From Patellaria atrata CBS 101060 (lineage: Eukaryota): a stretch of 64,000 nucleotides of DNA. Below the pieces are notes generated by a model. The model had not been told where the DNA came from. It ran no database searches and was given only the letters and a program-made list of their open reading frames with translations. Every line of letters starts with the position of its first letter. The stretch's first letter is position 1. The position numbers and the translations under genes are program-made. The stretch is from positions 1,143,817 through 1,207,816 of the forward strand of contig MU006090.1 of the NCBI GenBank assembly GCA_010093705.1, read 5' to 3'. This document shows, piece after piece, positions 1 through 64,000 of the stretch.

Positions 1-3291
<3,291 letters not shown>

Positions 3292-6200
3292 GGTTGCGGT
3301 TAGCCTTGCATACGTCTCCAGATAGTTTCGGTCGAGGAGGTTTGGTGCCTCGCTATGCTAGATGGAGTGACCAGGTTCAAGTAGAAGCTCAATACGCGTA
3401 GTATTAATGGTCGAGATTGTCGTACGAGGAATATATGGCTGGTGGAAGGTAGCCGAGCGTGATAGAGGCGGGGAATAGCAGGATATGGCAGGAGTAAAAG
3501 GCGAAAGGGGTATCTCAAGGTAGGCTGAATGTAACGAAGAAGTTCAACAATATTTCAAAGAAGAAGTAGGTACAGCAGTGTGTAGCAGCTTTTCGTATCG
3601 TATATTGTAAAAGCCCAGGCTAAAGTTTGTAGCCCTTGCTGCTGAGGCACCACAGGAACCGCCCGCACAGCGAAACGCGGCGAAGTTGCTTTTAGTAAGT
3701 TCGGCAGCCCGTATCGGTATGAGTACGAAGTTGGGTGACCAGGGATCGGTACAGCAAGGAAATGCAGTGATACTCGTTCAAGAGCTGAGGAAAAGAATGT
3801 TGAATCCACTGACTATATGCGAAGTGGGGTGTGGTGTTGTTGCATTTTTCGATTCAAGAGAGGTCAATGCTCGATAGCAAAAGACGAGTTTCATCAATCA
3901 ATGCTATACAGTAATCGCAAGCCCGAGATCAAGGCGATCAGAAATCCCATGCAACTCCAAACAGCTGGCGTGTTGCTGTATTTCTACTTTAACACGGCGA
4001 ATGCTGCTATTTAGAGTTCGACGTATCTTTAAGTACAAGGTGAGAACGCTATACTCTTGACTCCTTACAGGCACTTTACTACCTGCTCATTGTATGTACT
4101 TTCTCTGGCTCTAGATCTGATAATATGTCCCACAGAATCCATGTAGCTTTCAATAACACCAACGAGTTTTAACTTGGCCACCACTGGCGAACGATATGAC
4201 GCTGATATCACAGTCATCTCGCGCCACTAGCCTATTGCAAAGATATATACAGAGCAGGGTGAAAAGAGTACTGTACAAAAAAAACTTACTGTACAAGCGA
4301 ACAGCGCAATCCGCCTATCCGAAGATATCCAGCAACTCGGAAGCCTTGAATGTGTAAGAAGGTCCACCGTCTTGAGCCTCTTGGACGTGTTCCCAACAGT
4401 CAGAGTTTCGTGCTCCGTTTGGGAGTCTTTTCCTTGAGCGATCTCATGCAGGAGGTAACGCAGCGATATGTTGCTAGAAGCTATGGAAGCCGTTTGGTCG
4501 CATGAGGACGCGTCAAACGAATGAAAGTTGAATTCCAAAAAGCAGCATCGAGTCGTTTCAAGACCATCACTTGGCTGAACACGTGCAAGATTTCTTATGC
4601 ACTGTGGTAAGCTAGAGCAAGCGTTGGAATAATAAGAAGCTGAAAGTATTCCAAGACGTCTGACTTTTGGGGGAGCGACACCATAAGCAGGGAGAGACGT
4701 TTGATTTTATGGACCAGAGCTGCCTAGATATGCAGCTACGGAAACCTCCATATTTCTCTGTACATACTTCTTCCCTCAAAGTACCCGCATGCGATCCTCC
4801 ATGCCGGTGATACCTCCAGGTCACGAAAGAGGGTTCGATTAGGCAGGTGGATAGAGAAGCGATGCGATAAATGGCCGCCATACAGTACCGACCGGGAAGT
4901 TTATCTCTATCTAGAGACGCCGGCCCAAGGAATAATGCTGTGATATTTATTGAAAACCGTTATCCTCAAAGGATGGTAAGATGGCGTGGATGGTTTACAC
5001 GCCGTTGCGCTTCTTATTACCGCATCCTTCGAGCTGTCATCAGTGTCATGGTTCTCGGTTCTTCGGTGAAGGAACCGAATGGCGATATTCGTCCATGTTA
5101 CAATACGGGTAAGTCATATATCTAGACATTTTTAATTGGGTGGAAAATTAACTCCGGTACTTTGAGGGGGTAAGCTGTAGCCTAGACGAGTATGGTGTAT
5201 CAAACCCATCAGCTTATATAAGCCGGTCTCGGTCGGGGCGGACACGGTGGGTGGGAGTTGAATAAAGGCGGTGCAGGAACTAGTTTCGCATGAAGTTTTT
5301 AATTTTGTGTCTACGAACTGAAGCGATAAGAACTGTACCTTTAATTATCGGTACCTGTGAAGATTGAAGAAGTGATTCAGTCCTTTAGATGGAGGAGGTT
5401 TCATACTGTACAGTACAATATTAATGGGGTCCAAGCCAAGGGTTCCGTTCACGTATTATGGAAGATTTGCCGTGTGGTACGAAGGTTGAATCAACAATCA
5501 ACCCACGGGCGGTTCATGTGGCACGGGTGGGGGCTAGGGTAAGGTAAGGTAAGGTAGCTGTCGTACTCGTACCGTATCTGGGCATTTTTTGACCCGAAGC
5601 TTCAACCGCGATCCTGAAGCATGGCAATTCCACTGCAGCACTGTATCCCGTACAGCTACTACTGCTCTACAGTAATATGTGTGTAGACACAACAGGCATC
5701 CTAAATTCTTCAGCTTGTAATACGGAAATTGTCGGAAGCTCAAAGTGTCAGCTTGCCGTCGTCACTGTCTCTCTAACGGAATTGAGTGCTCAAACTCGCT
5801 CAACGGATCTCCGGCTTTTGGATCGGCACGCTAAATCGGCCCTGCCGTTCCCATTTAGGCCCGGCTCCTCCACTCATTCATCGCTTCTTCCCCCCATTCC
5901 CCCCAAAATCGCTTCCGCTTCCATTCTCTTCTTCCTACGAGCCCCCCAGACCTTTTCTTTTCTCTCCATCTGCACTCAGCGACTCCTGCCCTTTCCTCCC
6001 TCATCCGACTTTTTCCCATCTGATCTCAACTGCTTTTATTCTGCCTTGCGTCTTGAACTGGACTGAACTGAACTGAACGCACTCGACTCCTCATAACATC
6101 GCTTTGACCCGAAGGAGCTCCAACACACCCGCCTGTTTTTCGCGGGAAGTCCTCTCCTCCTCCGGCTTTTCCATCCGAGGCACGACTTGCCATCCGTGTC

Positions 6201-6490
6201 CAGTGTCCACAAACACCGCAACAACCCGCTTATCCACATCAGGACATTTGCGCTCTCACCCAAAGCTCTAACAACCCAACTTTATTATTTATCTACTGAC
6301 GCCAACTGCACGCGTGTCAATTGCGACTTCAATTGATCACAATCGCTGCGCCCACTCATCATCTCAGCTTATTTTTCAGCTTCAGACGAAAGGAATCCAA
6401 CTTTCGAGCTGTTCACATCCACCAACTGCCTCTTTACCTGAACTTGCAACAGACACCGACCACATCCGACCTTCAACAACAGCCGCCACC

Positions 6491-9478
6491 ATAGATCAAT
6501 CAACTCCTTCGGCGGGGCGATTCCCCGCTCTGCACCCGTCCCAGGCCTCGCCATCCTCGCCCCAGCAGAGCACCTTAAGCCCGTTGCAACGATATAGCGC
6601 AGAATCTCCGCGTGAGGCCGGCACCGCTACCGGATCCTCACACCGACGCGCCACCGAACAGCCCCGCATGCGATCTTCAATTGCCTGCACGCACTGTAGG
6701 AGAAGTAAGGTAAAATGTGAGAATCAAGGTGTGGATACGACATGCGCAAGTTGTCATCGTTCAGGACGGACCTGTCAGTATCCCACCCCAGGCAATCCGG
6801 GAGCCATTACAATTCCGTCACGGAGAGAAAGTGTCATGCCCGGTCAATCGCTGGGCAATACGGTCAATGAGCCTGAGGTGGGTCTCGCGCGCGCTGCTCT
6901 GATAATAAAGTATGCATGTACGCTAACCTTACCTTAACATCTTAGTCCTCGAAAAAGCAACAACGATCGAGGAAGGCGGCTCAACCCGGACCTTCCTCTT
7001 CCGGCTTGCAATACGAAGAAAATCTACTGAACATTGACCCAGACCACTGGAAACAATTGGTATGTTGGAAGTCATCCCTTAGGTTTGCGTTTGCATCTCT
7101 GACCTCCGTTAGTTCAATATCTTCGAACTACACTATTCGACTGAGCTGCCGTTCTTGCATAAGCAAACTTTCCTCAAACCACTCCACAAATCACACTCAC
7201 TCAAGACGGTGCCCGACTATGGCTATTCAAATGACGACTCAAAAGTTTACCCGAAACCAGCAGCAGACGATGTCACTCTCCTTGCTTTCCTGGCTCTCAC
7301 CGTTCGCTTTCACCGGGAATTAACACAACTCCACGGAGGCGACGCCATTAGCGCCAGTAAGATTTATGCCGATGCGGCCTGGAAGCATGCGGAAATGACA
7401 ATTGCCGACTTCTGGCAAGAACCAAACCTACAACGAACGCAAGCACTTCTCATGTTGGCCGTACTTGGTAGTGGATCAAGCGAGGGTAAGAAAGCTTGGG
7501 GCGCGGTGTGCAATGCTCTCCTATCGGCTCGCGCTTTAGGCCTGACTGATGCCAAAGGCTCGAGAGAGCACCAAAACAAGCGCGCACCTCCCGCCCACAC
7601 GGGAACTGGCTTTTCGGGTCACGGTGCAAACGGATCAGGTTACCATTCTAACTCAGAAGATGCTATAGCAGAGGAAATTGAGCGTCGAACATTCTGGAGT
7701 TGTTATATTATGCACACGTATCTTGCGAATGGAGTAGAACGACAAATCTTAGTTCAACCCAAGGACATCAAGATTCAGTTACCCTTGAACCAAAACACTT
7801 TTAATTATGGAAGAAGAGCTCAAACCCTCTTTTTGGGGGATAACGTCCAAGATGAATATCACCAAGGTCCAAATTCCAAAAAGAGGAAGCTTTCAGACAA
7901 CAGCAGTATTGGAACCGGAAGTGGAAAGACTGAACCCGAGAGCTTACTCAGCCTCTACATTAGAGCAGTTGACTTATACGGAGAGATCGCTCGATGGTCA
8001 CTTAGCGGTGGGAGGCGGTACGTAATCACGTATTTAGTCAATCCCGTCCGACAATTTGACTGATAAAAAAAAATAGGATTGATATGGACAGAAATGGAGA
8101 CCCAATTCCCCCATGGACACCCGAATCCGCTTTCTACAAGCTCCACTCGCGATTACTTTCCTTCAAGGAGAGACTACCAGAGAGTTACACTTATAACATA
8201 GAACAGACCGGAGCTAGAGGTGAGGATAGGATTTCAACCCCTTACACATTGATGCACACAGTTTTGGACCTTTCTGGCATTCTGTTGCACAGAGAGTACG
8301 TTCCCTGCATTGCTTTGAAGTGTCCAAAGGGTCCGGAAGGACCTCTTGACAACCCGAAGTTTACCCCGAAACAATTGGAAGGAATGCCGAATGGGTGGTG
8401 GGAGCAGAGTGCCGGTGACCTTTTCAAAGCTGCCAGACGGATTGTCGACCTCTTGCGAGAATGTCAAGAGTATGAGCTCCTACCGGAGACTCCGATTGTT
8501 GCATATGCCGCGCATATTGTAGCGTTCGTCGGTAATTAAAACTTTTCTGAAGTTGTTAGCTTTAATGCAGATGTAACTGACAAACCTTTAGGTGTTTATG
8601 CTCAAATGTTTCCTCATATGGATCAGGCCAAGGCTATGTTCCGAGGCGAGAGCCCATATGGTCATAATTCCGGAGCGAACAGTGACACCGAACCCAGCCC
8701 GGAAATATCAGCAGTGTTAAGCATCTTGAGATACATGGCGCAACGCATGACGATGGCTAGAGTCTGGCAAGAACAGACATTGTTGATGTTCAAGGAGCTC
8801 CGTAGTATTAAGGACAAGGAGATCCGTTTGTTGGCCGGGGGACGTGAAGCACGCCGTGGCTCGATTCTTAACGATGAGGGTATCGGCGAAGGTGGAATTA
8901 AAATCTGGGAAGATATCTTCAGCCGCAAGCTAAGCGACATGCTAGGTTTCCACACCGCCGAAGAGATCCGAGAGGTCGAAGGGAACGGAAGTCTTGGTCG
9001 TGACGATAACAGCAGTGATGATCGCAGCACTGTCAAGAGCGAAGCAATCGATACGCTTCAAGAGTCCTCGGACACGATTCGGCGTCAGCAAGCGTCCGGC
9101 TTCACATCCATCAACACGACTAATGCTAATGGGCCTTCCACAGGTCCGGCAGACGACCAACGTAGGTCATCCCAACATCCGATGTCGCCCGAGAACAGCG
9201 TGCAACAGAGTCATCCGATCGCCGTCAATCTCGTCGCGAATTCTCATTATGTCCCACAACCACAGCAACATTACTATCCCCAAGAAGTTGCGTATCAACA
9301 AGTGAGGCAAGATCAGCCACAGATCCTTTATGAGACTCCGACGCTTGCACAGCTTCAACACAATTCAATTCATTTGTTCCAGACCGGTGATCATTTACAG
9401 GATCTTGGGGTCACTTATGGCGGTTATCTCGATTCCAGGTGGAGACAGCAAACTGAATTTGGAATTCAGCGAGCTTAA
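6491..9478 (+). CDS. Zn(II)2Cys6 transcription factor with a fungal-specific TF middle region; 5 exons; first ATG at 6668, candidate non-AUG start ATA at 6491
   Basis: ACTHCRRSKVKC...CASCHRSGRTCQY binuclear cluster and EEIERRTFWSCYIM motif. Introns at about 6878-6945, 7060-7112, 8018-8076 and 8532-8591 restore the frame. Confidence 0.92.
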
Positions 9479-10750
9479 TCATGATGAGTGCTAATCTACG
9501 TATAATAAGTTCGATAGATCGGTTCTCTTTTTGTGTTCCCTACTCGAACTCCCTCTTCGGAGGTAGATTTTAATATGGCTTTTTCGGAAAGGGGAGGGTG
9601 TCCTACCCGCTTGTTAGGCGTTGTAGGCACTTTGCTCTTTTCATTTTGTAATACTTTGTGTTATTTGTTTTTGCTTCCCTTTCTGCACCGATTGTTTCAC
9701 ACAATTGCTTTATGTCGATATCTCATTTCAATTGCCCACCTCAGTATGTTCTCATTTGAAGACGTAACAGCAGCTTTGGAAGGGCTCTCCAAGATGTACC
9801 TCTTCTCACGGGCTAAACATACACGGCATCTTCACAAGGTGAATCTTAGGTTGAAGATACCTATATTGGTTGTTTAGAGCAGACCTTTCGGATTTTTGCT
9901 TTGGCTGTGTTGGTTGGAAGGGGGAAAGAAGGCAAAGAGGTCATGCTTTATGTTAGTTTTATGCTCTTTGATGAATCGATAGCTGTATTCTCCTCAATCA
10001 CTTCCTCCCGCGGTGGCTATGTAACGTTTCCATCCCTCCAACGACCTACACGTCACAACATATATGGTTCCCGGTTGAGCTTGTTCCCTCGTACTTCGCA
10101 GAATACCTATCTTGCCCACTTCAACATCTTTGCGTAGTTGAAAGACTACTACTAATTAATGCCCCTCTCAAGTGGATATACCTTTTCCCTTCCATCCCCC
10201 CTATCTTTCCCACCCCTTTCCATGCTCCCTATCCTTCCATCCCTTCCCTTCCCCCTATCATTTCACCACTCACTCCACCACCATTACCATGATACCTTTC
10301 CTCGCGCCCCGTGCGGATACAAAACCTACACCCGTCTATCCGCCTCTAGACTTTTAAAAGGTGACGAGAGGTGAAAATCTTACGTCATGAGGGTGTTGAG
10401 ATGGGTGGGTGGACTATTTGTCTGGAGGTGGATAGGAGGATCGTGGTTGCGGTGGGGATAGGGATAGGGGATAAAGGAGTAGATATGTGTGCGATATCGC
10501 ACTGTGCTCTGAAGTAGAGAATGATAGCTCTGATATCCAGTAGAAGCGCGTTCCACCCGACGTCTCAACGAGCTCCACCAAAACTCAGCCATGCGGCACA
10601 CAAAAACGGTCAAACCCAACCTGCACACATCCCATCTCCCAGAACTAGTTCTTCACCAAAATCACACGACACCCACTTCCCCCCGATCCAGTACCAACGC
10701 CTCAGTTTAAAACTTTAAATTGGAGCAATGATAGAGGGGGGCAGTCACCC

Positions 10751-10892
10751 GTTCCGCTGTGCTATAGTGTATTGGATCATCTCGTTCGTCTAACGGATGA
10801 TTTCTTGTCACTCGTTGAATTTCTTTCAGTCTTGTGTTGGGTCTTATTACGAGCGATTAGAGGGCGGCGGGAACACTTTTTCTTTTTTTTTT
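10751..10892 (+). ncRNA. Candidate small structured RNA followed by a T-run
   Basis: Ends pair (GTTCCGCTGT with GCGGCGGGAAC). Internal stems TCATC-CGTT/AACG-GATGA and CTCGT/ACGAG; an oligo-T tract follows immediately. No known family recognised. Confidence 0.25.
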
Positions 10893-13749
10893 AAAAAAAA
10901 AAAAAATTAATTTAATTTGGTGATTCGTTCGATCTTGGTTCTCTGTTATAACGGGTTCCTTTTTTTTTTCAAAATTTGGAGGCGAGGGCGGAATAGATAC
11001 ATATTATAGACCCATATCCGTCATAAATACAACCACACAAAAGCGAAGGAAGAGCTATATCAAAACTACATCGAAACCGACGAAACACAACTCCCCCTTC
11101 CATCATTCCCCCTTGAATCAAACCAGAAACTTCCACGTCCAAGGGAACTACAGTGGAGAGTGCAGCAAACACCACCTTACCTCCTCGGAACCACTAGACG
11201 CGCCCCTTTGTCCCCTGACTATTAACTTGTCAACTATTAACTATTACCCACAAACCACAAACCAGATCCACGCTTCCATCCCACATGTCCCTTCTATCCA
11301 ACGCCAAACATGCCCATAGCACTAGACATTTACGAGACCAAGGAGTCTCACACGACAACCGCACTTAGGCAAATCCACTCCACCACCACCCCATCTTGCC
11401 TCCCTCTCCCCCAGCTTCAGTCATAGAACACAAGCAAGATCTCCGCCCCACCGATTCCACGAGTATGACCGTACACAATATCCCACTACGGCGTTATCAA
11501 CGTCCCACCCACGCCCGAACCGACTAACCCCTCTTCCCTCTATCAGTTTCCACGCTCTCATTTTCTTGGTTGGTTATCTTGACTTGGGGTTTGGGCTAGA
11601 TGGGCGATGGGGGCTATCGAGATTACTGTGAGAGGGAAGTGGCAAGTGGTACAGTATATTCATTACCTCCACTGCGTCGTAAAAGGGAGAGATACCCCAA
11701 TGTCTGAATACCGATGCGTGTAGAGGATCTATGCGAGACTGTTGGGGGGTTCTGCTATGCTGTGTGGGACTCCGTTATCGGTGGGATGATGGATCAAGCT
11801 CTGCGGTTGCCGGACGGATTGATGATGGCGAGTTATTAATCTTGGTCATTCATGGAACTTCATTATCCGAAAATTGGGTCTAGGTACAGTACTACTGGGG
11901 TGCCTTGTTTGCCTTTAGCTTTTGTAGAAATAAGTAGGGATGAGACGCTCCTGCGCTTGAGTGTGTAGGAGGCGAGGAATCGAATGGGCGAGGGTCGGAA
12001 GGAGCTGTTGTTACTAGATACCACTGTCAATATCGCGTTATGGTATAAGTGAGGAATGTGATCGAGTCCAAAGGGGCTCCGCTTGATAATTTTTAGGAGA
12101 ATTCAGGGGTTCTATAAGGTAAGTTTCTCAGGCTCTGATTACCAAAGCCCCTCCAAAATCTCTCATCCATCAAAAGGTAAGGAGCACGGTGACATGTCTC
12201 ATTGGTCTCCCCATCGCCGCTACCGAGTAAATGGCTCCAGACATTGTGATAGTTCTAGCACTATTGAACTACCTTTCCTGGGTAGCGCTCAAGTAGCAAC
12301 ATCAACATCAACACCAACAAAGTCCACAGACACCCTTCAAATCCACCAACACGATATCTAGTCTAGAAACTGAGAGAAGAGGAAAAGAAATGATACCTCT
12401 CTAACCCCTCACCCCTATTCGTCCGAGACATCCATGCGCAATGGTAAGTCTTGGCAAGTTGTTCCAACCTCGAACAAAGCTGCTACAGTACGAGCAATGG
12501 ACTGAAAGAGAAACTGGACTGAAGGATGGAAAAGAGCAAGCTGTAGGACTGTGGATGCGTGGGAGTTAGGTTGGGACCCTCACGGGTGTATGTGTATGTA
12601 TCGGTGGAAAGGTTTTCCGAGAGTATTCGGCCGGGAGCAGGATCATGCCAGATCCGATGTTTCTAGGACCGGTAAAGCCGTTCAGCGGTCTTTTTTGTTA
12701 GGCCTGTCGTTGAGTGTTGGTGTGCTTTGACAAGTTGCCGCTCGTTGACTTTATGGGGTGTTTCGTGCAAAGTCATTCAGTGAAGGAGGAGAGGCCAGGG
12801 TTCTTCGCATTGGCCGATATGGAGGAAGTTTCGATGCAGGAAGGACAAGAAAGTGAAACTTAGAGATTGGTGTGGATCTATTATTGTTGTGAACGGAGGG
12901 GTTTGGTATGATGCACGGCGATTGCGTGCTCTGTCTTGGTTAAAGCAAAAGTGATTCTGTTAAATATCTATTCTAACTGCGTGAAACTAAATGCGCATTG
13001 AGGTGTCTGTACAGACGTTCCGAAACTACCTTCCAATTTAGTTCTCTGGCGGTTCGTGATGGTGTTTAGGCATTGGCCGCCCATTCAGATATTTGATGAT
13101 GTGATTCTGCTTGTCGAATGTGCTGCTGATGGAAGTTGAGGGGACTCTTGCTGCTCTTGCCCCCAATGTTGAAATCGTTCTCAGAGTGTAGGTAACTCTC
13201 GTCCTGATGTTGTACTCCTGAATTTTTGTACACCTACAACAAGATGACTTCCACATTGTGCTGTAGATTTCCGAAAGATAACCTGAGGAGAATTTTCACA
13301 GATCGAATAGAGAAATCCAAACAAGCGGAATCAAAGGAACAACCAGTATACTGAAGAAAGAACGAAATTGAAAATGAAATGACCGTTGTACATAAACTGC
13401 GTGTACAATTGACGAGAGAGCATGTATGATTCCTCCTGATGGAATTCCTGGCTCATCGTACGCTCGTACTGAGGAGATCTCCCACATTTTCTGTACGCAC
13501 ATACTGAGTATCGCGGAAAGGTAACTCGACCCTATAGCATTGCCTGTACAGTACTCGTGCAACATCTTAATAACGGCTATCCCGACGAAGGAAGAACTAT
13601 TACTTAGCAGTAATCGCGGCTGGCAGATCCGAGATCCATCATCTTCAGCTCCGGGCGTAGACCTGTCTTCGATGGTTCCGATATGGACTTCCCGCAAAAA
13701 AATATTTCCCAAACTGGGTCCACTACATAAACTCCCAATATTTTACAAA

Positions 13750-13955
13750 ATCCCCGGTGGCACATTGGGGGTCACGCACGGTTTGCGGCGTACGGCAAAA
13801 GGGTCGATTCCGGTCATCGTCAAGTTCTCTCTCTTTAACCGTTTCTACGGTTTCTCTAATCCGCTCATCAGATATCCTTAGGCCCTGGGAGTTACGACTC
13901 CCGGGGCCCAAGGATGACCCAATACGGTGGTACTGGGTCAGACCTGAGGAATCAA
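13750..13955. ncRNA. Candidate structured non-coding RNA domain (multi-hairpin junction)
   Basis: 19-bp hairpin at 13874-13915 (ATCCTTAGGCCCTGGGAGT-TACG-ACTCCCGGGGCCCAAGGAT), abutting hairpin at 13916-13939 and hairpin AACCGT-TTCT-ACGGTT, all enclosed by GATTCC-GGTC (13806)/GACC-TGA-GGAATC (13953). A long T-rich tract follows. Confidence 0.5.
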
Positions 13956-14053
13956 ATCTACAAAACAAATTTTTTATTATTATTTTTTTTTTTCTTTTAA
14001 ATTTTTTTTTTTTGCACTTGCTATGATAGAACTGGCCTAGATCTCGTATTAGA

Positions 14054-14156
14054 ATCGTCCGGATACAGCACTCAAGAGACGTGAGCTGAAAGATAGTAAA
14101 TTCTCATCGTCCGGATACAGCATTCAAGAGAGGCGAGCTGAAAGATAGTAATTCTC
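14054..14156. repeat. Tandem duplication, 2 x ~52 bp
   Basis: ATCGTCCGGATACAGCA(C/T)TCAAGAGA...GAGCTGAAAGATAGTAA(A)TTCTC at 14054-14105 and 14106-14156, with few mismatches. Confidence 0.95.
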
Positions 14157-17030
14157 ACCGGCCTGGGGCAAGCACCTCTTCCAGACGACATTGCAATTCA
14201 TCATTAGGGAGCATGAATTGCTTTGCGAGACCTAGTTCAATAGCAACTGCATGGATATACAGTAGACGACGGGTTTTTAACTTGTTGTTCTGCTCATAAC
14301 TCATACGTAGAGGACGTCATCGAGCTCAAATGGGCATCGAGACAACGAGATGCTCAAACAATGAGCTGGAGAACCACTTCATCAGCGTAGAGTAGGAGTA
14401 CTGTTCAATAATCACCAATACCTCTCCATCTTATCACTGAGAACCGCTGCGATGGAGATAATCCCCTCGATCAGCAAAATCCGGAGTAACCGTGAAGTCC
14501 AGAAGTCCGTGTAGATCTCGGCCAGATTCGGAGATATCGTTACGGAGGCACAACGTAGTAGTAAGGTAAGACCGGCGGGAGTACCCGCTCGAATGGACGG
14601 TAGACGGGAAAGATGAACATCGATCTCCCACGACCCATAGTATATTTCTTTTTCCCATAGAACCGCTCGTGACCTTGGGAAAAAGAAAGATAAAAGTACT
14701 CCACCGAGTCCAGATCCCAGCTCGGTCGCTCCTCCTGTTTGAGAAAAAGCTCAGCGATAATGGCAAACCGTACTGTAATTCTGTCCCCAGCCACCCCCCC
14801 CAAACCCCTCTCTACCTTATCCCGCGAGGGTATGGAAGTTTGTTAAGGACCAAAAACCCCTTCCAGTCAAGTGACTTGTAAAAACCGATATATTAGATAC
14901 TATAAGCCTACCCCGCCGGGCCGTCCAACCCCCTCCCCCCTTCCCCAGCAAGGCTATTCTTTCGCCCGCACGTGGGTCCCGTAGATCTCCAGCCGTCGGT
15001 TCCAACCCAGTTAAGCGCCCTCGGCGTTGAGATGGTTGCCCATGCTGCACAAGAAAGAGTCTGTACACATGTGACCGTTTCGAAGACCGCTTCTGGGCCG
15101 CTTTTGATTGGAGGTGGAGGAGGCAGAGACATGTGACGGAAAGAATACCTCAGGATTGTTGCTGAGCGGGGTACACAGAGGGGTTCCACAGTACAGTACA
15201 TTATCGCGAGTAACTTTATTAGGGGGGATAGTAGAGCAAGATTATTGGAGACATGGGGCAGAAAGCGATTAGGGCAGCGGGAAGCGGAGACTTGCGATTG
15301 GGGCAATGTTTCGTCCCACGCATTGACTTTGTTTCCAAAACGTCTTTTCGGGTGATTTTTCGAACTCGAACATGGTGGGTGTATGGGTGGTCAGATGAGG
15401 TTGGTTGGGGTCTTTGGGTCACAGTGGTACAGAAGGATGAGGCGCGACGGGATGGGTTATCGTTTGTTGTTCAAGGGGGTTTGCGAAGATGGAGTGAGAA
15501 GATGCTTTTTTTTTGGTAGGTTGGGTTTCGGGATAGGGCTCGACGATGAAAATGGGGAAGTGATGGATTACTGTACTCTAATCGTGGTTAGGGGATACTG
15601 GCTGCTTTGGGATGTGGTTGAGGTGGAGGGTGGAAAATTATAGCAGGTTAGATAGATACTGTGAAATCTTCCCGTCTTCCGCATCGTCCCTTGCGTTGCT
15701 TTACCGTTGTGCTACAGTGACAGAGTCTCACCAACCGCATGTCTTGTTATCTTTGGAAAGGCAAATAGGTAGAAAACACATGCTTACCACATGTAGTTCC
15801 AGATGGTCCCATATGCTGGGAAACAGGTATGCACAAAAGGATGTAGAAAAAGCCCTACTCATCTATCCATCGACAAGAGAGGGAACACACCCTTCACCAC
15901 ACAAGGAAATGCAAGCGTTTCTATTTGCAGCCTCGGTTTGGGCTGCTCTCAGCTATGACGGAGTCCGCAGTGCACGCATCTCAAAGCGTGTGCTGACAGC
16001 ATCAGGATAAGCCACGCCTTCCATGCAGCCCTTCCATGCATGGGGGATAGCACCGATAGCCTTGCATGAACTCTTGTTTGCGCACCTTCCCACTCCCATT
16101 ATTCCACGACTCCAGGCTGCCATCCTTTGGCCCATCACACCTTCAGCCCTATCGCGGATTTACCGCGCGTGATGACGACCTTCTTTAGTGCTTCTTATGG
16201 GGGAGGGAATGGTTGGATGAAGCGCTGCGGCACGGACAGCCATGATCGTGGTTGATATTGTAGCCGATGTCTAAGACATAATCTTTAACCATGTTTCCAG
16301 CACCTCTGTCGTGGGCTGCTAAAGAGCCGGGAGGGTGTAGAGCGAAGGTTATTCTGTGGCATCATTATTATGGTAGATGTGCTGGGCGCTAAAGACGTTC
16401 AGAGCAATTGAATGTCACATAGTCAGTCAATTTGGCTCTTGAGCAAACCAGTAGAAAGAATCTGATGGAAAGAAACCGACCTAGAAAATACTGAGTCAAA
16501 GAGCAGAAACGTCACAGGGAGTTTGTTCGATAGATTTTAGTATAATGCATTGCGCGAGCTAGAATAGAATCTAAGGTATATCATGAGAAAATAGAACCCA
16601 ACCCGATCTGAAGCCGACCTGTGCCATGAGGGATATCCAAAAGGACAAACTTTTTCCGGACCGCTAAACCTGTAGCAGGCAGACAAATGCAGGCTTGAAC
16701 GATGACATGACTCGAAGAAGAATAAGAAAGAAAAACCTTCCTCCACGATGACAAGAGTGAACCCGATCTGAATGCCCTCCGCCCAATGCAATGATGCTCC
16801 AAGATGGTGTGAAAACTAGTGTACAGCCTTGTTGATTTTTCCCAAACGACCGAAAGGGGGGGATATAGATTACAATTGATCAGAAAGTTGTTTGAAGCGC
16901 AGAAGTGGTATCTCAAAAGCAAGTGACCGTGCAGAACAGAAAAAGCAGGATGAAACACGTAACCAAAAATGAAACCTAATCCAGCATAACCAACAAATGA
17001 CTCCGATGAGTCAATCAAGAACATCCAATT

Positions 17031-18278
17031 CTAGGCAGAAGGGTGTCGCAAAATTTCTTCGCAGTTCGCATCGAACCGCATACTCCAAAGTCGCATTCCA
17101 GTCATCATTCGCTCCGTCTTCTCTAACTCCCGGTCACGACCGAAGATTGAGTCAACAAACTCTCCACCGCTATTTTTTCCCATCGTCGTAACTTTCTTGC
17201 CGCCATTCTCTTTCTTGGCAGCCCTAAGCATATACTCTTCACATGATTGAAGCAACTTGGAGAACCTTCCCCATAGCCTGTCACCGCTATCAAGAAACTC
17301 TTCCACCATTTCCTTGTTCTCTTGCTGTCGAATTTTAGGCATGATCTCCTCCGCTCGCTTGATTTTACCCGCCAGTTGAATGAGTAATAGCCATAGCTCG
17401 CCTGACATCTCGGCCATGGGTGTGCCTGCACCGTAGTGGTAGACAGTCCAGTCATATATCCATTTGCCTAATGAGTTGGCGTCGAAGACACTACCCAATA
17501 GACAGATAGGCTCCTCGTTAGGGTCCCAGTTCTTGATGGAATACCCAGCTGGAATGCCAGCGCGACGTGCATCTTCGTCTGTTGCCTTGGGAGTCGACTT
17601 TGCCGTTGATGGTCTTGGCTTTTGTGGCGGTGGCGTGGGTCGACTCGAGTGCGAAGCGCGGCGGGCGCGAGATCGGTGTGGCGTTGACTCTGCCTCGGTG
17701 TAGATAGGAACCTGATCGCAATAGTAACAATAATCAGCTTCCCTATCCTCCTTATGATGTTGATATGGTGGAGGAGCATCGTAGTACAGGTAATCTTCGT
17801 CATCGAAGACTACATTGTAATATTTCTGCGAACGCGATGGTCGATGCTTGGTGTCGCCGGAGAAGCGATACTTCGTGTCTTCCCAATAGCGTTGCTTCTT
17901 CTCGCGCATGCCTTCTGCGGGCACTCGGGAGCGTCGCCCACTGCTCCAATAACGATCAGAGTAACTTACATAGTCGGTGTTACGCTGATGCGTCGAGTGC
18001 TGTTGCGGTTGTGGTGTCTGGTAGCGCGGTGACGAATACGTGCCAAAGGGTGGCACCCGTGGCGACTGAAAACCGTAACCGTGTCCTTGGTCTTGACTGG
18101 AATGTCGCCCGTGTGATTTTGGTGAGGAACGAGGAGATGGTGTCGCCGTGTGTACAGAGTATCGAGGAGAGTAATAACCATGCATTCCAGCGGCAGGAGA
18201 CGGAGACATGGGAGGAGTACGATAGTCGAAAGGCATGTAGCTGGGCGGATGAATCGGATATTGAGGTGATTGGAACAT
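17031..18278 (-). CDS. Conserved Pezizomycotina hypothetical protein (often auto-annotated as vegetative cell wall protein gp1-like)
   Basis: Single 415-aa ORF. Low-complexity Pro/Ser/Tyr N-terminus and a helical C-terminal domain with RAGIPAGYSIKNWDPNEEPICLLGSVFDANSLGKWIYDWTV, recalled as conserved across filamentous ascomycetes. Confidence 0.85.
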   Translation of the reverse strand: MFQSPQYPIHPPSYMPFDYRTPPMSPSPAAGMHGYYSPRYSVHTATPSPRSSPKSHGRHSSQDQGHGYGFQSPRVPPFGTYSSPRYQTPQPQQHSTHQRNTDYVSYSDRYWSSGRRSRVPAEGMREKKQRYWEDTKYRFSGDTKHRPSRSQKYYNVVFDDEDYLYYDAPPPYQHHKEDREADYCYYCDQVPIYTEAESTPHRSRARRASHSSRPTPPPQKPRPSTAKSTPKATDEDARRAGIPAGYSIKNWDPNEEPICLLGSVFDANSLGKWIYDWTVYHYGAGTPMAEMSGELWLLLIQLAGKIKRAEEIMPKIRQQENKEMVEEFLDSGDRLWGRFSKLLQSCEEYMLRAAKKENGGKKVTTMGKNSGGEFVDSIFGRDRELEKTERMMTGMRLWSMRFDANCEEILRHPSA

Positions 18279-21200
18279 GTTGTGTGAGAATGGCGCTCAA
18301 CGACGCCTAGGAATGGTATGAAATTTCAGATGAGAAGGAAAAAGAAGAATAGAAATTGAGATCAAGATATATAGATTTAATTCTGTCACCGATCCAGTTG
18401 AATTCCTGAGTCTGTTGGTGGTGGACGAGATGCGCTAGAGGAAGGTGGTTCTATAGCGGAGGAAGAAGGGAAAGTTAGAATCTGTCTTCCACACATTTGA
18501 TGGTCGTCGTCGTTATTCCTATAATTTTCCAAAAGGGATCCAGTGATAAGATCCCAAAAATTGAGGGTGAATAATGTTAATAATTTTGAAGGTTGATGTT
18601 GAGTTGATTTGGTAATACACGGAGTGAGAGAGAAATGAACAGAAGGCTGAGAGCGAGAAGAAGTACATATGTACCAAGCCCCAAGAAGCGTAAGGGGGAA
18701 GGCAATACCAAGCAAGCGGCCGGACATGGAAGTAACGAGGAGCGAAAACTCAGTAAAAACCCAAAGGTCAAAAGAACTTCCCAGCAATAACCACCTAATC
18801 GATTGCGCGGTGAGGTTGTGGCTTGGAGGCGGTCGCTCCTGCCTCCTGGGTGTGCTCCACCCCTAAAGAACCCCTAGAATCCGGTACACCCACCACCCGC
18901 TCCCTAAGCCCTTTAGTGGGTTACCAGTCGCCTACGAATCTGCCAAAATTGACCATTTCTAATTCTAAACCCACCCCAAAATCCCCCTATTAAAAACCCA
19001 TCCAACTATTCGCTCCCAACCTTCTATTTTTTCTCCCCGACACACAGTCATAGTCATACCCAAGATATCATGACGGCGTCCTCGATGCTGGTAAGAAAAG
19101 AGGCAAGGCTGCGTCACAGACTTTACGCAGTCCAAGGGATCCTCAAGGCAGTTGTGAAAGGACGAGAGAGAGAGTCATCCAGATGTTAATTATAAATTAT
19201 ATGATCGCTGACGCATGGAAAAAACAGGCTCGCGTCATTTAATTCGACACGGCTTTTTCCTGTGATTCTCATCTCCCAACGAGAGGCTCAAGTCAGTCAG
19301 TCTCAGACACTCTGACTCCTTTTGGGCTCTTCTTCCGCCAAAGTGGGCACCACCCCCGTTCAAGCCGTTCGAGAGAGAAAAAGAGTTTCGACACATCCAG
19401 AGCAGCCAAGCGAAATTGTAATTGTCCTCATCACAGTGTTCAGGACATGCTCAGTGCTCGCAAATCATCGGTCTGTGCAACTTGTTTTTCCAATCCGCAC
19501 GGATGGCGTCCAGTTAGAATGGATATCACAAAACTCATTTTTCCATTGGGCTTGTCGTGCCGCAAAAATGCAAAATGCGCAAAAACGAATACTGATGTCT
19601 CACAATTTCACACACACACACACATTCAAAAACCCTCCTGTACCCACAATCCACCACCCACCCGTCCGTAGCCCAGGGCAGGTCGACGATAAGTTGATAA
19701 CATTAAATTGTATTACTTGCCTTTTCTGCTTTACATGGGGGTTGTTGAAGACGAGGGAAGGTAACGGAATAGACAAGTTTACTGGATCATGCTTGCCACT
19801 TCCAGCTTCCATTATTATTCCCTTGATAGCTTTTTTATCATCTCGTAAGCTGTTATGGAGGCTCGTACTACCCGTTCGATATTAAGGTGGACCAGCATCC
19901 AATATCAAAGTCTTGAAAGTCCGTCAGGGAACCCCTAAACGTCGGGACCTTGAGAGTCCTGAGTCCTTGTTGGATGAAAATGCGCACTAGCGTCATCTTT
20001 CGTTCAAGCGTTATGATCCAGTACGATCCTCCGCTGAACACCTTGCACGTAACACGCAACACGAGACGGTCGCGGGTCTTTACAAGTCAGAGAGCGTATG
20101 GTAAGATGCATGCGACCATGCGAGTCCCGATCGTTGATGCGATGTTGCGAGCTATCAAAGTATCACGAACTGCTGGCCACGAATTCACACGAAACACTGC
20201 GAGGACAAAAGCTGATGAGGTGGTTACGACGACCCTTGGTGCGACTAGGGGTATATTTATTTATGCCTCCGAGACGAATGAGATGGAGAGTACAGATACG
20301 ATACCCGCCGTTGGACGAGGCTCCCTCGTTCCCATCAGCTTTTGTGTTGACGCAAATTCGTTAGCCACCGTTGCGAGTGGTCAAATCTGGTCTTCTCTCT
20401 CATCCCAGCTCTGGACTCCTTAACACGATTATCATTTAGGATGTCCGAGCGCACAAATCCTATCCAAAAGCTGGTGCTCGCTGCTCGTAGCACGCGGCAA
20501 CGGTAACTCTGGGCACACCCAACCGAAACGCCGGCTTCAGTCAAGGCAACGGTCATCTTCGTAATCTATCCAACTACCCAAGAGGGCGATAGAGGTTAAG
20601 GATCTCCTGGCTCTTCAAACAGCTGAGCCGCACCCTCTTTTAATTGAGGATGTCTGTGATCCTCTTCGCAACTTTCTTCAAAGTAAATAGGCAATCTCGC
20701 CGAGTGAAAATTTTTTCTTCTTCTCACCGTGTCTCACTATTTTTCATTGGTTCATGCTTTCACTTACCGCAACTTTATGCCCAGTTCTTGCTACAGCTCC
20801 TTAAACTCATCTCTCTTCTGTGCGATACTCTAAAGTTCAATCTACAAGGTCTGTATGGACCATAAGTTGCGTCGTGTCTGCATATGCGGGAGTCTTATTC
20901 GATCAGTCTGTGGACAACGTAGCGGGGCCACAGGTTAGTGTCAGGTTTTGGTGCAGAAATATCGCGACCTCTTGATCGATGCTCTGCTATCATTGGCTAA
21001 ATACGGAGTACAGCCTTTGACCGTGCTGCTTTAAGCCTATCGGCTAGTGTCCTGCAGCCTAATGCGAAACCATTCTCACATTCTTACAGAAGAAGCAGAG
21101 GAGTTGAGGAGCCTTAAAGACACATGAAAATGTCAGATATGGAAAAACTTCGTCTTGTTCATGCAGCCTTCTCCAATGTTATTGGGAAGAGTCGTAAACA

Positions 21201-23655
21201 TGCATCGTGGCGTTCCCACGGGAATAGCTCCGTTTGAAAATCATCCTGCTGTACCACATCTTCGGGTCCATCAAGGCATTAAAGATAGTCTTACGGTCAA
21301 TGAAGCGTGAGACTGCTCCACTTGATATCGCAGACAACTCATCTTGCGCTATCTTCATCCCTATCCTTCTGCATCCTGTTTCTCTCGTTGTCGATTTCTC
21401 TCTAAGAAGCGTCTCGCGGACGTATGGAAAGAGCTAGGATTATAGGAAGAGATACCGAAGGGACGCGAGAGCGGACAATTCCACACTAAGAGCGGACACT
21501 CTGCAAGCCTGCGCAGGACCGATCAGTATGATAGGACTTCTAGATACAAGAGGAGCAGTCTTCCTATGCCGCGGACCCACCGCGTTATCACGGCTTGCAG
21601 TCGATTTTCCAGGGAGGCGTGATAGTTAGGAGATTTTTAATAGACCGTTCCCGGACTTTTCTACAGAGTAAACATTTCGCACACTCTAAACTCCTCTGTA
21701 TACCGAAGACCTCCGTAACCATGATGGCCAGATTATCGCAATCTTCGCCATCACATGTCTGCCTTGAGGCTCGAATAAGTATGATGCCCCGGGCAAGCCG
21801 ACATATCCTGTTAGACGTGGGCGCTTAGAAGACATTGCCGCATAATAGGAGGCTAAGAAGCTGAAATGAAGTGTCACGGTCGGAGATTTATTGGTACCAG
21901 CCCATTGTGGCTCAGTTCTAGCTTTGAGTCACGTAAGCTGGCATAGGGTCACGTGGTATCTCTGAAATCTGTATCGGTGGTAATTCCGACCAAGGTTTCG
22001 CCACAATGGTCGGGACTCATTCTGGGTGGGTATGTATCGCGTCACTGATCGCATGGATCGCATGGATCGCATCACTGGCGGTAACGGGGTTCGAAAGCTT
22101 CTCGGTTCGCGAGGCTGAATCTCGATGACTTGAACAACTCTGATAGTGAGGAAATAGTCACGGTGATCGTGCTACTTTGCAGGGTATGAATCTTCTAAGC
22201 ATATTCTCTCGTTACCCAGGCATAGTGTGATAACTGAATTTGGGGAAGCATGCTACCCCTAGCAAGTATAGCACAACAACTCCGCCCTCGTGGGCGCGGA
22301 GTTCAACCGTTTTATAGAGGATTTCCCTTATATTTACTTCTACTAATTTTCAATTGAGTCACGATAGTATTCCAAACCCTTAGTCAGTTAAGCGCATTAT
22401 TATGTAGAGCGAGTCTTCGAGCGCTCCTCTTGCGTTCCATACATCCATGGTGTTGAACTCTGCTGTTAACATAGAGATACATCCGTATCGACCGTAACAA
22501 TAATTTCACCTATCTATCATGAGTTAAAGTCATGTGGATGGAAGCGTTGGTATGAGAGAACCTGGAAATATTTCTAACTTTCTTGCCTACTCATGCGGCC
22601 TTTGGTTTTTTATACTAAAACGTAGTCTGTCTTTACTGGAAGCTCTACTCCAGTAAACAGTAGGAAATCTTATACACAAGCTTGTTTAGTACTTTCCTAC
22701 GTTGAATATTACTATCGCTTCGTTTCTATTCCCCAAACACTGATAGCGTATAATCATATGTCCTCATTTGTCAGAATTAGCATTCTTCATCGTTATACAC
22801 TTTACTGAACAATAGTAGCACATCGAAAGCTTGACTCCTTGTCAGTTTTCATTGATTTGTTAAGATGTCTTTTGGATAAGAAGTATACAGCAGTGTAGGA
22901 ATGAGTTGACAGGAGAAGTATAACCTAAGTTTCATTTCAAGACCTGGGGGATATTAGAAAGCTCCCCATCATAGAGGAGTTCTTAATGTAGTACCCAATA
23001 TCCAAGCAATTCTGTGTTGGAAACACCTTCATAAGTCCCAGAGTACAAACTTGTCCATTTCAAAATTGCCCATTCTTCAAAGCAGTACTAGTTTGTATCA
23101 CCCTTATTTTACGTTTCTAGTGATGCTGGTGTTTCCTAATTAGTCTCAGCTTGACCTACGTCCTATTGTCAGTGAACCTTCAATGAACTCAATAAAACAA
23201 CAATATGCCCAACGCATGTGGTGCCAAGGCCTGACGTGTGTGGAAACTTTTGCACCTTTTAAACGTGTGCTTTACTTTTCGCTTTCTCTAATCAAAACTT
23301 CTTCGATGCGATCTCTTACTATCACTTTTAAATACAAGTGCTTTACCATTGACTGTGATCAGCCAAGACTATTGTACAGCCCGCATATTACATTCGCCCT
23401 CAGCTTTTGGATATACAACGCCCTATTTAAGAGGTAATTGGAATCCCTTATTATCACAACACGTAAGTCATGGTATTCGACGTATAAGAAGTGTCATCAC
23501 CATCCCCAACAGTCAATCACATAATGTTCCCCCTGCACACGACTGCCCGATACTCTTACCTTGCCTAATCCACCATTTTAACTATTATACTAGAAAGTGT
23601 AATCCCTCTTCTCCATCATTCCGTACCGATTTCTCTGCTGAAAACCCCTGGTACC

Positions 23656-24861
23656 ATGTCCTCTCCACCAGAACACAAGAGCCCGGCCACAGATTTTAAA
23701 ATGGCTCCTATTGATGGAGCCACCCTATTGGGCCCTTCTCAAACATCCGATGTAAAGGTGTTCCCCAATGATACCTCCGAATTTCATCAAGTCCAAACCC
23801 CCCGTAGCTTCGATACAGACGCCGGGATCAACGACACACTGAGGCGGATGTCGGAACCGGATTATATCCTCAACAGTCCCCGCAGCATCCATAGGCCGCC
23901 AACCCTCGACGAAATGGCTAAGGTTACCGGGTTAGAGAAGGGCGAAGCCGCGGAACGGTTGCATCATTTGAGACCGTCAAAATGGTATCGTAGAGGGATT
24001 AAGGTTGACGGACCTGAGAGCTCGCAGCGGGAAGTTGCAGAGAAGGTGGAAGAAGGAGAAATCGACGAAAGCAAATACGAAGCCAGCACGGAGAGCGGAA
24101 TCCAGCAGAGCCTCCCATCCGACGAAACTCCTGATGCCGTAAAAGCAACACATATTCCAAAAGTACAGTTCTCCACGGAACAAGGCTCAAGACTTGGAAA
24201 GCGCAAAGCAGAAGACGATACCTCGGACTCCAACTCCGCCTCAGAGCCCGACTCCATGCCCACAACCACACCCCCACCCTCGCAAAAACGCACAAAAATC
24301 ACATCCACCATGACGGCCAAAGCGCCCCGTCGCGCCACCACTTCCGTCTTCCAACCCCCCGTCCACGCCCCTCCCAAACGCACCGCGCGCGCTCGCACCA
24401 GGAAACTGACCCAGGACTCCCTCGAGCTCGCGACGCAGACCAGAGCGGCGAAGAAGGCCCCGACCCGCTCGATGCAGAAGGCTAGTAATTATAGTTGTGA
24501 TTGTGGGAAGCCGGATGAGGTTGAGGATATGATTATGTGTGAGAGTGGACGGCATGGGAGGGATTGCTGGTGGCATTTGAGTTGTGCGGGCTTTGGTGGG
24601 GGGAGGAGTGTTCCGGAGGGGGAGTGGGTTTGTGAGGGTTGTGAGGGGAGTGGGGAAGGTGAGGGGAGTGGGGAAGGTGAGGGGAGTGGGGAAGGTGAGG
24701 GGAGNNNNNNNNNNNNNNNNNNNNNNNNNNNNNNNNNNNNNNNNNNNNNNNNNNNNNNNNNNNNNNNNNNNNNNNNNNNNNNNNNNNNNNNNNNNNNNNN
24801 NNNNGAGGAAAATGGGGATGTGGAGGGAGGTGAGAGTGAGGGTGATGGTGTGGGTGAGTGA
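23656..24861 (+). CDS. PHD-finger protein with a disordered N-terminus; C-terminus uncertain because of the gap
   Basis: CDCGKPDEVEDMIMCESGRHGRDCWWHLSCAG...EGEWVCEGC matches the C4HC3 PHD pattern. Confidence 0.8.
   Translation: MSSPPEHKSPATDFKMAPIDGATLLGPSQTSDVKVFPNDTSEFHQVQTPRSFDTDAGINDTLRRMSEPDYILNSPRSIHRPPTLDEMAKVTGLEKGEAAERLHHLRPSKWYRRGIKVDGPESSQREVAEKVEEGEIDESKYEASTESGIQQSLPSDETPDAVKATHIPKVQFSTEQGSRLGKRKAEDDTSDSNSASEPDSMPTTTPPPSQKRTKITSTMTAKAPRRATTSVFQPPVHAPPKRTARARTRKLTQDSLELATQTRAAKKAPTRSMQKASNYSCDCGKPDEVEDMIMCESGRHGRDCWWHLSCAGFGGGRSVPEGEWVCEGCEGSGEGEGSGEGEGSGEGEGXXXXXXXXXXXXXXXXXXXXXXXXXXXXXXXXXXEENGDVEGGESEGDGVGE
24643..24804. repeat. 18-bp coding tandem repeat (EGSGEG) running into a 100-N assembly gap (24705-24804)
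   Basis: GAGGGGAGTGGGGAAGGT repeated more than 3 times, then Ns. Confidence 0.95.
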
Positions 24862-25810
24862 ATGAGTGGAAGGGTTGTTTGGAGGTGCTAGGTTGGAACT
24901 ACTTTGTTCGTGGTGGTGGGTTTATATAGCTAGGCTGTGATTAGGTCGTGAGGTAGTAGTTGCGCTATCAGAGTCGCTGGATTGGAGGATTATAGCCTCA
25001 CTTACTTGCCTGAGTGTGGTTTATATACCTGCGTGGTTCCCGTTTCCCGGATATGACATTATACCCCTATTCCTTCCCCCGTTTTGATGGCCATAGAGTC
25101 AGTTGTCCTATCACATATGTTAGCTGAGATGTGAGAAATCACTTCCTCAAGCCAAATTCGAAAGCTGAAAAGTATGTTTTTTATTCAGGGGGGAGGTTGA
25201 TAATACAGCATACTATCAGTCCATGAGGAGAGCAAGCATCTAATTAAGTGATATAAAACAACATCTCTCACGACTCTCAGCTCTCCTCTCTCTTTGAAGC
25301 GTGTGTGTGACCGCATTTGCATTATATATATAGAATCGCCATAACACTAATATCTATAGCAAACAACCTGGGAGTTCAAATCCATCTCTAGCAAGCAGTA
25401 CAACCCTTTATCGTTCAAAGCAAGCTAACTGACTATTACGAACGCCCGTTTTACGCCCGTGATGAGGTAGTATATGCTTAGATTTATAGATAGGTGTGGC
25501 AGAGAGAGCCTTGAGGAGTGAATAATGGGCCGTAATCTGGATGTTGTGTGAATGGGACTTTGAGGGGTTTGAGGGGTTAGCGGAACAGTAATCCTCGTGC
25601 TCGATGAGAATATATGATGCTCTTCTACCTGCGCAACTGAATGCTAGAAATAGTCGTCGGGGCCAAGATATAGAAGTTGAAGGAGGTATGGAAAGTGATA
25701 TGAACGAGCTCAGAAAAGGTGAGGCCATGGATCAATCTTACATTTGTCAAAACCCTACAGGAGGTCTACAAATGAGACAAACAAAGCCGCCGCATACAAT
25801 CAACAGCGGC

Positions 25811-27370
25811 TCAATTGAAGCTATAACTCAACCACTCCCCCACAGCCCTTAGACTCTCCCACCTGACACTCTCATTCTCATCCTGCATGAGCGCCATAAC
25901 TCTGCTCTTGAGACCGATCTTCTCCAACATCGGTCGCTTCTCCGGGACCTCTTTAACCAAGCACGCGACATCATTACACCCGATAGCGAGGACCTGCTTA
26001 TCGTTCTTCCACTCCTTCGACAGGATCTCGGCAAGTTTCTTCGGGATCTCGCCCGTGTTATCCTCGAGGATGCGGCGCGCGTTTTCGGCCCAGAACGTCG
26101 GGTTGCGGTGGGGCGGCGACCACCGGAGGTGGCCGGTATGCACTTCGGCTGCGTACTCGTCAAAGGTCGTTTGCGTCTTGGTGTACTCGGCCAGCATGTC
26201 GTTGAGGGATTTCAGGTCTTCGAGGAGGTCGGGGTCGGTGAGGTGGCGGCTTTGGATATTGGAGAGGATGCTGGGGAGGCGGGCGAGGACGGCGGCGGGG
26301 AGAAGGCTGTCACGGTTAGAGGAAAGAAGGTTGCTGAGAGTTGAGAGTAAGAGGCGGGTGATCTTTTCTTTGGGGGAGTTGCGGAGGAGTTGGGTGTAGA
26401 GGATCACTATGTCGTGCTCACTGGAAGATGTGTCAGTGCGTGATTCGATATTTAGCTGAGGGTGACAACTTACTCATCCAGACCATCCCCTACCATCTCC
26501 GCCTCGAAACTCAACTGCCATATAACCAGTAAGACGTGATACAGTAGCTGAAGCCCTACACCATTACTAACGCCTCCTTCTACGCCAGAACGTATGCTGG
26601 TAGCACCGCTCCATAGCGTCCCGGATTCATTATCTTTACTGGTACCAGCTGCCGTTCTCAAGATATCAACTAAAGGTTCCAGAGTTTCTTTTCTCTGCTC
26701 CCAAAAGATAGATCTTGCCTTGGATGTCCTTAGTAGTGAAGAATACTCCTGTACAGCAATATCCTGTAGTCCAGCATCTGAGCTCTTTGCGAGAGACGAG
26801 ATGTAGCTGTAAAGTTTAGGTAGAGCATCTCCAATCGGGCCGCGCTTTGATGATGAGTCTAAGAGAGCATGCGATATTAGACTAGAAAGGACCGTCGAAG
26901 TGAGAAGCGGTATGGGATCTTCTGGATTCGAAGCTTGTTTGAGTAATGGTAACAAGGACTCATACGGTGAGGGATGGCGGGCCAATGCGGAGGTGAAGTC
27001 GGGCATATCTGTAGAAAGAATAGATTAGTACAACTCAGCGACTACAACAGCATATTCGAGGAAAAGCTATAGTACCATCAACAATATCTCCGGTCAAGAC
27101 TAACATATACTGCAATATGTCTTGACGCTTCGCTGTAGAAACGAAGATACTCTGCGATCCGTCTCCACCTAATAACAGCGTAACAAAGCTGGTCGCATCT
27201 GATTCAATAGTCTGTCTCCTCTGCTCCTTACGGACCTTATCAATTGACTTTATTTTCTTCAGATCCGCATCGGTTATCGTCTTAGCTCTTACGGCACCTT
27301 CCCAGGAGATGGGGCGCTGGCGGATATTATTCTGTAGCGTGAGAATGTAGTTCGGCGGATCTAGTGACAT
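25811..27370 (-). CDS. VMA13: V-type ATPase subunit H, 3 exons
   Basis: NNIRQRPISWEGAVRAKTIT N-terminus, LQLLYHVLLVIWQLSFE, and the C-terminal TTFDEYAAEVHTGHLRWSPPHRNPTFWAENA motif. Confidence 0.96.
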
Positions 27371-27632
27371 GATAAGGTCCAGAAGTTAGAGCTGGCACAA
27401 AGTGATATGGTCCTCTTAGGCAGAAGGTTGTTGTGGTCGAGTAGAGCTGGTAGAGCGTTTCTGACGTCGGGATCAGGTTGTTGCTTCTTCTGTCATCCCG
27501 GTCTAGCTTCTCAGAGCTTGAGCTTCTACATTTGCATCTTAAGCAAACACATTAGAATTATCCATATTAAAAGTTCAAAACCCTTCGTTCTTGTCTTCAA
27601 CTATCAAACATAAACATCACGAGAAATTCAAG

Positions 27633-30600
27633 ATGACGAGCCTTAAACGGTCGTACGTTACTGATTCTTCAGCTCCGAATCTATCAAGCAAAGTATATGT
27701 CAGATCAACGAGGAGTGGAAAAGTCCAAAAAATTGTTCGAGAGCTCTACCTGAGGCAAGATATCCCATGCTCATCTAAGCTGTGCTCAAAATGTCTATCG
27801 AGAGCTCCCACAGATTATAATAATAGAGGTACTTTTCTCAGACGTTATGCTATGACAATCTGCTAAAGTAAAACTCAGTCTTACCCTTTGTGCTTTCCGA
27901 GCGACCGGAGGGAACCAAATCTGCTCCCCAGGGACATTATGTCATCCCAGATACTAATGCTTTCATCTCCGCAATGGACCTCTTTGAGGTCGAGTCTGCT
28001 TTCCATGACGTGATTGTACTGCAAACTGTACTAGAGGAGGTCAAGAATAGATCTCTTCCTCTATATCATCGATTGATTAGCTTGACCAAGAGCGAAGATA
28101 AACGCTTCTATGTCTTCTTCAACGAGTTTAGATCAGAGACTTACGTGAATAGAGAGCATGGTGAGAGCATTAATGACCGCAATGACAGAGCCGTACGAAT
28201 GGCTGTCAAATGGTACGGTGAGCATTTGCAGGAGGCTGTACGGATGCGTTCTAAGAGCGCAAAAGCACCGATGATCGTCATGCTCAGCGACGATAGAGAC
28301 AACCTGCGGAAAGCAAAAGCGGAAAAGCTTGTAGCTTACTCATGTAGGATAATGGACATCATGTCATAACGATGATTTAGCTAACAGTTTCACTAAGTGA
28401 GGGACTACGTGTCAGGGCTTGAAAATGCAACTCTATTGTTAGACATGATCACCGAAGGTCAGGAAGCACGGCAAGGTAAACCGGAAAAGAGTGAAATGTT
28501 CTATCCCGAGGTATGTTATCCTTTGATAAATCCTAGGTGCATTAATTTACAATATCTAGTATTACTCGCTATCTAAGATGCTCACCGGCGTCAAAGCTGG
28601 GACTATGCACCAAGGCATATTCAATGTATCTCCGTACAATTACCTTGAGGGTTCTGTGCATGTATCGGCCTTCGAGCGGTCGCTGTTAATTCTTGGGCGA
28701 GAGAACAGTAACCGCGCAGTCTCAGGCGATGTGATAGTGGTTGAAATTCTTTCCAAAGACCAGTGGAAAACACCATCCACAAAAATCATCGAAGAAGAAA
28801 CCGTGAACAAGGACGATAACCCAGATGAGGAGGATGGAGAAGCTGTCATAACGGAACGGGAACGGCGAGCTTTACAAGAAGAAGTAAAACGGGTACATAG
28901 CAAGAATGTCGAAGGACGATCGCAACCAACTGCACGTGTTGTCGGCGTCATTAAGAGGAATTGGCGCCAGTACGTAGGTCATATCGACAGGGGCTCTGTT
29001 AAAACTTCCGCAAAGCAGAGCCGCGCTCAACAGACTGTGTTCCTTGTTCCGATGGACAAACGCATCCCAAAAATTCGAGTGAGAACGCGACAAGCTGGAG
29101 AACTGTTAGGAAAACGAGTATTGGTAACTATCGATTCGTGGGATAGAGATTCCCGATACCCTGTTGGCCACTTTGTACGTTCCCTTGGTGAACTAGAGTC
29201 GAAAGAGGCGGAGACTGAAGCACTCTTGCTCGAGTATGATGTCCAGTATCGACCATTTCCCAAAACCGTTCTCGATTGTCTCCCTTCAGAGGGACATGAC
29301 TGGAAAGTTCCGGCTAGCGTCGACGATCCGGGCTGGAAAGGCCGAAGGGATCTTAGAGACCTACTCGTTTGCAGTATTGACCCTCCTGGTTGTGTTGACA
29401 TAGACGATGCTCTACATGCGCGACCTCTTCCCAACGGGAACTTTGAGGTTGGTGTGCACATTGCGGATGTTTCCCATTTCGTTAAACCCAACAACGCGAT
29501 GGACAAGGAAGCAAGTATGAGGGGCACAACCGTCTACCTCGTCGACAAACGCATAGACATGTTACCAATGCTCCTAGGTACTGATCTTTGCTCTCTCAAA
29601 CCTTACGTTGAGCGATATGCGTTCTCTGTCTTATGGGAGATTACAGCTGATGCGGATATTGTCAAGTCTGAGTTCACAAAATCAGTTATTCGCTCGAGGG
29701 AAGCCTTCGCTTATGAGCAGGCTCAGATAAGGATAGACGACAAATCGCAACAAGATGATCTTACCAAAGGTATAAGGACGCTAATGATGCTCTCGAAGAA
29801 GTTAAACAAAAAGCGTATGGACGCTGGTGCTCTCAATCTTGCGAGTCCAGAAGTCCGGGTCGAAGCAGAGTCGGAGACGTCTGATCCAGCTGATGTCAAA
29901 GTCAAGAAAATGCTCGACACCAACTCACTCGTTGAGGAGTTCATGTTGCTCGCTAATATAAGCGTCGCAAGAAAGATTTATGAGGCGTTTCCCCAGACCG
30001 CGCTGTTGCGTAGACATGCAGCACCTCCTAAAACCAATTTCGAAGAGCTAGCTAACCAGCTTCAAGTCAAGCGTGGTCTTGAACTGAGGACAGATAGCTC
30101 TAAAGCAGTTGCTGACTCTTTAGATACTTGTGTTGACCCGTCAGAGCCATTCTTCAACACGCTTATCCGGATTATGGCGACAAGATGTATGATGTCCGCC
30201 GAATACTTTTGTTCAGGAACGCAGGCATATTCTGAGTTCAGACATTACGGCCTTGCCAGCGAGATTTATACACACTTCACAAGTCCAATTCGGCGCTATG
30301 CAGACCTGGAAGCACATCGTCAGCTCGCTGCTGCCATTGAATATGAACAGCTAGATCCCAGCCTCCATAGCAAGGCCAAGCTTGAAGGGATATGCAAGAA
30401 TATCAACGTTCGACACCGCAATGCTCAGATGGCTGGCCGTGCAAGTGTCGAATATTACGTGGGACAAGCATTAAAAGGACGAGTATGCGACGAAGAAGGC
30501 TTTGTGATGAAGATCTTTTCAAATGGTTTCGTCGTCTTTGTGCCAAAGTTTGGCATCGAGAGCGCTATCAAATTGAGGGATCTGGCTGTCCCGGAACCCG

Positions 30601-30749
30601 AGAGTACTCTTGACTACGAGAACTATATCTTGACGATTAGTGGATCGAAAAACGCAAAAGTGGAGTTGTTCCAGAAGGTCAAAGTGCGTATCAGTGATGT
30701 ACAGGAAGAGTCGACTGGTAAAAGGAAGATCAAATTAGGGCTTCTATAG
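27633..30749 (+). CDS. DIS3: Exosome catalytic subunit Dis3/Rrp44, 4 exons
   Basis: VRELYLRQDIPC CR3 motif, PIN domain (IPDTNAF, NDRNDRA) and RNB domain (SIDPPGCVDIDDALH, YTHFTSPIRRYAD). Confidence 0.98.
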
Positions 30750-33519
30750 GTAGGTATCGCCGTATCTAGAACTGAAGGATTGAACTATACAGATAGAATT
30801 GGGAGTACCTTAGGATTCCTGCGGTCAGATTCACAATCCAGATGTCTCGGGAGTCGGAACAAATGTACTGTCTTCTCTGAGATACCTTGCATAACACTGA
30901 TCCCGATATGAAGAACCGCGAGACAGTCGTTATTGGTTAATCTAGCTGCAGTTCAAACTTGTCTTTTTGCGCTTTAAAGCTCTATCGCGGGCGGCTACGG
31001 AACTTTGGCAATGTTGGTTGAAGGATTCAATCAAATTCGCCTATGCACTCGATTCCCGCAGAAGATCAAAATCAGGAATGAAATATTTGTACAGAACAAT
31101 CTTGGGCAAGAGTTCGTACCACCTGTACTGTAAGTGATCACGCAAAATGAAAAGAGATCACCAAGAAACCCGGAAGAAAGTCAGATCCCTCATCGCAGTC
31201 AAGCGGTGGAGCACACCCTTTTGAGGGGTCTAATATGGAAGTATAGTTCCACCAGCCAATGAGAGCGCATATCTGTTGACGAACTCGTCTTTCTGGCCTT
31301 CATTTTGCGCTCCATCTGCAGGTTCACCACCATCAGCGTACACAGATTCGGATACAGTTGATGGTGCTTTGTAAAATAATGCCGTAAACCCGCAAGTCCG
31401 CAGACTCTAAAAGAAGAATTTCCCCTGATATTTGCATTCAAGGTGACCTGCATGCCGCCGTCTCATGCAGCTATGAGCACAAACTTCGGCCAGCAGCAGG
31501 GCAGCTTTTGATTCTTTGCTCCATTACTCGTTCAGAAACAAACCTTAGTCTGGAAAGCGGACGGGTGCGCCACAGTCTAAAAAATTTCTTGACAGTTCTG
31601 GAGTGTCATCTGTGGTGGTGCAGCCACTTATGGCGTCCACTATCATTCCACAAAGTATCACTTCCCCAGAAAAGCAAAACACTGGGCGTTTTCCAGCGGG
31701 CTATCAACACCAAGTTGGGAGCCGATGTGTATGCAGATTTCAGACCTTCTGAAAGACGACTCAAAAGCAGGAATCGGCACTCTTTCGATTGGACTTTGCT
31801 ATAGATATGGCGCAACAGCCCTCACCCATGAATCATGATTGGTGAGATAGCTATCCTGATTCGATAGCGGTGCGAACCTTAACTTAGTTCCAAGAAAGGA
31901 GTTCAGATCTTGAGCGAACTTATCGCCATTTCACAAAACGGAGTCAGATGAGGTGCTCGAAGTCGAAGAATAACGAGAACAGTTCACCGGGTCGGCGATG
32001 AGAAAGTCCTTCCATGGGATTGGCACTCTATATCATATATGTACAGTACCGTAGTTTCAGAATTCAGATTCCCGTTTTAGCGAGATTTCATCCCATTATT
32101 GCGATGCGCAACGGGTATCCGCGTGTTTCTCTCCCGCTGTATGATAGTCCCTGGGATCATTCGCCGACCAACTAGCGGAGTTATACCCTTGTTACAAGTT
32201 TCTCATCCTCATCCTTTCAGCAGATGGGGAAATGGCCATTTACTGTATCCCAAAAGAAATGTTTGCTACAGTAGAAGCTCTGGGAAAATGGTCGGAAAAG
32301 ACGGTCAAGAGGAGACAAGTCATCGCTGGTATGCGGCCGTTGTTTCTAATGTTCACCTTCTTCAAAAGGTGCATATTCTGAAAGCTAGATTGGTGGGCTT
32401 TTTACAAATTGACAGTCGAAAGCGAAGGAAAAACCGGATCTCCCATGGAGCGATCCTGATCTTGGTCAATCAAGTGGCATGCAGCACGCCACGACTTCCG
32501 CTGTACCTGACGAGCACATGCCTTTTACCCCTGACTGGAAATCCCGTTCTACTTTGTAAACGTTGGTTTCTCCCCACCATATCGATAGGAAAACGCTTAG
32601 TTCGATCCTCTGTCCGCTAACTACGGCGCAATTGCCTATCAAGGTACTGCAAGAGCGTTATCTTTTGCTTTTCGATGCGGGGATTGCTCGTTTAACTGAG
32701 TCTTATTCGGTGTGGATCCTCCCGTCCACACCCACGAAGCCCGTTTAAGTATTACAATGTACTATTTCGCCGTAAAGTTCGCCGTCGACCACGTTGTCAT
32801 ACAAGGCAGTAAAATTAGGTCCATCTGTACCTACATATCTCCTAAAGTAGTCTCGTACTCACCGACCTTTCTAAACTTTAGCTTGCTCGTGAGCATCTAA
32901 AGGTACAGCATTCCCATCCACCATACTTTCAGCCTCTTCTCGCATTTGTGGCCCCCTGCCAAACCTACCACGCATTGCTGACTGCTCGACTTGTACCAAG
33001 TACGAACTTGAGTATGTCTTTTTAGCATTCGACAGCATGCGAATTCTCGCAAGATCGTCTATGCAAGTCTCTCGTTACCGAATATATTGCCCCTAGAGCT
33101 TTCCTACATCCCTTCAATTCCTTCACAGAAATCGCTCCTCTGCTTAAGGGAGGTATTTGAAGTGCCATTGTTCAGCACAGATATTGATTTACTGGTTATC
33201 ATTGATATATTTGAGTCCTGATCAAGTGTGTAAAGTTCATCAACTTTGTGAATAGTGTGGAAATCTAATCTATGCACAGAATTATGGATTCACAGTCATT
33301 ATCGACAACCGAGTGATAATCCAGCATATTTCTTCCAACTCGTGCCTCTCGGAGAGTCGTCGATCACGAACACTTCGTGTCGACCATTTTCCGGCGCTTG
33401 ACCTTGGATTTGAGCTATTGTTGCTGCGTTACGGCAGGAATTCACCTCTCAGCATAGATCTACCTACTCTTCTAGGTTTCACCAGCCGACACACAAAGTT
33501 TCCATCTTCCCTTCCCGAT

Positions 33520-34182
33520 ATGAGCCAATCTGGTTCTCCTTCACCCACCGCTGCGCCTTCCGGGGAAGGTGCTGTAGATCGCAGTACTCGAAATCTCATC
33601 ATAATCCTTAGTGCAACGCTCGGCGTATTCCTGATCATCCTTATTATTGTCATCATCCGTGTTTGCCTACGCCGCCGTGCAAGGCGAGGGATATTTCTTG
33701 GGAGGACTGTAACCCCTCTGGATGATGCAACCTTCGAATCGTGGAGAAAACCCTCTATGCATGTACAGCGCTCCGAAAAAGACGTAGAAGGGTTGACAGA
33801 ACCGACACCTCCACCCATGGCACGACTTTCATACCGTAGTCCGTCGATGGAACACTCACCGGAATTCCATCGCCCAAGAACACCGTCCTACGCTCGTCGC
33901 CCGGAGTCGACAAGGTCACGAGAACGTCTACATAAAGGTCGAAGACAATCTAGTGTCTCCATACAGGATCGCCCGCCGACCCCTTACTCACCGAGAAAGT
34001 CACTAGAAGAGGATGCGAGCACCTGGGGAACGCCCCAGAGTACCACTCAGCGTCCAAGCCACACTCATTCTCATTATCCTTCCGTATCTGACGCTTCCGA
34101 TTTTGATTTCGGATTCAGTTGGAATTCGAGAACCTTCTTGAACTCCTTAAGTACACTTCCTAGCTCCTCTGAGAAGCTATAG
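33520..34182 (+). CDS. Single-pass membrane protein with a basic stop-transfer segment and a disordered Ser/Pro/Arg tail
   Basis: First ATG at 33520. Hydrophobic LIIILSATLGVFLIILIIVII followed by RRRARR, then TPLDDATFESWR. Confidence 0.75.
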   Translation: MSQSGSPSPTAAPSGEGAVDRSTRNLIIILSATLGVFLIILIIVIIRVCLRRRARRGIFLGRTVTPLDDATFESWRKPSMHVQRSEKDVEGLTEPTPPPMARLSYRSPSMEHSPEFHRPRTPSYARRPESTRSRERLHKGRRQSSVSIQDRPPTPYSPRKSLEEDASTWGTPQSTTQRPSHTHSHYPSVSDASDFDFGFSWNSRTFLNSLSTLPSSSEKL

Positions 34183-34752
34183 CGCAAGCTTTTACATTTT
34201 ACCGGAACGGCGTTGTTCCTTTTTTCCTATGTCAATATCACTATCACCATCAGCTTAAGCGATGGTGGGGTTTAGCGCTTGATTTTTAGTACTTGATACC
34301 ACGGGCATATAAGAGTTGAATTGATAAGAGCAGATTGGAGAATTGATCGAAAGTATTCTGGGTGCTTGATGCATGCCAGCGAAGCATGACTTATGAATAC
34401 GACGTGATAGTCATGAAGGAGGTTACAGTAGTTGAACACATATTGAATAACATATCAAATTCTATGTCACAGTTTGTGACTAAATATCGTTCTTCAGCTG
34501 CTTTGGGCACCTTAAATTTGCCGTGAAGCGATTGCCCAGACACGCCGCCACAACCTCAAGCCCACGTAGAACTAGCGGGGCGCGTAGATCTGTCAAAACA
34601 CCAGCAATAAAACCTATTTGAACAACATCTAACCCATTTCACGGAGTTAGATACCTCAACTTTCTATCCACCTATTAATCAGTCTCTTATTTGTGCTTCT
34701 TGAGATAGTTGCTGCATCGCTAAGATCTTGGGTAATCATCAAAAGTCTCATT

Positions 34753-35248
34753 ATGGACTTCATTCCTGGTTAGTGCCTATTCAAAAACGGATACTCAGCA
34801 GCATAAGCTAATCAGTACAGATTGGGCGCATTCTCTCATCGAGGGCTACACGCCAGCGTACCTTCAACCAGTCCACGCCGCCGTCGGAGCCGCGCGACGC
34901 CACCTTCTCCCCTTGATCGATAACGTCGTACAGCATCCTGATATAGCGTCGGTAGCGCTTCTCTTGATCGTACTGGTCATCTCACTCAAGATATTAGATA
35001 TGCTGCGCCGTGCAGTCGTGTTCTGGATCACTATGGCAATACGGTTAATATTCTGGGCAGGTTTACTCTTCGCTGGACTGTACCTCTACAATCGTGGTTT
35101 GGAAGATACGGTGGATGACATCTTCAACCTGGGACACAACTGGAAGGAAAATTATGAACACTACAGCTACCAGGCCGATCAAGCGCGAAGGTTTCACCGA
35201 CAAGTTTATGGTAGAGGAGGAAACCGCAGAGGAGGAACTTGGGGTTGA
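34753..35248 (+). CDS. APQ12: Nuclear envelope/pore biogenesis protein, Apq12 family, 2 exons
   Basis: Exon 1 (MDFIP) plus intron 34769-34820 joins in frame. Two TM segments flank an amphipathic helix (PDIASVALLLIVLVISLKILDMLRRAVVFW). Confidence 0.75.
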
Positions 35249-36570
35249 GATGATCGGCCTCTCAACGATCCGCACATGGAAGGTTATGATCCAGAATCGT
35301 CACCAAACCCTCAGCATCATTTTCTAGAAAATCACCGCATTAGTAAAATAACACCCCAATCACCGCTTCGCACCGAGACGTGCGTCGATATTTGCGCACT
35401 ACTGTAGGATATGATCAGGATAGGATGATTGCGCGAGTCTCTAGGTTTGTCTGAAGCACACTTGCAAGAGGTGACCTCTACGACTGTGTCATATGAAGCT
35501 TACATTACGGTTCCTAGTGTTATACTGATATCTTGGCATTCTCGAAGCTCATGTACCCCTTCACAGTCATTCAGGCACACCATCGGTTATAGAGCTCCCT
35601 GGACCACAAAACACCTGTACTATATTTCACGTCCACGCCGACGGTCTAGCTTTTCCAAAATTTCGGTTTACGGTACGATCCAGGTGGTTAGGAGGTAATT
35701 CCATGTAAATTAGGGCTTAAGAATCTATTTCTTTGTAGATGAAGTAAGACTTAAACTCTCTCAATCTTCTCGATTCGCTGGATATTCTGCGCGCAAGATA
35801 TCTCTTGCAACGTTACATGCAGAGTTGTTTGCATGGATCACTGACTGACAAATATCCTCGCCTCACATTTGACCCCTGGAATCCTTCGTCTAATGTCAGC
35901 ATTTTGTTAGTTGTTGTAGATGGTGTCTACTTCTAAGTTTCTCAACTTCTCTGATACGCGCGTCTCTCTCCGTATCCTACATTGATCAAGTGTTCAATTC
36001 AATATATTCAGCAGTCGAATGTTTCTCTCTGCCGGCGCTTGTGGCGCCCTTAGGACGTGTACACTTTAGTAGTCACGGAGAAAGACCAAGACATACTGAA
36101 GCAGAGATAGTAGGTTCTTCCCGCCCTTTGCAGAGTCGTCGGACCATAGGATGCCACTTGCTATTGTCCAACTTGTTCCTGTCTTTTACCAAAATGTCTT
36201 CCCCGCATCTGCCCAGCAAGCTTGGCATCAATGCTTGCATCAGGGCCACCATGAGTGGTCAACCTTATGCATTCTGACTGCCCAGCCTGAAGAACTTATT
36301 AATTGTACAGTACACCTAGGGCCTGTTCTGCAATGTTTCTGTGCATCGATACTCTGTGCGTCGTTTAACAGCTAATAAGCCTATTAACAATTGCCGAAAT
36401 CTGACCCCCGCCTTGGTAACGATTCCTAGCCATAAGCTGTACCTAAAGGGTCTCATGTACGGCAATTAATATGTTAACTTAGCTCTAATCCAGATAAACA
36501 TGCAGTCGAGAATTGTTGTAAAAGAACAGGGCGTCTCACATCGTTATGGTCTGAGTTCAAAGATATCATC

Positions 36571-38601
36571 ATGGCTTCCAACACCGAGAAGGTGATCATC
36601 GATACGGAATCTGCTGAAGTAGTCGACTCTCCAAGAGCCGCTGCTAGCGCAGTCGAGATAGAATGGACCCATGAGGAAGAGAGAGCAGTGAGACTAAAGT
36701 TGGATAAACACATTGTCCCACTTGTCTCGCTGCTGTATCTGCTATGTTTCCTTGACCGGTAAGTAGTTTTGGACCTCTATGTTTGACAGCGTGCTAATAC
36801 AGTTCATCTTTCAAGTGCAAATATAGGGTGAGATATGCTAGAAAACATACAACCGCAGTTTTGTAGCTCATATGCTGGCTAGAAATGCTCGAATTCAGGG
36901 TATGGCGAAGGATCTTGACCTCAAAGGACTCCGGTTCAATTGGGCGTTGACCATCTTCTACATGACCTACCTAACGTATGCTACAACGAACTAGGAAAGA
37001 ACTCCTTATGCTTCCAATTTCTTTCTGACTTTCGGTGTAGGATCGAAATTCCAAGCAACATCGTTCTCAAGCGTGTCGGTCCGAAGTTTTGGCGTCAGTT
37101 GACCAGTATACCTGTGTTCAGCATGGAATGCTAAAATCGAACAGTTCCTTTTCTCGTCGGAGCATTTGGAGTTGTTTCTGTGGGTACGGCTTTTGTGCGC
37201 GACTTCAAAGACCTATGCGTTGCACGTGCTTTTCTGGGTATTGCCGAAGGTGGAACAATGCCGTCAGTTAATCCTCATTTGGTTAAAAACGTCCACTTAT
37301 AGTATCCAGAGGTATAGCGTTCTTCTTGAGTTCCTTCTACCGACGAGAAGAACTGCTTTTCCGAGTGGGCATATACGTATCTTCAAGTTCCCTGGCTGGA
37401 GCGTTCGGAGGCCTTCTAGCAACAGCACTCTCGTAAGTTCTCTACTAGCTCTGTTGTAGTATATGCTGACAATCACAGACGTATACCGCGCTGGGGAGCT
37501 GAATCTGCGCCTATTCATACGTTAGTCTTGATATGTTCCAAGCTAGGGTTGCTACTGATAAAGGTGACAGATGGAGAAACATCTTCTTCTTTGAGGGGCT
37601 TGTGAGTGTCCTGCAGTTCGGTCCGCCTCCAATAACTTACATTCGAAGGTCACAATCCTGGTAGCAATAGCTGCGCCCTACTTCATGCCTACGAGACCCT
37701 CGAACTGCCACTTCCTCAACGAGAGAGAACGATTGATAGCAACTGCCAGGCTCGCTGTAGACGACAAAGCCGTACGCATAAAATAATGATTGATGAGGTA
37801 TATTCGACTTCTAACTATGCATAGGACCCCCATGAGAAGATCCAAAAGCATCATATAAAACGCGCCGTGTTCAACATCAACAATATAATCTGTTGTGCGG
37901 GATTCTTCCTGATCAATATCACTGTCCAAAGTTTCTCCCTTTTCATGCCTACGATTCTAAATGATCTCGGCTGGACAGCGACGAAGGCGCAGCTTTATAC
38001 AGTTGCACCTTATGTCACTGCTTGTCTCGTAGCGATAGGAATTGCTTTTATAAGCGATAAAACCCGCATGCGTGGTATCTACCTCGCCATTTTTTCGCTC
38101 ATTACCATTGTCGGGTTCGTGATTCTACGAACAGTACAGGAAGCAAATATCAGATATATGGCTGTATTCTTTGCAACACTTGGCGCATTTCCGGGAGGTC
38201 CGGCATACATTTCATGGGGTTTGAATAGTAAGGATCCTTCCCCTTGAATGACACTCGATTTATCAGATATTCAAGTACTGACGTGAGTGTTTTAAGATGC
38301 CGCTGGGCCTGCGGTTAGGGCTGTCTCCAGTGCGTACATTGTCTCCGTTGGTACCATGGGAGCTATAGTCGCTACATGGACATACCGTATTGCGGATGCC
38401 CCACGCTACAAAGTAGGTCACTCGATCAATCTCGGGGCGCAAGCTGCAACGTTCGTATTGACTGTTGGGGCCATCTTATACGTTTGGCGCGAGAACAAGT
38501 TGCGGGCAAAAGGTAGAAGGGATCATAGGTTAGTAGGACTGACTGAAGCGGAGCAACTGGATCTGGGTCATCTACATCCTGAGTTCAGATATATACCTTA
38601 G
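36571..38601 (+). CDS. MFS transporter, anion:cation symporter (allantoate/nicotinate permease-like) family; about 10 introns including a 12-nt microexon
   Basis: KLDKHIVP...LCFLDR|ANIG|NARIQG, EIPSNIVLKRVGP, FYRREELLFR, WRNIFFFEG, AQLYTVAPY, and C-terminal HPEFRY motifs. Confidence 0.93.
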
Positions 38602-39515
38602 GTAAGGTACTAGCAAAGTCCGATTAAGGTTCGATACTGGTATCCGCATCCAGAAAGAGGATTGGGGGTCGGCACATGGGACGTCTGATTCACCTACATA
38701 GACGGAATATCTTCGTTCCATGACTTAGACTACGTTCCCTAATCTCATACCTTTCACGATGTTCACCAATCTCCTTTCCTTCTGTTAACACTTACCACCA
38801 TTCAGGAAATACAGTGGAACTCTTGTCGCACTCATACGCCCTGGTATCTTTTCCTTCTATGAACACTTGTCATATTTCCCACATCTCCGATAGGAACTTT
38901 AGTCATATTCAGACCAACCCCACTTGCAGAGATCTAATGGTCAGATGCTCGCAGAGTCATAGTCATGCTAATCAACTCACGGAACATCAAACACTCTGTT
39001 TACAACAATTATTATTGAGCACTTCTACTCGAATTTGGTACCAGGCTCCGTTTGTAAACCATGCGCTAGTCTGAAGATATATTATGTTGCTTTCCTCTTT
39101 TTCCATCAATTCTACTTTTGCTCTCTTTCATCAACCTTCATGTTGGTTTGGGTCTTTAACCACGATCAACACAGCAAATAAGTTTCATCGACAAGCCTCT
39201 CAATCCGATTGAAAGTGAAAGTTCTACTTGAAAAGACTCGGTTCCCGGAAGGATAGCACGCAGTCTGAGATTGAGGCCGACCATTGAAGTTCAAATCAAT
39301 TGATCAAAACTTTTGAGTCGTTTGGAGCACGACTTGTACCTCTATTTTAGTGCATCCATTTCTGCTTTGCAGTACTTTCACCCTCTCGGTTCGAATACCC
39401 AATTTCCTATCTTCTTCTGCAAGACGTTGGACGGTTCGTCATCCCAAATTTCCACCGCTCTCCTGATTGCATCCAATTCTTAGCTGGTGCGACGCTAAGA
39501 GTTCCAGTTATAAGT

Positions 39516-42500
39516 ATGGCGGCTCGATCTCATCAACCTGTTCACGGGTCCCAAGCTTCTCAGTCTCCCAAGGTGATTCCAGCCCCCGAGGCTCAGCAAC
39601 AGCCGCAGGATGCTCGGTCTTCTCAGGCTCCTGTAAGTCCCAGTTACCCCACCTTAAAAATGTTTCTACTAATTAGAAAGCGTGCATATAACTGGATTCT
39701 TGACGGTGGTGGGGGTATAGACTTCAACAAGATCCCTTTTCAAGCGGGTTTGCATCAGGCAGGTGTAGCGATTTTACAACTACAAAGAGATTTGATTGAT
39801 CTGTTCACCCGATTTTCTACTACTATATCCGAAGATGTTAATGCACAGCTTCAACATGAAGCTGAGATTAACAAAGAGAGGATCCGAGTGGGATTAGAGT
39901 GGATCGAAAAGTCTAAGATTGATTGTGTAACAAGAAGTTACCACGAGGAGCATATGGCTGCTATGCGTCGAGACTTGAGCGCGGAGTTCGACCAGAAGTT
40001 GCAGATCCTGCAAGTGCGCATCGAAAGAGACACCCAGCGGAAGCTCCAAGAGGTTGCTTCATCGCACAGAACACAGCTCAAGGAGGCGAACGCAACCGCT
40101 GAGAAAAGCTGCACTAATGAACTTGAACGAATGCGGTTCCAGTTGGGGATTCTACAGCATTCCATGAAGAAGATACGCACCCAGGGTGCCTGTGACCACG
40201 CTAGGCGTACAGAAGGCGGTATGAATAGTCCATTCTCCAGCTCTGATTCTGAAATGGAAGTAGAGTCCACTGACGTTGCTTCGGTTACGTCGAACGATGA
40301 CCCTTTGCTCTCTTTGAGAGATTCTATGGAAGCTAAGTCCGCGGAGTTTGCTAACATGTGGGAACTCCTGGAAGACAATTCAGTTCAATTGAGTCGGCTA
40401 AAAAATGAGGTCATCATAGAGTTCAAGAGGATATGGGATGTGATCACCACGGAACTCGGTAAACTCGGTGCTAGGAACCACCTACGATTCACTGAGAACA
40501 AGCAGTTATGGGAAGTTCTCAGAGTAATATCACAAAGGCCCTGGAAACATGCTCGTAACATTATCGAGGATGGAAAGAAAGGGTCAATGGTCAGTAGCTG
40601 TTTGATCTTCCCATGAGATGGTATTACACTAATCCTGAAATAGGCATATGTACGTTCAATGCTCAAATTCCAAGATCGAATTACGGAATCCGAGTCAATC
40701 GAACACCTAGACCTTCTGAAGAAGAAGATCATCACGGCTTTAGAGCAGAAATGGCGTGAAGCAAATGGCTCTCTTCCAAATTATGAGATAGCGGACAAGA
40801 GATGGATCACTGATATGGTCGCGCGGCGCAGGAAAGAGCTTGAAAAAGACTGGACATCCAGGATCGAACAGAACCTGAACGTTAATCTGAAACGTGCGCG
40901 AGAAGTCCAAGAAGTGATAGATCTAGATGACACCCGACCACCGAAGAAGCAGAAGCTGATCGTAAAACTCCGCATTCCGGCTCTTCTAACCACAGCTATG
41001 AAAGCAACGACATCTGAACCGAACGCAACCAAGCCATATGAGAATGAGGAGAATGAAATCTCAAAGGAGTCTTCAGCTTCTAGTCCGGCCCAGACATTCT
41101 TCGCTGAGTTGCATGCCCATGCCGCGATGGAGCCACAGAAGCTGCAGCCAGATGAGCACGTACATGACGTTGAACCGGAAAACAATGTTCTGAGTGAAAT
41201 GGACAACGAAGAAATGATTTCGCATAAGTCTGTTGTCGGTACAGACACTCACCCTGAAGGAAATTCTGCTACTACTGTTGATACTGCCCAAAAGGAAAAT
41301 GGGACAACAACGCCCATTGAGCCCCAGGAAGTCATTGAAACTGGAAATATCGCACTGAATGAGCAAGGACATGCTATCCCAAACTTGAAGATGCCTGCCG
41401 ACAATTCATTAGCAGTATCCTCGAACCATCACCAGGAGCGTATCAACATCGCTATGACAGAAGCTAAAGAAACAATTCCTTCGATTGACCATCAAGTTCT
41501 TCAACACACAACTGACACGTTAGAATCGGAAACGCTATCGGAAGAAGCGATGGTCCCGAAAGCGAACAGTTCTCATGAAGGTTCGATGGAGGCGATAACA
41601 GCATCTCGAGTAACCGCAGTCTCCGCAGAACCTGAGCCATTCAAGCAGGCGATCGTTATCTCAGGTCCACACGCTTCAGTCGGCGATGACGTACATATGA
41701 ATGGGGTTATCGCACCTGCCATGCAAATAGCTCGAGAATTGTTCGATGCAGCAGATCTTGTAACACCGCAGCAGATCGGTGAGACAATTCGAAAAGTGCC
41801 TGGAACTCCTATCCTGTCCCCTTCCCCGATGTTAGCGGTTTCTCCAAGCACGGATATACTTAAAGGGGCGGGTGTCACCGGGCATAGTAAGGAGACTGCG
41901 AAAGCTTGTTCACCTCTGGCTCTCAATCATTCACATGGCGAGATCAGTATAATAGGTGGGAAAGACGATCAAGAACTATCCGTGCCGGTTGTTGCGGGTA
42001 GGGCTTCAGATGAATTCGGAGGATTTACCCCGGGCAAGATGCGTCACTACAAGGAAGAATTCCACGCTGAGAACGTTGCTCCCACCTCCGAAGAAGAAAC
42101 ATCTCGAGATCCTAATGTGACTGAATCCGGGGAAGTTACTTCATCTATGATCGAGAGGGAGAACCAAGACCTTTCTCATCAGCGAGCTCCTATTACGGAG
42201 GTGATTCAGATTCATATTGTAACAAGTAGAGACCCGCGCATAGGTCAACGTTCATTAACATCGGCTGATGTTGATACTTCCACTAATGCAGTTATGACGG
42301 AGAACATGCCAATACCCTCTACTCCAGCTACGACAACTCGTCTGGAAATGTCTCAACTACAATCTGGGATGACAGCTACCACCATATCACCCTCCTCAAT
42401 ATCAACAAAAACTGTGGCTATTCCCCAAGATCTTACCTCGGCCACTCTTAACGAACCCACTCCGAGAGAACACAGCGCTATCTTCAACATAGAAACGAAC

Positions 42501-43019
42501 CAATCCATCTCCCCACCTTCTGTAGAAGGGTTGCTTCAACCGCAACCAGTAACAACAGCATCAAGGCACACACAATCACGTGGAAGTCCCATTGGAACAC
42601 TCAAAGTCGAAAAGCCCGAGCCTTTCTTCGCCCTACCAAGCCTTAAGGATACCAGTTCATCGCCAGGAGAAGAAGTATACTTTGATTCGGGAACTCCTGA
42701 TTCTACTTCAGCCTCCTTTGAGCCCACCCACACTGACCAGCTTCGCGACGGAACTGCCCACGCGAACGACGAAACCGCCTACGAGATATCTCGCTTCGAG
42801 GAGAGGAAGCTTTACGATCTTGGAAATCATGTAGACCAGGACGTTGCTATGACCGATACGCATTATCCCGAGGAAAGTCTCCATACTGCCGGAGCATATG
42901 GGCCGGATTCCAAAGTTGGCATGGACGAGGATGTGAAAATGGAGCGAACAGAACCAGAAACCGGAGTTGGTGCTGAGCAAACGGGTGAGGCTAAGGGCAT
43001 TGATGGAACGAGTACATGA
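39516..43019 (+). CDS. Large hypothetical protein (N-terminal coiled coil, long acidic disordered tail)
   Basis: Two long ORFs joined in frame by intron 40590-40643; probable in-frame intron at 39633-39680. No recognised domain. Confidence 0.75.
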
Positions 43020-43701
43020 CGCAGTGGGATTCCTGGGATGCGGGGATGGTTTTGATATGGTACTTAGCTAAAGAAAATATCTAGAAGAGAAGATTTGGGA
43101 GGGTACATCGATGCTGTGGAGGTCTCAGCACATCAACGTGAAGGGAGCGAGTAGGAGTTTTCCTATTCTTTCTAATGCGTCCAAAATTATATTCCATACT
43201 TATTGACTTATTTGATCTGACCTCTTCTTGGGAGTTCATCCGTCTTTGGTCCCTAGATTAACATCACATGTCGTGACTTTACAACAAAGATCTTGAAAGC
43301 CCCTTTTGCCCAGACCCGTGACACTTATTCCAGTCTCTTCACACATCCCAATCACTGTCGTCAATGAAAACTCCTTCACCGCTTCCCGAGCTGCTCATCT
43401 TGCCGTAACCTTACGCGTGATTCACCTCAGTCATACACAGTAAACAACCTTAGCGTCGGGATACGGTCGCCCCAGCAACGATATTGATCCGACTCCGGCC
43501 TACCGGCACTATTTATTGAGCTCTTCCCTCCGTCTTCCTCTATCCTTTTTATTTTCATCCCCCTCGATTTTCTCAGTCGCATAACGCGACTTTCTCATCA
43601 ACACAGCTCTTCCATCCACGTCACGCACCGTTGCACTCAAAAGAATCTCCCTACCCAAATCACACACACAACAACATTAAATTCACCCAAGAACCGTAGC
43701 A

Positions 43702-44595
43702 ATGGGTGACTCCGCGAAGATTCCTGACTTGACTGCGCTCCCGACGTCGTCTTCAAGCACCTTCAACCCTTCCACCCCGTCTACGCCGGATACGGGCGCA
43801 AATAGCGCGAAGACGACCAACTGGGTTCTGGACACCAACCTCAACAGCGACACGCAGCTCAACGCGTACATGGACCCAGTCATCGCATCCATCCGCCAGG
43901 TTCACACTACGCAGCAGGTAATGAGCAAGATGCTCACCGGCGAGCGTGCCGCCATCCTGAATGAGGTTCAAGAGCTGAGGAAGGCTCTGGATGCCTTAGA
44001 CGCGACTGTGAAGGAGACGATGATGGCAAAGGAGGAAGCGAAGGAGGCGCAGGAGACGAAAAAGGTGCTGACGGAGTTGCAATCGATGGTGAAGAATATG
44101 ATGGCGGAGAAAGAAGAGAAGGAGAAGGACAAGGAAGAAGTAGTGGTCCACAAATCTGACGATACCGCGGTCTGGGCGCTCCAATCGCAGGTCAACACGC
44201 TCATGGAACGCGATGCCGCAATGCAGAAGGCAATGAAGGAACGGGATGTTGCGATGAAGGCCATGGAAGAACGTAACAAGAAGGAGATAGAAGAGCTGAG
44301 TGCTCTTTATACGGGCCGTGCCCCTCGTGCTAAGCTTGTACCAATCAAGGAAGAGCTTGAAGAGATCGAAGAGGGTGAGGTCCGAGAAGGGACCAGGAAG
44401 AGGGGGAATCCCTTTGGCAATCCGGCTCCCAGGAAGTATAATGATCGTCACATTGGAGACGACGGTCGTGCGAGCGGAGGCCAGTTCCGCCGCACCCGTG
44501 GTGGAACGGGAGGTGGTCGAGGACATCGCGGAGTGGCGTACAGGAACTATTATGCCGATAGGGACGGCATACTCCGCCCAAGGTTGGAGTACTGA
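43702..44595 (+). CDS. Hypothetical coiled-coil protein with a C-terminal RGG-rich tail
   Basis: 297-aa ATG ORF with coding-like GC3, E/K/M-rich heptads and RTRGGTGGGRGHRG. Confidence 0.75.
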   Translation: MGDSAKIPDLTALPTSSSSTFNPSTPSTPDTGANSAKTTNWVLDTNLNSDTQLNAYMDPVIASIRQVHTTQQVMSKMLTGERAAILNEVQELRKALDALDATVKETMMAKEEAKEAQETKKVLTELQSMVKNMMAEKEEKEKDKEEVVVHKSDDTAVWALQSQVNTLMERDAAMQKAMKERDVAMKAMEERNKKEIEELSALYTGRAPRAKLVPIKEELEEIEEGEVREGTRKRGNPFGNPAPRKYNDRHIGDDGRASGGQFRRTRGGTGGGRGHRGVAYRNYYADRDGILRPRLEY

Positions 44596-44850
44596 CACAG
44601 TTGTGCATGTAAAAGCACGACTTTAGGTGGGAAATGTGGACAAGTGTTACGAAGGTACTGTACGATACGAAAATCGACTCAATTGCGAAGAATGAGACTT
44701 GTGTAATACCTTGCATGTCTGATCTCTGCAAACGAGCTAAATATACAAACTCCTACCTGGAGATCCGCAAAACCAGGACTGAAGAGTGGTTGTGTGTGGA
44801 TAGCAGTTGAGGAGAGTATGAGAGCTGACAAACCCACCCTTTACCTGGAC

Positions 44851-44970
44851 ATTATCCCTTACCCCTATACTATCCCTTATTCGTATACCGTCCCTTACCC
44901 ATATACGATCCTTTCCCGGTATACTATCCCTTTCCGATATACTCTCCCTTACCCCTAACTATCCTCTATC
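44851..44970. repeat. Degenerate 18-bp minisatellite, about 6.5 units
   Basis: Units such as TATACTATCCCTTATTCG, TATACCGTCCCTTACCCA, TATACGATCCTTTCCCGG, TATACTATCCCTTTCCGA and TATACTCTCCCTTACCCC. Confidence 0.9.
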
Positions 44971-45355
44971 CCTACTTCCTTGTGCATATGAACCACAAAC
45001 TATACTCAACAGAAAAGAAAGGTATTGAACTAACACAGTATCAAACAGTCTGCAAAGGTGAGTGTTGCTAATTGGCTGTTACAGATTAAGCAGTGTCCAG
45101 AGACATTTCAGGTTAAGTACTCATCTCTCCTTAACTCTATATCTCCTCTTTTGCACGGGTGGAATTACCTGGCCACTATCGACTTTCCGCACGCCCACTG
45201 GCGTATACCCAAAACGGCGGGGTTCGTACGAAGGTAAGCGTGATCCGGATTATCTAGCCCGAGACTCTCAGTTATACCCAAACACCGCGCCCAAAAACTA
45301 TGCCCCAAATCGCCCCCAGAGATGGGACTCAAATCACTGACATACACGCACCCTT

Positions 45356-46346
45356 TCAGTCCCCCCAACTCTCTCCCCTGCCCTCTCCTCCGACAGTAGA
45401 ATACACACCATACGGATCCACCAACGGCTTCTCCCCCCTTAACCGGCGCCAGTAATTCGTCGACCGAAACAGCCCCTCGCACCCCCGTACGACCCACGTC
45501 CACTTCCGCAGAAACGACTCGGTCATCTCCCACTCTCGCGGATCAGACGGTTCGCCCCAGACCACAAGGCCCATCCGATCCGAGGGCGTGTTAACGATCT
45601 CAACGAGGTCCGTACACAGGTCCCAGTCGTCGTAGTCCTCGCCCTGGCGGAGAATGTTGTCCCTGAGGGCCGGAATCGGTACGAAGTCCACCCACGGATG
45701 GTGCGCCACGGTTCTCTGTAGGGGCGTCGGGCGCAAGCTGGATGGGTACGAGAAGCGGGTTTGGGAGCGCAGGGTAGAGTTGAAGGGGGAGATGGCGTCG
45801 CAGTCGCACCAGTCGAGGCCGAAGCCTAGGGTCGTGTTATTGGCGAGTAGGGCCCGTACGACGTTGAACTGGACGAGGGTGAGGAGGAGTTCCATCCGGG
45901 GTGAGCCGGTGTTGCGTTGGGAGAGGACCCATTCTTCGAATTGGTCCATTAGTTGGCGTTGTTGGGTCTCGGTTAATTTGCAGTTACTGCGAATTGCTGG
46001 GAAGGAGGGCGGGCGCAGGTATTGTATGTATCGTCTGTCCGTTCTTTGTATCGTAATTGAATCAGAGGGGTGGTTATCAGGCGGATTTGGAGCAGTTGAG
46101 GTAGGTCTTTGTGGGGGGATGTTCTCTTGTTGTAGCTTCCGCTGCTCTGCTTTCCGCCGTCCTGATTACATTAGCGCACCTAAGTCTTTCAAACCATATG
46201 AGCAGGCTTGATATACTGTAATCTCTTTGATTTATACGGCATTGTATTCTCTTTCTCTCCACGGGATCTGTAATACCCGTCCAGTCCTCATCTGGACCTC
46301 GTGCTCTTGCCCGCTGTGGCATTTGCTCCAGTGAGATTGCCGGCAT
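45356..46346 (-). CDS. bZIP-like basic region plus DUF3425 protein, 2 exons
   Basis: DDWTG-type motif (EDWTGITDPVERKRIQCRINQRDY|RRRK) and DUF3425 motifs LRPTPLQRTVAHHPWVDFVPIPALRDNIL, GLVVWGEP...WEMTESFLRKW, STNYWRRLRGE. Confidence 0.88.
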
Positions 46347-46643
46347 ACTGGTTTTAGAAATAGATCATTCGCAAACGTTATAAGTCATAGACTAATGGAT
46401 TTAACTGCACTCTCGTAAAAGTTAATGTAGAAGACGCTATGAGTTAAGGAGACAGTGTGGGTATCAAGGTAGGTTGAAGGTAGATGAATCGTTTATTTCC
46501 GCTTAACACCGGTCACCTCCGGATGCTCCGCTATGATCAACATATTGCACAAGCAAATTTGCTACTTTAGCTAAGTTGCAGCGATTTAGGTTTCTATAAA
46601 TGATATGTCACTGTTGAGTTTTGTTTTCAACTATCTCAGGAGT

Positions 46644-48303
46644 TTATATTTCCTTGAAACCTTCGAAGTACTTTTCTTGTTAGTCCTGTGTGAGCCAAGA
46701 TTTGAGAAGATATCAACTTACTTTCTTCCGGAATGCATTAAGTTCATCGGCAGTCCCGTCCCTCTCATATTCACGTCTTTGGATTATAATACTCTGATCG
46801 ATCTCTGCCTCTGGGAGTCTACGATAGGTGAGAAGGCGGCGAGCCCCTGAAAGATAGTCACGATCAGAAAATTCAATCCACATAATCATCATAATTGGTA
46901 TGACAACTGGAACTTACACTTGTTGAAGGGCTGTACGCAAACGCTGACGAGCTGTAACCAAGGATGGCTGGGTATCCCAAGTTCAATATCCTCCGCGGCT
47001 GTGGGCATCCACATTGAGAGCCTACCGTTATCCACAAGCATCTTTGCTGAAAACTCAAGAATGTCGTCCAGCATTGCGTTGAAGCTGTACGGTTTCTTCG
47101 GCGCTAGATACCCCTCTTGCCTGTAATAATGTTAGTCTAATGGTTACAATATATGAAATGATCGATGAACATCATACAGATGAGCTGGTTTGTCACCTAT
47201 CATGACCACTTCTTCGCCTCCCCCACCTCGCTTTCCCAAGACCTTTAACCCTTCTCTGACTCCATAAGGTGGGTCACAGATTATCCCGTCTAGGCATCGG
47301 GATACTCTTAGTGGCGTATGAGTGAGATCTGATATAAAATTATCCAATAGATGACTTGTCAAGCCATACTGATGGAAATTGCTGAGAACATTTCGGTTTT
47401 TTTTCCCTCGGATGCTTCGAGAATCAATATCACTACCCACCGTCATAGCCCCAAAATGCGCACAAGCTATTGGAAAACTACCCGTTCCCATGAAGGGATC
47501 ATAGAAGAGCTTTCCCGCGGCCGCATGCGTGATGTTAGCAGTAACAAGAGCCAGCTCAGAGTCGAAGGAAGTTGTGCTGATATATCTCCGTTTCTTGAGG
47601 TTATACTTATCCATGAATTGGCGTTGGCTACCGGTTATTAAGCGTCCAAGGTAGATCATAAATGGCTCTTCTGCCTTTTGCTCATAATCTTCGAATATAC
47701 ACAACTGAAGCTCCGCACCGTTCATGGTAATTGGTCCCTTAAACCCGAAGTATTTGAAAGATTCGATCAAGGATCGTTGAGCGGTAGAATTTCTCTTCCC
47801 CTGATACGAATCGATCGTAAAGCGGAATGAAGAATCTTTGTATGAAGCCGATTTCGACGCAGTACGTGCGTGGACGTCTGCATGGAGACTCGGGTAGTCG
47901 GTTCCTACACCCCATAACTCATAGATAGCGTGAGCGAGGATAGAACGTGAAATCAATGTATATGCTGCTTTCTCGGATACGAGTCGTACAGTGCAAAATG
48001 GAGACTATCATGGTTAGAGAACATTGTTTGAAAAGATATCCTGAGAGCGAATGGAAGGTCTGAGGCACCTCAGATGGGAAATACGCTGGGGTTCAGATAC
48101 GTGGAAAACGGTTTGTGAGGGTAGACAAAGGGGACCAAAGAAGGACATTTGAGGCCTTCGCCTACCTTATTCAAACTTAATCATACATTTTCTTCATACT
48201 TTAAAACTTCGAGATCAATTCCGTGAAAAGAAGCTAGAGCTTCGAGCTCCGGCTTGCGAAAACTCTCATGAATCTGACTAAATCTTATCAGATATTCTAG
48301 CAT
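46644..48303 (-). CDS. TRM11: tRNA (guanine-10-N2)-methyltransferase Trm11, 5 exons
   Basis: MLEYLIRFSQIHESFRKPEL N-terminus, YNLKKRRYISTTSFDSEL, YDPFMGTGS, and IICDPPYGVRE. Confidence 0.95.
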
Positions 48304-48667
48304 ATTTCTATCGTGTAAAAGGAAGCATTAACTGGGTCATCTAGATTAGAAGTTGGAATTTATAAATGTGGAATGGATGCGGTTGGCGTTACTAAAAGTG
48401 AGAAAATGCAAGTTCTAGATGAAAGGATACTTTGGGGGGTAGCGAGAAACTAACGTCGCATCACTAAACATCAATAGTCTGTATTATATTATAGGCCATC
48501 AAGTTGTTATACATGTTCAAACTTCCATCTCCAATAAACTCTCCTAAAATTGACGCTCAACCAGCCCCAAAGCGCCATGCTAGCGATTGCAAAAAGAGAA
48601 TTCAAAGCTCCACCAGACGACATTATTCCCGTATCTCCAAAACTCAGTCTGGACGAAAGGAATCGGA

Positions 48668-50142
48668 TCATCTCCCAGGGTATGGAACCTGTGACTCCTT
48701 TGGACCCGCAGAGCTTGGCTCTTTATGATGTAGAGCCTGCGGTTCTCTCGGAGCTGTGTAGCTTGGTCCCGTCATATCGTCAACTCTCGAGTGTCCGTTT
48801 TCCAAGTCGGTTGCTCTAGAACTGCTAGCTGGTCCCCAACCTTCCGTGCCGACATAGTTTCCGATACCAACACCGATGCCAAAGGCTCGATTTCGGGTCC
48901 TTGCACCCCAAGCCCACCCGGCACCTTGCCGGATCGGTAGATGGTACCATCTGAACGAGCTATAGGCACATAAGATACCGATAAGTGAACCAAAGAAAAG
49001 GTCGATAGGGTGATGTCGGAAGTCTGTGTAGCGCGTAGATGTAATATAAATGGCGGTGCCGATAGGTATCAGCCCGAGGACTAATATCCAAGTAGGTGGG
49101 GCAGCAGCTTGGTTCCCTAATGAACAGTAAGCAACGTGCTGAAACTCTCCAGATGAAGTGTTACTCACGAATTGGAACGACCGCGTTGGTGTCAGACAGG
49201 TTTTGATTATCATCGTTCGAAAGCTTCTTGCCCGAGTTATTTTTCCTGAAGGCTGGCAAAGTCAAGCGTTGCTCGCGGTCTAAAGCGGTCTCCTCCTCGT
49301 TTTGGGAATATCCTCGTGGGGGAAGGAACGGAATCGCGATTGCGAATTTGGAAGCAAGGAATAGACTTAAGTATAGCATACCGGCCCATGAAACTAGCAA
49401 TAAATGTTAGTCTCCGTACCAGGACCATAAAGAGATGAAAGGATCATACAGGAAGCATGCCCGCTAGGAAAGCTCCTGAATCCATCATCCAACTCCCAAC
49501 TATTCGTTGAACGGCAAATGAGCCAGTTAACCAGCACCCATTTGTCGGATATATCTTGACCGTATCCACCGACAACGTAATTTCTGAGATTCGCAATATC
49601 AGGATCGCAACGACTGATCAAATCCGGACGAGGCTTTCCCCATATATTCTTCATCCCTTCAGTGATTAAGAAAGTAGTTGCAAGGGACAATCCTAGACCC
49701 ATCCAACCGCCTAATTTTCATTTAGCGCATGTAAGCACTGATTTTATGATATGATCACCTACTATTCCACTCCCAAAATTTCCTCCGCCATATCAGAAGT
49801 TTCGGAGTGCTCGGGCTCTTCGTAGGACCGGGAATGAAGAACATGCAAACGACGAATATAATGATTCCAGGTGCGATTAAGCAAACCACTAGTAGTAGCC
49901 ATGTTGGGATGGTCTCATCGACATGAGGGTAGGATATTGTCAGATCGATGAGAGAGAACGGCCGGTGAAAAGGACTGATGCGGTTGAATCCTCCTCCAAC
50001 AGCTGCTATGCATCTGTATGGTTGTCAGCTTGTAATACGATTGATCTCCTGTGAATTTTCCTCACAATATTATGAACCAGTCGAAGACGTATGAAGCTAT
50101 TAACCGCTTCGAGGGCATCTGAAGTGAGTTTAAAGTCCTCAT
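48668..50142 (-). CDS. PAP2-family lipid phosphate phosphatase (Dpp1/Lpp1-like), multi-exon
   Basis: C1 KNIWGKPRPD, C2 SFPSGHAS, C3 TRYTDFRHHPID. Start ATG at 50142 or 50118. Confidence 0.92.
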
Positions 50143-50640
50143 TCTGTTCTTCCCATCAATGGGGGGATCACAGAGAAAGATAATAGAGAAGAAGGGGAGA
50201 GATGTAGAACTCGAAGAGCGAGCTGAGTGCTTGGTGAAAGCTTGAGAATTAAGGTTGATTTATTGACCAAAAAAAACATTCCGCGACCCAAGGGAGGTTC
50301 TGATGATGGGGGATGGAGTGGAAGATGCGGAAACACACACGACACGCGCAATTACATACGAAACACTCTCTCGTCATCTCATCTCATCTTTACTGCACTG
50401 GTCGTACTTTATGTTCTTGGCCATTCTTGAGTTTCTTGACATTGCGTTTGAAACTCTTGGAATTGACTCTTTGGCGGGTAGATTACAGCACTTTATTGGC
50501 TACGGAAGTGTACGGTCACTACAGTGCATCATTAGGTCATCCACCTACAAGTAACACCAGTACAGCAGAGCACAGCCAAAGATCATCGACGTCCGACTCG
50601 AAAAAGAAAATCGGACAAATTACTACAACTTCGAGCGACC

Positions 50641-51324
50641 ATGGTGAACGCACAAGTAGCCCCGACGATAGATCGCCTCCTGAACCTCGTACCGGATTCT
50701 CCAGAGCAAGTCCTCTCGCATCTGAATTCTCATCCAGAGCTTGCATCCCGCCAGGACTCCCATGGCTACTCGCTACTCCATGCTGCGGTATCGTACGGGC
50801 AGATCCAACTCATTTGTGCCCTCATCCAGACCCACCACGTTTCTCCTAATATAGCGGATGAGGATAATGAGACGCCTCTCTTTGCAGCTGAAGACGTGAA
50901 CGTAGCGAAAACTCTTGTCGAGTTAGGAGCTGACCTCAATTGGAAGAATCAAGAGGGTACAACTGCAGAGGAGAAAATTGAGGCTGAGGAAGAATGGCCG
51001 CTTGTGGCTGCGTACTTGCGCTCTAGCGATGCTAGGAATGGGAGCTCTTCCAATCTCATGGGAGGTTCTTCGTCAAGTAATGGTCTTCACGCGCCTCCTC
51101 CCCTGCCAGACAATGTAAAAATCAATGTAGGGTCTGTAGAAGAGCAAGGTGAAGACAGTCTAGCTCCAGACCCGGAATTTAGGCGAAAAATAGAGGAATT
51201 GGCTGCGAGAGAAGACTTTCAAACTGAGGATGGTCAAAAAGCATTGAGAGATCTGGTCACCGAAGCAGTCTCTGGAATTGGAGCGGATGAACAGAACAGA
51301 GACGTACGGCGTAGAGTAGCTTGA
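50641..51324 (+). CDS. Ankyrin-repeat protein (YCR051W-like)
   Basis: QDSHGYSLLHAAVSYG and DEDNETPLFAAE ankyrin motifs; C-terminal DPEFRRKIEELAAREDF. Confidence 0.88.
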   Translation: MVNAQVAPTIDRLLNLVPDSPEQVLSHLNSHPELASRQDSHGYSLLHAAVSYGQIQLICALIQTHHVSPNIADEDNETPLFAAEDVNVAKTLVELGADLNWKNQEGTTAEEKIEAEEEWPLVAAYLRSSDARNGSSSNLMGGSSSSNGLHAPPPLPDNVKINVGSVEEQGEDSLAPDPEFRRKIEELAAREDFQTEDGQKALRDLVTEAVSGIGADEQNRDVRRRVA

Positions 51325-52004
51325 TAAGCAAGATTCACTATGAAACTATCAATCCGTGGGAGGATTATAGAGTATCGTCCAGATGGAGCATTTCCCCCCA
51401 ACCCTGCTTCAGAGATTCCTGGAACATCTCCCACCATCTGTAAGGCATCACCGACGCCATCCCATTTCGAACTCTCCACGAACGGTACGTTCGGCACCAT
51501 GACGGGAGGGACGACACTCCTCAGGTCTATTCCATATGTACACCTGACCAGTAGTTCCCATTGTGGATACACTCTACCGTTCATACATCTTAATCCCTTG
51601 ACTCCTTGCGAAACCGTCGGCCTTTGTACGATTGCTGCACGAATCAGGGAGCACTGTTCACTTCGTTCCACTGCGTGCTCTCTATAATCTGCATAATCAA
51701 GTCTGAAGTCGATCCTATGGCTGCGTGGCATTCGACCTTAGGAATATCCCAATCTTTTACTTATACAAGTTACTCCAAAAGCCATTATACCCTCCCCTCT
51801 ATCGAGCTGAATCAATTTCGCATATGTGGTTGCTGCGCTGTACGCTCAATGGAACGATCTCAGACTTTTCACATTCTTTGATCTCTACGGATTGTACAGT
51901 GGAGTCCAAGGCAGTTATGATGAAGGCGTACAGCTTCATCACAAGTACCAGCTTCGAAGACTTGCAAGACGAAATACCACTAACCCACTCCAGCCATCCA
52001 TACA

Positions 52005-52587
52005 CTACTCATTCCGCGTGTCCTTTTCGTACTCGAACTCTATCTCATCGCGACGTCCAAAGGACCTAGCTCCACGGTAGTAGAACCACGCCAGCATCTT
52101 GCATTTAGACCTTCTCCTCTTTTTAGTTATGTGGGAGCATTCTTCCTTCATGTCAGCCTTGAACACCTTATCAATCTTTTTCCTGTACTTCTTCTTCTTC
52201 GTGTCGAAGCAGTGCAGTTCACTCTTCGCGCAATTCCTGTACCCGAAATCATGACGAAGGCAAGCATCGTGGAATTGGAAACCTTTGTAATGGTCTTTGC
52301 TGTGAGTACATCCGTCGCTGTCCCAGTCGTAACAGTTGTGTGCGTGGAGGTTGGCGTTGCGGACATCGAGGAACTCGCTCAGTGGAGCGTCGTACATGAG
52401 ATAATCAAGGCCCCGATTGGTGCAGAGAGCTTCAAAGACATCAGGAGTATATCTTAACTATGGGAACCTCGGTGAACTTACAAATACCATTTTTGAGTTT
52501 GAATTCAGGTGTGTCTTCATCCCTTGCATTCAGAGATGGCATCACTGTGCAGACACCTGCTACTAGGAGGCTGGGTAAGAATCGCAT
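52005..52587 (-). CDS. Secreted phospholipase A2, fungal/bacterial (group XIV) type, 176 aa, 2 exons
   Basis: Signal peptide MRFLPSLLVAGVCTVMPSLNA; intron 52430-52481; YDWDSDGC...FHDACLRHDFGYRNC catalytic His-Asp motif; IDKVFKADM. Confidence 0.9.
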
Positions 52588-52620
52588 GTTTTCAATGTGT
52601 TATATGCGTGTTCAACTCCT

Positions 52621-52752
52621 GGTGTGAAGTAGATAGAGGCCTAGGTGTGGAGTAGGTATAACCCCTGGTGTGAAGTTGGTAGAAACCCCGATGTGAAGTG
52701 AGTAGAAACCTTGGGTGAAGTAAAGTAGAACTCCTGGTTTGAAGGAGAACTC
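52621..52752. repeat. Degenerate 23-bp tandem repeat (5 full units plus 1 partial) just upstream of the sPLA2 start
   Basis: GGTGTGAAGTAGATAGAGGCCTA, GGTGTGGAGTAGGTATAACCCCT, GGTGTGAAGTTGGTAGAAACCCC, GATGTGAAGTGAGTAGAAACCTT, GGGTGAAGTAAAGTAGAACTCCT. Confidence 0.85.
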
Positions 52753-54041
52753 GACCTTTATTCTGACGGGAGTTCATTGTGCAGTTGTTGGGCTGGATTT
52801 GTTGCGCTGGTAGCGACTATATCACGACTGCCGTATATATAAAATGGCAACGACATCTTAGGTTCATTTCTGTCTAAGGTACCTCTCTCTTCGCCTTCCG
52901 TGTCCATTCATTAGGTTTGTTTACACAGGGGGTTACCGTTCAACCCCTAAACGGCGTGTCTCTGATATATGTAGCAATATAGGTAGAGATGAGATCAAAT
53001 AAACTTTGTTTCAACCTCATGTCCATTGATCTTTTATTGCCTCTCATTTGTAATTTAAGATGTAGTACCCACATGTCATTCTTATGCTTAACCGTTTTGC
53101 TCCATTCTGCCCTATATCTCGTCTTTGTACTCTCAACTCTCACCGGCGATGGGTCTTTCTCCCCATCTTTCGATCTAATCTCGTCAGCGCAACTAGCTCT
53201 TTTCATAGAAAGCGTAACACAAACCTCCTCTTTACTGCATATTCTACCTTCCTGGACCGGATACTATACAGGCACTAAAATCCCTTCACTCCGTAACCTC
53301 TCCCGTCCCTCCCAGCCTTTGCCGTTGAATCTACACGTGAGTCGAGCCACCATTTCAAACCTAGGAGTAAATGCTGATAGATTTTGTAATGAGGAAAGCC
53401 AGCTCAACTATGTTGGGGACAACATGCACTCCTGATGCAGGTGCGAAATGAAGTCCCAATGACTTGGACACTAGGAAGTTGCTTGAGCCAAAAAGTCTGA
53501 GTCAAAGGCAAAATCATCACTATCAGGATGTCAGGATCTTACCCCTTGATCACACCTATTACCCAGTCATCTCCACAGCATCCGTACCATATGGGCATAC
53601 TATTCAGATACAGTCAATAAAGGTCTTGTTGTTTCCAGCGTACAGTCATTCAGAGCCTGCTTTGTGCACGAGTGTCCAGTATGCCAGCAATATATGAGAA
53701 GAGAATTTCCACCTTCCAGTCTATCATTGGGTATTAATACTTCAAGTAACTTCCGTGTACTACAGTTCTGTACCCTCGTGCTACATCATTATGAAATAAA
53801 CTAGAAGTGATGTCTGATTACTGTCATAGAAACGACACAGTCACATTTTGAGGCTCAGTCAGTAATGTCCAAATCATCCATCTATGAGTCTACACCTCTA
53901 AAATCGTCCCTTCTTCGAGAAAGATAGCACGAAAGAAGATCGAGTCGGAGATGTAGCGCCAAGTCATCTCTAATACTTAAGCCCTTACCCTCCTACATTA
54001 CCCTCCTTTACCTTCCTACCTCACCATCCTCAACCTTACTC

Positions 54042-54506
54042 CTATCTCCCATAGTTCTTAGGATATTTCGACCCAGACACGACCATCTCGAATGCAGATT
54101 TACCTCCTCCCCTCACTCCACCTCCCACAATGCTCTCCCCCACCCTCATAATTCTATCCCTCACCCTCCCCACCTCCACCTCCTCCCTCAACTTCGCTCG
54201 CTGAGCCTGGAGCAAGCCATCCCCCCAATTATTCACGCACCCAGATATCTACCAACCGCCCATAAGGGGCTACTTTGACGCCAAACTGCAGGCCAGCATC
54301 GTAAGCTGCGCCGACCCGAGCAGCACCGAATGCGTCAACTTCAAGGAATGTGGGTAACATAAGTTCCTCGCGGTACAGACGTCGAGTAAGACACCGTGCA
54401 CGATTTTCAGGTAAGCTCAAACTCGATTCGATGAGAGGGATCGGAGACGGGGGCTGATTAAGGGGTTCGTGGGAAGAATTGTGTGGGGAGGGGACCGATG
54501 CCTATG
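54042..54506 (-). pseudogene. Possible decayed small gene (lost start, frameshift)
   Basis: Two overlapping short ORFs in different frames. The upstream frame is open back to ACA-TAG-GCA with no ATG. TATAAAA lies ~25 nt upstream. Confidence 0.25.
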
Positions 54507-55037
54507 TCTGAGAAGAATGGGGGTTTTATAGGGATGTGTCGAGTTTGAGGTGTTTTCCCCGGCTTATGATGGTTAGAGATGGGTGGGTGTGTTTCGATGG
54601 TTATTGTGCTGGACGTGGGTTTTAGGTAGGGGTGGTGAGTCTGGGTGGGATTTAGAATGTGACAATATATGTTTATTATGTTTGTATCTTAGCTTGGTGT
54701 CTTAACTCAACCAAGATACACCGACTTCCCTTTTGCAGTTCTCATTCGTCTGCTCTTGCGCCTGACGAACAAACTGCTTGAGACTCTACGAATCGATCAA
54801 CTCCGACTAGGGCTTCCAAGTACGTTTGACCCTTGACTAAGCGGTCGGGGACAACATCGTTGACCAGCGCACAATAACTAGGAGAGAGATGATTAGATCT
54901 TATATATCTAAATTAGAAACATGAAACAGAGAGATCCCGTTATACCATTTATCCTAAATTTTCACCATAGGGTCAACCTACCTAATCCACCACAACACAT
55001 TCTACCACAAATAATTCCCCAAACCCCACTACCAGCC

Positions 55038-55550
55038 CTACCTAAGAGACTTAGAAGACCTCGCGCGCCCTCCAAGCCACGGGACGCTCACCAAATCCAG
55101 CGTCTGCGGCCCGATATACATCTGGCTCTCCTAGCGACAGCACAGTCGCCTATTTCCCTCGTCAGCTCCAAAACCGCAACAAAGGGAGGTGGAGGTGACG
55201 ACATACCACTAGTGATACTGGAACGACCAAGAGATGCGCTTGGGGGTCTCGACGTACGCCCATCTCCTCTCGAGGTGCGGGCCCCCGGTCTCGTTGAGAT
55301 AGAGCGTGTCTATCGAGTGGCAGACGTTGAGGGGGCTTTGCTGCTTTGTGCAATTTACTGCGCCGCGATAGGGTGGCCCGCAGCCTAAGAGATAGAAGGG
55401 AGATGTCCATGCTCTGGGTTATATTTCTTTACGCTGGGGATTGAGGGAGTGGTGGGGGAGAGTTGTGTTGAGAGAATTGGTGGGGTGAACGGAAGGGAAT
55501 AGGGGGATTGTGGAGAGGAGGAAGAAGAGGAAGAGGAGAAGTCGGGTCAT
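55038..55550 (-). pseudogene. Small secreted Cys-containing protein gene with in-frame TAG codons (or an intact 97-aa gene with a 3'UTR intron)
   Basis: Signal peptide MTRLLLFLFFLLSTIPLFP; introns 55385-55432 and 55150-55206 (GTATGT...GCTGAC...TAG); TAGs at 55209, 55131 and 55038. Confidence 0.5.
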
Positions 55551-58500
55551 GTGTCTTGATTTGGTTTGGGTTTCGTAGTATGGTTTTCTGATTACTTGGA
55601 AGGATTTGGTAGGAAAGTATTGGAGGACTGTGAGAAGGTGGATTTTATGAGTAGGAATATTTGAGCGGTAACCGACAAGTCACGATAACTGGAATGAGCG
55701 TGGATTAGGTGTCAGACACAAAGGGAACGAATCCATGTGGCAAAGACAATTAGTAATATGTGATAGCTATAGGGGACGTATGCATGTGGTTTCGAATTCA
55801 GAATTGGTGGTCAATTGCTTTGTACAAAGATCAAATGACACTGGGAGATCTGCAGGATATTCCTTGAAGAGAAAGAATAACTAGACCATCACTTACCTAC
55901 CAACCTACGTATTCCTTCAACTGACACTCACTGTACCTGTATTAGCTTACAGTCCATCGCTACATCTCTATCCTCCCCTCGGGGGACTTATCACCAGCAA
56001 GATCATCCCACGACAATACACATCGGCTTCCTATCCACCCGTTCCGAACCACTGATACCACTGGCCTGTGCAGATCCCTAATCTAATTTCTATACACATC
56101 CCCTGCGTTTCCTAAATGTCAACTACAAGTCCAGCCGACGAACTACTGTATGATGGAGAAAACAGAAACATGCATCCCTCTCATAGCGCCGTTACTAGAC
56201 TCGGAGCGGCCGTGCGCAAAGTGACACCGTGTAGTCAGGCGCCTGGTCGAATACAGTTACTCCTGCTAAGGCTACGGTTAGGAACGGGCGAGGAGCGATC
56301 GTCAGCGAACCTAGCTAAGCATGACCCTAGAGGAACGACTTCAATCGGGTTTGCTTAAGGGTGAGGGAGTATCCGCGGGATCGAATCAAGTGGAAGGTTA
56401 TGTTCGCGCAACGGGCGGGTATGAATCGTTGTTTAGGTTACTAACGGGTCGGATATCGAGTCATTTAGGTTAAAGCTTATTACCCTTATTACCCTTCTTA
56501 AACTCAGGGCGTCATTCGAAGAAGATACCTCATATCGTATGGTTCGGCAGGTAAATGTCGGCAAATTACCGTTTTTGTTGTATGCGTACCGTGGTTAGAT
56601 CTGTCGCTAGTAGTTGTCGCTAGGACCAGATCAAGTGTGAACAGACGACGTGACAAGAGGAGGTAGCTGATAACAGAGATGTCAACCGTTTGGTGAACAT
56701 GGGGAAGTTAGTGAAAAGGAACGGGTTAGTCGTCGGGAACTACGTCTGTATCCTTAGGTGGACGTGAACCGTGAAGTACGAGAAGTCGATTAAGGCAGAT
56801 ATGAATGAAAGGATATATGAATGACTGAGGGAGTGGCCGCACAGTTGGGGACCTAAGTTAAGTAGACAGAAGCACGTACAGTAGCGGGGACTCCACTAGC
56901 TATCTGACGATCCTTACATCGTGGCTACAGAAATAGGGGTGGCGTTTAGGGGTAAGCGGAAAGTCCGCACTAAAGATCTCCATCCGTAAGATTCACAGCT
57001 ACCATCAGTTTTGACAGCAACAACCTAATAATTTAGAAGATGTTCATATTGAAGATGTTTGACATACCTTGACATACCTTGACAACCCCTCCAAACACAT
57101 TTTCCAGCTTAGCCAATGTCTGGGAATAGTTTGACTTGTGCATCCCACACATATCTCACCGCCCTAACATCCCGTCTCACCTTCTCATACACACATCCAC
57201 ATCCCAATACCATGAGCCCTTGGGGATCTATGCGCACGCTCTTCCCCAATAGCAGCACGCGTTGCTGTTGCACAATTCGTTCGATCGCGCTTAGTCCACA
57301 TTCCAGCCCTGAAGCCAGCATCGTCAATCGCTGCAAGCAACCACCTGCAACGCACATCTTGAGCTGCTTGTCAGGGCGTGATAGCAGTCAAGATACTAGC
57401 CATAAAGATCGGAGAGCGCGTACATTGGCGTTAGAGAGCAAAGTTCGACCTTAGCGGCCAGCGGAAGGGAGGGAAGAAGGGGGAAAAGTTGTCCCTAGGG
57501 TACCAAAGTTCACCATGATGGGGGACTGAAAAAGAGCACGCAGTCATTTCAGGATCAGGGATGAATCAAGCTATCGCTTACTGACTGTTTCTAGTGTCGG
57601 GTGTAAGTACGTGGCCGTGAGCCGGGAGCCTGCATGTGGATCGTTTGGACCATCTAAAACCCCACAGATTAATCTTGACGTCTTTTCGACTGAGGGAATT
57701 CTAAATTTCGGTACTTTAACCTAGTAGCTGTGGCGTTTGTCTTCAGCATTTTATACGTTTTCGTAGAACTGCGTGCAACCTCGTCCGTTTACACATTGGC
57801 ATGATGGCTGTTGCATATGGGAGCAGTCAAGATACCATCAGCCACTTGACGTTACTGCCATCTCTTCTTAGTTCTGTACAGCGCCTATAGCCACGTCACA
57901 CAATGTGGTCTTCAAATAGTCGGCATAAGCCTTTAGTACATCGACTTGTATGCTCCCGCTATCTGACATATGCAGTCCGGCGATCAATTATCACAGCCGC
58001 ATGGACTTTGTGGACCACTCAAGTAAATCTTCTTGGCAATCAAGCTTCTGTTTTCAGCCCCTTGGGTGCTCAGACGAAACCGTGGGGAGAATTTGACCTT
58101 TCCTATTTCGGTGTTCTTATTGGTATTGGAAATCAGCCCAGGAATGCTGCCCACGATCGAGGTCTGTGTAACATTCATTCCTCTAGCAGACTGGATCCTC
58201 CGACGGCCACACTAATGCTCGATAAGTTACCCAGAATGAGCTGTGCGAAAATCTAGCCGTCTAACTGTGGAAATGCGGTAAGCTGTCTGTATGGAGCCCT
58301 CGTTCGCTGTTGCATCAGTGGGTTACTCAATACATAGCTAACGGCGGTTACAGAATTGACGTTAGGGATATTGTATTGGTATAACTGCCCTACACCATGG
58401 TTGTGGCGTTTGAATAGCGTAATTTAAAGGACGGTAACCGTGTAAACCGTTTTTGTTTCCGAATAGCACTTTGATATGACTGGATGATGACTAGATTTTG

Positions 58501-58745
58501 ACGATGATGGACTTTCGACACATTCAATCTTAATAAATCCAGCTATTCCCATCACACTAGGCTATGATTCGTTCGTTGTTCATGTAAAACCGGACGGATA
58601 GCGTCCAAAGTGGGCCTGGTTCGGGCAGAGGAAGAGAACTACGGATGCGGTATCCAAGAGGCCGTGTTCAGTAACAGTTCCTCGTCAATGTCTGCCGCCA
58701 GTTAACAGACTCGATACAAATACATCACCTAGTTCCCCTCTGTTA

Positions 58746-58830
58746 GACAAAGAACTTTTCACTGGTACAGCTTTCGGAGATTTTCATTTGCCTCCCCTGA
58801 ACCTATTCTTCACATCTGAGTGACAAAGAA
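58746..58830 (+). promoter_or_regulatory. Two GACAAAGAA candidate HMG-box (TR-box-like) sites upstream of the HMG gene
   Basis: Exact 9-mer at 58746 and 58822; resembles the reverse complement of the Ste11 TR box TTCTTTGTTY. Confidence 0.35.
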
Positions 58831-59470
58831 TCTAACCCTTCTTGAAACACACAACTCCAAGACAACATCATCGATAGCGAATCTTTGACAGCGTCAATTG
58901 ATTGTATCGTTTACGGCCCGTGTGCTTAGAGCCAGGAACAGTGCAATTTTTGGAAGTTTGTTTAGTCGTAGAGACGGGTAACTGCAAAATCTCCTTGGTA
59001 AGATTCGCCAGTCTATCCACGCTAGAATTTTGTATGCATGCAACGCCAGACGAACTTTGCAAACCTAAACAGCTGTCTTTGCTACATGCACGATTCTGCA
59101 AAGTAACACTTTCATGTTGCTGACACTCTTTCAGATCATCTTTAAAGAGCAAAAGGAGAGTTCCTGGAAGTGGTCGAAAACGCATCACGCTTCGAAGCGG
59201 CGAATTGGACACCTGACTACACTCCCGAGGGGAACCGCTACCTTCTGGGCCAACCTGACCGCTTCCACGTTATTGCATCACGGATATCAATTCGGTAGAC
59301 GTTGTAGGTTGACAACAGAGCGGTAGTGCGTGATCCTCCACTGGTCCTTTAAAGAGAGTCCCGCGAGAGCATTAAACCTTCTTCCTCAAAGAAACAACCT
59401 CAAAGGCAATCACTCATCGAAGCAATAGCCTCATCAAAGCGCATTATCGTATAGTTTACAACATCTGGTT

Positions 59471-61088
59471 ATGTTGAAAACAGCGACAATGGTCGAGCAC
59501 CCACCAACGCCACCTGCAAGCGATTATCCACATCTTCACCACAATGACACCCACGCAAGCCCGCAATATGGGACTGTCAATAATCACTACGCGCAAGTTA
59601 AGGGGGAGACTTCGTATAGCTCACCGGCTTCGATGATCCTGGAGAGTAGACCTGCGTATCCCGGTCAACAGTACACAACTGGGCATTACCCGGAGTTACA
59701 TGAGCAAGTCAATGTAGGACTTGGTATCCGATACGTAAGTACATTGATCTTCTAAAAAAGACATGAGATAAGCTGAACCTCTCGATAGGACGGCCAACAC
59801 ATATACCAGACTGAGGAGACCTACCCGTACAACGGGATGCACCACGTAAGTGTGATAAGCCCTCGAAGAAAATGTGGAACGAGCTAATCATATCCCTCAG
59901 TACAACCCGTATGATCATCGTAATAGCTCGACGGGTACACTGAGATCATCTTCACCCGGTGATAGTCGCCGGACAAGAAGTGGTAGGAAAATCGGACGAG
60001 CCGATTCGCCCTTAGCGCCTGCGAGAAGTCCCAATCCGAAAGAACCAAAGGTGAAGAGACAGAAGATCGGCAAAGAGAAGCCGAAGACACCAAAGCTCAC
60101 TGCACCACTTAGTATCCTTACGAAGGATTACGACAACATACCTGTTCGTGACATGGAGGAATGGGTTAACAGGCCAGTGGAAGTTCGGAAGAAGGAGGTC
60201 GAGAAACGCAATGGTTATGTGACCAGGCCAATGAATTCCTTCATGCTGTACCGATCAGCATTTGCTGAACGGACCAAAATGTGGTGCTTACAAAACAACC
60301 ATCAAGTTGTATCTTCCGTTTCGGGAGAGAGCTGGCCGATGGAGCCACAGGAGGTTCGAGACCAGTACAAGGAGCTGGCTAAGATCGAGAGGTTGAATCA
60401 CCAGAACGCCCATCCAAGCTACAAGTTTTCCCCGAGCAAGGCTGGACCTGCGCGCAGGAAAAAAGACATGTACAGCGACGAGGAAGAAGAGCCGAGTGAT
60501 CTCGAGGATCCTGATGGAGATTGGGGTCCTCCAGGTGGACAAGGAAACCGCAAGCGTAGGAGGCCTGGAAAGGAACCTGGTTATCCTTCTAATGCTCATG
60601 TGCATTTCGATAACCCCGATGATGCATCAAGGTTATCTGACTGGGAATATGCGAATCATCAAGGTCGGATCCACCCTGCGCATATGGAGCATCCTGAGAT
60701 GTACCACCAGTACTATCAGCATACTGCAGTTCACCAGTACTCTCCAGAGTATAACCAACACTCAGATCAATATAAAGGATATCCATCTGACCAGGGCATG
60801 ATGTTCTCAAACCAGTCTCTGATCGGTCTTCCCGGCGGTAACCACCACGAACCACTGGAGATGGGCTCCTACACAAATAGCCCTATGATGCATGAGAGCC
60901 AAGTGGATCCGCTACTACTTAGTTTTGATCAAGGTTCGTACGAGCATGATGGTCATGCAACTGGTCCTGAGTACACGGAACCCGCTATGCCTCATTACAC
61001 TGCTCCTGAGTGGAAAGTCGACCAGAGCGTTTCTCCAATCGAGCAAGGTTCAGAATTCGACAAGTGGATGGATGATAACCATGAATAG
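59471..61088 (+). CDS. MATA_HMG/SOX-type HMG-box transcription factor, 3 exons, ~502 aa
   Basis: VTRPMNSFMLYRSAFAERTK...NHQVVSSVSGESWPMEPQEVRDQY...HPSYKFSP. Introns 59735-59788 and 59846-59900 keep the frame. Confidence 0.93.
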
Positions 61089-61855
61089 CATTCTATCAAG
61101 ATTCATTTCCGTTGAGGCAGAGCAATTCGAGTTCCTTTTATTGTAGGAATGGGGTCACTGTTTGTAGTATCCTGTATCGGGACCGGTATCCGCGTGTGGA
61201 GTGCTGTGATTACCAGCTATATAGGTGTATTTGGGGGCATGTATAGCATCTATTGGTTAGGGCATTTGGTAGTTTGGTTACTTTCGCACAGTCTCCGTTT
61301 GGTATCTGATCCAAGACGGTTTTGTCCCTGTCCTTGGCTGCTTGTAATTGTTTCGACATCTGACACCTCTCGGCACTGTTTTGCTTGCGATATAGCTCCT
61401 TTGCTATCTGCTTCAGGTGGTATTCTTCATTCTCTATCCTTGGTGGCGTTATAGATACCTTTGTCCATAGGAATAGAGTTCATCAATAATCCAAAGAATG
61501 GGGAATTATACATGAACTGAAGTTCCTGAGACTCGATTGCCAACATCACACTGAAAAAAGGTTTTGAGCTTCGATCCGCGCGTGCATGCCGGTATGATAA
61601 GTTGTTTGTTTCTCATCAGTTAGTTTTGATTCATAGTCTGAGCACCTTTGAGATGAGAGAGGGATCAAGTTGTCTGTTATCAAACTGATCGTCGAATAGT
61701 TCCCAGGGCACATCCTTGGCACACTAATCCCGTCTGGAACCGTGCACCAACCTGTAATCCAAGCTCAAAGAAGTCGTGACATCGACGATATTTACTATCC
61801 TGTACAAACGCCTATAACTCCAACCCCTCCCATAAGATCTCTACCTTCTCGCAGA

Positions 61856-62585
61856 ATGGGTTTCACCTCCAACTTGTTCAATCTCGTCGGACTCGTTCTG
61901 CTAGGCCACGCGTAAGTTCCCTTCCCCGAATTCCAACACATCAGCAGCATACTCGAACAATTATTACCCCAAACGTGGTTGGCCATCTGAGTCCGCCTCA
62001 CTGCGTACTCTTCCAGCCGGACATTCTTCTGAGAAGCGCATGTTCTTCACTGGGCATGTGCATATCGAGAAACCAAAGTCTACCCGTCCAATCACTTTCA
62101 AAACAACTATCCATCGTCCATTGCTAACCGGGTCTTCAAAAGCGTCTACTCTGCCCACGAGCACTCCTCCCAAAACCCCCTTCACCTTCCATCCTCTCCC
62201 CCTTCTTTCTCTCCCCTTACTACACCAACCAGTACCACCTCCCTCCCAACAGATATCGTTCTCGAAACCCTCTTCTCCGTCCTCCTCATCAGCACAGGCA
62301 TCGTTCTCGGCTCCTCCAGTCTCCGACCAATCCAATGGTCAAAATGGGCCGGACAGCTCGAGAGAGAGGAGAGGGTGAAGAAGAGTGTGAAGGAGATTAG
62401 AGAAGGGACTGGGAATCCGTATCGGATTCTAGAGGAAAGGCCGGGGTTTGTGGATGTTAGGGTGAGTTATCGTTTTCCGGGAAGGGAAGGGAAAGGGTTA
62501 TTGATGAGGGCTAATGTGTGTTTAGGGGAAGAGGAAGGAGTTTATGGAGTGGGTTAGGAAGGGGGATGACTTGGCGGCGAAGTAG
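61856..62585 (+). CDS. EMC5: ER membrane complex subunit 5 / MMgT family, 144 aa, 3 exons (not recovered as a gene by the ORF track)
   Basis: Exons 61856-61911, 62143-62461 and 62526-62585 give MGFTSNLFNLVGLVLLGHAVYSAHEHS...LPTDIVLETLFSVLL...LRPIQW...LEERPGFVDVRGKRKEFMEW; 435 nt in total. Confidence 0.92.
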
Positions 62586-62888
62586 ACGAGATGCTGCGGG
62601 TTGGTGAGTTTGCCTTGAGTGCTCAATCCAATATCGACTCGACTAACAAATATCTTAGGGCACAACATCGCTCATAACTCCGGAATAGAAGTACATAAAC
62701 CTATAGAGCGATATGAGATACCATGCAAAATCATGATTCGTTCATCATATCTACTGTTACAGGTAGATGGTCTTTTACCCATTAACCCAGGATATGTATA
62801 GTACAACGCAGTATTCTTGACCTTCAGAACTCCCGCTCGAATGCTTCAAACGTAATCATGTCGCCTCGTATAAATTTTCTCAGAGTGT

Positions 62889-63764
62889 TCAGCAGTTGAT
62901 ACTCCTGGAACTCTCGCAACGCTGGAACTTCTTCACATGCACGGAGCCTCCATCCCTCTGGATCTTCTCTTCGACGTCTTCTCCCTCCTTAGGCCTCTCC
63001 CCGCCTACGTACCATGCGGCCGCACATATGATCTCCTTAACAACCTCCAGTTCCTCCTCGTCCCTAGGTGCGTACACCATGATAAAGAAATTAGGCACAA
63101 AGCGACTGAGCCAGCCTCCTTTCGCAAGCGGATGACGTTCTCCCCATCCCTTCTCCAACACAATAGCGACATCAGCAGGGTGCAATGTCAGATGTAAAGA
63201 GCCATCACTTGGGTGTGCATGACAGATCTCTCCATTGCAGGTCAACGCAATCGGTGATGTGGAAAATAGTCCTGTACTATTCTTCTCAAAGCATGACGTT
63301 CCAAGCTTCATTTGGTTATTCTTCTCTCTCGCAAACTGGCTCACAGCATCACATAATTGTTGGTATGCCTTCTCTCCACCTTTTTGGGTGGTCTGCCGAT
63401 GCGGGGCGATACCACGGACCTCCGGACGGGGTCCTTTACGGGACTTCTCTAGGGTAAGTACGCCCTTTTGGGGACGGCAGCAACGTGGGACATTAGGTGG
63501 TTCGTACGGATTGGATAGGGCGAAGATGGAAAGAAATCTGAGCTTGAGGTAGCCGAGGGGTGTTTGAGGTGTACCCCCCGGCCCGAGGGACATGAAGGAT
63601 TTATAGTCTACGTGGATTAAATAGAGGACGGGAATTGAGAGGACCGAAATCGCTATTTGAACGATGGGATTGAAGCCATGGACGCCATGAAGGCCGTCTG
63701 GAGATGAGGATAGGTGTTGGATGGATAACTGATCCCTTGGACAATGAGAGTTTAGACACTCCAT
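62889..63764 (-). CDS. Fungal luciferase-like (DUF5519/Luciferase family) protein with an N-terminal TM segment
   Basis: DYKSFMSLGPGGTP, RPEVRGIAPHRQ, GEICHAHPSDGSLHLTLHPAD...KGWGERHPLA, and MVYAPRDEEE motifs. First ATG at 63764. Confidence 0.85.
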   Translation of the reverse strand: MECLNSHCPRDQLSIQHLSSSPDGLHGVHGFNPIVQIAISVLSIPVLYLIHVDYKSFMSLGPGGTPQTPLGYLKLRFLSIFALSNPYEPPNVPRCCRPQKGVLTLEKSRKGPRPEVRGIAPHRQTTQKGGEKAYQQLCDAVSQFAREKNNQMKLGTSCFEKNSTGLFSTSPIALTCNGEICHAHPSDGSLHLTLHPADVAIVLEKGWGERHPLAKGGWLSRFVPNFFIMVYAPRDEEELEVVKEIICAAAWYVGGERPKEGEDVEEKIQRDGGSVHVKKFQRCESSRSINC

Positions 63765-64000
63765 CGTGATTATCGGTTGTTGTAGCAGTTCTCCTATGTC
63801 GGGTGTGATGGAAGTCAAGATGTTAATCTTGAGTGGTGAGGAGGTTGAGGACAAAAGGTCACTCCAAGCTATTTGAACCTACGTAAGGGTAGGCCGCGGA
63901 CCACAACCTAATTGTTGTGATCACCGATGAGTTTGGGGTACCTCAGCTGCGCTCCAGCACAACAGCCAAATAATCGGTGACGATGGAAGTTGAAAACAGC

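Follow-up and report, generated by a model that had tools for sequence, protein, structure and literature searches.

Where does translation of a Zn2Cys6 transcription factor of Patellaria atrata CBS 101060 begin? The gene lies in a 64-kb stretch of DNA that we analyzed as a whole (the window; positions 1,143,817-1,207,816 of contig MU006090.1, assembly GCA_010093705.1), and its body occupies positions 6668-9478 of the + strand, with exons 6668-6877, 6946-7059, 7113-8017, 8077-8531 and 8592-9478 (stop included). The product is a Zn2Cys6 / fungal-specific transcription factor that resembles Gal4-type Zn2Cys6 factors in having both domains, PF00172 (Zn_clus, 28.1 bits with a cut-off of 21) and PF04082 (Fungal_trans, 66.3 bits with a cut-off of 23), and an intact six-Cys spacing, C-x2-C-x6-C-x9-C-x2-C-x6-C, in its binuclear cluster (6686-6775, + strand). 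The public gene model places the start at AUG 6668, from which 856 aa are predicted. The original prediction was a non-AUG start at AUA 6491, which would add 59 residues at the N-terminus for a predicted 915 aa. The ATA and its surroundings are not an assembly slip: two sets of DNA contigs (X1 at depth 315 and X2 at depth 442), which probably represent the source reads of the assembly and hence are not independent of it, have zero differing letters across 4600-10000.

The region upstream of the gene is as it had been described. On the + strand, ATGs occur at 5677 and then at 6668 with none in 5680-6667, and this gap of 991 nt is the longest in the window (the runner-up is 488 nt); composition would lead one to expect 8.0 (dinucleotide) to 9.0 (mononucleotide) ATGs in the 988-nt stretch. 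The 5' leader (5680-6490, + strand) is ATG-free in all three frames. As claimed, ATG 6668 belongs to a frame that opens at 6272, after a stop at 6269, with 132 codons before the ATG, and the ATA at 6491-6493 (+ strand) is in that frame, 59 codons 5' of the ATG. Its Kozak context also checks out: GCCGCCACC-ATA-G (6482-6494, + strand) has A at -3 and G at +4 and fits the family motif CCG[CT]N[AG]NN-AT[TA]. The first AUG (6668-6670, + strand), said to be in poor context, does have C at -3 and C at +4; it encodes a conserved Met just 5' of the zinc cluster and would start the predicted short isoform. The putative N-terminal extension between the two codons (6491-6667, + strand) is rich in Ser, Pro, Gln and Thr, with no stop in the factor's frame and no ATG in any frame. 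The codons immediately 5' of the Met (6644-6667, + strand) spell RRATEQPR, the conserved RR.(E/D)QPR extension tail of the orthologs.

How much of this could be chance? Stops are sparse in 5680-6667 (6, 6 and 10 in the three frames, of about 329 codons each), so that the chance of a 59-codon open frame is about 0.27 and that of a 132-codon frame about 0.05. An open frame of the shorter length is therefore not improbable, which leaves room for the alternative that only AUG 6668 is used in Patellaria and that 6491-6667 is untranslated, either as a relic of an ancestral extension or as a conserved RNA or DNA element, its frame open by chance. AUA is also generally a weak initiator (review PMC5666671), and the public model begins at the AUG. 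As for the context, CCGYMAMVATH matches the window 3 times over its two strands, against 1.73 expected, and a match would hit any of the 132 in-frame positions with a probability of about 0.002.

Orthologs carry most of the argument. From 79 orthologous metagenome loci we scanned 47 distinct loci, window included, for the motif CCG[CT][ACG][AG][ACT][ACG]AT[TAC] (summarized as CCGYNRHV-ATH) over the 450 nt 5' of the zinc cluster, irrespective of frame; 42 of them had at least 240 nt upstream. All 32 matches were in frame and none was out of frame, and the motif was present in 31 of the 42 loci, the background being 57 matches over 639,614 nt (0.04 per 450 nt). (The purine at -3 in every match is built into the motif definition.) The distance from motif to Met takes 18 different values from 21 to 129 codons, whole codons every time. 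One clade has the motif 21 codons before the Met, within a longer conserved frame, where it could be an internal peptide motif.

At the motif site, 25 loci have ATT and 6, including the window, have ATA; none has ATC. Since ATC is the commonest Ile codon of these genes (46%, 353/768, with ATT at 32% and ATA at 22%), its absence from the site indicates a constraint on the nucleotides and not only on the residue. Aligning the orthologous upstream regions, which the original prediction had proposed as a check, thus turned up AUU or AUA in the same context and always in frame, and ATA is not confined to P. atrata, five other loci having it as well. At the level of sequence, conservation across a wide family covers the near-cognate codon together with its context and frame.

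The same counts bear on a suggestion made along with the AUA start, namely that A-to-I editing of its third base (AUA to AUI, within UAG) makes an AUG-equivalent start at some life stage. Base 6493 does lie in a T-A-G triplet, the preferred A-to-I editing context in some fungi, and a hairpin is nearby. However, the AUU of 25 of the 31 loci has no A at its third position and is not editable to an AUG equivalent, so editing cannot be the general mechanism in the family. The start can be explained without RNA editing, and for the P. atrata gene we regard editing as barely credible.

The sequence around the conserved codon bears on whether it is itself the start. In L019 and L021 the frame is closed by a stop 7 codons 5' of the ATT, and the interval holds no near-cognate codon; in-frame stops also lie 11 codons 5' in L056 and 14 codons 5' in L063 and L073. 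Pairwise identity is 0.47-0.73 at -72 to -13, 0.83-1.0 at -12 to -1 and 0.58-0.92 at +4 to +63. Such an abrupt onset of conservation, about 12 nt before the codon, is also what an exon border would look like, and an upstream exon might instead supply the AUG for the extension if it were joined to an acceptor just 5' of the motif, e.g. the AG at 6481 or 6493. In several loci an AG stands no more than about 20 nt 5' of the motif, and a branch-like CTAAC or CTGAC is seen in some (by eye). However, the window has no donor-like GT[AG]NG[TC] site from 5680 to 6667, which includes the whole leader, and its nearest branch-like CTRAY (6296) precedes the AG by 185 nt, against about 25 nt or less in the four real introns of the gene. 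Four of 15 loci (L007, L063, L073, L078) lack an AG in the last 36 nt before the codon, the leaders are ATG-free for hundreds of nt 5' of the motif, which is unexpected for introns, and the start AUG of locus L005 has a stop directly 5' of it. We consider an upstream exon quite improbable.

The extension could also start further 5', at one of the in-frame near-cognate codons within 6272-6490, given that the frame is open from 6272 and holds 11 such codons 5' of the ATA. Only 2 of the 11 have a purine at -3, none combines a purine with G at +4, none is within the conserved motif, and the ortholog sequence 5' of the motif is not conserved; we think it very improbable that one of them is the start.

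The dN/dS below 1 that had been called for was found in the extensions: Nei-Gojobori values are 0.11-0.55 in 11 of 11 pairs, indicating purifying selection, although these were computed for ortholog pairs and the window's own extension has only a profile match. Third codon positions vary most across the ortholog extensions. When the AUU-clade extensions were made into a profile that excludes the conserved tail, frame 2 of the window matched it with 8.9 bits, a score reached by 0 of 300 shuffles, whereas each of the remaining five frames gave -1.2 bits or lower, or no match. A profile of all clades failed to distinguish frame 2 (-0.5 bits, equalled or exceeded by 7 of 300 shuffles), and pairwise BLASTP of the window extension against 42 ortholog extensions was not significant (best 20.0 bits, with shuffles up to 21.9). 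The window extension is also shorter than those of the nearest clade (59 versus 72-78 codons) and is without the peptide that comes after the start there.

Leaders throughout the family are depleted of ATGs. The 400 nt before the Met hold 32 ATGs in 33 distinct loci, against 101.9 expected and 194 CAT, and 22 of the 33 have none. Nearest clade and window together have no ATG in 1,974 nt of extension, where 13.5 would be expected and where equal lengths downstream hold 36.

For the alternative that only AUG 6668 is used in Patellaria, the results on the extension cut both ways. The insignificant pairwise similarity of the extension body, its shortening and the missing N-terminal peptide speak for it. 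Against this, the codon is still near-cognate with its nine-base context intact, the clade profile finds frame 2 alone, the RR.EQPR tail (common to Lophium, Phyllosticta and others) is retained, no frame of the extension contains an ATG, and ATA stands at the same site in the five other loci. On balance we judge the alternative unlikely.

A sister clade evidently uses ATG, CTG or GTG interchangeably at a start further upstream. Among its 10 distinct rows, the codon 6-8 codons before a conserved RLADSLL motif is ATG in 1, CTG in 5 and GTG in 3, and the tenth has a stop immediately before the motif; the ATG (locus L005) directly follows a TGA and has T at -3. In some homologues the conserved Met before the cluster is replaced by Leu, Val, His, Ile or Ala, so there the zinc-cluster protein needs an upstream start.

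A GC hairpin had been proposed to aid initiation at the AUA. The hairpin exists (GCGGGG/CGATT/CCCCGC, 6512-6528, + strand; 6 bp with a 5-nt loop, beginning 18 nt after the codon) and is the sole perfect 6-bp G/C-only hairpin with a loop of 3-8 nt on the + strand of the window. Its proposed role did not fare as well: the fold of the region (-15.0 kcal/mol, z -0.49) is not exceptional, 55 of 200 shuffles being at least as stable, and 14 orthologs showed no consistent structure (z between -1.21 and +1.58).

The ortholog comparison (motif, frame, selection and ATG-poor leaders) therefore supports the AUA start and its 59-aa extension. We think it probable that the P. atrata factor has an AUG-free leader from which AUA 6491 starts a 915-aa form and AUG 6668 an 856-aa form. 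Scanning ribosomes would meet AUA 6491 first, in the optimal context GCCGCCACC-AUA-G, and a minority would initiate there with initiator Met-tRNA to make the long isoform, whose 59 added residues are probably disordered and whose basic RRATEQPR end would adjoin the DNA-binding cluster. The remaining ribosomes would scan through the AUG-free extension to AUG 6668 and make the short isoform. We infer that AUA 6491 is within the transcript, as the ATG-free leader from 5680 and the lack of a donor-like site in 5680-6667 indirectly suggest, that it is used in P. atrata, and that both isoforms are made in a ratio that tracks start-codon stringency.

More tentatively, and with some doubt, we suggest that a Zn2Cys6 regulator family of the Dothideomycetes, probably extending beyond them, has long kept an AUU/AUA start whose conserved context is unusually long, with an AUG-free leader before it and a weak-context AUG after it. 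Each gene may then act as a sensor of start-codon stringency (e.g. the eIF1/eIF5 balance, stress or development) that sets the ratio of two isoforms differing beside the DNA-binding cluster, and some lineages may tune it via CUG, GUG or a poor-context AUG. If this is true, it would be the first such case in the largest fungal transcription factor family, and an isoform ratio set by initiation stringency becomes a testable regulatory idea. There are also consequences for annotation. Because gene callers require AUG, N-termini in the family are annotated inconsistently: of 69 database homologues, 21 begin at the Met that precedes the zinc cluster and 19 have extensions of 52-277 aa from far-upstream AUGs, and both types likely miss the true N-terminus. 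The combination of a long conserved Kozak context, AUU/AUA, an AUG-free leader and a weak main AUG is a nucleotide signature for which other genes can be searched.

In the literature searched, we found no report of a non-AUG start on a Zn2Cys6 factor. Starts of the same type are known from animals: according to a review (PMC5666671), AUU is the sole start of human TEAD1/TEF-1, and PTEN-beta starts at an AUU with a hairpin 18 nt downstream. Those genes are unrelated in sequence to the P. atrata factor, but they share with it an AUU-type start in favorable Kozak context upstream of the annotated AUG, and the PTEN-beta hairpin begins at the same distance from the codon (here the spacer is 6494-6511). 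The PTEN-beta hairpin is conserved and required (PMC5666671), whereas the P. atrata hairpin is absent from the 14 orthologs and not unusually stable. For structure-assisted initiation (START) on non-AUG codons, the optimum described for a CUG codon is +23 to +26 (PMC11165317), and the P. atrata stem starts at +22; the structure used there is far more stable (-21.6 kcal/mol, 16 G-C pairs) than a six-pair stem, and any effect in fungi is putative. Measured against structure-assisted initiation of the START or PTEN-beta type, the distance of the stem fits and a stable conserved structure is absent.

The closest parallel is cpc-1 of N. crassa, the GCN4 homologue, which has conserved near-cognate N-terminal extensions and in which some species have AUC or AUA where others have AUU (Ivanov et al. 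2017, PMC5487733). The two differ in several respects, as far as that account describes cpc-1 (PMC5487733): cpc-1 encodes a bZIP factor and has two AUG uORFs in its leader, the second of which the extension bypasses, whereas the P. atrata factor is a Zn2Cys6 protein with an AUG-free leader; in its family, unlike cpc-1, a single site with a nine-base conserved context dominates; and cpc-1 has in vitro and ribosome-profiling support, while our case is a prediction from sequence. If confirmed, it would be a second, independent and deeply conserved fungal example beside cpc-1, in a different transcription factor class. The likeness is otherwise extensive (PMC5487733): both are fungal transcription factors with a long leader, in-frame near-cognate codons in near-optimal context that are conserved across a class or subphylum, purifying selection on the extension, and inconsistent public annotations of the N-terminus. 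By the features that define the cpc-1 type, the P. atrata factor likewise has an in-frame near-cognate codon without an intervening stop, a codon and context conserved among orthologs, and an extension that is under purifying selection in orthologs.

The Zn2Cys6 factor gene has five exons on the plus strand of the window (6668-6877, 6946-7059, 7113-8017, 8077-8531 and 8592-9478), which in our gene model encode 856 aa with matches to PF00172 (Zn2Cys6 cluster, 28.1 bits) and PF04082 (fungal-specific transcription factor domain, 66.3 bits). Its largest exon is 100% identical to a database protein of Patellaria atrata. The public model of the factor has 837 aa, and leaves out 57 nt inside the zinc cluster (6715-6771) with non-canonical borders, AT at the beginning and AC at the end, so that three of the six cysteines are lost. 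Given that all orthologs retain the full cluster, this skip looks like an annotation artefact. The divergent upstream neighbour, on the minus strand, is a protein-kinase-C-like gene with HR1, C1, and protein kinase domains (142-3357). The two coding regions are separated by about 3.3 kb, a large distance for a compact fungal genome.

The original prediction placed a near-cognate start for this factor at an ATA at 6491, 59 codons ahead of the first ATG at 6668, and all of its coordinates were correct when we rechecked them on the window sequence. The plus strand is free of ATG from 5680 to 6667, a stretch in which 8-9 would be expected from composition, and no other gap between ATGs in the window is as long as the resulting 991 nt, the runner-up being 488 nt. 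Upstream of ATG 6668 its frame is open as far back as 6272, and the in-frame ATA has the context GCCGCCACC-ATA-G. The context of ATG 6668 itself is weak, with C at both -3 and +4. The ATA is not an assembly slip, because the deep DNA contigs over 4600-10000, which are probably the assembly's own reads, have no differing letter. Since the region is poor in stops, the chance of 59 open codons is ~0.27.

The closest relatives in the protein database are at most 38% identical in the middle domain, so an alignment of leaders from close species is impossible. Using an alignment of 26 homologues to scan metagenome contigs, we obtained 79 orthologous loci, with the start of the zinc cluster contained in 57 locus rows. 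Most loci have 60-130 open codons upstream of the Met without an in-frame ATG, and a leader that is ATG-free in all frames over hundreds of bases. We counted triplets in the 400 nt preceding the Met for the 33 distinct loci that reach that far upstream: there are 32 ATGs, compared to 101.9 expected from dinucleotides and to 194 of the reverse-complement triplet CAT, and 22 of the 33 have no ATG at all. The weak main AUG is also a feature of most of the family, both -3 and +4 being C in 23 of the 38 loci that have an ATG there. Six loci (L049, L062, L063, L073, L074, and L035) have an out-of-frame ATG 14-17 nt ahead of the main ATG; it could open a short upstream frame that overlaps the main one and modulates initiation there. 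In another six (L010, L011, L012, L023, L051, and L061) we noted a different short upstream frame of 32-73 codons without the start motif described below, and ATGs ~100 nt upstream; in this group the extension may have been lost, or an intron may lie immediately upstream of the Met.

Near the N-terminal end of the open frames, an isoleucine codon and the nine Kozak-consensus-like bases preceding it are conserved. We searched 47 distinct loci, the window among them, with a relaxed pattern irrespective of frame; the 450 nt preceding the cluster gave 32 matches against a background of 0.04 per locus, and all 32 were in frame. Of the 42 loci that extend 240 nt or more upstream, 31 have the motif, whose non-AUG codon is conserved among the orthologs. 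The motif lies 21 to 129 codons from the Met, in 18 distinct spacings that are all in frame, indicating that insertions and deletions arose many times independently without disrupting the frame. ATT is the codon in 25 loci, ATA in six (the window and five others), and ATC in none, even though ATC accounts for 46% of the Ile codons in the same genes. At -9 to -7, 13 of 15 contexts have ACC and two have GCC; Thr codons are used evenly in these genes (ACC 26%). In two loci (L019 and L021) an in-frame stop lies only 7 codons 5' of the ATT with no intervening near-cognate codon, and the stop is 11 codons away in L056 and 14 in L063 and L073. Pairwise identity is 0.47-0.73 upstream of -12, climbs to 0.83-1.0 over the 12 bases leading up to the codon, and is 0.58-0.92 beyond it. 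The changes in the extensions are concentrated at third codon positions, and dN/dS is below one in all 11 ortholog pairs (0.11-0.55), as anticipated for a translated extension. Taken together, the frame, spacing, codon choice, stops, conservation step, and selection are the marks of a putative near-cognate translation start.

We also considered rival readings of the site. Editing of the AUA, the alternative offered in the original prediction, cannot explain the site family-wide, as it is AUU in 25 of 31 loci. That an upstream AUG exon is spliced in just before the motif is unlikely: 5680-6667 in the window has no donor-like site, and no branch-like site falls within 185 nt of the candidate acceptors, while the gene's four introns have one within ~25 nt. 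In addition, an AG is absent from the 36 nt preceding the codon in 4 of 15 loci, and the ATG-free sequence extends far upstream; long ATG-free sequence is not expected of introns. ATG 5677, the last one ahead of the ATG-free run, begins a frame of 129 codons (5677-6066), and by eye its initial residues look similar to the conserved start motif. We rejected this ATG as the true start, as it is 990 nt upstream, in another frame, and lacks donor or branch signals through which it could be joined; the resemblance is probably due to chance.

Invariance at the level of the codon and, in other clades, the stops upstream of it speak against reading the AUU/AUA motif as a peptide motif, but we keep that reading in play, mainly because of one clade in which the motif lies within a longer frame. 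In this clade, which has a conserved RLADSLL-type peptide, just 21-25 codons separate the motif from the Met, and conserved coding sequence extends further 5' than the motif. In ten distinct rows, the codon 6-8 codons before the peptide is CTG in five (context ATC-CTG-G), GTG in three, and ATG in one, where it immediately follows a TGA and has a poor context with T at -3; the tenth row has a stop immediately before the peptide. Database proteins of the clade begin with Met at the same place. Such an interchange of AUG, CUG, and GUG points to non-AUG initiation in the family. The loci with this further upstream start are L005, L006, L018, L027, L035, L038, L040, L058, and L060; six of the nine (L018, L027, L038, L040, L058, and L060) also have the AUU/AUA motif 21-25 codons before the Met, and several isoforms are possible in these.

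In Patellaria, several features favour a near-cognate start at 6491. The nine-base context is intact, with two loci (L015 and L052) having the identical eight bases before an ATT, and the codon, ATA, is near-cognate. The extension is open, contains no ATG in any frame, and ends in RRATEQPR, a version (RR.EQPR) of the RR.(E/D)QPR tail that precedes the Met across orders. The probability that the motif would land in frame within this open stretch by chance is ~0.002. With the tail removed, a profile of the nearest-clade extensions scores 8.9 bits in the frame of ATG 6668, reached by 0 of 300 shuffles, and -1.2 bits or lower, or no match, in the other window frames. Pairwise BLASTP gave nothing above shuffles, either for the window's upstream frames against annotated extensions or for its extension against locus-derived ones (not significant), and an all-clade profile did not discriminate between the window frames. 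The Patellaria extension is also shorter (59 codons versus 72-78 in the nearest clade) and has no counterpart of the peptide that comes after the start there. By eye, another frame (frame 1) of 6440-6600 bears some resemblance to the clade's N-terminal peptide; we rejected it, as it has stops at 6439 and 6595 and a profile score of -1.4 bits, with 277 of 300 shuffles as good.

Among 69 protein homologues, the annotated start is the Met just before the cluster in 21, and 19 have annotated upstream extensions of 52-277 aa; the other 29, mostly truncated models, were unmatched by the N-terminal pattern. In several homologues the main Met is replaced by Leu, Val, or His, and a cluster-containing protein would then need an upstream start. 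Two metagenome loci have ATA (L034) or GCG (L041) in place of the main ATG, where such a protein would come only from an upstream or other non-AUG start. The Venturia nashicola model P0034 has an AUG-started 63-aa extension homologous to an AUU-started one (30.8 bits, pairwise). Because its Met is out of alignment with the ATT position, we make no claim of a swap between ATG and ATT at this site.

The hairpin proposed to assist the AUA is present at 6512-6528, and is the sole perfect 6-bp hairpin of only G and C on the plus strand of the window. The assisting role fared less well: its region is no more stably folded than shuffles (z -0.49), and we did not find the hairpin conserved in 14 orthologs. 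It begins 18 nt 3' of the ATA codon, the same spacing as reported for PTEN-beta (PMC5666671), and close to the optimum of +23 to +26 reported for structure-assisted initiation (PMC11165317), which applies to a far stronger structure. At most, the hairpin may serve as a lineage-specific aid to a weak AUA.

Based on these sequence features, we propose that ribosomes would scan the long AUG-free leader, that a fraction would initiate at AUA 6491 in its strong context, and that the remainder would pass the AUG-free extension to reach AUG 6668. Nearest-clade extensions have 0 ATGs in any frame in 1,974 nt (13.5 expected), compared to 36 in equal lengths downstream, which argues that the main AUG would also be used. 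Given an AUG-free extension and use of the downstream AUG, two isoforms of 915 and 856 aa would be the most likely outcome, and we infer that their ratio would track initiation stringency.

Among the papers that we searched, none reports such a start in a Zn2Cys6 factor or in Dothideomycetes. Four things give this case an interest beyond the routine: it is deeply conserved, its conserved context is unusually long, its architecture is free of AUG, and public annotation misses the start. Near-cognate N-terminal extension is a known kind of start, to which the Patellaria factor would add a member. The best match is N. crassa cpc-1, which also has near-cognate N-terminal extensions, with AUU alternating with AUA or AUC between species (PMC5487733).

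Follow-up and report, generated by a model that had tools for sequence, protein, structure and literature searches.

A strongly folded, hairpin-rich element of Patellaria atrata, possibly the body of a low-copy SINE2-like retroposon

Mg-SINE and Foxy are tRNA-related fungal SINEs (SINE2 type), and for the A box the consensus TRGCNNAGTGG is used. RRYNNRRYGG has also been given as A-box consensus and GGTTCGANNCC as B-box consensus, with the boxes of SINEs usually located at about +14 (A) and +54 (B) (PMC2774510). Fungal SINEs are described as elements of 140-493 bp and low copy number, in which degenerate A and B boxes are accompanied by a 3' region that is unrelated to tRNA and precedes an oligo-T tract, and which are flanked by target duplications of 4-14 bp (PMC5063351). 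The introner-like elements of Dothideomycetes are described as spliceosomal introns in genes, having a canonical donor, branch point, and acceptor and occurring in tens to hundreds of copies (PMC3609843).

The locus presented here lies in a 64-kb stretch of P. atrata DNA of Dothideomycete-like origin, which was analysed as a whole and is henceforth called the window (all coordinates refer to it). Its region 13690-14015 had been singled out in a preliminary description as a compact junction of several hairpins, and the parts named there were all recovered: a 19-bp hairpin with a UACG loop and, directly abutting it, a second hairpin; a third hairpin and a bulged closing stem that encloses all three; a further hairpin upstream (CCCCGGTG-GCA-CATTGGGG, at 13752-13770); a T-rich tract on the + side (13970-14012); and an Sm-like ATTTTTTTG on the - strand, which is present but lies one base away from where it had been placed. 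The structural features are as follows.

13695-13703, - strand: Sm-like site ATTTTTTTG, outside the bracketed element (see below) and without an snRNA family match
13750-13772, + strand: 5' hairpin with a stable stem of 8-10 bp, including 2-3 G.U pairs
13774-13791, + strand: second small hairpin, also found in the other genomic copy, where its loop is 4 nt longer
13806-13815, + strand: closing stem, 5' strand (GATTCC + GGTC), in the block common to the second copy
13837-13852, + strand: 6-bp hairpin AACCGT/ACGGTT, with a pair probability of 0.95 on both strands
13839-13929, + strand: inner segment of 91 nt, absent or replaced in the second copy, where 13838 is joined to 13930
13874-13915, + strand: 19-bp hairpin (arms 13874-13892/13897-13915, UACG loop, one A.C mismatch, one U.G pair)
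13916-13940, + strand: hairpin abutting the 19-bp hairpin, 6+3 bp on the + strand and 10 bp on the - strand
13941-13953, + strand: closing stem, 3' strand (GACC, TGA bulge, GGAATC), in the block common to the second copy

The exceptional fold of 13690-14015 is real and goes beyond chance. The region folds with z = -5.4 on the + strand and -6.3 on the - strand, and none of 100 shuffles folds as well; its core (13805-13953) reaches -65.0 kcal/mol (z -6.1) on the + strand and -73.4 kcal/mol (z -7.4) on the - strand, with 0/200 shuffles as stable. When GC-adjusted folding energy was scanned over the 64 kb in 200-nt windows with a step of 50 (about 1,270 windows), the region ranked first on both strands. 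Predicted hairpin stems are 6-19 bp long; on the + strand they are capped by UACG, UUCU, and CGGU loops, on the - strand by CACC, CGUA, GAGCGG, and AGAA. On the + strand, mean pair probabilities are 0.96-0.99 for the closing stem (13806-13815/13941-13953) and 0.90 for the 5' hairpin, of which the - strand forms a 4-bp remnant only. The - strand gives better pairing in the hairpins at 13916-13939 and 13855-13872 and a more stable inner junction as a whole, by 8 kcal/mol; over 13745-13965 neither strand has the advantage (-87.4 kcal/mol (+) vs. -88.4 kcal/mol (-)). The preliminary description was therefore correct in reporting G-U versus A-C evidence that is split between the strands, with the 5' hairpin favouring the + strand and two inner hairpins the - strand. 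Imperfections in the predicted helices are all of the transition type and are likewise split between the strands, which is expected of inverted repeats drifting at the DNA level and not of one selected RNA strand.

At least one further, diverged copy is present in the same genome, with the closing stem and the small 5' hairpin kept and the inner 91 nt absent or replaced. A second contig matches 13801-13838 with two differences and then resumes at 13930-13958, skipping 91 nt. This copy is partial (only parts of the sequence are seen) and was found in one contig per run in two runs from one sample, the runs looking like DNA contigs; at depths of 317.7 and 420.5, its contig is single-copy, like the main contigs. 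Towards the left, a 30-nt consensus of the left end of the other contig is collinear with 13775-13796 (19/22 columns identical, one 4-nt gap). The score of this alignment was reached by 3/2000 shuffles; the same extension scores as well at two other places in the window, and it is collinearity alone that argues for its placement here. In the 14 kb compared, no stretch other than the element has a second genomic copy at a likeness of at least 90%, and no further copy was found elsewhere in the 64-kb window. At one of the positions where the copies differ, a U.G pair of the - strand becomes C-G. The skipped segment holds the 19-bp hairpin and half of the neighbouring hairpin; since the second copy is without these 91 nt or has them replaced, the large hairpins are a variable module of the family and not a conserved catalytic or binding core.

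The ends of the proposed element were set in two separate ways. The start of the A-box-like motif (13758) was taken as tRNA position 8, which places position 1 at 13751, and the 3' end (13958) is the final base of homology to the second genomic contig. Both ends are abutted exactly by the 7-mer TACAAAA, as listed here together with the promoter-like motifs and the flanking tract.

13744-13750, + strand: left TACAAAA, putative target-site duplication, directly before 13751
13751-13958, + strand: proposed SINE-like element of 208 bp, with an A-box-predicted 5' end, a homology-defined 3' end, and TACAAAA on both sides
13758-13768, + strand: A-box-like motif TGGCACATTGG at +8 of the element, one mismatch to TRGCNNAGTGG and one to RRYNNRRYGG
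13801-13811, + strand: B-box-like motif GGGTCGATTCC at +51 of the element and 32 nt after the A box, one mismatch to GGTTCGANNCC
13959-13965, + strand: right TACAAAA, putative target-site duplication, directly after 13958
13970-14012, + strand: T-rich tract in the flank, with a first T6 run (13970-13975) at which a Pol III transcript could stop

TACAAAA is the sole 7-mer common to 13690-13810 and 13935-14040. Sharing one 7-mer is by itself not unusual (shuffles of the two wide flanking regions share 1.03 on average), but its exact position is: spans of 208 nt bracketed by an exact 7-mer repeat number 2/63,500 in the window, and 112/63,500 if a slop of 2 is permitted on each side. A 5-bp CAAAA duplication around 13801-13960, considered earlier, was dropped because homology to the second copy extends to the left of 13801. 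With up to one mismatch, 20 A-box-like and 11 B-box-like sites occur on both strands of the window, and the only A/B pair with a gap of 20-110 nt on either strand is the one in the element (gap 32). At least one such pair also appeared in 13/60 simulated 64-kb sequences (mean 0.28); as one-mismatch pairs are thus not rare, the weight of this pair lies in its place only. The boxes begin at +8/+9 (A) and +51 (B).

In its degenerate internal Pol III boxes near the 5' end, the longer 3' region unrelated to tRNA and followed by an oligo-T tract, the short target duplication (7 bp here), the length of 208 bp within the size range of SINEs, and the apparently low copy number with indels between copies, the element resembles fungal SINE2 elements such as AfuSINE2 of Aspergillus fumigatus, as these are described in PMC5063351. 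It differs from them in having neither a tRNA cloverleaf in its head nor an A-rich or trinucleotide-repeat tail, and in a body that is far more structured than its surroundings, forming a five-helix junction with the 19-bp hairpin. ARAGORN called no tRNA gene in the element at default, -ps, or -ps80 settings, its calls at -ps70 and -ps60 were mutually inconsistent, and the Rfam tRNA model did not match the element at E-values up to 10; the head may be too decayed, or not of tRNA origin. Inspection of 13940-13958 on the + strand gave no A-rich or simple-repeat tail. The T6 run at 13970-13975 sits 12 nt past the element, and 13751-13958 contains no run of four or more T on the + strand, which is compatible with Pol III transcription.

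On this evidence, the multi-hairpin junction is tentatively regarded as the body of a 208-bp non-autonomous, low-copy retroposon with a tRNA-type promoter (SINE2-like), on the + strand at 13751-13958; we hold this at somewhat less than an even chance. RNA polymerase III, guided by the internal A box (+8) and B box (+51), would begin transcription near 13751, would pass through the hairpin-rich body, and would halt at the T-run 13970-13975 in the flank, releasing an RNA of about 225 nt. A LINE-encoded reverse transcriptase/endonuclease would then return a copy of this RNA to the genome and leave the 7-bp TACAAAA target duplication; transcription, mobilisation, and the LINE partner are steps that we infer. 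The structure may well exist as RNA, namely as the Pol III transcript of the retroposon.

The element is situated in a stretch of about 7.5-7.7 kb without a credible gene (9400-17100), and the insertion spot is A/T-rich. None of the 76 ORFs of at least 50 aa in 9400-17100 reached the Pfam cut-off. A 148-aa ORF adjoining the element, for which no relative was found among 1.84 billion representatives, was not counted as a gene. A flanking 421-aa protein has its nearest foreign relatives at 57-64% identity, and at this distance orthologous intergenic DNA would probably not align. Around the element, no strong signature of RIP (repeat-induced point mutation) was seen. BLAST gave no repeats shared by the gene-free stretch with the remainder of the window; as it drops hits nested in a self-match, repeats within the gene-free stretch were judged by a separate comparison. 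A 15-nt inverted pair (13256-13270/13954-13968) was judged to be due to chance, a rough estimate being about four such pairs per 3 kb. The run contigs have loose ends at 12849 and 20761, which we take to be library linker sequence and not repeats.

Relatives were sought in RNA family, nucleotide, and protein collections. No Rfam family matches the region; the 19-bp hairpin gave generic hairpin matches only, far below the gathering score. Metagenome contigs were queried with an 81-aa read-through of the element, yielding at least 595 pattern matches; among the matches listed, one (L001) passes tblastn and is, judged by eye, an unrelated GC-rich contig. The same read-through returned no candidate from the protein database. 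A 19-mer of the B-box block has 30 exact matches in prokaryote genome contigs, all in unrelated GC-rich contexts, with flanks identical to the window at 18-31/100 positions and no tRNA genes at the 16/30 loci examined; the matches are attributed to chance. A 21-mer of the long hairpin had no matches in viral contigs.

Several known RNA classes had to be weighed against the retroposon. A segment of telomerase RNA (its three-way junction domain), as proposed in the preliminary description, would account for a multi-helix junction in a long non-coding stretch and for the U-rich Sm-like site on the - strand. Telomeres of Dothideomycetes are of the TTAGGG type; with this type assumed for the present species, about 1.5 telomere repeats were sought as a 10-mer template with up to one mismatch, giving three matches in the window (shuffle mean 2.9) and none in the gene-free stretch 9400-17100; TTAGGG hexamers occur only in isolation. 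P6.1 of Pezizomycotina telomerase RNA is described as a 4-bp stem with a 5-nt NUNGN loop (PMC3592445), and no hairpin of this form is present; Rfam gave no hit at E-values up to 10 over 7.7 kb, and we assign telomerase RNA almost no probability. Scarcely more credible is a self-cleaving ribozyme or the endogenised fragment of a viroid-like element or RNA virus, an endogenised replicon having also been suggested earlier. In hammerheads, helix II joins CUGANGA and GAAA cores, and helices I and III surround a UH cleavage site. Of these parts, the - strand has a CUGAUGA (13871-13865), then GAAAC, and next a hairpin that might act as helix III; by eye, however, no helix II can be made from the 10 nt separating CUGAUGA from GAA, and helix I is unpaired. 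Hammerhead, twister, HDV-like, and other ribozyme families gave no match at E-values up to 10, even in a search limited to 381 nt, the ORFs tested against Pfam include no polymerase and none is RdRp-like, and the viral contigs were without matches to the 21-mer of the long hairpin. The region shares several hairpins within a closing helix and a U-rich Sm-like site downstream on the - strand with the U1-type snRNA cloverleaf, from which it differs in that the Sm-like site is outside the bracketed element. The element also lacks the 5' splice-site-recognition sequence and the conserved loop sequences of U1. An Sm-class snRNA (U1, U2, U4, U5) was rejected, with no Rfam match at gathering score in the window and none at E-values up to 10 in 3 kb or 381 nt. 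Introner-like elements are described as repeated and as having a longer and much stabler predicted structure than ordinary non-coding sequence (PMC3609843), which the element has in common with them, as it does the fungal class; this assignment was likewise discarded, as none of three candidate donor/acceptor pairs spans the structure and there is no surrounding gene.

The remaining alternatives concern what kind of locus would carry such a fold. Nested inverted repeats at the DNA level, neither mobile nor functional as RNA, could have arisen, for example, by template-switch or inverted-duplication events in a gene-poor stretch rich in A/T tracts, the second copy then being a small segmental duplication. 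The near-equal folding of both strands and the strand-split transitions in the helices are in line with this, as is the hairpin at 13916-13940, whose arms are divided between the shared block and the 91-nt indel, as an inverted duplication of a flank would give. Such an origin leaves unexplained the box pair at SINE-typical positions and the exact 7-bp bracket at independently predicted ends, and several independent palindromes within a closing stem are not expected of single events; we consider it unlikely. Far less probable is a MITE (class II DNA transposon) with the closing stem as its terminal inverted repeats. The strong fold-back, the internal indel of the second copy, and the known presence of short repeated elements in Dothideomycete genomes, described in PMC3609843, suit a MITE, but the arms of the closing stem are set back from the bracketed ends by 55 nt and 5 nt and are therefore not terminal. 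This internal stem is the only inverted pair; the ends of 13751-13958, compared by eye, are not inverted repeats, as suits a retroposon better than a DNA transposon. In addition, homology to the second copy extends to the left of the stem, the stem itself has no flanking duplication, and there is no transposase-like ORF nearby. Membership of a DNA transposon or MITE had been named in the preliminary description as an outcome against its own interpretation; a mobile element is indeed what we lean towards, with the reserve stated above, in the form of a retroposon and not of a DNA transposon or MITE. A structured, lineage-specific ncRNA gene with at least one paralogue, its closing stem conserved and the five-way junction an expansion, has a rather low probability. 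It could be transcribed either by Pol III from the + strand via the A/B boxes or from the - strand, from after the A-rich tract to the U7 run at 13696-13702. The exceptional fold speaks for it, as do the retention of the closing stem and the small hairpin in the second copy despite a different loop length, the U.G to C-G difference between copies on the - strand, the UACG loop on the + strand, and the T-runs that follow on both strands, neither of which contains an internal T5 run. Against it stand the lack of an Rfam family match, contradictory strand evidence, the largest hairpins being dispensable in the second copy, and the lack of a homologue in the metagenome, prokaryote, viral, and protein collections searched; such a gene would also require the exact 7-bp bracket to be coincidental, or would itself be a retro-copy. 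Of the novel ncRNA proposed earlier, the real and exceptional fold stands, and the features fit a mobile element better.

BC1 and 7SL also seed retroposons. By analogy, though we think it quite improbable, the element might belong to a lineage-specific, structured Pol III RNA with a cellular role, as its master copy or as a retro-copy; the five-helix junction of this RNA would act as a protein-binding platform, and the family would stem from a poorly sampled Dothideomycete lineage. As a SINE2-like retroposon, the element opens no new RNA class, and it serves as a caution: where intergenic DNA folds with very strong z-scores, the body of a mobile element can be the source. If the assignment is true, a low-copy SINE-like family not described before would be added to the few SINEs documented in fungi, from a Dothideomycete lineage that is poorly sampled, and its body would stand out as unusually rigid and hairpin-rich, with a variable module of 91 nt. 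Such a family would help in annotating repeats and would illustrate how retroposon bodies acquire structure.

The segment 13751-13958 (+ strand, 208 bp) is tentatively read as a SINE-like retroposon with a hairpin junction as its body, since Pol III promoter boxes, a bracketing direct repeat, a second copy and the ends together fit the definition of fungal tRNA-related SINEs. These are described in excerpts of PMC5063351 as low-copy elements of 140-493 bp with target duplications of 4-14 bp, whose A and B boxes are degenerate and whose tRNA-unrelated region precedes an oligo-T tract. The features listed in the preliminary description (hairpins, closing stem, T-rich tract, Sm-like site) were all present in the sequence:

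13695-13703, - strand: ATTTTTTTG, previously described as an Sm-like site
13752-13770: upstream (5') hairpin
13806-13815 with 13941-13953: bulged closing stem
13837-13852: hairpin of 6 bp
13874-13892 with 13897-13915, + strand: hairpin of 19 bp with a UACG loop, one A.C mismatch and one U.G pair
13916-13940: hairpin adjoining the 19-bp hairpin
from 13970: T-rich tract

The fold of 13690-14015 was far beyond chance, with z-scores of -5.4 (+) and -6.3 (-) and 0 of 100 shuffles equally stable, and the region ranked first on both strands when the whole window was folded in 200-nt windows with a 50-nt step and G+C correction. The core (13805-13953) reached -65.0 kcal/mol on the + strand (z -6.1) and -73.4 kcal/mol on the - strand (z -7.4), each with 0/200 shuffles equally stable, and over 13745-13965 the strands were equal in stability (-87.4 vs -88.4 kcal/mol). 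As noted before, wobble-versus-mismatch evidence was split by strand: the 5' hairpin requires the + strand, and two inner hairpins are better paired on the - strand. Within 13790-13928, the pentamer TACGG occurred three times (at 13791, 13847 and 13923) and TACGA once, in the long hairpin's loop (rough expectation for a given pentamer, ~0.3 occurrences in 326 nt); several CGG/CCG triplets in the same stretch have a spacing that may resemble zinc-cluster factor sites.

Both strands of the window were scanned for Pol III boxes using an 11-nt A-box consensus and a B-box consensus, allowing up to one mismatch per consensus. The latter was taken from an excerpt of PMC2774510, which places SINE A and B boxes at about +14 and +54. 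The scan returned 20 A-like and 11 B-like sites, and just one A/B pair was spaced 20-110 nt apart; it lay on the + strand inside 13690-14015, with the A box at 13758, the B box at 13801 and 32 nt between them. Finding such a pair somewhere is not unusual: 13 of 60 simulated 64-kb sequences contained at least one (mean 0.28). Its weight comes from its location, not its occurrence. With the A box taken as tRNA position 8 at 13758, position 1 therefore falls at 13751. Direct repeats were sought, without prior choice, between 13690-13810 and 13935-14040, and the single 7-mer common to both flanks was TACAAAA (13744-13750 and 13959-13965), one being as expected from shuffles (mean 1.03). The left copy ends at 13750, directly next to the A-box-derived 5' end (13751), and the right copy begins one base past the last base of homology with the second copy (13958). 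Across the whole window, 2/63,500 spans of 208 nt were bracketed in this way exactly and 112/63,500 with two-base slop on each side. A T6 run (13970-13975) lies downstream, and no run of four T occurs inside 13751-13958.

Contigs from two runs of one sample, DNA-like in appearance, were placed on 7000-21000 (14 kb), which was single-copy except for low-complexity tracts, where contigs broke, and a second copy of the element. One other contig per run matched 13801-13838 with two differences and then 13930-13958, skipping 91 nt, at depths of 317.7 and 420.5, comparable to the main contigs; only the matched blocks were located in it, the 91 nt being either absent or replaced by other letters. The 30 letters to its left of 13801 aligned collinearly and without offset to 13775-13796 (19 of 22 columns identical, a 4-nt gap in the hairpin loop), a score reached by 3 of 2000 shuffles. 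Because two unrelated places in the window scored equally, this extension rests on collinearity. The small hairpin of this region can form in both copies, with one difference: the other copy has a C-G pair where the window copy is mismatched (C.A) on the + strand or wobble-paired (U.G) on the - strand. The closing stem and small hairpin are thus common to both copies and the large hairpins within the 91 nt are not. By these alignments, the element belongs to a family with at least two diverged members. Contigs of run X1 ended with loose ends at 12820-12849 and 20732-20761, a run artefact and not a genome feature, which we take to resemble mate-pair library linker. Contigs of the runs also broke at poly(dT)/poly(dA) tracts (10873-10922, partly palindromic, and 19598-19634) and at 13964-14015.

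The window is fungal, with Fungal_trans, Rrp44/Dis3 (exonuclease, 28560-30746, +), HMG-box and other eukaryotic domains on long ORFs; a Luciferase domain (PF17648, E 1.3e-25) lies on an ORF at 62892-63878 (-), and an assembly gap of 100 N (24705-24804) within a 430-aa ORF region. A flanking 421-aa ORF (17034-18296, -) had 1,700 relatives at E <=1e-10 among 4,304 candidates; among the best 120 of these, named matches were nearly all Dothideomycetes or lichen-forming ascomycetes (e.g., Cryomyces, 60% identity; Mytilinidion, 63%). As the best foreign match reached 64% identity, the lineage is isolated and orthologous intergenic DNA is probably not alignable. The element sits in a 7.5-kb stretch (9478-17031) flanked by two convergent genes, in which no ORF of >170 aa and no strong RIP signature were found, and 0 of 76 ORFs of >=50 aa reached the Pfam cut-off (best E-value 0.0045). 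A 148-aa ORF next to the element, overlapping the left edge, had no relatives among 1.84 billion representative proteins. This gene-free length, with neither Pfam at cut-off nor Rfam match, is unusual for a compact ascomycete genome. It also holds a tandem direct repeat right of the T-rich tract (14054-14151; two 46-nt copies, 93% identical, period 52 nt), which has the 8-mer TCATCGTC in common with 13814-13821, possibly by chance; an inverted repeat at 14641-14692 (17 nt, 94% complementary, 18-nt spacer; TATATTTCTTTTTCCCA / TGGGAAAAAGAAAGATA); and, at 14415-15470, minus-strand ORFs that overlap across the three frames, perhaps a composition effect.

No Rfam family reached its gathering score anywhere in the window, and over 9400-17100 there was no match even at E <=10; searches with 3 kb and 381 nt returned generic hairpin look-alikes only (e.g., HIV_FS2 and two miRNA precursors), which scored 13-20 bits where the cut-offs are 44-90. 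ARAGORN found no tRNA in the window, and searches of protein, metagenome, prokaryote-genome and viral collections yielded no homologue. A stand-alone ncRNA gene family, which would be consistent with a closing stem conserved around an insert that varies and with the one half-compensatory difference between copies, is considered unlikely. Likewise doubtful is a non-mobile cluster of inverted duplications, which is compatible with the strand symmetry of the fold and with hairpin 13916-13940, whose two arms are divided between the common block and the indel. A MITE is improbable: the inverted pair is internal, not terminal, and comparison of the ends of 13751-13958 gave no terminal inverted repeats. 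The - strand carries CUGAUGA and GAAAC, reminiscent of a hammerhead or a viroid-like element, yet neither helix I nor helix II is able to form and Rfam ribozyme families gave no match, leaving very little probability for such an origin. Telomerase RNA, failing on both template and P6.1, has next to none. The earlier interpretation is partly supported, as an RNA form of the structure is possible; its specific class readings (telomerase RNA, RNA replicon) are not supported. Introner-like elements, known from Dothideomycetes and noted for stable structure (PMC3609843), were also considered and rejected; the element has no enclosing pair of splice sites and does not lie within a gene.

Against a SINE-like retroposon stand a head without tRNA cloverleaf, the absent A-rich tail, the single further copy, partly seen, and the greater stability of the inner junction on the - strand. 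By analogy with known SINEs, the element would be transcribed by Pol III, its RNA would be reverse-transcribed by a LINE enzyme, and insertion would occur into an A/T-rich target. In the best reading, held with somewhat less than even confidence, it may represent a new low-copy member of an established mobile-element type.
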